Assembly: GCF_947568905.1 (NCBI RefSeq) | Contig: NC_079171.1 | Location: 25,358,001 to 25,422,000, forward strand | Direction: 5' to 3' | Source: Ostrea edulis | Lineage: Eukaryota | Length of the DNA stretch: 64,000 bases | In this document: piece after piece, positions 1-64,000 of the stretch | How positions within the stretch are numbered: the first letter of the stretch is position 1 | Layout: each line of letters begins with the position of its first letter | Notes under the pieces: generated by a model | What the model saw: only the letters and a program-made list of their open reading frames with translations | The model's database searches: none | Told to the model about the DNA's origin: nothing | Translations under genes and position numbers: made by a program

Positions 1-11
1 ACAAAAGAATA

Positions 12-1286
12 TTGTGGCCAACGGTTGAAAAATATGTGCCAGTGTCAGCCCTCAGTTTATACACGCTGAGCTACTTAACGATGTTCCCATTTGTCGTGTG
101 CGTATCATCGAGCAGACCGTTGAGTGTTCTGAACCCATTCGTCAACCAAGGTGCTATGATAATATTATGTTACGCATTTGGACTAGGAGTGGCGTACGAA
201 CGACAGTATGATTTCAAACGATATACAGACATGATATTGTTGCGAGACGCGCATCGGAACGCTCACACTCTCATCATTGGATTATTTCTAGCCATGCCCT
301 GGTATATATATCACGCGTTTGGCATAGAAACAGTCATGGGACCTGCGTGGTGTTTTCCATACGTATTTCCACTAGCGATAATGAGTTTCAAGTCGGGAGC
401 CATCGTGACCAATCTATCGCGATTGCAAAATGTGAATGTTACAAAATGGGCATTTTTTGCAATGATAACCCACGGCATATTCCAAACCATCATAGAAATA
501 GCTTCGTTCGCGAGATACAAGAGAATTCCGTACAACGTATTCAATCCAGCAGTATTTGTTGCGGGACAGTTGCCGACTATACTGATAGCCACTGTGTGCT
601 ATTCGTTCGCTGGGGGTTATAATATCGACTCGCAAGACGATGGGTTGAGTGTAGAGGAACTCAAAGAGCGGAGAAAGGATATTGGCGAAGAACTGATGGC
701 CTTACAAAAACCCCACGTCAAGATAACATTGGATGAATTCAGACGCGCTCTCATTTGGCTGCCAGTAACCGGTATCGTTGCACTCTGCGCATTCATGGGT
801 CTCGTTACAGTACGAAGTCAAGCTTGGAACGTTGTTGCTCCGATATATAATAAATTACTTCAAGGGAATACCGTTGATCCACAAGTGTCGATCTTGGATG
901 GAATTATGGGGTTGGGGTCGCTGGTGCTCGTGGGAGTCCTATATGCACTGTACAACTGTATCATTCCAAAGTGTGAGAACGCTACGGGTACTACCATCAT
1001 CCCATTAATATCAGCGATTGCCGCCATGTTCGTTTGTATGGCATCAGATGTGATGTTTGCGTATATAATCCTGTTTAAAAGAATCTTACTCGTAACGACC
1101 TGGCCCATGTTTTTGCCAAATATACTGGGAACATTCGTATTGATCATGAACTACAGCAGAATATTTGCATCTGAGAAAATAATCATCATCAATCGATTGT
1201 ATGTTGTTTGCATGTACGCTGTTATATACGCCATGTTAATATCTGTTGTTACATATGATATGATAGAAGTGTTGTTAGAAAACTAG
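12..1286 (+). CDS. Multi-pass membrane protein (about 10-12 TM), probably 5'-truncated by the window edge
   Basis: 424-aa ORF of alternating hydrophobic segments with a central charged loop (DDGLSVEELKERRK). It begins at TTG and the frame is open to the window start. Confidence 0.75.
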   Translation: MWPTVEKYVPVSALSLYTLSYLTMFPFVVCVSSSRPLSVLNPFVNQGAMIILCYAFGLGVAYERQYDFKRYTDMILLRDAHRNAHTLIIGLFLAMPWYIYHAFGIETVMGPAWCFPYVFPLAIMSFKSGAIVTNLSRLQNVNVTKWAFFAMITHGIFQTIIEIASFARYKRIPYNVFNPAVFVAGQLPTILIATVCYSFAGGYNIDSQDDGLSVEELKERRKDIGEELMALQKPHVKITLDEFRRALIWLPVTGIVALCAFMGLVTVRSQAWNVVAPIYNKLLQGNTVDPQVSILDGIMGLGSLVLVGVLYALYNCIIPKCENATGTTIIPLISAIAAMFVCMASDVMFAYIILFKRILLVTTWPMFLPNILGTFVLIMNYSRIFASEKIIIINRLYVVCMYAVIYAMLISVVTYDMIEVLLEN

Positions 1287-1411
1287 TTTCACAAAAAGTG
1301 AGACGACAAATGTAAATGACATGCATATACCTCTATTAAACGAGTTATACACTAAATATTTTATTCAATTTAACGGTGGTAGACTACAAAATGAGCTACC
1401 CTCCAGTTCGC

Positions 1412-1515
1412 TATGGAGGACAATTCTCTGACGGTGTATATATATATATATTATTAGAGCGGCACGGAGGGCAACCTCCACAGCTATTGTATTCATAAAG
1501 ATTGAACGAGTTCGA
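1412..1515. promoter_or_regulatory. Candidate origin-like element, copy 1 (TA-repeat core, GC hairpin, palindrome)
   Basis: 1429-1470 is the reverse complement of 63901-63942 with one mismatch. Includes a (TA)n core, a GGAGG-gcaa-CCTCC hairpin and TTGAACGAGTTCGA at 1502-1515. Confidence 0.45.
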
Positions 1516-1635
1516 GATATTAGTCACTGTGATTAGATTGGGTACGGACAAACATCGAATGTGTTGCACATTTAATACCGTATAACTATATATATTTGAA
1601 TCGTATATTAAAAAAAACACAATCAAACATTACTC

Positions 1636-3015
1636 TTGGGTATGAAGATTCAGCAGTTCTTGGTAGATTGCATCAAAAGCTACATCATGTGCATTAACAA
1701 GATTCGCTACGTCAATGCAGATAGTACCTTAAAGCTGGATGTGGAGAGTCAACTTGAGCAGACCTCACCCAAGACCCGCACCAAGGGTTCATCCAGACGA
1801 ATTTTAGCATCATGGCTGAGAGTAATATGCTTTTTTGCCATTGTACCACCCATGATTACCATCCAGAATGTCACCATGTTATCGACGGCCAACAAACCCC
1901 AAGCGATAACCCTGATCGTATGCTCAATTGTATCGTTTGCAGCTGGACTTAAAGTTTTCGTCCCAGATAACACCGGGTACGGATATATGTGGGAGATGAG
2001 GCGATACATGGTCCGCATAGTCATGGGGAACCTAGTTTTGACGCCTTGGATTGTGTACACCAGCACACACTACCCGTGGGGATCACCAATCTCGATACAA
2101 TGGATCACCGGTCTCATACTACCAGTGATGTTCATGAACTACGCGGCCGGAGTCATTCTAAACATGTTATATAAACTCCCTTACAGCTTGATTGCCGGAG
2201 TATGGAGATTCGCAGGATTAGCTACATCCTTGTATTCGGCAGCCCAAATTATCCTACCATCACTTGCTAAAAATGACACCACCTACAAAACAGATATGTT
2301 CGTGTGTTTCGCCATAGTAGCGTGCTGGTATGCCGTGTATACTGCCATGTTCGCCATCTTCCCACTCATTCGTCGCGATGATGACGAGTTTAGAAACACA
2401 GACGTATTCAAGATGCTCGATGTGTTGTATACCAACAATACCATCACGAAGTCTTCCGCCGAGTATACACAGTCGCTATTCGACAAATCGTTCTTAGACA
2501 CCATCTCTGGAGGCGCTCTACTACATATCGTATCCATGTTCATGAATACAGTAATTCTACTCACGGCAATCTACCTACCACACGAAGACTCCGCGCCCAC
2601 AATTCTCGCAACACACCCAACCATCGCATCGGGTCTGTCGTTCTTCACAATCGGAATGATTAAATTGCCAGTAGACTATGCTCTGACCAGCCCAAGCTTT
2701 AGATTGAAAGACCTCAGTACCTGTATGTTCGCCACCGTACTGGCGATATTCGGAATGTGTCTAATTGGCATGTCTGTAATCACAATCATCAGTATACAAA
2801 CTATCGTTATAGCCAAATATCCCCTGGTGTCAATGTGGATCTTGTTTGCAGCATCGACATTCTTTAGCACTCTCGCTACTGGAATTATGGACAAAAAAAC
2901 AATGTACGAGGAACTGGATTATGATAGTAGAAACACATATGCTAGCGACCATCACTTTTCTCTCTTGGGAGCAGTCTGTGGTGTGTGGTTCTTTTATGCA
3001 TTGTATACAATTTGA
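1636..3015 (+). CDS. Multi-pass membrane protein (about 11-12 TM)
   Basis: 459-aa ORF, likely ATG at 1642. Many hydrophobic helices around a central polar loop (RRDDDEFRNTD). Confidence 0.75.
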   Translation: MGMKIQQFLVDCIKSYIMCINKIRYVNADSTLKLDVESQLEQTSPKTRTKGSSRRILASWLRVICFFAIVPPMITIQNVTMLSTANKPQAITLIVCSIVSFAAGLKVFVPDNTGYGYMWEMRRYMVRIVMGNLVLTPWIVYTSTHYPWGSPISIQWITGLILPVMFMNYAAGVILNMLYKLPYSLIAGVWRFAGLATSLYSAAQIILPSLAKNDTTYKTDMFVCFAIVACWYAVYTAMFAIFPLIRRDDDEFRNTDVFKMLDVLYTNNTITKSSAEYTQSLFDKSFLDTISGGALLHIVSMFMNTVILLTAIYLPHEDSAPTILATHPTIASGLSFFTIGMIKLPVDYALTSPSFRLKDLSTCMFATVLAIFGMCLIGMSVITIISIQTIVIAKYPLVSMWILFAASTFFSTLATGIMDKKTMYEELDYDSRNTYASDHHFSLLGAVCGVWFFYALYTI

Positions 3016-3174
3016 ACGTTTGCTTATATATTCGAAATGAACTTATCATATGTGTGTATATTATTGTGTCGCTATACTCAAATTAAAAAACATGTATCAT
3101 CAAACAAATTATTCAGTTATTAGTTATATATTTGTGTAGAAAATGCACGATATAATAAGCGAAACGCTTCAATC

Positions 3175-5214
3175 ATGAACAAGCATAAGATTGTTAGAGT
3201 CTTGTACTGTAGAGCATATGTTTACAAACGGTGTCGGGACGAATGTCCTCACAAAGAATATGTGTGCCCAAACCCTCCCGGCAAATATCACATCGATGAT
3301 GACATGGCCAAACAACTAACCGTCTATATGCGGAGCAATAAGATACCTATTACCGTGGATCACGATGCTGAGCTTGATAGAGTGGGGGAGATTTATAAAG
3401 TAAGGGATACCTCGTCGGGAATATGCGTCGAATTCGTAATCAACAGAGTGGCATTTTTGCAAGCTATACAGAAAATGCACAAACTTTACAAAAGAAAGAA
3501 ATCTAAAACATCGTTCGATGATTTATTCAAAAATATATTCAGCAGCGTTAGTCTATCGCATAATACTGAGATGTGTACAGTTGATCACCTAGCGTTAGTG
3601 AATGTTCCGGCAAGAATGGGTACAGAGATCGAATTCATACCAAAACCTAATAACATTTCGCACGAACCCATGTATAATGGAACTAACAGTGTTGCGTACG
3701 GCCATTACATTTCTGTGTATATTTTGGATTATTTAAGATATCCCTTGCGGCAGGAAAAATTATCTTTGAATCGAATTCATAGCACTGAGTACGGTCAACC
3801 CATATTACAACCAAAGTACCTAACAGCATCAGCTGATTCTAACATTGAACCCGAACCCGAAATTATTACAACCATGGCATTTCGCAGACCAGACGCTATG
3901 CTCACAAAAGTATTATCTCCTCAATACGAGAATGTTGGACGTGTAGCCTATCACGATTACATGGCGCAAGAATTGCCCCATCCAGAATTCTACGAACCGA
4001 TCCCTAGGCCTCAACAATTCGGGTACGATCGTATCCGATCTAACAAACGATCGGCGGACTACGATCTCGATTACCCACAGGCCAAAATGGTTCGTAGAGA
4101 GTACAATCAACCCAGATATTATGCAGAAGAATATGTTCCCGCCGGAACTACCCAATTTCAGCAAAATCACTTTAGACCTATAGATTTACCGGAAGATGAC
4201 CGTAGATCTGCATTTTTGCAGTCTAGATACCCTAGATCCTACATGGATAGGCGTCCGGTAAGCCGAATGGGTCATATTGAAGATATGTATATCGATCAGT
4301 ACGAAGATCGTTTACCTCAGATGCGACCTCAGATGCAACCACAGATGCGAATGCGACAACGACCGATGGATCACCATTATCAGATGGATTCAGCTCAGAT
4401 CGATCGACCCATCGAGTCTCAACCGATGCAAGACTCCCGGTTAATTATGCAAACCCAACCTGGTCAGATGGAATCGCCACAGATTCAGCAAAGTAATCAG
4501 GTCGTTCAGCAGAGTAATCGGGACATTCAGCAGAGCCCTCCCGATATGCAGCAGAACACTCAACCCGATCATCAAAATTCTCAACCCGCACAACAGAACC
4601 CTCAGATTGTGCAGCAACGACCCCCGACCCGTCCTCAGACCGCTCAGCGCCGACCTCAGATGGTTCAGCAGCAACAGCAACTACCACAACAGCAGCCTCA
4701 GATTGTTCAGCAGCAACTACCACAACAACAGCCTCAGATGGTTCAGCAACAACTTCCACAACAGCAACAACAACAGCATCCTCAGATGGTTCAGCAACAA
4801 CTTCCACAACAGCAACAACAACAGCATCCTCAGATGGTTCAGCAACAACTTCCACAACAGCAACAACTTCCACAACAGCAACAACAACAGCAGCACCAGA
4901 TGCATCAGCAACAACTCCCACAACAGCTACAACAACAGCAGCATCAGATGATTCAACAAAATGCTGGTCTACCCATCGATGATATGGATATGGACACCGT
5001 AGATGTTGGATCGAATCGTCGGATGGTTAGGTCTCAACCATCGACATCTTATGGACTTGGATTTAGACAGTTCCAGAACACGAATGTAGATGCATCCATT
5101 GGGGAGTATGATGGTGCAATACAGCTTGCCGCAGAAAACTTTCAGGCTACCTACGACAAGATGTTTCCAAAAGCTAAGATTCCCATGAGATTCAATATCG
5201 ACGAACGCGTTTGA
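3175..5214 (+). CDS. UL26: Capsid maturation protease (assemblin) fused to a Gln-rich scaffold, UL26-like
   Basis: IPITVDH (catalytic His), SVSLSH (Ser), HLALVNVPARMGT (His/oxyanion Arg), release site YLTA/S, maturation site VDA/S near the C-terminus. Confidence 0.88.
   Translation: MNKHKIVRVLYCRAYVYKRCRDECPHKEYVCPNPPGKYHIDDDMAKQLTVYMRSNKIPITVDHDAELDRVGEIYKVRDTSSGICVEFVINRVAFLQAIQKMHKLYKRKKSKTSFDDLFKNIFSSVSLSHNTEMCTVDHLALVNVPARMGTEIEFIPKPNNISHEPMYNGTNSVAYGHYISVYILDYLRYPLRQEKLSLNRIHSTEYGQPILQPKYLTASADSNIEPEPEIITTMAFRRPDAMLTKVLSPQYENVGRVAYHDYMAQELPHPEFYEPIPRPQQFGYDRIRSNKRSADYDLDYPQAKMVRREYNQPRYYAEEYVPAGTTQFQQNHFRPIDLPEDDRRSAFLQSRYPRSYMDRRPVSRMGHIEDMYIDQYEDRLPQMRPQMQPQMRMRQRPMDHHYQMDSAQIDRPIESQPMQDSRLIMQTQPGQMESPQIQQSNQVVQQSNRDIQQSPPDMQQNTQPDHQNSQPAQQNPQIVQQRPPTRPQTAQRRPQMVQQQQQLPQQQPQIVQQQLPQQQPQMVQQQLPQQQQQQHPQMVQQQLPQQQQQQHPQMVQQQLPQQQQLPQQQQQQQHQMHQQQLPQQLQQQQHQMIQQNAGLPIDDMDMDTVDVGSNRRMVRSQPSTSYGLGFRQFQNTNVDASIGEYDGAIQLAAENFQATYDKMFPKAKIPMRFNIDERV
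4660..4950 (+). repeat. PolyQ / 48-bp tandem repeats (PQMVQQQLPQQQQQQH) in the scaffold
   Basis: Unit cctcagatggttcagcaacaacttccacaacagcaacaacaacagcat at 4732 and 4780, partial at 4828, within CAA/CAG runs. Confidence 0.9.
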
Positions 5215-5353
5215 TTTTTAAAACCTGGGACTACTATGAATTAACTGATTACTGTCATTAAACGCGATTGCTTTGAACTCTGTTGATGTATATATTATGT
5301 ATGTATTGTACTATACTTTGTGACCAAAATATAATTGATAGAAAACAAACAAA

Positions 5354-6349
5354 ATGTCTTGTGATATGGATGTGGATATAAACGATGAAATGATGTTAGA
5401 TGAGAATCAGACTAAGGATTTGCTAAGTGCTGTAGATATGTATAATGCGGCAACGTGTAATCATGCGATAGTTGTGGAAAACTCGGACTTGTTGGGTATC
5501 ACACCAGACGTTACCACCACGGTCATTTCGAGTATGGCAGGATCGTCTCATGCAGATCTTAATGAATCGATATTACACTTTAAGCAGGCTTTGGAAGAAA
5601 TCGAAGCCAAGCAGAATGCCGACCCTTATTTTGGTGTGGATATAGCACCACCCGCTTGTGCCACGAAAGAATTTATAAATCGATTCACGATGGATATTGG
5701 ACTCGCAGCCAACAATGCTCAAACTTTACCACCACCTCTATATACCAAAGAACAGTGCATTAGAGCGATGATTCCGGAACAACGAAGATTAGTTGAAAGA
5801 ATTGCGTATCTGGGAAATCTATTCAACATTCAATTACCAGAAGGTTGGATCATGCACCTCACATCGCCGTGTACAAGGCACAACTGCTATTTTCAACATA
5901 GGGGTGTCGGTGCAGACTTAGACCAGCTACCATACATGTGTATAGCACAAGCTCCCGGCTTGTATAATGGAAGCATACATGACGCTATAAGCAAATCGCA
6001 CTTCCTCGATTACGTAGATCTGCTTGCGAGTGATATCAAACGTGAACCTAAACGTGATAATGCCGATCGGGAAGTGCGCGATAACGATCGATCGGATGAT
6101 CGCACTAGTCACGACTGTTGTATATTGTGTATGATTCTTATATACATGACATCTGGTAAAACTCAGGGTGTCAGACCTGTGGAATTAGACTTCTTTCCAA
6201 TAATGTCTGTCGATTTTGCAAACATCGTTGGAGTTCCAAACATGTATGCCAAAGACGAACTCTCTAAACTCTTAATCACTAAGAGTATCGATGATGGTTA
6301 TTATGATGTGATATACAGAAATAATGAGAAAATCATACGATTTCAATGA
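5354..6349 (+). CDS. Hypothetical viral protein with Cys/His clusters
   Basis: 331-aa ATG ORF; CTRHNC and HDCCILC clusters; followed by an AATAAA signal. Confidence 0.7.
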   Translation: MSCDMDVDINDEMMLDENQTKDLLSAVDMYNAATCNHAIVVENSDLLGITPDVTTTVISSMAGSSHADLNESILHFKQALEEIEAKQNADPYFGVDIAPPACATKEFINRFTMDIGLAANNAQTLPPPLYTKEQCIRAMIPEQRRLVERIAYLGNLFNIQLPEGWIMHLTSPCTRHNCYFQHRGVGADLDQLPYMCIAQAPGLYNGSIHDAISKSHFLDYVDLLASDIKREPKRDNADREVRDNDRSDDRTSHDCCILCMILIYMTSGKTQGVRPVELDFFPIMSVDFANIVGVPNMYAKDELSKLLITKSIDDGYYDVIYRNNEKIIRFQ

Positions 6350-6477
6350 ATTTTTTATTTTAATGCATGTTATACAAAATGGTACAATTAATAAAAAATG
6401 TCTCATCCTAAATATTACAAGACTGGTGTTTACCTTTAAATTATACAAAGAAGATTGGATACATAAAATGTACAACA

Positions 6478-7260
6478 TTATATTTTAAACAGAGCGAACC
6501 AATATGCAAACACTACGCCAAATTCAAAAAATGTATGAGACACGTCGTATGCAATATGGGTCCCCACACGATTATACTTGTTAATCTGAAAAGCCTGGAT
6601 TAAGTCTATGGAAAATATGTGGAACGAAGTGACTCCAATGATGGCTCTCACGGTTACGGGGATGCCTCCCATGTTCACCCAAGTGTACGAAGTTGCTAGT
6701 TTACATATTGGAACGCCCCATACTCCCAACTGTGTCAATACTAGCAAAATTCGGTTTCCTAGACGGTTTTGGTTGTTGACGAATATTGGGTACAATCTAA
6801 CTAGCGCCATTATGCAAATGTTTGAAACCCAGTCGTTCACACCCATAGATCCAATCATGTGACACATGAACGCGTACTTGATGCTCTGGTTTATTGCTAA
6901 ATTCACCCATCTGGTATAATCTATGCCATTCTCGTCACTTGTCACCCAGTCTTCAATCTTCTTCCACAAGCAAGTGTATCGAATCAGGAATGTTAGTGCG
7001 CTAGCCAATGTTGATATCATCAACGCCCAACCGACTCTAACGCTTGTACTCTCGTTCTTTTTGAACAATTGGTAATCCTTGTTAGGCGCACAATTTATAA
7101 CGATGTTCGCACCGCGACAAGGGAACCACTTGTGTTCAGTCGTGGTGAAAATCAATTGAGTGTTGTATACTTCCGTGAACATATTTAAAATGAACACTAG
7201 TGCCGATATTGCAACAAGTATCGACGTGCATACCAAGCCTAGCAGTCTGTGACACTTCAT
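6478..7260 (-). CDS. Heliorhodopsin-like 7-TM protein lacking the Schiff-base Lys
   Basis: 260 aa from the ATG at 7260. Short basic N-terminus, long TM1-2 loop, NGIDYTRWVNLAINQS resembling the HeR TM3 motif, GGIPVTV before TM6. No Lys in TM7. Confidence 0.6.
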   Translation of the reverse strand: MKCHRLLGLVCTSILVAISALVFILNMFTEVYNTQLIFTTTEHKWFPCRGANIVINCAPNKDYQLFKKNESTSVRVGWALMISTLASALTFLIRYTCLWKKIEDWVTSDENGIDYTRWVNLAINQSIKYAFMCHMIGSMGVNDWVSNICIMALVRLYPIFVNNQNRLGNRILLVLTQLGVWGVPICKLATSYTWVNMGGIPVTVRAIIGVTSFHIFSIDLIQAFQINKYNRVGTHIAYDVSHTFFEFGVVFAYWFALFKI

Positions 7261-7353
7261 CTTGATTGTAAAACTTGCACCGAACACTTGTAAAAGTCAT
7301 ATAATTACCATTGGTATAGAACAGTTTCACATTTATAAATAATATACAAATAA

Positions 7354-7680
7354 TTAACATTGACTTTCGCCCACACAGCCTTCTATTGGTACGCGCTCGT
7401 TCAATATTCTACATTTCTCAAGGATATCCGTGAGATACTTCGCGACCAGTCCTGATCCGTACATAAGTGGGTCTGAAGCATATTCGATATTCGGAGTAGT
7501 CTTGTACAAATCCGCGATCTGCCATGAATATCGTCGATTGCCTTGTGCGACGGTATTCAGAACCATCATTTTACCGACATCATCGTACGTTAATTCACAC
7601 CCAAAATCCTCGGTTATCGATGGATTCACCGCCTTGATAAATGCTTCGGTAGCCTCAACTTTGATAGACCTATTTTCCAT
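7354..7680 (-). CDS. Small hypothetical viral protein
   Basis: 108-aa ATG ORF, co-oriented with its neighbours and bounded by AT-rich spacers. Confidence 0.55.
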   Translation of the reverse strand: MENRSIKVEATEAFIKAVNPSITEDFGCELTYDDVGKMMVLNTVAQGNRRYSWQIADLYKTTPNIEYASDPLMYGSGLVAKYLTDILEKCRILNERVPIEGCVGESQC

Positions 7681-7891
7681 GTTGATACCAAAACTAAGAA
7701 ATACTGGTATATTTGGAGTGATACAGATTTAATAAAATAATCGCAGTACGCATATGTTTATAAATAATATAAAACAATAATATTACAAACATGCCCAATG
7801 TAACAATGTGATCAAATGACATTATCATTCGGGGGGAAACGACGAAATATAACAGCACACGTAAAATACTTCACATCATACAAACAAAATG

Positions 7892-8674
7892 TTACAACCA
7901 CATTATCAGCATTTTCTCTCCGGGATTGACATTCATAGCCTGACCCAAGTACGCCGTTTGAGGAGACACTCGTGATAGAATCTTAAACTTATTTCTCTGG
8001 GGAATGCTATCTATGACCGATATCTGTTTGAAATGCCAAGGAGTTAAAACTTTGGCAAAACGAGACTTGATCGGTACGTTCGCAAATGCTTTATTGAATG
8101 TAGTCTTGTCCAATAACTTGTAATTCTTTGCACTATACTTATTCACGTAGTCGGTCATTGCGCGGTGTAACATATCACTATCCTCTTTCATGTTCGATAC
8201 TTCAACTTGAGACACGACTAATGGTAATGAGTACATATCGTCATCCACCTGTGATATTTTAAAATACCACTTGGGGCTATCCCATTTATTATTCTCCATT
8301 TGTAGTTTTGGGCATGGAGGTAATATGTGACCGATACTTCCGACACGCAACACTTCCACTCCACTATGTCGAATGGTGACTTGCGTTCTCGTATCCATTC
8401 TAACATCATGGCCTCTTAAGATATGGTCGCCCATTCGCCAATACGCCTTTCCAGCATTTAAATAGTCGACGCTAAGTTGACACAATCTGTCAGAAGAGAT
8501 ACTAGCATCCTTTGGTGCAGGGATGAAAAGATCCTCATATTTGCAGCTCACATTATCGAATGTCATTGTATCGGCATTCAGCATGGGCATCGCGTTGCTA
8601 TTGTCGAACTTGTGAAAGTCATTTTGCGACGTTAGGTATGATCCGCTAGCGTAAGATGTATTAAAAATCTCCAT
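7892..8674 (-). CDS. Hypothetical viral protein (possible capsid-associated subunit by position only)
   Basis: 260-aa ATG ORF directly downstream of the candidate major capsid gene. Confidence 0.6.
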   Translation of the reverse strand: MEIFNTSYASGSYLTSQNDFHKFDNSNAMPMLNADTMTFDNVSCKYEDLFIPAPKDASISSDRLCQLSVDYLNAGKAYWRMGDHILRGHDVRMDTRTQVTIRHSGVEVLRVGSIGHILPPCPKLQMENNKWDSPKWYFKISQVDDDMYSLPLVVSQVEVSNMKEDSDMLHRAMTDYVNKYSAKNYKLLDKTTFNKAFANVPIKSRFAKVLTPWHFKQISVIDSIPQRNKFKILSRVSPQTAYLGQAMNVNPGEKMLIMWL

Positions 8675-8717
8675 AATTGTTCAAGAAATACTATACACAA
8701 TCGATGATCTTATCAGA

Positions 8718-11700
8718 TTAAAAGTCTCCTTTTGTATTAGCTTCCAAGCCTTGGAGTATTGTGGATCCAGTATAAGCAAAGCATAGACCTAAATTGTCAG
8801 TTGCTGAGTGAAGGATCGCATTACTGTTATTAATATTATGATTAGATGTAAAAAGCTGAGTGTCTGTTGCACATTTTCTGGCAGAAGCGCATGCGATGGC
8901 GTCGGATCTGATTGGTGACCACGAAGTGAGCGAACATCCTGTCCCTGAATATTTCCCTGGATAATAACCGTTATTGTTCCCGCCAGCATATTCGACATTC
9001 TTGTTGTGCGTTTTAACTTCCCGCATTATCGTAGCCCGTTCTGGTACGAAATTACAGTACGGATAAAATAATCCACCATCTTTCTTGAACATATCAGGTC
9101 CGTAACCTAAAATGTTGGGGTTAAATCGCATGTTGTCACACATTAGATTTGTTGTGAAACATTCGGGGTTCAGACAATCATTCACTGCGTGGTTGAAGAA
9201 ACCATCATCGAAACTCTGTTGTGAGTCAAACTGTAGAGGAGATCTGCCTAGCGGACTCGTTCCTCTTTCTAAAATGTAACTGTCCTGCATAGGGTTCACT
9301 AGCACAGGGAAAAACATTTTACTCATCTGGTATGTACTATCGTTACCACTATATACGTCGGTCATTATGTCGACGTGGTTTGCATCATTAGGGTCGAATA
9401 CCATCGATGCGTCGTGTCCGTGAGTCATGACCTTGTAGGCGGACGACGATCTGACGGACGGTGTTCCGAGCGAATTCGGAGCGAACGTCGACTTCCCTGA
9501 ATATATGATCTTATCGACTTTGGCGCCGTTTGCATATGTCTGTTTGTGCGCTGTGTGCATAGCCTGGATTATATTCAGGGCATTTGGTTGAGCTATCACC
9601 ATACCGTGCGTTTCGACGTAACGGCGTTTGAAGAAATTCACACCGATTCCAGGGTTGATTCCAGAAGCCAATAGTTGTCGTAGATTACTGGCGTTGTTTT
9701 CTAGTCCTATGGTCAACCAAACAAACAACTCGGCGCGATCAGATTCGAGTCCCTTTATCATCGACATCAAGGCCGTTTTCATTTTGGTAACAAAATGTTT
9801 TGGACTGTTTTTAAACTCTCTACCGAATTCTCCGCACCAACCATTAGTCGTAGGTGTAATCATTTGCATCATGTGACGATTAATCAACCGGGTGTTGACT
9901 GCCAGGAATGTTAGACTTGATATTCCAAGCAAAGCGGTTCCTGTGTTGTACAATACGCGCGCATTGGATAGAAAAATTGATGCATTCATGTAGTAGTTAT
10001 CGATCATGTAATCGTTGTGGTAATACATCTTGTGTGCATTAGTACCCCGTCTAACCGCGGGTGCTGTGGCTAGATGTCCAAACGGAAATGTTGTAGATGC
10101 ACCTCCACTGTTTACTATGACATTCCACAAATAAATTGGGATATTGCCTTTAGTATGTTGTTTCCAAGATTTATGCGGAAATGGCACCAGGTTGCAAGGG
10201 ACGCCGGGTTTGTTGTTTAAAGAGGCGTAGCCATCCATCACGGAGTGCACGAAACTAGCTGCGTGAGACACGGATAGTGTGTGACGAACATTTCGACCGA
10301 TATCGTAATATACGGTCTCCTGAGGCACGTGGTGTGCACTGATACCGTTCAGCTGATAACAGTCTTTGAATATGATACCGGTGGGTACAAACTCGTCATA
10401 CCAAGCGTTGTGTACCAGTTTGGCATGCTTCATATTCTCGACAACCTTGGTTGGTCCAATATGGACTTCTGCCAGTAGGTATCGATTCTTCTTATGCGTT
10501 AGGAATAAGAAGTTGTCTGTGTCACCAGTAGTTACCTTGATGTTCATGTGTTCCTCGGGTTTAAAATCGTACCCTACACCATTTCGTTTAAGAGATGTGG
10601 CCGTAGCCATGCTAGTCATAGGGGTTAGATCGTCACTGGAGAACTGAGTTTCTCCTCGATGTTGAACAAGTGTGCCGCGACGACTTTCGATGCTGGAACT
10701 GTTTGATATCACGTCGATGATTTCTTTGGTACACACGATAACTCCGTCTATATCGTATCGCGTACCTTCGGACATCACATGGGGTCGTCTGTGCGGTGTC
10801 AGTGTCATACACGTGTTCCTCTCGAAAACGTTTAGCGCGTGTCTAACCCACGCTACAGGCCCCATGTTGGTACCAACCTTATTCATACCAAATGTATTCC
10901 TCTGGTAATTCAAGGTGAGCTCGCGGGAGTAGTCAGCATTATTGTAATTGTGCCTAGTCCCGCAAGTTGTGGGTAGAGTACTTATATCCGGAGACGAATT
11001 GAACAATGTCTCTGTGGCCTGAATCAATCCTCCGCTAATGAGAGATATGGTCGAAGAGTGTGCGCTGGCGTTACACATCTGTAGAAACCTCTCTATCATA
11101 TATATGTACTGGATTTGGTTGTAATCAACCTTAGCATCCAATGCTGTTTCCATGTGGTGGTAAATTCTATCCGGGGTGCGCATATGCGCCATCTGTTTAA
11201 GTATGTCGTTGTAATACTGATACAACTGTGTATCAATTTCTGTCCCTATCGTTAGGGCCATTTCGGGCCAACTTGCTGTGAATGCAATCATGACGGATGA
11301 AACTGCAGGGGTGTCTGCTCCCGGTACAGTGATTGTTGCTGGAGGAGTGGTGTCCACTTTCACCATCCACTTGAAATCGTGTACGGTCTCAGGTTTTAGT
11401 TCGGTGTGTGAAATAGCGAACGCGCAACCTAGTGGATCTTGGGCTAGAGATCTAGTTGTGTGATACAGGTAACAGTGACCAACCAAGTATGTTAATTGAG
11501 GCGCGAAGTCATTTATCGAGATTTTATCGTGCGTTCTCGCTTCCACGTACAACTGTTTGGGTAATTGTTGAACCCTTAACATGGGGTCGTTGTAGTCGAA
11601 CCTATCGATGTCCGAATCCGTATACGACGGACCTCGCGTATGTTGCGGTCCGGAAAAGCCATTGAATAACTTTAGACTATTCATTTTTGTCAATTGGTGA

Positions 11701-11768
11701 TATTCACTATTTTGATGCAAATATCGTATATGCGCTTTGAGATAAATAATGGAAAATTTCAACACCAA
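8718..11768 (-). CDS. Candidate herpes major capsid protein (likely ATG at 11684)
   Basis: About 990-1016 aa, soluble, no enzyme motifs, located between the protease-scaffold and terminase genes. Call rests on size and context; no motif recognised. Confidence 0.55.
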   Translation of the reverse strand: MVLKFSIIYLKAHIRYLHQNSEYHQLTKMNSLKLFNGFSGPQHTRGPSYTDSDIDRFDYNDPMLRVQQLPKQLYVEARTHDKISINDFAPQLTYLVGHCYLYHTTRSLAQDPLGCAFAISHTELKPETVHDFKWMVKVDTTPPATITVPGADTPAVSSVMIAFTASWPEMALTIGTEIDTQLYQYYNDILKQMAHMRTPDRIYHHMETALDAKVDYNQIQYIYMIERFLQMCNASAHSSTISLISGGLIQATETLFNSSPDISTLPTTCGTRHNYNNADYSRELTLNYQRNTFGMNKVGTNMGPVAWVRHALNVFERNTCMTLTPHRRPHVMSEGTRYDIDGVIVCTKEIIDVISNSSSIESRRGTLVQHRGETQFSSDDLTPMTSMATATSLKRNGVGYDFKPEEHMNIKVTTGDTDNFLFLTHKKNRYLLAEVHIGPTKVVENMKHAKLVHNAWYDEFVPTGIIFKDCYQLNGISAHHVPQETVYYDIGRNVRHTLSVSHAASFVHSVMDGYASLNNKPGVPCNLVPFPHKSWKQHTKGNIPIYLWNVIVNSGGASTTFPFGHLATAPAVRRGTNAHKMYYHNDYMIDNYYMNASIFLSNARVLYNTGTALLGISSLTFLAVNTRLINRHMMQMITPTTNGWCGEFGREFKNSPKHFVTKMKTALMSMIKGLESDRAELFVWLTIGLENNASNLRQLLASGINPGIGVNFFKRRYVETHGMVIAQPNALNIIQAMHTAHKQTYANGAKVDKIIYSGKSTFAPNSLGTPSVRSSSAYKVMTHGHDASMVFDPNDANHVDIMTDVYSGNDSTYQMSKMFFPVLVNPMQDSYILERGTSPLGRSPLQFDSQQSFDDGFFNHAVNDCLNPECFTTNLMCDNMRFNPNILGYGPDMFKKDGGLFYPYCNFVPERATIMREVKTHNKNVEYAGGNNNGYYPGKYSGTGCSLTSWSPIRSDAIACASARKCATDTQLFTSNHNINNSNAILHSATDNLGLCFAYTGSTILQGLEANTKGDF

Positions 11769-12426
11769 TGCACTTAGGCGACGTTTTTATATGAGACTGG
11801 GTAAATATAGATATAGAAATGTTAAACCTTATGAGCGAACAGTTCGACAAAAACATTCCGGTCAAGTGATATTTTATCCATTCGAACTCACCGCCTCGTC
11901 ACTCAGGAATATCAATGCTAGCAGCAAACTGGTGATAAAAAAAGACTTTGCGGTACTGGATAGCATCAGTGATTCCACACCGAGCGATCTTATATCTCTG
12001 GAATACATGAAAAAATGCGAAGCTTCGTTCGACGATTTTACAACCACAATCGATTCGGACCTAGCGAAGGAAGGGAAGGTTATATCTGACAAAAACTTAC
12101 TATCTCAAGTCAAGTATTTTCTCATCAACAACAAATTCAAACTTCTCAACAAAGGACAGTTTATGATGACGAACGACGACACGTACTTTGTCACATTTAA
12201 ACTCCTCGCGTATCATTCGGATATTGTTGTAGACAGAGAGTTGATACACACGCTAAAACAGGATTCGCACGAACTTGTCAAACTGAGAATTTTATCGGCA
12301 CCGGACGGCGTTTTTGTTAAAGCCAAAGATAGTGGTGCCGACTTGTATGCTGTCGTGGAAATTAAAGCTACTGTGAACATCACCCATCTTGGACTGGATG
12401 ATAAATTCAACCCTTCGTACATGTAA
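11749..12426 (+). CDS. Hypothetical viral protein
   Basis: 225-aa ATG ORF, divergent from the capsid candidate and upstream of terminase. Confidence 0.65.
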   Translation: MENFNTNALRRRFYMRLGKYRYRNVKPYERTVRQKHSGQVIFYPFELTASSLRNINASSKLVIKKDFAVLDSISDSTPSDLISLEYMKKCEASFDDFTTTIDSDLAKEGKVISDKNLLSQVKYFLINNKFKLLNKGQFMMTNDDTYFVTFKLLAYHSDIVVDRELIHTLKQDSHELVKLRILSAPDGVFVKAKDSGADLYAVVEIKATVNITHLGLDDKFNPSYM

Positions 12427-12539
12427 TGATTGGTATTTTTATATATGTAAGTTATACACTGTTTTAGAAGAAATAAAATTACTTATCTTTTGGAAATATA
12501 TTTGTTGTTGGTTAAAAAAAGTCACGCACTTTTGTAAAT

Positions 12540-14696
12540 ATGCGGTACTTGACCACACCTCGAGGGACTTATGGTATCCCGTTCATTAGAAATTCAGATG
12601 GAGAACAATGTGCTAACGATTTAATGTGGGGATACATGTCGTACGTAGATACGTGCATTACCGCAATCAAAAACCATTACGAGAAATACATGTTATCTAC
12701 AATGGTCTGGCACGACCCTTCCAATATGACCATTGGTGCCACGTATCGTACGCAATATGTGACGAGACCAAATATGAGAGACCCATTCGATGATGATTGT
12801 GATATGGATGCAGAAGAAAACGAAGCGTCTGAGTCTGACAACAACGTATTCGAAGGGAATGTTGAACATATGCTATATATTTTAAACGAAATTAAAAAGC
12901 ATAGAAAACCTCTAGATATCGCCACGCATCTAATGAGAGATGATGGAAAACTGTTCGAAGCCTTTCAAAAGAGTTCGCTGTACGAACATTTGATGTACTA
13001 TATCAGATCGACAACTCCTGGGGTTCTCAAACATTTCGTTATGGCTCTCACACCCATGATTGGAATGGATACGTATGACATCGACCATTTCATAGCAATG
13101 TATACGCGCAGACATCACATGCAAATTATACCTCGTAGACATGGTAAATCATTTTGTATTTCATTGGGAATATCAGCAATGCTAGCATCGTACAGGGATA
13201 TTAAAGTCATGTTTGTATCGAAGGATCTCAGAAATGCAAAACGCATGTCTTCGGAAGTCACAGTGTTTCTCGCCAAGTGGGCTCTGGTGGAAAGAGCTGA
13301 ATACAAAATAAAACGAGACGAAGGAGGTTGCAGTTTTATTATGGTGTACCCAGGAAATACCACATCGGTATTCGATTCTACTCATGGTAGGAACGAAATT
13401 CGCGGACCAGATCCCCAAGTATGCTATATAGACGAAGCCTTAACGATTAGTGCTAGAATCACCCATTCGATATTGGCCTTGACGCATAAAGAATCTTGTA
13501 AGGTTGGAATATACTCCAGTCCGACAGCGTCTACTCAGAAAATGTTATTAAACTGCATATCCGTACTCACTAAACGAGATAGCGGGATCAATTTCATCAT
13601 GGTTAATTATTTCTGCGGATCTGATGATCACATGGAGTTTGCGATTAAACAGAGTGGTTGCAGAGACCTAATATTTTCAAAACCCAGACACATCAATTTG
13701 GACTTCACCAACAAGCTGGTATCCGATGTTTTAACAGGTAGCAACAAGATGTACTCGGACGAAATGGGTATCGTGACCATGACCGACCTAGTTAACACTC
13801 GAGACGAGTTTTATCGTAGCGATACAGACATAATCGTCAAACAGTTTTCGGCAAATTTCATTAACTACATATGTTCTTACGAATGTACAACTAATCATCG
13901 ACCGTCGTATGTGTACATATACATCGATCCGAGCTACAACTTCTCAGATCAGTCGGGTAACGGATTGTGTGCTGTTGGAGTAGAAGAACATAACGGGAAT
14001 GTTACACCGATCGTGTTGTACATGGCAGAACTTTTCAATAGAGTGCAGGATATGGTTAACGTTCAAACCAATATCGCTAAGATGGTGTTGAGTGCTATAG
14101 ATCACATTGATAAATATGTCGATGGAGGTGTTAAACCACAATACTTCATAATACTAGAAAACAACTCGTCACAAGCTTGTGCTCAAAGTATTTACAGCAT
14201 GATATCGAAATATATGGATCAAAATGTTAAACACCGATCGTATCTATATTATAGCGTTCCGAATGGTGGCGTTTCCAACAGGGATCCCATGACCTTGACG
14301 ACACAAAATACCGTTATGCCGGGATATCGGCTGGATCAAAATAAAACGCAAATTGTTTGGCATATTATGAACCGGTGTAACAACAGGCGTGTGAAAATAT
14401 GGGCACATTTAGGTGGTACAACATCATCAAATCTGTTACTGATGGAAAGATTTAAATTTCAAGCCCAAACATTTAGTATGGATGACTCGTCGCGTACTTA
14501 CTCTGGCAAGAAGACCAGAACTACAAGTGACGATCTTATTATTAGTTTTATAATGAGTGTGTACTTTTCAACAATGTGTTACGGAACTAGGCTCGAGCTA
14601 GCATCGAACTGGAAAAAGATATCGGGGATAAACAGAAATCAAAATGGCAAGGCTAATACCTCCGTCGGATATGCAGTTAGTCTTGCGAGCCGATGA
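12540..14696 (+). CDS. UL15: DNA-packaging terminase ATPase/nuclease subunit, UL15-like, unspliced
   Basis: Walker A IIPRRHGKS, Walker B CYIDEA, nuclease motifs YIYIDPS..SGNG, ILENNS and SDDLIISFIM, all in one ORF. Confidence 0.95.
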   Translation: MRYLTTPRGTYGIPFIRNSDGEQCANDLMWGYMSYVDTCITAIKNHYEKYMLSTMVWHDPSNMTIGATYRTQYVTRPNMRDPFDDDCDMDAEENEASESDNNVFEGNVEHMLYILNEIKKHRKPLDIATHLMRDDGKLFEAFQKSSLYEHLMYYIRSTTPGVLKHFVMALTPMIGMDTYDIDHFIAMYTRRHHMQIIPRRHGKSFCISLGISAMLASYRDIKVMFVSKDLRNAKRMSSEVTVFLAKWALVERAEYKIKRDEGGCSFIMVYPGNTTSVFDSTHGRNEIRGPDPQVCYIDEALTISARITHSILALTHKESCKVGIYSSPTASTQKMLLNCISVLTKRDSGINFIMVNYFCGSDDHMEFAIKQSGCRDLIFSKPRHINLDFTNKLVSDVLTGSNKMYSDEMGIVTMTDLVNTRDEFYRSDTDIIVKQFSANFINYICSYECTTNHRPSYVYIYIDPSYNFSDQSGNGLCAVGVEEHNGNVTPIVLYMAELFNRVQDMVNVQTNIAKMVLSAIDHIDKYVDGGVKPQYFIILENNSSQACAQSIYSMISKYMDQNVKHRSYLYYSVPNGGVSNRDPMTLTTQNTVMPGYRLDQNKTQIVWHIMNRCNNRRVKIWAHLGGTTSSNLLLMERFKFQAQTFSMDDSSRTYSGKKTRTTSDDLIISFIMSVYFSTMCYGTRLELASNWKKISGINRNQNGKANTSVGYAVSLASR

Positions 14697-17600
14697 TGCG
14701 ACAGACCGGCTTGCACGAAATATAGCTATCACGGAAGCTATAACTTGTAATTCTATAAATCAACAACAATCTGCCAATAGTGTTAGTCGGTTTGCTGCAA
14801 TATTGAACTTTAACTATGGACATTCCCAATTTATCGTTCATAGCGACATTATGCAAAGTCATACACGAGTGCAGATTAAAAACAATATTCGCGACCACAT
14901 CGTGTTTTTTCATAAAAATGCACATTTCGTTGTGTTACATGGGAGATTCGCCAATGGAGCGTATGATGTGGTACAATACTCTAGTACTTCGTCGAGTATT
15001 GATTTGGGAGAAGTGAAGAGAGTTTTCTCACCAACGTCCACCATATTTTTCATATCGCCAATAAACCAAGGAAGTACACAAATGTGTGGACCATTATCGT
15101 GTCTAATAGCGTTAACTCTTTGTAGAATTAACTTAATTGGTGATATGATGGAATCGATATCTTTAGTGCACGGAAGCTACAGCCGCGTATTGCGAGACTT
15201 CTTTAACATTATCATTACTGGGAAAATATATCCATCGGATATGAAATATCAACGTGTGATCGCTTATGAAAATCAATCATCTCTTATAATCAACTCGGTT
15301 ATGGTAGAACCTTCGGTGGATCGTTATGTTGCAGATATACCGAATCCTAGAAGTAATGAACGATATAGTGAAGAACGCGAAAGAGTGAAAGATGATATTG
15401 TCGTCACATTAGATAATGCGCCACCGGATCAAGTGCTTTACATTGGTCAAGCTATAGATGACGAATTCTATAGTACAAACATCGATCGTACCGACTTCTT
15501 CAAAAATGCGTATGTAGATATTGTATGGAATTTGAATGCCATGCATACAACCGCTCCCAAAGCATCAGAACAATCTTTTTTCGATCGGTCTATACATCCG
15601 TACACAGTAATGATAGATAATGTGGGTGTAGAGGATGATGATTGGGTGGGGTATTACAAAGCATGTTTAAGCGTAATACACCACGATTACAGTGATCGTA
15701 TTTATATATTTGATGATGGAAATATCGAAATACCTACCGAAAAACCCGGACCTAAATCACGCATGCCAATGATATATTTATCTTGGGTAACTGACAATAC
15801 CGTGTGGGTTACACATTCATATATTGACATGACTGGTGAGCGTGTGATAACCATACATTCGCCGAATCAATTATCTCATGAACGTACCGGCATAATTATG
15901 GGAAAGCATGGTGTAACCAATCCATCAAACGTGACATACATGTCGTCCATCTCGGCAGCACGCAAATGGCAACAGATAATGAGTATGGAGATAGCGATGA
16001 TGTTGGTTGTAAATATAGCTAGACGTTCGCCAGCAGATATGTTTACTGAAACTATATTCGATCTTCCTAATGATTGGATAGAGCACATCATACGATCGAT
16101 AATTAATGTGGCTACAACGGATTCTACTTTATACAATGACGATTTCGTTACATGCAGCACACGCGACGATGCTGACTTACATCGTAGACCGGTTAATCAA
16201 CAACGTCCGATAACATTTTGCAACACCTATTATGTTGCGAATCAAGAAGAATTGCTTAGAACTGGTAAGAAAGGCACCATGCTATCGACCGACAAATGTA
16301 CTTGTGGTTACAACCGAACTACTTCGAAATGTGCATCGCAGACCGACAAATGTATAAATGATTACAACCAAACTATTCCGAAACTTGCATCACAACAAGT
16401 GTCCGAAGGCTCGATACTTCGCGATGCATATAAAGAAACTGAACCAATTGCGCAGCCGATGGAATATACACGATCCGAGCAGAATGCAAAACGCCTTAAC
16501 CTAGGCAAATTAGAAGACACTAAAGTTTTAATTAACAACATGTCGATTGCTATTGATAAATGGAAACATAAAAAAAAAACTAAAGCAGGACCTAACAAAG
16601 AACCGGGGTCTAACAGAGAACCGGGACCTAACAAAGAACCGGGATCTAACAAAGAACCGGGACCTAACAAAGAACCGGGACCTAAAAACGAACCGGGACC
16701 TAAAAACGAACCGGGGTCTAAAATAAATGTGGAGCCCAAACGTAAGCGTACTGCGTCTGAAATTAGTTATGGTGATGATACAGAAATACCGAATGTAGCA
16801 AAAAAAAGATGCTCGAGTTACTTTGAGATAACTGAAAACAAGCCCGTTCTACAACCCGCCCCGCCTATATCACAGCCTATCATATCTAACCCGCATGTGT
16901 TTAACCAGAATGGATCGATGCGGTCACGAATCACCTTTGACGATGCGCCTCATTCCGAATCGCCACCATTTGCATCAATATATCGACCCGTCTCACCTGC
17001 TCCACAGCCTGACGTACATGACCGGCAGTATGATGCATTTGAACAGAATTGGTCTGGTCGATCGGGATTTACATATGACGACGATTTTTTTTCCGAACCG
17101 CTATCACCTGGATCGCCACAGCGACCCGATCCATCCACCCCACAGTCTGACACATCTAACGTGCAGTACGAGATCTCTGAACATAATGGATCGATAATAG
17201 AATGTCGTTTAGAAGACGATGACTATACTTTCGAGTCAATACAATCTGAATCACCACGTCGAAACAACCCGAAACTAGATATTCGATCGGGACAGTTACC
17301 GACTTGGGGAGATAATGGATCAAGATATGACAATATCGACGATGATGGTGTTCAATTGACGGACTACGAGCCATCAAGCGATAGTGATTCAACATGTCGT
17401 AAACGTGAAAAAAAAACATACACTAGTTCTGAGGAATATGAATCGGATGATTATACCAAACAAAACGGAAGATTGCCAAAATATGTCTATACGAAATCTT
17501 CCTTCAAACCCTCCAGTATCTATCGCAGTGCTAATAATAACATTCTTCATTTGGGTCAGTATGATGATGATGATGATGAATACGATGATACTAAACAACG

Positions 17601-19983
17601 ATCGCTTGATATATCAAACCATGATCTTACAACACCTCGTGTACAGATCGTTAGCGATTATGGTAGTCCCACCCGTGAGCGAACACTTAGTTCACAAATT
17701 GATGCGCCGTCTGAATTTCTGACCAGTCCTCAATCATTGTATCGTTCACGGTCCAGTTCAACTTCATCGGTTGGTTGGACTAGTAGTGGTAGTAGTAGTA
17801 GTAGTGGTGGTGATGATACCAATGTTGACGATTTTGATCAGCAGTCGCGCGAACATGCCGAACCATCGTGGAGTCGCTATTCCGACGATGATGATACATA
17901 TCGTAGGGGATTCTATACTGCTAGCTATTCTAACGAAGACGATCCATTGATGGACATATCTGACGATGATGACCCAATGATCGATATGACCGATTCATTA
18001 AGCGTATTTATACGCAAGCTTACAGAATGTAATGATAATGAACGTGTGTGCAACAATGATGATACCGAATCGATCGTGATGGAAGAGATTGATAACGACG
18101 ATGCTGACCATACGCCGAAAAAGATTGATAGTGTGGTTTTAGATGGGGAAGTGTCAGAGCAGATTGAATGTTTTTCACGACGGGTGAATAAAGATGAAAT
18201 AACGAATGTATCAAACGACGAACTTATACATTGTAATATTGGCGAACCAGATGGACAGTCCGATAAAAAATCTATCCAATTAGACATGACGTTCGACATC
18301 GGAATCGAGGACGAAGATTTTTCAAGAAGATTGAAATCTCTGAATCGACGTGAACATATATCGATACATCCTGGCGTTGTAGAAAAACTAAAAGCCGTGG
18401 GTGAAAAAAAATCCGATATCAAATCGCATTTTGCTAAACAAGAAACTATTCAAGAATCAGACCCATTTACACGCATATTACCTAACGTGGGTATACACAT
18501 TGTACAGCCCAAATCTATGCCTATTCGGAAGTCGCATATAGAACCGGATGATGAACCGAGGTATAATTTTTATACAGACCCACTTAATCGTACGGCGCAC
18601 AAGTCTTATGCCAACATGAAATATGTGTACCCAGAAGAACCTTCGGGTTGGATATCGAATAGTATGCTCGCCAATCAAGTTACAGAAATGATAAATGGCT
18701 GTTTCTATCGGATAATGAACATGTGCGTTAGAGAGGCGTTTTGTCTCGATAATTTGAGAACTAGAACTGTCAAATACAAGGCTGGCAAAAATGATTTCAA
18801 TATGCCATTACCAACTGCAAACCCTTTGGATCATACCAGAGCCGGTTTTATCAATAGGATTCCACTATCGAATACTGCAGCTATGAACCAAGCAAAAGTA
18901 TCGATCCTATACTTGACTAGAAGCGTGGTCATACACGATAACGTTCGGAAGGGTGTTACTAAATCGATGAATGCATACCATAAGACTGTATTTAAACAGA
19001 ACTTTTTTCCTAGTCGAATAGCAATACATTCGTGTGTAAATTGGTGCAAATATCCGGTTAAATTCTACACTCACGAGAGCGAATCTGCCCCCCATTATCA
19101 GTCTGACGGATTCGTGATGGGTGGTATCCCCATGGTACAATTGATTAAAGATACTGGTGAATTTTTGAAAAGTGTGCATAATGTGTTTAGTATAGACATG
19201 GAGACATCGTATGTATCGAACCTTGGTCGCGCCAAATTGATGGCTAAGAACATTAAGTTAATAAATAGAATGTGCAGCATGGTCAATTCGATTTCTAATG
19301 GAAATTTCACAGCGATGACTCTGGCTAGATATTGTTACAAGCATAGCTGGCGACACACACGAAAGGACGTACCGAATATGAACACATTTTTCGATTTTGT
19401 CAATAATATAAAAGTTACACAGAAATCCATATCCGGATTTATAGATGTTGATCTGAACGGACTATTTTCTGAACACGAACTTAGAACCAGAATAAATGGA
19501 GACCTATCCATAGATTATACCAAGGAGGCGAATGTACTGGTGTTTGCGGATTACGCATCGTGGATGTATCAACATATAGCGTGCGAAATATTGCTGTGCA
19601 AAGTGCTAATGCTTTTATTAAATGGGAGACAATTGGTGAAACTTAATGGTCTAATGTTGGGTAAGACTTGTGTAATATCACAATGGTACCCTGGATTAAT
19701 ATCTCTATTGTACGGTCTGGGTACTCAAGTGTACGGCATGCAAATCGATAGTGTAGGTACAATTAGAGAATTATCGATGAAAGCTACGACCTTAGATGTG
19801 AATTCTCGCAAAGAAACTCGCGCGCTGGTGGCCGTCGAAATTGCGGAAATCTGTTTATGTGTTTTATCAGAACCATCCAATAGTGCTATGATATCTTACA
19901 TATACGAGACTAAGACTGGATGTGAATCTTTCTTAACGACCAACACCGCCATCAAATCCACTACGACTGCACAATTAAAATGA
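14644..19983 (+). CDS. Large tegument-like protein with an N-terminal CE-clan-like cysteine protease domain
   Basis: 1779 aa. AHFVVL...QYSS...NQGSTQMCGPLSC near the N-terminus; long acidic Ser/Pro-rich centre; globular C-terminus. Confidence 0.55.
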   Translation: MARLIPPSDMQLVLRADDATDRLARNIAITEAITCNSINQQQSANSVSRFAAILNFNYGHSQFIVHSDIMQSHTRVQIKNNIRDHIVFFHKNAHFVVLHGRFANGAYDVVQYSSTSSSIDLGEVKRVFSPTSTIFFISPINQGSTQMCGPLSCLIALTLCRINLIGDMMESISLVHGSYSRVLRDFFNIIITGKIYPSDMKYQRVIAYENQSSLIINSVMVEPSVDRYVADIPNPRSNERYSEERERVKDDIVVTLDNAPPDQVLYIGQAIDDEFYSTNIDRTDFFKNAYVDIVWNLNAMHTTAPKASEQSFFDRSIHPYTVMIDNVGVEDDDWVGYYKACLSVIHHDYSDRIYIFDDGNIEIPTEKPGPKSRMPMIYLSWVTDNTVWVTHSYIDMTGERVITIHSPNQLSHERTGIIMGKHGVTNPSNVTYMSSISAARKWQQIMSMEIAMMLVVNIARRSPADMFTETIFDLPNDWIEHIIRSIINVATTDSTLYNDDFVTCSTRDDADLHRRPVNQQRPITFCNTYYVANQEELLRTGKKGTMLSTDKCTCGYNRTTSKCASQTDKCINDYNQTIPKLASQQVSEGSILRDAYKETEPIAQPMEYTRSEQNAKRLNLGKLEDTKVLINNMSIAIDKWKHKKKTKAGPNKEPGSNREPGPNKEPGSNKEPGPNKEPGPKNEPGPKNEPGSKINVEPKRKRTASEISYGDDTEIPNVAKKRCSSYFEITENKPVLQPAPPISQPIISNPHVFNQNGSMRSRITFDDAPHSESPPFASIYRPVSPAPQPDVHDRQYDAFEQNWSGRSGFTYDDDFFSEPLSPGSPQRPDPSTPQSDTSNVQYEISEHNGSIIECRLEDDDYTFESIQSESPRRNNPKLDIRSGQLPTWGDNGSRYDNIDDDGVQLTDYEPSSDSDSTCRKREKKTYTSSEEYESDDYTKQNGRLPKYVYTKSSFKPSSIYRSANNNILHLGQYDDDDDEYDDTKQRSLDISNHDLTTPRVQIVSDYGSPTRERTLSSQIDAPSEFLTSPQSLYRSRSSSTSSVGWTSSGSSSSSGGDDTNVDDFDQQSREHAEPSWSRYSDDDDTYRRGFYTASYSNEDDPLMDISDDDDPMIDMTDSLSVFIRKLTECNDNERVCNNDDTESIVMEEIDNDDADHTPKKIDSVVLDGEVSEQIECFSRRVNKDEITNVSNDELIHCNIGEPDGQSDKKSIQLDMTFDIGIEDEDFSRRLKSLNRREHISIHPGVVEKLKAVGEKKSDIKSHFAKQETIQESDPFTRILPNVGIHIVQPKSMPIRKSHIEPDDEPRYNFYTDPLNRTAHKSYANMKYVYPEEPSGWISNSMLANQVTEMINGCFYRIMNMCVREAFCLDNLRTRTVKYKAGKNDFNMPLPTANPLDHTRAGFINRIPLSNTAAMNQAKVSILYLTRSVVIHDNVRKGVTKSMNAYHKTVFKQNFFPSRIAIHSCVNWCKYPVKFYTHESESAPHYQSDGFVMGGIPMVQLIKDTGEFLKSVHNVFSIDMETSYVSNLGRAKLMAKNIKLINRMCSMVNSISNGNFTAMTLARYCYKHSWRHTRKDVPNMNTFFDFVNNIKVTQKSISGFIDVDLNGLFSEHELRTRINGDLSIDYTKEANVLVFADYASWMYQHIACEILLCKVLMLLLNGRQLVKLNGLMLGKTCVISQWYPGLISLLYGLGTQVYGMQIDSVGTIRELSMKATTLDVNSRKETRALVAVEIAEICLCVLSEPSNSAMISYIYETKTGCESFLTTNTAIKSTTTAQLK
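16585..16725 (+). repeat. 18-bp tandem repeat (EPGPNK/EPGSNK), about 8 units
   Basis: Units like gaaccgggacctaacaaa, in frame within the 1779-aa ORF. Confidence 0.9.
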
Positions 19984-20990
19984 TTAGGAGCAGTACAGAA
20001 ATCGATATGAAACACAAGACGCCACTGAATAATGTGAGCGTATCGGCGATATGCTTAAATGAGGAGTTTTCATATATGATACAGCAACCTTACACTTTTA
20101 TTTACAAATCTGCCGATATGAAACAAACCTCCAAACCGCATGATTGTCCTGTAGCTTGGTACGAGGTTACAAATATAAGTCGTCCGGCTATAATAAAGTG
20201 TGGTGGAACAGATTGGCTGAAATATCTACACATCTTGTGTATGATACATGGATCGATGACTATGGTAAAAATTGGCTATGATATTGTGGATAAACTACAA
20301 AGTAACCACCGTATAAAGTTAGACAATCCGATTGGTCGAGCCGCATCGAAAGTTGATTTATCAATAATGTGCTTACGACACATGGAAACTATAGCATTCA
20401 TAAACTCATTACGATTCCGAGATCACATGAGAATGATTACGCTCACGTGTTATGCCGGAATCTTCTCTAAGCTGTATCAGCAGTGTGGCACATGGGTACC
20501 ACATCTTCGTTCGATATATTCAACTAACAGTTACGCCGGATATTTAGAGTCTATTTCAAACATTACTAGTGGTAATATGTACGATGCTGGCATAGTCGTC
20601 GTTACCGATACTGCTGTTTTGGGCGAAATTGCTAACATGATGTTATCAACTCAAAAATCGTGTGGAGGTCGTCATAGACTGTGTATTATTTACATACCGT
20701 CGGGAAACGAGTTTTATGCAATACAACCTTCCGATTATGTTGTATCGAAGTATGGATCTTCCGATGTTAATCAAGGTGTGACAGCATTCGATGCTATTTA
20801 CAACAAGACTTGGGTACGACCCCCTACAAACCCACCTATCACGATTGATAATATAATCGACACCAGGACTCCAGAAGCTAAAAGAATGTTCAATGTAGAA
20901 CGGAGATCGTACAATGGGGATTTACTGAACGATTGCATATTGAAACTAACATTTGTTGCGAGGCTAGATTATGTGATTATGACGAATTAA
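19980..20990 (+). CDS. Hypothetical viral protein
   Basis: 336-aa ORF overlapping the stop of the preceding gene by 4 nt. Confidence 0.7.
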   Translation: MIRSSTEIDMKHKTPLNNVSVSAICLNEEFSYMIQQPYTFIYKSADMKQTSKPHDCPVAWYEVTNISRPAIIKCGGTDWLKYLHILCMIHGSMTMVKIGYDIVDKLQSNHRIKLDNPIGRAASKVDLSIMCLRHMETIAFINSLRFRDHMRMITLTCYAGIFSKLYQQCGTWVPHLRSIYSTNSYAGYLESISNITSGNMYDAGIVVVTDTAVLGEIANMMLSTQKSCGGRHRLCIIYIPSGNEFYAIQPSDYVVSKYGSSDVNQGVTAFDAIYNKTWVRPPTNPPITIDNIIDTRTPEAKRMFNVERRSYNGDLLNDCILKLTFVARLDYVIMTN

Positions 20991-21130
20991 CTGTTTTATG
21001 TATAGACCATTATTATTGTGTATACAATAGACAAACATTATGTGATTATATTTGTAAGAAACATTTTATTTTATAAAATTCACACAATGTATGACAATTA
21101 TGCATGTGTATGAATAAAAAACGATATACT

Positions 21131-21985
21131 TTAAAAAAAGAATTGAACAGTTTTGTCATTCATATGTACTTCGTGCTGAACAGTGTCGCCCCAATCCAAA
21201 TTCGAAGGATGTTCGAATGTCACATATTCCGCCAATACGGATCCTACTTTAGTCGTTAGTGGAGTTGTGCACTTGATCAACTTCTGCGTTATGAGGATAT
21301 ACTTTGTGTATCGCACTATGCTGCAGTGGGTATCATCGTGATTATGACAATCGAAGCATCGGAATCCTTTACACGGTATGCACAAAGAATCGACTTTTAC
21401 CGATTTACACTTCCCACACAAGAATCTATTGTTCTTGTTGATTGTGAACGCCGTTATATCGTCAATGTTGTTATCGAAAATCAATTCTGGCTCCACAGAT
21501 TGTAGGTCGTGCGCATTCTTGTACGCATATGTTACATGGCACAAGTCCTTACGTTTGTAAGTTTTAGTTTTCACATCAAAACAATCTATTTCGCTAACTC
21601 TGCGAGATACTGGCGTTTTTAGCGCACCGGTATCTACCGAAGGGTCGACGTAACACGAGTATCCTGGACAAATGCAGTTGATTACAACCGTTCGGTCTTT
21701 TATTATAGCACCACATTCGTCGGGTTTTGGAGCATCTTCATTATTCTCATCAGGTTCAGTTTCGTCCACCAATAGACAGTGGAGTTGAATGCAGCCCAAT
21801 TTTGGAATCTTGTTATCACCATTTCTGTCTGTTGTGCATCTAGATATCAATTCTGCAAACGGTTTATTGCTAGCAAGCACCTTCCCCATTGGGAATTTTA
21901 ATGCCACTTGGTTATAGTTCACTTTTACATACATCATACTCTGAACATATAATGAACGGTTCTCGTAGAGGTTACAGCTCGACAT
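21131..21985 (-). CDS. Cys-rich protein with a B-box-like zinc finger
   Basis: CGKC-x8-CIPC-x4-CFDC-HNH...H near the C-terminus. Confidence 0.55.
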   Translation of the reverse strand: MSSCNLYENRSLYVQSMMYVKVNYNQVALKFPMGKVLASNKPFAELISRCTTDRNGDNKIPKLGCIQLHCLLVDETEPDENNEDAPKPDECGAIIKDRTVVINCICPGYSCYVDPSVDTGALKTPVSRRVSEIDCFDVKTKTYKRKDLCHVTYAYKNAHDLQSVEPELIFDNNIDDITAFTINKNNRFLCGKCKSVKVDSLCIPCKGFRCFDCHNHDDTHCSIVRYTKYILITQKLIKCTTPLTTKVGSVLAEYVTFEHPSNLDWGDTVQHEVHMNDKTVQFFF

Positions 21986-22050
21986 GGTGTAATGTTCCGG
22001 CTTTACTTAAAATCGTGAACTAAAAATTAACATATATATATCGGTAAATA

Positions 22051-22064
22051 TCGAACTCGTTCGA
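22051..22064. promoter_or_regulatory. Palindrome TCGAAC-NN-GTTCGA (recurrent intergenic motif)
   Basis: Exact at 22051 and 26158; one-mismatch copies at 1502, 63315 and 63857; partial at 36560 and 37977. All copies noticed are intergenic. Confidence 0.5.
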
Positions 22065-22135
22065 TTTGTAGTGCTCGTGTACATATATATACGTTGATTA
22101 ATTCAAAATTCCGCACTTAATATTATTGCGAAAAT

Positions 22136-23194
22136 ATGCGCAATCGTAAGAGGAAGGGTTCTCCCGACGAATTACATATCGGAGCATTCAAGACAACTAA
22201 AACCGATGATGGGTACGAGCAGACGGCGATATTCGAAGGTGTGCGGAAGTATATAGACGATAGGATGCAAATATGTTTTGGAGTATCGGAAACCTTCGAT
22301 AAGATACTCGAGGAGTATAGCGGGATAGATGTCGTGCGTACAAGCAATCAATACATCGCTCCATACGACACAGTTATTACCAAACCAACCAATCAAGACA
22401 ATCGTATCGATGAATCGTTTAAACGAGTGCTATTTTGTAGATCACACATGGGTTCGGGTAAAACTAGAGCGTTTAACCGATATGTGCATAAACGATCGTC
22501 CGCATTGATATTGTCCACTAGAGTGACTTATACCAATGATATAGTTTCTAAATACACACAGTTTATTAACTATCGGGATATTCCTCGCGAAACTCCAATC
22601 ACATACTTAGATCACCCAAAGTTAGTACTACAGTACCAGTCATTACGCAGAATTTTGGACATTGGTACCACTGAGAAAAACGCGCATTGGAGTGTCGTAT
22701 TCCTGGACGAGTTGGATGCCATATTCAAGGAAATGGTTTGTACTGGGACTATGGATGCGTATCAAAGAACTAAGAACTTAGCGTATTTCATCAAAGTTAT
22801 ATCCAACGCCAATATCATCATAGCGTGCGATGCTAACTTGACAAATTGGCACATAGACCTCATGATGCAATGTTTGACCGGTGTTAAAATTGGTATGGCG
22901 CGCATATTGGTTAACGATTACCCAAGGAGCATAACGTGTAATGCTAAACTTATAGAACTAAAAAATGCATCGACCATCTCAGCAAGCTGTATGGGAACGT
23001 TTTACAACGTATTTCGAAACACCAAGACTAACGACGATGAGAAATCTGCATTTAAGGCAGTCCTTAGTGCAGACGTACTGATAGCAAACGCTAGAAAATT
23101 GAGTTCGCGTCAGGAATTCATTTTTCTGAATCGATTGGCTGCAGTTTTCACCAAGTGCTATGCCGGAGATTTGGGATCTCACGACGAGAATCTA
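22136..23194 (+). pseudogene. UL9: UL9-like origin-binding SF2 helicase, 5' part, disrupted by Tc1
   Basis: RSHMGSGKT, LSTRVTY, LQYQSL, FLDELD and ACDAN parallel UL9 motifs I-III. 353 codons up to the TA insertion site. Confidence 0.85.
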
Positions 23195-24700
23195 TACTCA
23201 TGGACAAAAGAAACGTTACACATGAAAAAATTATAGTAAAACAATATTTTTTCGTATAAATAAATAAAAACTTGTTTAACAACACTTCATGCTTTACTGA
23301 TTACACTGGCAAACACAACAAATGTTAAAACCTAGTCATGCGTGAATTTATCGTTGATACCCGTAAACATGGTTTCGTGGATATCGCATTGCACGTGCAA
23401 AGAAAATCATTTTCATTTTTATCAAATACTACTCAAGGTGATTCAGGCAGTAAGAAAAACATCAAAATTTTCCAACATCTTCGCGTATTGCAATGCCCCG
23501 GCTCGACAGTTCCAGTCGCGAAAGAGCAATTGGCATGTTGGAACTTGGAGCGTCGCAAGCCGACGTTGCACGGCGATTTGGGGTTGCAAGGATCACGATT
23601 TCTCGATTATTGCACCGTTTCAACACAACAAATTCAACAGCAGACCGCCCCCGATCTGGAAGACCTAGGGTAACAACGCCCAGGCAGGACCGCATGATAC
23701 GATTACGTCATCTACGGAACAGAACGGAAAATCCAGCAAACACTGCTGTTGGAATTCCTGGATTGCGGCGAATCAGTCGCCGAACAGTTCAACGACGTTT
23801 GTCGGCTGCAGGTCTACGTGCACGACGCCCATACAAAGGACCTATGCTGACCCAAAGACACTGCCGAGAACGACTTCAATGGGCTCGACGTCACTTGAGA
23901 TGGAGGCTTGCAGACTGGAATCACGTTCTGTTTAGTGATGAATCACGTTTCATGCTGCGCCGAGTGGATGGCAGAACACGCGTGTACCGTAGACGCGGTG
24001 AACGCTTCTCTGATGGATGTGTGCTACGCCATGACCGCTTTGGAGGCGGAAGTGTAATGATGTGGGGCGGAATAAGTGGTAATCGACGAACAGATCTTGT
24101 ACCGATCATTGGGACATTAAATGCACAACGATACCGTAATGAAATCCTTGCACAACATGTCCGTCCCTTTATCGCTGCAAATGGCGGAATTTTCCAACAG
24201 GATAATGCGCGCCCCCACGTTGCAAGAGCCAACAGAGACTTTCTTGCCAACAATCACATCGACATCTTGCCATGGCCAGCACTTTCGCCCGATTTATCGC
24301 CAATCGAGCACCTCTGGGACCAATTAGACCGTCGAGTAAGACAACGCCGCAATCAACCGGAAACGCTTGAACAGCTTAGAACTGCTTTGCAGGAAGAATG
24401 GCAAAGAATCCCTCAGGTCTCCATCAATCGTCTCATTGCTTCTATGCGTCGTCGTTGTCAAGCTGTTATCGATAACATTGGTTCTTTCACTCGTTATTGA
24501 CATTGTGAATTGAATATCCGAAGTTAACACTTTCCGGCTTTGACTCCGTAATTTGTGTATGTTCAGATTCGGGAAACCTTAGATATTTGTTGTGTTTGAA
24601 CATTCAAATTTTATTTTTTTATTCCCAAATTATATTATATTTTCATGAAATAAAATTACAGTTATACATTTTGGTGTAACGTTTCTTTTGTCCATGAGTA
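23195..24700 (+). mobile_element. Tc1/mariner DNA transposon (1506 bp)
   Basis: Perfect 27-bp TIRs TACTCATGGACAAAAGAAACGTTACAC at 23195-23221 and 24674-24700; TA at 23193-94 and 24701-02. Confidence 0.96.
23493..24500 (+). CDS. Tc1 transposase (DD34E), intact
   Basis: Paired-like HTH N-terminus; FSDESRF, QQDNARPH, SPDLSPIE with 34 residues between the second D and E. Confidence 0.96.
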   Translation: MPRLDSSSRERAIGMLELGASQADVARRFGVARITISRLLHRFNTTNSTADRPRSGRPRVTTPRQDRMIRLRHLRNRTENPANTAVGIPGLRRISRRTVQRRLSAAGLRARRPYKGPMLTQRHCRERLQWARRHLRWRLADWNHVLFSDESRFMLRRVDGRTRVYRRRGERFSDGCVLRHDRFGGGSVMMWGGISGNRRTDLVPIIGTLNAQRYRNEILAQHVRPFIAANGGIFQQDNARPHVARANRDFLANNHIDILPWPALSPDLSPIEHLWDQLDRRVRQRRNQPETLEQLRTALQEEWQRIPQVSINRLIASMRRRCQAVIDNIGSFTRY

Positions 24701-24702
24701 TA

Positions 24703-26043
24703 TTATCTAACGATGGTGGCTACTCGTTATTTGTCGACGTTGTGCAGTTGAACAAACGATGCAGTGCCGTATGCTCAACTAAAAGAACTGCCAAAATGAT
24801 ATACGCGTTGTTTACTCAACATTTTGGTAGAACCGACGAGGAAATCATTCTCGTTACGGGTGACTCGACTACGTACGTGAAGAATACTTTCATGAACAAA
24901 ATCGCTTCGTGCAAGTTGTTGATTTACACGAGTTGCCTCAAAGTTGGCGTGGACATCTCCGATACCAAATTCGACAGGGTGTACACATTTATAGACCGCA
25001 GAAACCCAGTTCTCGTTTCAGACATGGTGCAGATGATTGGGCGTGTGCGACATAGTGATGAGATCGTGGTGTGTTGGTCCAGTACCAAATCGACTGGTTT
25101 CGATGGTGTCGATTCCTCTACTGGTGAACAGTTAGTTTGCTACAAGCGCGTACAATATCCCGAGAAACACGAATTGGCATCGAAAGTTATCAAACATATC
25201 AAATCGTTTGTCGGGATAGAGCGCGAAATGAACGCGTCAGGCATCGTGTTCGTAAATTGTCTGTTAAAGAGACTCACAATCAACATCGAAGTTGACATTT
25301 TAGTCAACGGTGTATTACATAGAGACGCGAAAAGTGCCGTGGATGCTGTGTGTGCAATTGAACCTGATACATTTGGAGAAGTGATTCAACGAATCAGCGG
25401 TAAGGACGCCTCTACAGAAGCTATTGATGTCAAAAATGCCATTTCTACGCACATGATCAATGTGACAAACATGTGTACGGGATGTGACTCGTACGAAATT
25501 TATACGAGACCTGATGCAGATACGAATATGAACACCAGTGCCAAGGAAATCCGATTCTTCAATTTCCTGTCATCGTACTACACCATAAAGGGTTTCGTGT
25601 CAGTACTGTGCGAATTTGAACCCAACAGATTGGTGAAGATTTGCAATGAAAGGAGGAGTTGTGTGTTAGATATAGATTTGTTCAGCGAATATCGCGACAA
25701 GAAAGCTGACATTCTAGATACATATGTGGACTGTATCAATTTCATAATCAAGAAAATCAAGAGTCTATCTAGTAGAGCCACAGAGTTGTCGTATACAAAT
25801 TTCCACGACTTCGTTAAAAACTTAAAACAGTATATGAATTATGAAGACAGATCTACGTGTTTAGAAGATGGTTTGATAAAGAGTCTGTACACCAATCTGG
25901 TCGATGCTGAGGAAGAAGATGATATTATATCAATGAAGCGAGCGATCGAATGCTTGTGTCCCACCAAGTGCTTAGACTTAAAATGGTTCGATATTGAGAA
26001 ATTTATATACTGTCAGTGTACCCACGATGTATATTATGATTAA
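24703..26043 (+). pseudogene. UL9: UL9-like helicase, 3' part
   Basis: LLIYTSCLKVGVD (motif V) and DMVQMIGRVR (motif VI). Joins the 5' part in frame (DENL-LSNDGG) to give 799 aa. Confidence 0.85.
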
Positions 26044-26248
26044 TTTGTTATATACACCAATGTTATTATATGTTGATGATATTATGTTATGTTGTTTTTT
26101 GAATTATATGTGATAAAACTAGTGCATTGTTAAAAGAATACATAGTTTCGTTATACTTCGAACTCGTTCGATTTTTTGGGGGCTGTCAGTAGGTGATTCG
26201 CACATACATTAATTCAATCATACAACCATTGATTATCGACGATCGAAC

Positions 26249-26830
26249 ATGTCTAGAGTCACTATTTATAAGAGGAAGGCTGAATCGCGTCGTGAATTCC
26301 CGTTGATCATATGCAGCAACGGTGGAGGACAACGATGGGTTAATAATCGTAGCAAAAAAAACTTGTACATTAGACGGAAAATGGCCAAGGGTCGGGTAGA
26401 GTCAAGATCGGATCGTGTCACCAAACCATTCGACGTCAATGATGATATGTGGAGATCTCACTTTTCTGATCGTAGATATTTCGAATTTGATGGATTTGAA
26501 CATGGTCGACGTGTCTACAAAAAAACATTTCGACATTGGGATATTATGGAGAATGGAATACCAACAAGAAAAGAACATATTTATTTCGCGTGTTTTGCTA
26601 TACGCATATTCGAATATAACGGTTACCACTTTACATTTTGTAGCGATCGCCAGCCACAAAATTATCCAGGTGTTTTGCGTGAAAAAGTGAAGTTGTTTAT
26701 GTCAAATTTCAGCACTGATAATATCGTTACAAAGTTTGATTTTGTAAGAGAAAAGGTTAAGGAAGACGTAGCGGCTGTATCGAATATAATACCGTTATAC
26801 AGATCAATAAAGCATGAGTTCGAGAAGTAG
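26249..26830 (+). CDS. Hypothetical basic viral protein
   Basis: 193-aa ATG ORF, Arg/Lys-rich N-terminus, preceded by the palindrome at 26158. Confidence 0.65.
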   Translation: MSRVTIYKRKAESRREFPLIICSNGGGQRWVNNRSKKNLYIRRKMAKGRVESRSDRVTKPFDVNDDMWRSHFSDRRYFEFDGFEHGRRVYKKTFRHWDIMENGIPTRKEHIYFACFAIRIFEYNGYHFTFCSDRQPQNYPGVLREKVKLFMSNFSTDNIVTKFDFVREKVKEDVAAVSNIIPLYRSIKHEFEK

Positions 26831-28301
26831 TAATGATGCTAGGGCGGTCGATGGGGACGATTTGGAAAGAATTGCGACAATCTTAGAGTGTTATACCACC
26901 GTCACAGACAACAAGGATGGTACCTTAGATGTACGTGTGTATAACAAGGATGAGAGCTATAACATCGTAACTATTAAGTTATCGAACGATGATAATGATG
27001 GATTGGAGTATTTCACAGACGGTTCGTTCTTGAACATTAGTGGTGTGATGCACAACAAACGCGTCGTCTTAAAAATACCTCTAAATTCTAAGGATAGTTT
27101 GATTAGTTGGCGCAAACTGCACGAACTAAACTCTGTTCTAAACAATGCCGTCATGATTAGTTCTGCTAATCTAAAAGTAAACGTCGAACTTGGTTTAGGA
27201 TTAGGAGACTGGTGCGGAATACCTCTAAAGCACAGGGTTCGGTTTGATGACACGTACAGTAATGCTGCCACAGGATTGGAATCCGTTAAATCATTACTGG
27301 AATTCTTCCAAGATCAAGACATACCAATGTCCACGTTTCATGTTGCTGCCGTATTGTGGCATAAGACTGGATCGAAAGATTTGGGACGAATCGTGTACGA
27401 CTTAACCAACTCGACAGTGTCATCTAAGCCTCTAAACGGGGCGCTGATAGCGTCCGTACTGTACTCGTGTATGAGTCGCGGTGAGATGAGGAATATCAAC
27501 GAGAAGTTCTCCGAGGTGTTCGGGTACAGGATTGGAACGTTCATGGACGATATTAAAAAGTACACCGAGACTGCAGTGTCGTCACAAATGGGTCGCATTA
27601 TCGCGAAGATAACAGAACTACTGAAGTACATCGATCAGTACCGTAATTGTCATCAGCAGATGGTTCACTATGTAGGCGATGTTCTACCGGATTACCACAT
27701 CACAAGCTCCTTGCATGTGGTCGGGGATGGTGACGGTGTGATGTGTAATATAAATTCTAATGTAGCCGGATGTGACAGTCGAACATGTGTCAAATTCAAC
27801 AACACTCATCAAATGTTTCTCGGGGAGTACAAGCATACCATACTACATGCATGTCAGTATGTTAGACTAAGCATAATAGATCGTCTAAAAGCGGTACTTG
27901 GCATATTGAATGTTGTGACCGGATCGGAAACTAATCACCCTACGTATAGCGACAATTTGGATTACTACTTAATTAACTACAAAGATGATTCGGCGAATAA
28001 TCATCAAGTATGCCATATTGTCGGCAAGCAATACCATTATAAGAAAGGTCTTGGTAAAAAAAATATGCCTGATGAGTTGAAGGTGAAAACGTGTTGTCAG
28101 ATCATCATTAAGGTGTTCACAACGGGTTCGGGAAGTAACTCAAGATTTGTGAATATGCGCAATATATTCTCAGACCATACGAAATTCAAAGATGTACACG
28201 CATTAAAGCAGACGGTGTTCAAAGTATTGAACGATTGGAAACGCGAGGCGGAACTAGGGCTGACGGTCATTCCTGACAGAATTCTATTCACCAGTCGTTA
28301 G
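26814..28301 (+). CDS. Hypothetical viral protein, possible cyclin/TFIIB-like helical repeat
   Basis: 495-aa ORF; segment GALIASVLYSCMSRGEMRNINEKFSEVFG resembles a TFIIB repeat (weak). Confidence 0.6.
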   Translation: MSSRSSNDARAVDGDDLERIATILECYTTVTDNKDGTLDVRVYNKDESYNIVTIKLSNDDNDGLEYFTDGSFLNISGVMHNKRVVLKIPLNSKDSLISWRKLHELNSVLNNAVMISSANLKVNVELGLGLGDWCGIPLKHRVRFDDTYSNAATGLESVKSLLEFFQDQDIPMSTFHVAAVLWHKTGSKDLGRIVYDLTNSTVSSKPLNGALIASVLYSCMSRGEMRNINEKFSEVFGYRIGTFMDDIKKYTETAVSSQMGRIIAKITELLKYIDQYRNCHQQMVHYVGDVLPDYHITSSLHVVGDGDGVMCNINSNVAGCDSRTCVKFNNTHQMFLGEYKHTILHACQYVRLSIIDRLKAVLGILNVVTGSETNHPTYSDNLDYYLINYKDDSANNHQVCHIVGKQYHYKKGLGKKNMPDELKVKTCCQIIIKVFTTGSGSNSRFVNMRNIFSDHTKFKDVHALKQTVFKVLNDWKREAELGLTVIPDRILFTSR

Positions 28302-28395
28302 ACAATATGGGTTGAATTATATATATATATATATATATTATATATATTTTACGTAGTCGATATAATTATGCTATATATTTTATACTTTTTGAAAA

Positions 28396-29151
28396 ATGAA
28401 TGCTATTAACCGCTATAGAGAACGAGAAGTTTACCATAAGAGGGAGAACTCGATGGTTGTTAAATGTGTCGATATATACGACGAAAACAAGGAGTATATT
28501 ATGAAGCGAATTACCGGAGTGAAGGACTTTTTTCAAAATGAAAAGGATTGTTTAGATTTGTTGAAATCGTGTAAGCACGTTCCGAAAATTGTACGAACAT
28601 TTGACAATAGTTCTTCAACATGGGTGATAATTATGGAATATATTCCATCTAGAACTTTGCTACAATGTGGGAAATTGACTGTGGCGCAGATTGAGAAATT
28701 GTTCGAGACATTCCAGACTGTGTTAAACATATTGTATCGCGGCGGGTTTATCATGTTGGATATTAAACCCGATAATATTCTCGTGGATGACAAATTTAAC
28801 TTTTACATCATTGATTTCGGAGGGTGCGTTCGCATGAACGAGTTGAGACAATCTAGTCTGGTCTACACTGAAGAATATTTACCACCAGAGTACGAACATA
28901 GTGATCCTGTCTATACTGGCTTATTTTACTACATGGCCGTATGGAACGTTGGTATATGTTTATATTACGCATTGTATGGTGATATTAATTGGGAACTAGA
29001 AGACACGGTGTGTTTGAGACAAAAACGATTGGTGGACAGAGATGATACGCCGTGTCATAGCAAAAAAATTGTTAGACTGTTGAACAAACTTATGAATGTA
29101 TGTACTTCTCGCATGCCTTATAGTAAAATGTTGCATACTAAATTAAAATAA
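28396..29151 (+). CDS. Ser/Thr protein kinase
   Basis: YIMK (beta-3 Lys), alphaC Glu (NEKD), MLDIKPDNIL catalytic loop, DFG, PPE. No GxGxxG loop visible. Confidence 0.9.
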   Translation: MNAINRYREREVYHKRENSMVVKCVDIYDENKEYIMKRITGVKDFFQNEKDCLDLLKSCKHVPKIVRTFDNSSSTWVIIMEYIPSRTLLQCGKLTVAQIEKLFETFQTVLNILYRGGFIMLDIKPDNILVDDKFNFYIIDFGGCVRMNELRQSSLVYTEEYLPPEYEHSDPVYTGLFYYMAVWNVGICLYYALYGDINWELEDTVCLRQKRLVDRDDTPCHSKKIVRLLNKLMNVCTSRMPYSKMLHTKLK

Positions 29152-29251
29152 ATGTGGAGACTTATGTATTAGTTTTTGTATTATTTATATCATACGCATT
29201 TGCTAAATATTGTTGCGCATACCGGTGTAAAATATATATCGAACCTGTAGT

Positions 29252-31762
29252 TTGGTTCTAATAAACAAAATAGCCATGGCATCCAAACTTGATAATATAG
29301 GTGAATTATCATCGTATTTCTTGACTGAATTGGGGAAATTATGGGATGCCGATGGTGACGCTAAGCGTTACCCCATCATAAAATCGATCTTAGAGGACCG
29401 ATTTAAGGCCAAGAGATTGTATGAGGACAAGGATTCTGCAACATATGGCAAGATTCTAATAGCTAAGTCCAATGATGGTGTGGGATTTAAGCAATTGCCA
29501 AACAAGAGATTCGTAGAAGCGTTTTTGTTCAAAATTCACAATGAGAAAGAGAAATCGAGTGTGACCAGGGCTGCTATGGACAATATGGATAGATGTGAGG
29601 CGATCATAAATGATCGTAATATGAGCAGTATAGATAGGGGTAAAGCTGTAGGAAACGGTATGACGATACCCGAAATATATCTGTTAGCGTTAAATACGGC
29701 CGATTATCTGTCGTATATAGTATGGATTGAAAAACTAATACAGAAACATGGAGTAAAGCTATTTGAGAATAGACCACACTTGAAATCGAAATGGAGCGAA
29801 CATTTGGTATTTGCCGCCACATTAAAGCTGATCACACTTGGGGGTGAGCCGCTCGCTGTGTCATATTACAAAGCGTATTATGACAAATTTTTGAACTACA
29901 CGACCGATGTAAATAATGAGAACGATGATATCATATCATCAAGCCAAGAAACGGCTAGGCGTGTTAATGAAGATGTACGCAGACGGGCGATTGAATCATC
30001 CGATGGTAGCGAAAACGAATCTGATGATGAGGATGGTGATGAAGATGACGAGGATGACGATAGTGACGATGATGAAGAATCTGTTAGTAAAAGACGTAAG
30101 TCAGAAACTCCCGACAGTGGTAAGGGTCGCACTCGCAAATCACAAACTCCTAAATCACAGACTCCTAAATCACAGACTCCTAAATCACAGACTCCTAAAT
30201 CGCGCACTCCTAAAATGTCCCAAGAGGAGCTTGCGAAGGAAACACGTAAGGTGATATCGCAAACTGCTGTTTCCAACCTCGAAGAGAAATTTTCCGGTAC
30301 AGTAACTCAATCTGCCGACGATGGTGATGATGTCGCTCAGAGAGAATTGCGGAAGACAATAATAGAGCCCGTTATTAATAACACAAGGGTTAAGGATGTG
30401 AAGGACGTGCGAGACATCGATCCGGAAACTCTATTTGGTAACATGCCATTTCCACTTAAGGATCTGTTCGCCATTAACGCTGTGGGTGCTTACATGATGA
30501 AATCTTCAGAGGTGATCTACAACGGTCAGGTGACTCAGTATAAGGGGTGTCCCAAGCACAATGTCATGAATAGGATCAGTGGAGAAAGAGGCGAACACCC
30601 TGCTGTGCAAATGTGTGCCCGCTTGAGGGATCGTATTGTAGCATCTTCCATGATCATGTGCAATCGCATAAACGCTCTTGTAGAACACATATCCTTTCTG
30701 AGCGATCATGACATGAAGGGTTTAGACAAATTGTTTACTAAGACCGCACACAATATTCGCAGGTGTCCCAAACTCCAAAAAAACAAAAAGATGAATGATC
30801 ACACTTGTGACATAGACTGCGAGAACGCTATGATGCTGGCTATAGGATACATCAATGGTTTCGACGGTTCGTACGCCGACGAGGTAGACAATGATGCGAT
30901 CGACTTGCGTCTATCACAAATGGATAAGGTGAATATCATCATGAACAAGAACAAATCGAGAAAAAATCCTAATCAGAAGGAAGCGTACAAATGTTCGTTT
31001 CCGACAACTGGTGGTGCCAGCTCTCAACCTAGCTGTGACACAGATGGTGTTCCGGAGATGAATAGAGCTAATCTGATCGATAATATAGCTTGGCGAGCAT
31101 CGACTTCGCGCACATACGATAATGCTACGTGCACGTTTTTAACGTATTTGCTAATGCATGGAGATTTCACTGTGCACGAGATAAATAAGTTTTCCGGCGT
31201 GTCCATCAGTACACTATCTCATTGGCGTACAGCATATTTGTGGAATAATAAGAAGTTAGATTACTTAGAGCACGTCGATGAACTAAGAGCGAAGATTGAG
31301 CGTAATGTTAAGGATGCTAATGTGCGCACTAAGCTGTTGAGCAGAATAGCTGAGGATGAGAAGAAAAATGCGATACGATATTACGACATTATTGGTAAAC
31401 AGCGGGAGTTGGTGAAGAGTAATAAAAGTTACCAAAAGAAACTACAACAGTTTGTGGATAAGTACGTGATCAGAAACGCCGATGCCGACCCCGATCAGGA
31501 ATACCCTGAGGATAGCGATTATTTCTTCGAATCGACACAACGTCACAGGGAATTGGGTGATGCTAATAAATACAAGATAGTAGAACCTACAAGTTTCGTC
31601 ATCAACACTAAAAAACGGTGTAAACTCGCAAAGCAAGTTGACACTGCCAATCCAAAGAAAAGGGTACCCAATAACAAGGAGAATAGACGAATTGCCGAAA
31701 ATGAAGCTCGCGCAGGAGCCATAGCAAGGGTTGCTAAATTTAAGAAACCTAAGACAACGTAA
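29252..31762 (+). CDS. Large nuclear-type protein: acidic tract, KSQTP repeats, HTH-like motif (likely ATG 29276)
   Basis: D/E tract at about 30010-30080, five 15-bp units at 30137-30211, TVHEINKFSGVSISTLSHWR at about 31169-31228, basic C-terminus. Confidence 0.7.
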   Translation: MVLINKIAMASKLDNIGELSSYFLTELGKLWDADGDAKRYPIIKSILEDRFKAKRLYEDKDSATYGKILIAKSNDGVGFKQLPNKRFVEAFLFKIHNEKEKSSVTRAAMDNMDRCEAIINDRNMSSIDRGKAVGNGMTIPEIYLLALNTADYLSYIVWIEKLIQKHGVKLFENRPHLKSKWSEHLVFAATLKLITLGGEPLAVSYYKAYYDKFLNYTTDVNNENDDIISSSQETARRVNEDVRRRAIESSDGSENESDDEDGDEDDEDDDSDDDEESVSKRRKSETPDSGKGRTRKSQTPKSQTPKSQTPKSQTPKSRTPKMSQEELAKETRKVISQTAVSNLEEKFSGTVTQSADDGDDVAQRELRKTIIEPVINNTRVKDVKDVRDIDPETLFGNMPFPLKDLFAINAVGAYMMKSSEVIYNGQVTQYKGCPKHNVMNRISGERGEHPAVQMCARLRDRIVASSMIMCNRINALVEHISFLSDHDMKGLDKLFTKTAHNIRRCPKLQKNKKMNDHTCDIDCENAMMLAIGYINGFDGSYADEVDNDAIDLRLSQMDKVNIIMNKNKSRKNPNQKEAYKCSFPTTGGASSQPSCDTDGVPEMNRANLIDNIAWRASTSRTYDNATCTFLTYLLMHGDFTVHEINKFSGVSISTLSHWRTAYLWNNKKLDYLEHVDELRAKIERNVKDANVRTKLLSRIAEDEKKNAIRYYDIIGKQRELVKSNKSYQKKLQQFVDKYVIRNADADPDQEYPEDSDYFFESTQRHRELGDANKYKIVEPTSFVINTKKRCKLAKQVDTANPKKRVPNNKENRRIAENEARAGAIARVAKFKKPKTT

Positions 31763-32057
31763 TGATCGAGATCGCGAGAATTTGGCAACATATTGCGTTC
31801 TATGAACATTTTGTGTGATGATATAGTTTTCCTGAAAACACTTCTGAGAATATCTGAGAACATTAATGAGTCAATTTGTGTCCATTTTATACTATATAAG
31901 ACTTGTGTTATATATATATATACGACATTTCACCAATGCTACAGCTTTGTTTGTAATACAGATAATATAACAGCGTTTATATATATCATGTAGATTTTTA
32001 TTAGACCATATAAAAAACAAATAAAATGTATAACAGTTTTTTTTGACATTCTCTATT

Positions 32058-33281
32058 TTAAACTCCCGATTCTTCGTCGGTATCGAGATCTATAAGAACT
32101 CCGGCATCAATTTGTGCAGGAATCCGATTTTTTTGAGTGGGTATACGGTTTAGTGGTGGAGGTTCGGGCGCTTGATTCAGTTCGTCAAATTGATAATGGG
32201 TATCGTCATATCGAGGGGGATCTGTCTGTTTCCGTCCATTTTTAATTCTACGTTTAATGTTTCTAGCTGTAGCTCGCATCCTACCTAATGCAGATCGTTT
32301 TCCTATTGTAGCATATCCACCATTTTCGTCGTCCTCATCAGCATCTTTATCACCGCCAAAGATTCGTTTTTGTTTATCCGTCCCTTCATTCGACTCTTTC
32401 GCGATCTTATCGTCTTCTTCTAATTCTTGTGCGTGGAACTTAAATTCTATAGCCCTGATGATGACACACGTTATTATTGTGGCGATTAATAAAATTGTAG
32501 ACACGACGGCTAATATGATCCCTAGATAGTCATGTCTGGTCGTAGCATCTTTAAATGCGCGATCGATAGCGTCAGCTTCTTTTTCATCAGCGATATATTC
32601 CTGATAACTCTTGTACATTTTATCGTATATCTGCTCCTGTATACAAATGCCTTCTCCAACACTCACAATTTCTAAGAACGAGCTGTCTCTCACGTTGAGT
32701 CTGTTGTTGCTCAATTCGATGTTGGTGCTAGAAAACGTGATGTCGTCTCCATCTAGTACAGATTTAGATTGTACCACAACAACCGTCCAGTCTGCCTTGT
32801 TGGCGACTTCTATGGCGTACATAACGTTTGAGCCACGACTATCAATATCCGTACACTTGTATGCATAACCGTCGAATCTGTAACAATAAAAGTCCAATCC
32901 GTTCGGACTATCCACACATCGATATTCTTGCGATAACATGGGGGCGTACTTGTACACAATAACCATTTTATCATCGACTGTAAGTCTGGAATCCAATCCC
33001 GCCGCCAATATGGCAGTCTCTTCGTGTTCGCTGTGTACCACGAAAGGTTTGAGTCCCTGTCTCATAGGCACTCTGTTGACTAGATATGCGCATCGCATGG
33101 GTATCCTGTTCTTATTTAAAACGCTAACCATAACAAATCCTTTGGCTTGTGGAATGATGTTCGATCTACAATACACCCGCTCTTGTTTTAAGAACACTAC
33201 AGGATTAGTCGCAGGTTCATACTCAGCCAAGCACACATTTGTTAATGCGATAAGGATGATGTGTATTATAATTACGAACAT
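32058..33281 (-). CDS. Type I membrane glycoprotein
   Basis: Signal peptide from the ATG at 33281, Cys-containing ectodomain, TM YLGIILAVVSTILLIATIITCVII, tail with YATI and LIDLD motifs. Confidence 0.8.
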   Translation of the reverse strand: MFVIIIHIILIALTNVCLAEYEPATNPVVFLKQERVYCRSNIIPQAKGFVMVSVLNKNRIPMRCAYLVNRVPMRQGLKPFVVHSEHEETAILAAGLDSRLTVDDKMVIVYKYAPMLSQEYRCVDSPNGLDFYCYRFDGYAYKCTDIDSRGSNVMYAIEVANKADWTVVVVQSKSVLDGDDITFSSTNIELSNNRLNVRDSSFLEIVSVGEGICIQEQIYDKMYKSYQEYIADEKEADAIDRAFKDATTRHDYLGIILAVVSTILLIATIITCVIIRAIEFKFHAQELEEDDKIAKESNEGTDKQKRIFGGDKDADEDDENGGYATIGKRSALGRMRATARNIKRRIKNGRKQTDPPRYDDTHYQFDELNQAPEPPPLNRIPTQKNRIPAQIDAGVLIDLDTDEESGV

Positions 33282-33955
33282 TTTGAATTCGTCAACTGTC
33301 GAAATATAGTTGTAGATTCGTAAATATAACGTTCGTTCGATAATCGATGATTTACACAATCTGGTTCTATTAATAATATTTTTGTCTCAAAAGTACCTGA
33401 GCTATTATTTTTTGAGAACCATAGTTTAGCCGGACATTGTATCAATAACGTTTCCAATATGTCACCGGGATGCACATCCGAATCATCATCTGGCTTTCTT
33501 ATACGTAAGTTAGTTTCAATGCGTACTCTAGCGATAGAATCTTCTATGGATACACGATAGTCGTAGATGTAAGGTCGATTAGTAAATGGTTGAGATAACC
33601 ATCTATATAACTTACAATAGTCCAGCCGATGATTCGCGGTATACTGTTCGCGTTTACCAAGCAATACCCCATACTCCCCTTGTACAACTCTTCCTTTATC
33701 TACACGATTTGTGTATAATATCGGTTCTCGACTTGTCGCTATAGGCTCAGATTCACCATTCGATCCCTTGTTACAAATGGATTGTATGAATTCGGACACG
33801 AAATTTGTACATTTATTCATATATTCCATATCATCGTAACCATACCCATCTATACGACGGAAGGTGTCCGAGCACGATTTCCATAAGTCTTGAGGATATT
33901 TTAGTGTATACGTATGGTTTATGATAGCCATGGGCACGCACGCTGTAATCGTCAC
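33272..33955 (-). CDS. Hypothetical viral protein
   Basis: 227-aa ATG ORF. Confidence 0.6.
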   Translation of the reverse strand: MTITACVPMAIINHTYTLKYPQDLWKSCSDTFRRIDGYGYDDMEYMNKCTNFVSEFIQSICNKGSNGESEPIATSREPILYTNRVDKGRVVQGEYGVLLGKREQYTANHRLDYCKLYRWLSQPFTNRPYIYDYRVSIEDSIARVRIETNLRIRKPDDDSDVHPGDILETLLIQCPAKLWFSKNNSSGTFETKILLIEPDCVNHRLSNERYIYESTTIFRQLTNSKCS

Positions 33956-34328
33956 TAATGATTATAACCAACACAAGTTTAAGGTTAAATCGTTAAAGAT
34001 GAGCTATCCAGATATTAATATAAAAATTGTAGGAGTCGATAGTTCTTCAATAACCTCTAAATTTAACACCGTGGATCATTACATCGACTGTATCCTAACT
34101 GACGATTTGAGTCCGCGAGATAACTTCGAGCCATTAATCGGTTTCGATCTACAATACTACACAGCCTACGTGAAATTCCGTTTACACAATGATGATTATT
34201 TAATTATTAAACCAGATTATGTAAATGTTATAGCCGAAGCATTTCAACCGGAGGGTCGCGATACAGTTTTCCAGAGGAATAGACATTTAACATTTTCTCG
34301 AGTAGAGAGTATAACGTTGGGTAAATAG
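33921..34328 (+). CDS. Hypothetical viral protein
   Basis: 135-aa ATG ORF, head-to-head with 33272-33955. Confidence 0.55.
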   Translation: MIAMGTHAVIVTNDYNQHKFKVKSLKMSYPDINIKIVGVDSSSITSKFNTVDHYIDCILTDDLSPRDNFEPLIGFDLQYYTAYVKFRLHNDDYLIIKPDYVNVIAEAFQPEGRDTVFQRNRHLTFSRVESITLGK

Positions 34329-34335
34329 TGGTAGC

Positions 34336-35250
34336 ATGGATGATTTGTATTATAAAACGCGTATTTACTCATCATGGGTATTCATTATGCAATTCGTAAA
34401 CTTGATATACATCATAGCATGTTTGTGTGCGTATAACACAACACGAAAACGATACACCAAGAAAGTGTTGATAGGGAAAATGACGTTACAACTGATGCCT
34501 ATGGTGGATACGATTTGCGACATGATAACGGGATATAAATTAGACTTGGGTCTAGGAGAGGTTATAACGTTGTGTGTCATAAGTGGTATAATAGCCACAG
34601 CCGGTCTACCATTCGTGATATTCTGGAGGTTTCAATATGTGAGATATGCCAAGCGTATCAACCAAGGGCGATATAGCGAAGATATAGAAATTGTTCACGA
34701 CATGCCCATATCTAAAAGACATTTGGGTTGGAAGACTAGTTTTTTTTATTGGGCGAAACCTTTCCAGCGTAAGAATATTCACAAACTGTTAAATCATAGC
34801 GGAGCCGTCAACTTAGTGTTTGGAATATGGACACACAACTGTATAATATTCATCATGAACGTGTGTCGAGCCACCACTATCGATAGCGATAATGTATCCA
34901 GAGTGTGGGACGTGTCATTCGCATCCATCCTGGGAATTTGCCTATTTTTGGGACTCATCATCCTAGATTTTTTCATGTTTAGATCATGCACCCATCACGC
35001 AATATTCCATCTCATCACCGTGGCAATGTTTGCCATAAGTTTACAGGCTGAAATTAACGGACTATTGGGCTACGACGAAGCTATAACTTTCGTGTTCGTT
35101 ATAGTAACAATTCCGGTCATCTTATTGAAAATTATAATTTCGGCATATTATAGAGACGAAGTTTACAGAGATGTGGTTTCCGAATTACGAGCTCAACTAA
35201 GATCTGCTAACAACGGACGTAGTGTTGAAGAGCATGCTCATAACGATTAG
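34336..35250 (+). CDS. Multi-pass membrane protein
   Basis: 304 aa, about 6-7 hydrophobic segments. Confidence 0.75.
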   Translation: MDDLYYKTRIYSSWVFIMQFVNLIYIIACLCAYNTTRKRYTKKVLIGKMTLQLMPMVDTICDMITGYKLDLGLGEVITLCVISGIIATAGLPFVIFWRFQYVRYAKRINQGRYSEDIEIVHDMPISKRHLGWKTSFFYWAKPFQRKNIHKLLNHSGAVNLVFGIWTHNCIIFIMNVCRATTIDSDNVSRVWDVSFASILGICLFLGLIILDFFMFRSCTHHAIFHLITVAMFAISLQAEINGLLGYDEAITFVFVIVTIPVILLKIIISAYYRDEVYRDVVSELRAQLRSANNGRSVEEHAHND

Positions 35251-35429
35251 CATTTATTACTGAATTGTATACTGTACTTTATCATGTTTTCCTACATTCG
35301 ATAATAATAAAGGAATATAATATCACAGTTATTCAGTACGTTTTTTTATTTGTATACATGTTGTCAATAATAACGATATACACAGACATATAATATTTTT
35401 GTAATAATAACAGGTTTAATCTCTAAGAA

Positions 35430-36473
35430 TCATCTAATGTAACCCGGTTCCGATGGATCCAGTTTACGAATCATGATATTTGGACACTTTCTGGTGAGAA
35501 ATCCATTGATTGATAACTTGCACTTCAGTATGCCGTTGTATCTTGCGGCACAGATGCAAGTTTTAAAAATACAGCGCACAATGCTATTTTCCGGGATTTC
35601 ATCTAGAAAATTTGGTGGTATCACATCAGTATGATCGACTCTAAACTCATCAAATCTATGTCTCGATATAGGATCTTCGAAAAATTTGGTATGTTTTAGT
35701 CTCTCAACAACGTCGAAGAAGAACGGCACCCATTTTTGGAGGTAGTGTGGTTTGAGGTCGATAATCTCCTTGAGTAACGAGAAGTCTGTTCTTGTGATGT
35801 AGCGAATCGCTGATTTGGCAGCTCTCATATGTGGGTGAATCAAATCTTTATCGTAACCAAAACACACACCGGTGGGGTCGATGAATGTCATGAGCTTGGT
35901 ATAACTGTTGACGAAATCCAGGTCGCAATGTTCTGCATAATTTTCACCATCCGGACAGTTTGTGACACCGGTCTTGTTTAGTAGACACATTTTATCCCTA
36001 ACCATGCGCAGGAATTCTAATGCATGGTGTAGATGATCGACATCGAAAGTCATCACGCCTGTCAGGTCGAAAAATTTGTTTCCGGTAGCACCACCATTAT
36101 CGTATCTGCGACATATGCAAAGTCCGTGCAACCAATCCGTGTTTAGTGGTATCGAATTGATCACATTATCCAAGAAGGGTTTTCCATTTACGATCCAGGT
36201 GTCGAGGTCTTTAGATCCACATCCGTACCATACACATTTAGATATTTCGAACTGTATGTGCTGTACATTTTGGGTCTTCATTGGAGTTCTCACACTTCTC
36301 AGATTTGGATACTCCATGGCCATATTCGCAGGATGTGAAATTTTCGCAGCAGCTATCAATTTATCTTCCTCCTCTTTTTCTATATCACGCACATTTTGCT
36401 GAATCGCTGGTCTGCGGCGGCGTATTAGTATATTGACTCTATGGATCGCTCGGTCGTTTAACATTTTACCCAT
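35430..36473 (-). CDS. Hypothetical protein, paralog A
   Basis: 347 aa; aligns end to end with 36844-37890. Confidence 0.8.
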   Translation of the reverse strand: MGKMLNDRAIHRVNILIRRRRPAIQQNVRDIEKEEEDKLIAAAKISHPANMAMEYPNLRSVRTPMKTQNVQHIQFEISKCVWYGCGSKDLDTWIVNGKPFLDNVINSIPLNTDWLHGLCICRRYDNGGATGNKFFDLTGVMTFDVDHLHHALEFLRMVRDKMCLLNKTGVTNCPDGENYAEHCDLDFVNSYTKLMTFIDPTGVCFGYDKDLIHPHMRAAKSAIRYITRTDFSLLKEIIDLKPHYLQKWVPFFFDVVERLKHTKFFEDPISRHRFDEFRVDHTDVIPPNFLDEIPENSIVRCIFKTCICAARYNGILKCKLSINGFLTRKCPNIMIRKLDPSEPGYIR

Positions 36474-36843
36474 GGTCGTTCAGTAGTAGTATCGTATCAG
36501 AATATAAATGTTAAATGCGAGAATCAAAGTTATATATAGTAAATTCTCGATGAATTTATGCAACGTGTTCGTTTTTTTTAAAGCCGTCACATCGATGCGT
36601 CGATACTATTTTCAAAATTATAATTTATAAATTATAAATTGAAGAGCATGCTCACAATGATTACCATCTATCAATGGATTGTATACTATACTTTATCATA
36701 TTTCCCCACATTCGATAATAATAAAGACTATAATATCAAAGTTATTCAGCATTTTTTTTTATTTTGTATACATGTTGTCAATAATAACGATATACACAGA
36801 CATATAATGTTTTTGTAATAATAACAGGTTTAATCTCTAAGAA

Positions 36844-37890
36844 TCATCTAATGTAACCCGGTTCCGATGGATCCAGTTTACGAATCATGATATTTGGACA
36901 CTTTCTGGTGAGCAATCCATTGATTGATAACTTGCACCTCATTATGTCGTCATATCTTGCAGCACAGATGCAAGTTTTAAAAATGCAGCGCACAATGCTA
37001 TTTTCCGGGATTTCATCTAGAAAGTTTGGTGGTATCACCACAGTATGAGAGATTTTAAACTCATCAAATCTATGTCTCGATATAGGATCTTCGAAATTTT
37101 TTGGTTCTTTTAGTCTCCAAACAATGTCGAAGAAGAACGGTGTCCATTTTTGGAGGTAGTGTGGTTTGAGGTCGATAATTTCTTGGAGTAATGAGAAATC
37201 GTTCGGGTTTGCGACGTAGCGAATCGCTGATTTGGCAGCTCTCATATGTGGGTGAATCAAATCTTTATCGTAACCAAAACACACACCAGTAGGGTCGCTG
37301 CTTGTGAGGATCATAAGATTACTTTTGATGAAATCCAGGCTACAAGGATCTGCATAATTTAGGTCATCCGGACATTCTACGGCACAGGCCATGTTTAGCA
37401 TACACAGTTTATCCCTCAGCGTGCGCAGGAATTTTAATGCGTGGGATTGATGATCGGCATCGAAACTCATCACACCTCTCAGGTCGAAAAATTTGTTTCC
37501 GATACCATCACCGTCATCGTATTTGCGACATACGCAAAGTCCGTGTAACCAATCCTTTTTTAGTGGTATCGAGTTGACTACATGATCCAAGAAGAATTTT
37601 CCATCTATGATCCATTTTTCAAATTCTCTAGATCCACATCCCTCCCATATACAATCATATATTCCGAACCGTATGTGATTTACGTTTTGGGTCGCCATGG
37701 GAGTTCTCACACTTCTCAGATTTGGGCAGTGTTGAGCCCTCAGCGCGGGGTGTGGAATTTTCGCAGCAGCTATCAATTTATCTTCTTCCTCTTTTTCTAT
37801 ATCACGCACATTTTGCTGATTTGCTGGTCTACGGCGGCGTATTAGTATATTGACTCTATAGGATTCTCGGTTGTTTACCATTTTACCCAT
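36844..37890 (-). CDS. Hypothetical protein, paralog B
   Basis: 348 aa; same C-terminus (TRKCPNIMIRKLDPSEPGYIR) as paralog A. Confidence 0.8.
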   Translation of the reverse strand: MGKMVNNRESYRVNILIRRRRPANQQNVRDIEKEEEDKLIAAAKIPHPALRAQHCPNLRSVRTPMATQNVNHIRFGIYDCIWEGCGSREFEKWIIDGKFFLDHVVNSIPLKKDWLHGLCVCRKYDDGDGIGNKFFDLRGVMSFDADHQSHALKFLRTLRDKLCMLNMACAVECPDDLNYADPCSLDFIKSNLMILTSSDPTGVCFGYDKDLIHPHMRAAKSAIRYVANPNDFSLLQEIIDLKPHYLQKWTPFFFDIVWRLKEPKNFEDPISRHRFDEFKISHTVVIPPNFLDEIPENSIVRCIFKTCICAARYDDIMRCKLSINGLLTRKCPNIMIRKLDPSEPGYIR

Positions 37891-38026
37891 GATCGTTCAG
37901 TGGTAGTATCGTATCAGAATATGAATGTTTAATGCGAGAATCAAAGTCATATATAGTAAATTCTCGATGAATTTATGCAACGTGTTCGTTTCAAAATTAT
38001 ACACAAATTCATCTTAAATGCATATT

Positions 38027-38710
38027 TCACCATCTGTCGCATGGGCTATCCTCAAACACGACCACATTACGTTGTAAGCATTTGTATTTAAAGTGTGCAA
38101 TCTTGTATAGTTGCGAGTACATGTATTCTATAAAGTTAAATGCTCCCGATATGTATGATCCCACCACTTGATTGGAGAATGTGAGTTTACCATTCATCAT
38201 GAGGTACAGACACACCACTGTAAAGTCGTGAGGTCTTATGTAAGCGTCATCATTTGGCTCCATAGATTTAAGTGTCGCTTCGATGTATTGTGAGCATATT
38301 GGTAGTTGCGACTTTATGTTAGTCATGATGGATTCGTATAACAGTGGTTCGTATTTATCATACACGCGCCTCTTTAGGGTTGTGAATGATGTTATACCAG
38401 TGTACGTGCCAGCAGCGATCACCGATTCTATCTTGGGATCGTATCTACACGGTTCCACATTACATTTCCTCATAAGCACTTTATCCAGATCGGTCTGAGT
38501 TTTGTACGGGTAGCAAGACACAAAATATTTCGCATTGACAATGAATCTCCAAACACGACGTCTGGCAGTCAGAACTATGTTTGGCGCCTTGTTGTCTATT
38601 TTACAAATCTCACCCAATACAATCGATCTGACGATATTGTCTAATAAATCTACATATTTTTCATCATTTATATGGTACATCACGCGTTTCGGATCGTACA
38701 AATACGACAT
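38027..38710 (-). CDS. Hypothetical viral protein
   Basis: 227-aa ATG ORF. Confidence 0.65.
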   Translation of the reverse strand: MSYLYDPKRVMYHINDEKYVDLLDNIVRSIVLGEICKIDNKAPNIVLTARRRVWRFIVNAKYFVSCYPYKTQTDLDKVLMRKCNVEPCRYDPKIESVIAAGTYTGITSFTTLKRRVYDKYEPLLYESIMTNIKSQLPICSQYIEATLKSMEPNDDAYIRPHDFTVVCLYLMMNGKLTFSNQVVGSYISGAFNFIEYMYSQLYKIAHFKYKCLQRNVVVFEDSPCDRW

Positions 38711-39641
38711 GGCTTCGAATGGAATAGATTGCGAATATGATCCTATCGACGGCTCTAATTATCCCGACGATACCGTCGAAGATGAAATTGAAGATGAAAT
38801 TGAAGATGGATCTGATGTCGAGACTGGTGTAGACTACGGATCTGATACAGACGATGTGTACACCGATGATGATACAGCTGATGATGCTGATGATGATGCT
38901 GATGCTGACGTTGACGCTGATGATAATAGTAATATTATCGATTTGTATAATCAAATCACTCCAGTTGCTAAGCGACAACCGATATGCGAGGGATCGATGG
39001 TGGTCGTCTTACACGGTATGCGTATCGAAGACGATGATAGCTATCACAAGAATTTGATATGTTCGTTCGCTAGTAGCTGGTGGCAGAATCAGATAACTGA
39101 TATGAAGGCGAATAAATGTCCTCGAGTTAACGCCATACACTGCTCTATAAAGCATATGATACCCGGCGAATGTGTACAATACTCAGTTAAATCTAAATCG
39201 TCGAACGCGTTCGTTATTCCACACCAGTTCATGGAGAAACGAATAATCCCTTCTCTGTCGGATACGGTATGTTCATTACAGCATAAGATAATACCCCCCT
39301 CCAAATACACGATAATACCGGAAATTCATAAGATGACTAACGATACCGTTTGCGGATTATACCAATATGCATTGTATATCAAATACGGTGTTAAACCCGA
39401 ACATTGGACCAATCTGAATCCGGCTATAGGTCCGGGATCTGATACAAAAAGTAAATTACAGAACGATTGCTGCTGGGCCAATATACTTATTCTATGGGTT
39501 AAATTTAATCAATTCGAACTATTAATGCTCGATCACGATAATTGTACCAATGCTAACAATTCCGCTAGAATTCGTTTAATATACGAGGTGGCCCAAAGAT
39601 GGTTTACCAAAATCGAGCGTGTTGGCGCCCTAAAGATGTAG
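38709..39641 (+). CDS. Hypothetical protein with an Asp/Glu-rich N-terminus
   Basis: Likely ATG at 38709 (MASNG); acidic tract followed by a Cys/His/Trp-containing domain. Confidence 0.65.
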   Translation: MASNGIDCEYDPIDGSNYPDDTVEDEIEDEIEDGSDVETGVDYGSDTDDVYTDDDTADDADDDADADVDADDNSNIIDLYNQITPVAKRQPICEGSMVVVLHGMRIEDDDSYHKNLICSFASSWWQNQITDMKANKCPRVNAIHCSIKHMIPGECVQYSVKSKSSNAFVIPHQFMEKRIIPSLSDTVCSLQHKIIPPSKYTIIPEIHKMTNDTVCGLYQYALYIKYGVKPEHWTNLNPAIGPGSDTKSKLQNDCCWANILILWVKFNQFELLMLDHDNCTNANNSARIRLIYEVAQRWFTKIERVGALKM

Positions 39642-61181: not shown

Positions 61182-61275
61182 TGACTGTAGAGTCTCCATG
61201 ACTGTAGAGTTCCCTTTGACTGCAGAGTCCCCCTTGACTGTAGAGTCTGCCTTGACTGTAGAGTGTCTCTTGACT
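61182..61275. repeat. Internal array of the 18-bp TIR subterminal motif (TGACTGTAGAGT-N6), 5 units
   Basis: Units at 61182, 61199, 61217, 61235 and 61253; same motif at 61863-61916 in the TIR. Confidence 0.88.
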
Positions 61276-61542
61276 TTCACCTATATCACGACCTCCGTAG
61301 AAGAGACATTTATTTGCTTCCTATTTTATGCTTGTTTGACTTTAAAGTGTGCATCGTTTCAATTTCTGAAGAAGCACGGGCAATAAAACATTCTCTGTTT
61401 GTTGAATTCTTCTCTTAAAATGAGCTCTATCTGTGGCATGTTGCACCCAAATCCCTTTCCGTTCTTCGTACGGAATTAAAATAATCTGTACACGATCATT
61501 AAATTTAACTTCTTTTTTCATAATATTCTCCTCTTTGAATTT

Positions 61543-61785
61543 CTAACGTATTTCAAAGTGTGGGAAGTATTTTCGCGGCATAACTCGACGTTTCAATAGG
61601 TATTCTTCAGATCCCCAGCTGTCTGCAATGTCATACCCATTTTTCATTTTTTCCTTAAAATTAGCAATGCAATCCTCTTTTTTGTCAAACCATTGACTCT
61701 CTTGCAATGTCCATTTCTTCTCATTTCTTCTTAGAGCACTCCAGGCTAAAATTTTCCATTTGTACTGCTTTCCCTGAGTTTCCAT
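61543..61785 (-). CDS. Small Polinton hypothetical protein
   Basis: 80-aa ATG ORF just inside the right TIR. Confidence 0.5.
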   Translation of the reverse strand: METQGKQYKWKILAWSALRRNEKKWTLQESQWFDKKEDCIANFKEKMKNGYDIADSWGSEEYLLKRRVMPRKYFPHFEIR

Positions 61786-61859
61786 CGTTATAACAACTTA
61801 CGTAAACCTTATGTGGTATTTATTGTTACAATTCGTGACGTCAGTGACCGTAGAGTCAC

Positions 61860-62016
61860 CCTTGACTGTAGAGTACACCTTGACTGTAAAGTCACCCCTG
61901 ACTGTAGAGTCACCCCTGGATTGTGACCTCAATTATGACCTGTGTGGGTGGGGACTGGGAATCCCCATGACGTCATCTTGACTGTAAAGTGACTGCACAG
62001 TGTATACCCTACTACT
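61860..62016 (-). repeat. Polinton right TIR (157 bp)
   Basis: Reverse complement of 40902-41058. Confidence 0.96.
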
Positions 62017-62882
62017 CACCTAGTCTTGCCAGGCTTGAACCTATTGTTGTATGGTCCCAAACACTTTTGGAAGGTGTCGTGTATATCGACGCTCACACTT
62101 ATCGATCGGTACTTATTCCACAACTCCAATCGGTTCAATAAAAAATTGATAAACGACGGGTTGGAAAATATTGGGTAACTACCGTCATAGTTTGGAAATT
62201 TAGTGTAGTACGTCATCAATATATCCGCAATCTCCCCGCAAAAAATGAAAGGATTCACACATGTTATGTCGTGAATATCGTGTAAAAAGTTCAACAGGGA
62301 CGTATCGTACACCAATTCCTTGGCATCGACGACTTGTTTCTGTCTGGGATTGTTCAATACAGTATTGGCTGTGATAGGTAGTTGGAATTTGAGTGACTCT
62401 ATAGCTTGATCGCATATGCTAGGTTTCTTTCTGGGATCCTTGCTGGCGCTTCTCATCGACGAACTGAGATTATCCTTGGGCATAATGAATGTGTAAGGGG
62501 TATCTATAATACTCTGTTTGAAAATAAATCTATGACAAAAGTTCATCACATTGGCGACACTCATCCAAAATATATCTTCGGTCACTTCTTTCGGTACGTA
62601 ATATTCGTACATACACCACCTTAATAAGGGCGTATCCATGGATCTAAAATTCGCATCGGTATAGTCGATGATTGGTGTACGCATAGAATTGGCAGTATGT
62701 CTTACACCCACATATGCTTTATATGGATGTAGAACGACCTTGACAGGTGGTCTATCCATATGTTGGTCTACCAACCGGTCTCGCTGTGTCACCGAAGGTG
62801 TTTCTTGGGAGTATGATGCACCTGCTTGCATAATTGAAGCTTTCTGAAGGCTCCAGTTCTTTTTGGAATCTGTGATCGGCAA
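62017..62882 (-). pseudogene. 5' part of the viral gene split by the Polinton
   Basis: 288 codons ending KPGKTR. The stop (TG from the TSD plus A from the element) is created by the insertion; the empty site reads TGT (Cys). Confidence 0.85.
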
Positions 62883-63270
62883 ATGCTTTCGCTGCTTCTA
62901 TTTCTTTCCCTTGTCGACACAGAATTGCAATAACCGGCGTATTCGTGTTCTCCTCTACGGCGTCTGTTCTGTATACTCCGGTTAAACCTAAAGCGTTACA
63001 AATTTCCCTATTGCTAGTTAGCAACTTATAACTGACAGGAGATTTCACAAATCCGGATTTCATAACACATTCATTGTATACCGAGTCATCATAAGACTTT
63101 ATGAAGGACTTAAAGTGGTAGTTAATTTTGTGACATGTGTGCTGGTCGGATTTCGAGCAAGAAGCGTTGCTAGAATTGAAATGCGAGCTGGCCCGTTCAA
63201 TTCTCTTGCTGACTCTTCTTTCCGAGTTGGAAATTTTCCGTATCTCTGTCTTCGGTTGAGGTTTAGACAT
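62752..63270 (-). CDS. Hypothetical viral protein
   Basis: 172-aa ATG ORF preceded by the palindrome at 63315. Confidence 0.55.
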   Translation of the reverse strand: MSKPQPKTEIRKISNSERRVSKRIERASSHFNSSNASCSKSDQHTCHKINYHFKSFIKSYDDSVYNECVMKSGFVKSPVSYKLLTSNREICNALGLTGVYRTDAVEENTNTPVIAILCRQGKEIEAAKAFADHRFQKELEPSESFNYASRCIILPRNTFGDTARPVGRPTYG

Positions 63271-63856
63271 TGTGATCGCGCGTCTGTACCACTTGTATGA
63301 CCTATATGAATAGCTCGAACGTGTTCGTTTTGTTGTACCGTAGTAATTGTTACTATTTGGTCATATTATTTTTATTAAATATTTCTTTTTGATACTATTT
63401 AAAATAGTATATTTATCGTAAAATCCCACTATCATTTGCTTAAAATCTTATACACATCTGTAGGCATAATGTATGGGGTATACTTATCGCTGATAGCGAT
63501 AGTGGTCGCATTTGGATATGGTGATTGCGCAACGAGATAATTACACAACCACCATTATCTCGGAATATCACGTTTGATAGATGGGGTCGTTGGCCATGGG
63601 ATCTGACTACACATTCACCAGTTAGTTCTGCAAGCCGCACCATTGCGTTTATATATTTATACACAATGTTCGCTATATATGCGTATCATGAATTTATGTG
63701 AAAGTTGTGCTGTATATATTTGTAAACATATTTTTAATACTCCATCATAACATGTAATTGTAAAAATAAAAGTGTTACCAAATTGTTACTGTATATTTTT
63801 TATTTGTGGGAAACGAAGGTACATTAAGTAAGACATTACATATATATCCTTAAAAA

Positions 63857-63959
63857 TCGAAGCTGTTCGAGAATTATTGAAGCTGTCTGCGGAGGGCCGT
63901 CCTCCGTGCCGCTCTAATAATATATATATATATACACTGTCAAAGGGCTGTCCTCCATA
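63857..63959. promoter_or_regulatory. Candidate origin-like element, copy 2 (inverted)
   Basis: Inverted match to 1412-1470; TCGAAGCTGTTCGA lies 31 bp from the core, versus 32 bp in copy 1. Confidence 0.45.
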
Positions 63960-64000
63960 TTAGCCTCCACAGTGAATCGTGAACTTACGAAAAACCCATC

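What the first reader, a model, noticed from the sequence alone, without database searches (positions are those of the whole stretch)
6478..7260. Heliorhodopsin-like 7-TM gene without the retinal lysine in a herpes-like virus
Seen: 260 aa with a short basic N-terminus, TM1, a long two-Cys loop, TM2 (VGWALMISTLASALTFLI), NGIDYTRWVNLAINQS, GVWGVP, GGIPVTV and a last helix YDVSHTFFEFGVVF. Known from memory: heliorhodopsins have inverted topology, a TM1-2 beta-hairpin, a G..N..RW.EY..S.S TM3 motif and Y..LSLVAKS in TM7. They occur in some giant viruses; I know of none in herpesviruses. Inference: by my alignment the counterion Glu is Asn and the Schiff-base Lys is Glu, so this may be a retinal-free HeR derivative repurposed as a channel, sensor or scaffold. 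It sits among capsid-assembly genes.
Basis: partly seen in the sequence, partly recalled or inferred. Interest (0 to 1): 0.85.

Follow-up and report, generated by a model that had tools for sequence, protein, structure and literature searches.

The report
Lysine-less heliorhodopsin in oyster herpes-type provirus
A herpes-type virus embedded in the chromosome of an animal, likely an oyster, keeps an intact, selectively maintained gene for what is likely a distant relative of the microbial light sensor heliorhodopsin; its last helix has no lysine to hold retinal, so it likely works without light, most plausibly as an ion conduit.

Summary
The 260-aa ORF (6478-7260, minus) is real. It has four intact copies on one 77-Mb contig (dN/dS 0.14-0.28), inside an integrated herpes-type virus; the host is likely an oyster. 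One outside relative exists (P0003, 47%).

Heliorhodopsin (HeR) ancestry is supported but remote: Pfam HeR E 1.5e-4 (below cut-off), my HeR profile 19 bits versus 0 of 4000 shuffles, HHalign 87-91%. A fold made without HeR rows has microbial rhodopsins in its top nine hits, but it is low-confidence.

TM7 has no lysine and the counterion Glu is Asn/Ser. Whether Glu246 or Val250 occupies the lysine site is unresolved. New here: the former retinal pocket is rebuilt with conserved charges (Lys128, Arg155, Asp219, His242, Glu246).

Best reading: a retinal-free HeR derivative acting as a light-independent proton or ion conduit. Being retinal-free is about 0.85; this specific job about 0.35-0.4. The donor cannot be placed.

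Lysine-less opsins and HeRs in mirusviruses are published, and this scan earlier noted lysine-less HeRs in Saccharibacteria. Ten paper searches showed none described in an animal herpes-type virus.

The parts
6478..7260 (-). Gene for the 260-aa seven-helix heliorhodopsin-derived protein without TM7 lysine
7036..7179 (-). Long TM1-TM2 loop (residues 28-75) with C48 and C57, both conserved in P0003; predicted outside; not modelled (pLDDT under 50)
6853..6918 (-). TM3 (115-136): R117 and W118 kept as in all HeRs; N120 at the counterion Glu; K128 at the invariant pocket Met (generic position 3.53)
6796..6798 (-). R155 in TM4, predicted pocket position 4.51, never charged in 20 reference HeRs
6604..6606 (-). 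D219 in TM6, predicted pocket position 6.54 (Gly/Ala in 20 of 20 reference HeRs)
6487..6555 (-). TM7 (236-258): Y238, D239, H242, E246 conserved; no lysine; lysine site is E246 or V250
3175..5214 (+). Neighbour: probable maturation protease plus Gln-rich scaffold (by eye, motifs recalled; no database match)
8718..11684 (-). Neighbour: 988-aa protein without any match; capsid role untested
12540..14696 (+). Herpes-type terminase ATPase-nuclease, one unspliced ORF; four copies in the genome, each beside a copy of the gene
22136..26043 (+). Herpes origin-binding-protein-like helicase gene, interrupted by a Tc1 transposon at 23193-24702

Best explanation
This is an intact gene of an integrated herpes-type virus whose product is likely a heliorhodopsin-derived seven-helix membrane protein with no lysine in its last helix, so it likely binds no retinal and would act in host membranes as a light-independent proton or ion conduit. 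Shown: intact ORF, purifying selection, viral context, loss of the TM7 lysine and TM3 glutamate, conserved charged residues in the helices. Inferred from alignment: those charges (K128, R155, D219, H242, E246, with N124 and Q125) line the space that retinal fills in HeRs, probably as buried ion pairs (K128-E246 at the old Schiff-base end, R155-D219 at the ring end), with the R117-D239 cluster on the cytoplasmic side. Inferred by analogy: this polar core conducts or gates protons or ions without light, altering membrane potential or organelle pH during infection. Odds by step: HeR-derived 0.9; no covalent retinal 0.85-0.9; conduit rather than another job about 0.4.
For: Pfam Heliorhodopsin is the only hit, E 1.5e-4, residues 66-229. 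ESM Atlas: the ten best hits with a family all share the HeR family or clan, for both this protein and P0003, scores 0.90-0.91. A profile of 21 natural HeRs scores it 19.0 bits; 0 of 4000 shuffles reach that; the reversed sequence and four other membrane ORFs of the window score -5.8 to 6.1; HHalign 87-91%. Model from 5 rows without HeRs: top 9 rows all microbial rhodopsins, TaHeR rank 2, Z 9.8, rmsd 4.9, 183 aligned. 11 of 13 charged or His residues in the helices are invariant across the five sequences against 63 of 136 others, Fisher p 0.009; at columns 128, 155, 219 and 246 none of 20 HeRs is charged. A viral HeR, V2HeR3, is a proton channel, and its group has polar residues in the otherwise hydrophobic outer half (PMC9448325, passages).
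Against: No activity was measured. The Pfam score (21.6) is under the cut-off (26.7). P0003 and copy L004 have no Pfam HeR hit, and P0003 scores only 9.5 bits, reached by 3 of 4000 shuffles. The unbiased model has pLDDT 46; its Z is under the 13 that the tool asks of helical bundles, and Foldseek gave no E under 0.001. The better model was built on HeR rows and is therefore biased. The V2HeR3 gate residues (E191, W195) map to T211 and I215 and are not kept. Charged residues in helices tend to be conserved in any membrane protein, and buried ion pairs could simply replace retinal as structural filler. The pocket map rests on one divergent relative and on alignments at about 15% identity. No coordinates were available to measure distances.
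Confidence: 0.38

Rival explanations
1. Retinal-free ligand or pH sensor: the rebuilt pocket binds a polar or amphipathic host molecule (fatty acid, anion) and signals through the cytoplasmic loops, without bulk flux.
For: The pocket holds both basic and acidic conserved residues. A retinal-free proteoopsin structure binds decanoate (8cnk title). Most HeRs show no transport (10.1101/2025.11.27.691015, passage). Yeast lysine-less opsins are reported as regulators of the H+-ATPase and pH (PMC7714340, passage).
Against: Cytoplasmic loops are short (10-18 aa) and there is no fused effector domain. No partner is identified.
Confidence: 0.2
2. Lipid scramblase or membrane scaffold for envelopment or nuclear egress; the buried charges only stabilise the empty pocket.
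For: Retinal-independent scrambling is reported for bacterial, archaeal and animal opsins and needs no conserved motif (10.1101/2025.08.17.670764, abstract and passages). The gene lies between presumed morphogenesis genes in all four copies. Mollusc herpesviruses carry captured membrane-remodelling genes (CLCC1; PMC12639132, passages).
Against: That preprint does not mention HeRs (0 occurrences). Scrambling uses surface grooves and would not by itself explain conservation of core charges. Gene neighbourhood is weak evidence in herpesviruses (own knowledge).
Confidence: 0.2
3. Charge-swapped photoreceptor: retinal is attached to K128 in TM3, with E246 in TM7 as counterion.
For: K128 is invariant in the five sequences and aligns with a retinal-contact position (3.53), while an acid has appeared in TM7.
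Against: The ring end of the pocket is predicted to hold R155, P158 and D219 where HeRs have neutral residues, invariant Gly and Gly/Ala; aromatic pocket residues are Leu/Ile. I recall no natural microbial rhodopsin with a relocated lysine.
Confidence: 0.06
4. Unrelated viral 7-TM protein that resembles HeR by chance or convergence.
For: No HeR is found by single-sequence search of 1.84 billion representatives or of PDB sequences. The branch to HeRs is about 7.8 changes per site.
Against: Collinear match over TM2-TM6 with R117, W118, G137 and W181 invariant across 21 rows, and P201 nearly so. Shuffle controls. Several kinds of search all point to HeR.
Confidence: 0.08
5. Decaying, functionless relic.
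For: The provirus is invaded by transposons. One contig in run X2 shows a 62-base skip in the gene.
Against: 4 of 4 copies are intact, dN/dS 0.14-0.28. Of the 35 listed in-gene read variants 19 are synonymous, the 16 others are mostly conservative, and none touches K128, R155, D219, D239, H242 or E246 (14 further rows were not shown by the tool). This records selection in the virus; it does not show present expression.
Confidence: 0.03

Closest known systems
Canonical heliorhodopsins (TaHeR 6is6, 48C12 6su3; Pfam PF18761)
   Same: Predicted seven-helix fold, predicted N-in topology, long TM1-TM2 loop, short helix after TM2, conserved TM3 Arg-Trp, Gly137, Trp181, Pro201.
   Different: About 15% identity. 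No TM7 lysine, no TM3 counterion, no TM2 His (F91 against His in 20 of 20). Charged residues at pocket positions.
Viral heliorhodopsins of giant viruses and mirusviruses, including the proton channel V2HeR3
   Same: Viral gene. A loop cysteine aligned with C57 occurs in 8 of 20 reference HeRs, and in alignment A4 only in viral-contig rows. Best Atlas cluster is 83% viral; best BFVD hit E 2.9e-4. HeR is in 64% of mirusvirus genomes.
   Different: Those keep the lysine (11 of 11 viral-contig rows) and infect protists. The V2HeR3 gate residues are absent. This one sits in an animal-associated virus with herpes-type terminase and origin-binding protein.
Lysine-less microbial opsins (Rh-noK; yeast opsin-related proteins; lysine-less Saccharibacteria HeRs)
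   Same: Rhodopsin fold kept without the retinal lysine; about 600 of 5,558 microbial rhodopsin genes (PMC7714340). One such HeR, L037, turned up here with Gln at the lysine.
   Different: Those are cellular. L037 keeps the TM3 EY motif and recognisable HeR similarity; this protein is far more remodelled and does not group with it.
Deep-branching endogenous Herpesvirales of invertebrates; Teratorn of fish; Malacoherpesviridae
   Same: Herpes-type virus integrated in an animal chromosome; such elements are reported in starfish and ribbon worm, between Ortho- and Malacoherpesviridae.
   Different: No rhodopsin is mentioned in that preprint (0 occurrences). Family placement of this virus was not tested.

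Membership tests
Heliorhodopsin | Score over the Pfam PF18761 cut-off | tested here: not met
   21.6 bits against 26.7, though E 1.5e-4 and the only hit; copies 20-22 bits or no hit; P0003 no hit
Heliorhodopsin | Seven-helix microbial-rhodopsin fold | tested here: met
   Predicted only. Seven long helices in both models; unbiased model weak (Z 9.8, pLDDT 46); HeR-guided model Z 21.1, rmsd 2.8, 218 aligned, but biased
Heliorhodopsin | Inverted topology (N-terminus inside) | tested here: inconclusive
   Lys+Arg: 8 in the four predicted inside segments, 1 in the short outside segments, 6 in the long loop; fits N-in, no experiment
Heliorhodopsin | Long TM1-TM2 loop forming a beta-hairpin | tested here: inconclusive
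   Loop is 48 aa, but pLDDT under 50 and no strands modelled
Heliorhodopsin | Short helix between TM2 and TM3 (feature recalled) | tested here: met
   Helix 99-107 and 99-108 in the two models
Heliorhodopsin | TM3 RWxEY with counterion Glu | tested here: not met
   RW kept; Glu is Asn/Ser, Tyr is Leu
Heliorhodopsin | TM7 Schiff-base lysine (SxxxK) | tested here: not met
   No lysine in 236-258 in 5 of 5 sequences, in either register
Heliorhodopsin | Retinal binding and photocycle | not testable with these tools
   Needs expression and spectroscopy
Lysine-less microbial opsin (Rh-noK) | Microbial-rhodopsin homologue lacking the TM7 lysine | tested here: met
   definition from PMC7714340
V2HeR3-type proton-transporting viral HeRs | TM6 Glu (E191) and Trp (W195) gate | tested here: not met
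   Mapped through TaHeR I199/F203 to T211/I215
Herpesvirales (carrier virus) | Herpes-type terminase, origin-binding protein, family B polymerase | tested here: met
   DNA_pack_N/C and Herpes_ori_bp over cut-off; tripartite terminase subunit 3 E 5e-29; PolB upstream, L074:3355-7524
Herpesvirales (carrier virus) | HK97-fold major capsid protein, triplex, portal | tested here: inconclusive
   No match for the candidates; not folded
Malacoherpesviridae | Polymerase or terminase phylogeny with OsHV-1 and HaHV-1 | not tested
   No reference sequences came back
Mirusviricota | Nucleocytovirus-like informational module (RNA polymerase subunits) | tested here: inconclusive
   None among 41 window ORFs and 25 of 104 flanking ORFs of 200 aa or more; the rest were not scanned

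The most novel reading that the evidence does not exclude
An animal herpes-type virus still carries a working rhodopsin descended from the heliorhodopsin of its mirusvirus-like relatives, in which the retinal lysine has moved from TM7 to TM3 (K128) and the counterion from TM3 to TM7 (E246): a naturally charge-swapped photoreceptor in a virus of shellfish.
Probability: 0.05. Interest if true: 0.93.

Novelty: new variant of a known kind. Interest (0 to 1): 0.62.

Why it matters
What heliorhodopsins do is an open question, and microbial rhodopsins are not expected in viruses of animals. A HeR derivative kept by selection in an animal herpes-type virus after losing its chromophore site shows that the fold has a job useful without light and outside protists. 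It gives a single small gene on which to test channel, sensor and scramblase ideas. It also adds a gene shared in kind between mirusviruses (64% carry HeR) and the herpes lineage, though inheritance versus capture cannot be told from present data. The carrier, a divergent multi-copy herpes-type provirus whose depth varies between individuals, is itself of interest for shellfish virology.

Tried and rejected
Single-sequence homologue search found only the window's own protein. The profile search found only that and P0003 (only the 8000 best candidates scored, lengths 143-457). Nothing was found in viral contigs, metagenome contigs or annotated phages, and no credible match in NCBIfam, PHROGs or PDB sequences. 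The genomic context of P0003 (a 2.8-kb JGI contig) could not be retrieved, so it is not known to be herpesviral.

Donor phylogeny: 23 rows; the clade of three sits on a branch of about 7.8 changes per site and cannot be placed. L015 and L061 were dropped for truncated C-termini, and duplicate or motif-less loci were not used. No mirusvirus or eukaryotic HeR is known to be among the rows.

Foldseek on the unbiased model gave nothing under E 0.001. A GPCR origin was rejected: GPCRs rank below microbial rhodopsins. No HeR paralogue elsewhere in the host genome was found (lower bound), so a host donor is not indicated. Four other multi-pass ORFs of the window do not match HeR.

No RNA holder was listed, so there is no evidence on expression. 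The homodimer was not predicted; no verdict. My first reading that Val250 is certainly the lysine site was weakened by the superposition end points. Supplements of the papers were not read; HeR surveys may list lysine-less or herpes-associated entries there.

Full report
OBSERVATION. The genome (895 Mb, 52 contigs) holds four copies on contig C8, 93-100% identical and without stops. Pairwise dN/dS is 0.14-0.28 in 6 of 6 pairs. A search of 1.84 billion representatives returned one relative, P0003, 47% identical over the whole length, an unnamed JGI protein on a 2.8-kb contig. No other relative was found.

CONTEXT. The gene sits in a herpes-type virus. The window has terminase domains DNA_pack_N/C and Herpes_ori_bp over cut-off, with tripartite terminase subunit 3 as best solved match, E 5e-29. 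A family B polymerase lies just upstream of the window. The terminase also has four copies, each about 6-7 kb from a copy of the gene. The viral DNA is inside a 77-Mb contig and is interrupted by a Tc1 element and a 21-kb Maverick, so it is integrated. 20 of 24 listed runs, from 7 studies, hold the DNA; three are labelled oyster metagenome and the rest one coded organism, and one row may be the source. I infer an oyster host. Read depth differs about tenfold among three runs (4, 45, 30 reads). The capsid identity of the flanking ORFs was not confirmed. No RNA polymerase was seen in 41 window ORFs and 25 of 104 flanking ORFs.

IS IT A HELIORHODOPSIN DERIVATIVE? Pfam Heliorhodopsin is the only hit (E 1.5e-4, 21.6 bits, cut-off 26.7); 2 of 3 other copies hit likewise and P0003 does not. 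The ESM Atlas returns HeR clusters for both proteins at 0.90-0.91, with recognition values below the reliable range. I collected natural HeRs from viral and prokaryotic contigs and confirmed the seed set against solved HeRs. A profile of 21 scores the protein 19.0 bits. 0 of 2000 full and 0 of 2000 local shuffles reach this (maxima 11.3 and 15.1), the reversed sequence and four other membrane ORFs score -5.8 to 6.1, and HHalign gives 87-91%. R117, W118, G137 and W181 are invariant over 21 rows. AlphaFold2 on five rows without HeRs gave a low-confidence seven-helix model (pLDDT 46). Foldseek found nothing significant (48C12 rank 3, E 1.1), but the wide aligner ranked nine microbial rhodopsins first, TaHeR second at Z 9.8, which is under the level the tool asks of helical bundles. 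A model guided by 16 HeR rows (pLDDT 68) matches HeRs first (Z 21.1), as expected from its input. Together: HeR ancestry about 0.9.

THE RETINAL SITE. The counterion Glu (20 of 20 references) is Asn120 or Ser, the TM2 His is Phe, and TM7 has no lysine in 5 of 5 sequences. The register is open. For Val250/Thr at the lysine: MAFFT; the best substitution score of 18 registers (-0.9, against -7.5 for Glu246; an end-truncated register at 257 scores -2.3); a Pro-to-Lys spacing of 46-57 in 20 HeRs, 49 in 10 of them, matching Val250 (49) and not Glu246 (45); and Asp239 then takes the invariant TM7 Glu. For Glu246: in both superpositions residue 260 aligns with TaHeR 253. TaHeR's lysine is 238 (derived), so an ungapped helix puts it at 245-246, and most type-1 rhodopsin rows end 14 residues after their lysine (those numbers recalled). 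The tool gives only end points, so this is indirect. The two registers differ by one turn, and neither supplies a lysine.

THE REBUILT POCKET. In generic numbering (PMC13739731, passages and first part of section 9), positions 3.53, 4.51, 4.54 and 6.54 line retinal. By my alignment they hold Lys128, Arg155, Pro158 and Asp219, where 20 HeRs have Met, neutral residues, Gly and Gly/Ala; Glu246 and His242 face the same space from TM7. 13 of 18 mapped pocket positions, and 11 of 13 charged or His helix residues, are invariant in the five sequences, against 63 of 136 other helix residues (p 0.009). Four of the five rows are close copies, so this rests on one deep comparison. None of 35 listed read variants changes these residues (14 rows not shown).

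MECHANISM. Most likely the protein is made on host membranes with its N-terminus inside (8 basic residues in inner segments, 1 in short outer ones), binds no retinal, and uses the charged core as a light-independent proton or ion path (0.38). The precedent is V2HeR3, a viral HeR proton channel proposed to depolarise host cells (PMC9448325, passages), though its gate residues are not kept here. Rivals are a ligand or pH sensor (0.2), a scramblase or scaffold (0.2; 10.1101/2025.08.17.670764, abstract and passages; PMC12639132, passages), a relocated-lysine pigment (0.06), convergence (0.08) and a relic (0.03). All function statements are inference.

ORIGIN. A 23-row tree puts the three sequences on a branch of about 7.8 changes per site, so no donor can be named. 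Weak pointers to viral HeRs are a shared loop cysteine (8 of 20 references, viral-contig rows) and the best Atlas and BFVD hits. HeR occurs in 64% of mirusvirus genomes and is highly expressed (PMC10132985, passages), so both inheritance from a common ancestor and capture in a filter feeder are open.

WHAT IS KNOWN. Lysine-less microbial opsins are common (about 600 of 5,558; PMC7714340, passages). Deep-branching endogenous Herpesvirales are reported in starfish and ribbon worm, with no mention of rhodopsin (10.1101/2025.04.19.649669, passages). Most HeRs tested show no transport (10.1101/2025.11.27.691015, passages). Ten searches (listings only, apart from the eight papers named) showed no HeR described in an animal herpes-type virus. 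The library lacks most subscription papers and no supplements were read.

VERDICT. It is not a member of the heliorhodopsins as defined (lysine, counterion and Pfam cut-off not met) but very likely derived from them: a new variant of the lysine-less opsins, in an unexpected carrier, with an unusual charged pocket. Interest 0.62.

Noticed in passing
window 23193-24702: Tc1/mariner transposon (29-nt perfect inverted ends, intact 335-aa transposase ORF) inserted in the origin-binding-protein-like helicase gene, splitting it into 22136-23236 and 24694-26043.
   Followed up: partly
window 40902-62016: A 21-kb Maverick/Polinton (172-nt inverted ends at 98%, protein-primed PolB in two ORFs, ATPase, protease, jelly-roll capsid, integrase-chromodomain) nested in the herpes-type provirus; it carries a CARD-PC4 fusion gene at 60071-61054.
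   Followed up: partly
G000:C8:25258001-25522000 (L065-L084) and about 52.26-52.38 Mb: The provirus forms a large rearranged array: inverted and tandem duplications of gene blocks, expanded families of signal-peptide-like Cys-rich proteins, retrotransposon-type integrase insertions; four terminase-plus-gene copies in two clusters on one contig.
   Followed up: partly
window 12540-14696: The herpes-type terminase ATPase is one unspliced ORF; this gene is spliced in the known herpesvirus families (recalled).
   Followed up: no
window 6400-7330, runs X22-X24: 4, 45 and 30 reads from 1.31-1.38 Gb each suggest that copy number differs about tenfold between individuals.
   Followed up: partly
window 6520-6583, run X2: One contig (depth 5.4) skips 62 bases in the gene: a broken allele or an assembly artefact.
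   Followed up: no
window 81-1286, 1642-3015, 34336-35250, 39599-40378: Four more multi-pass membrane ORFs without a credible family match; not HeR-like.
   Followed up: partly
L037:539-1357: A Saccharibacteria heliorhodopsin with Gln at the retinal lysine and His at the TM7 Tyr.
   Followed up: no
window 35430-36473 and 36844-37890: Tandem paralogous ORFs (347 and 348 aa) without family match.
   Followed up: no
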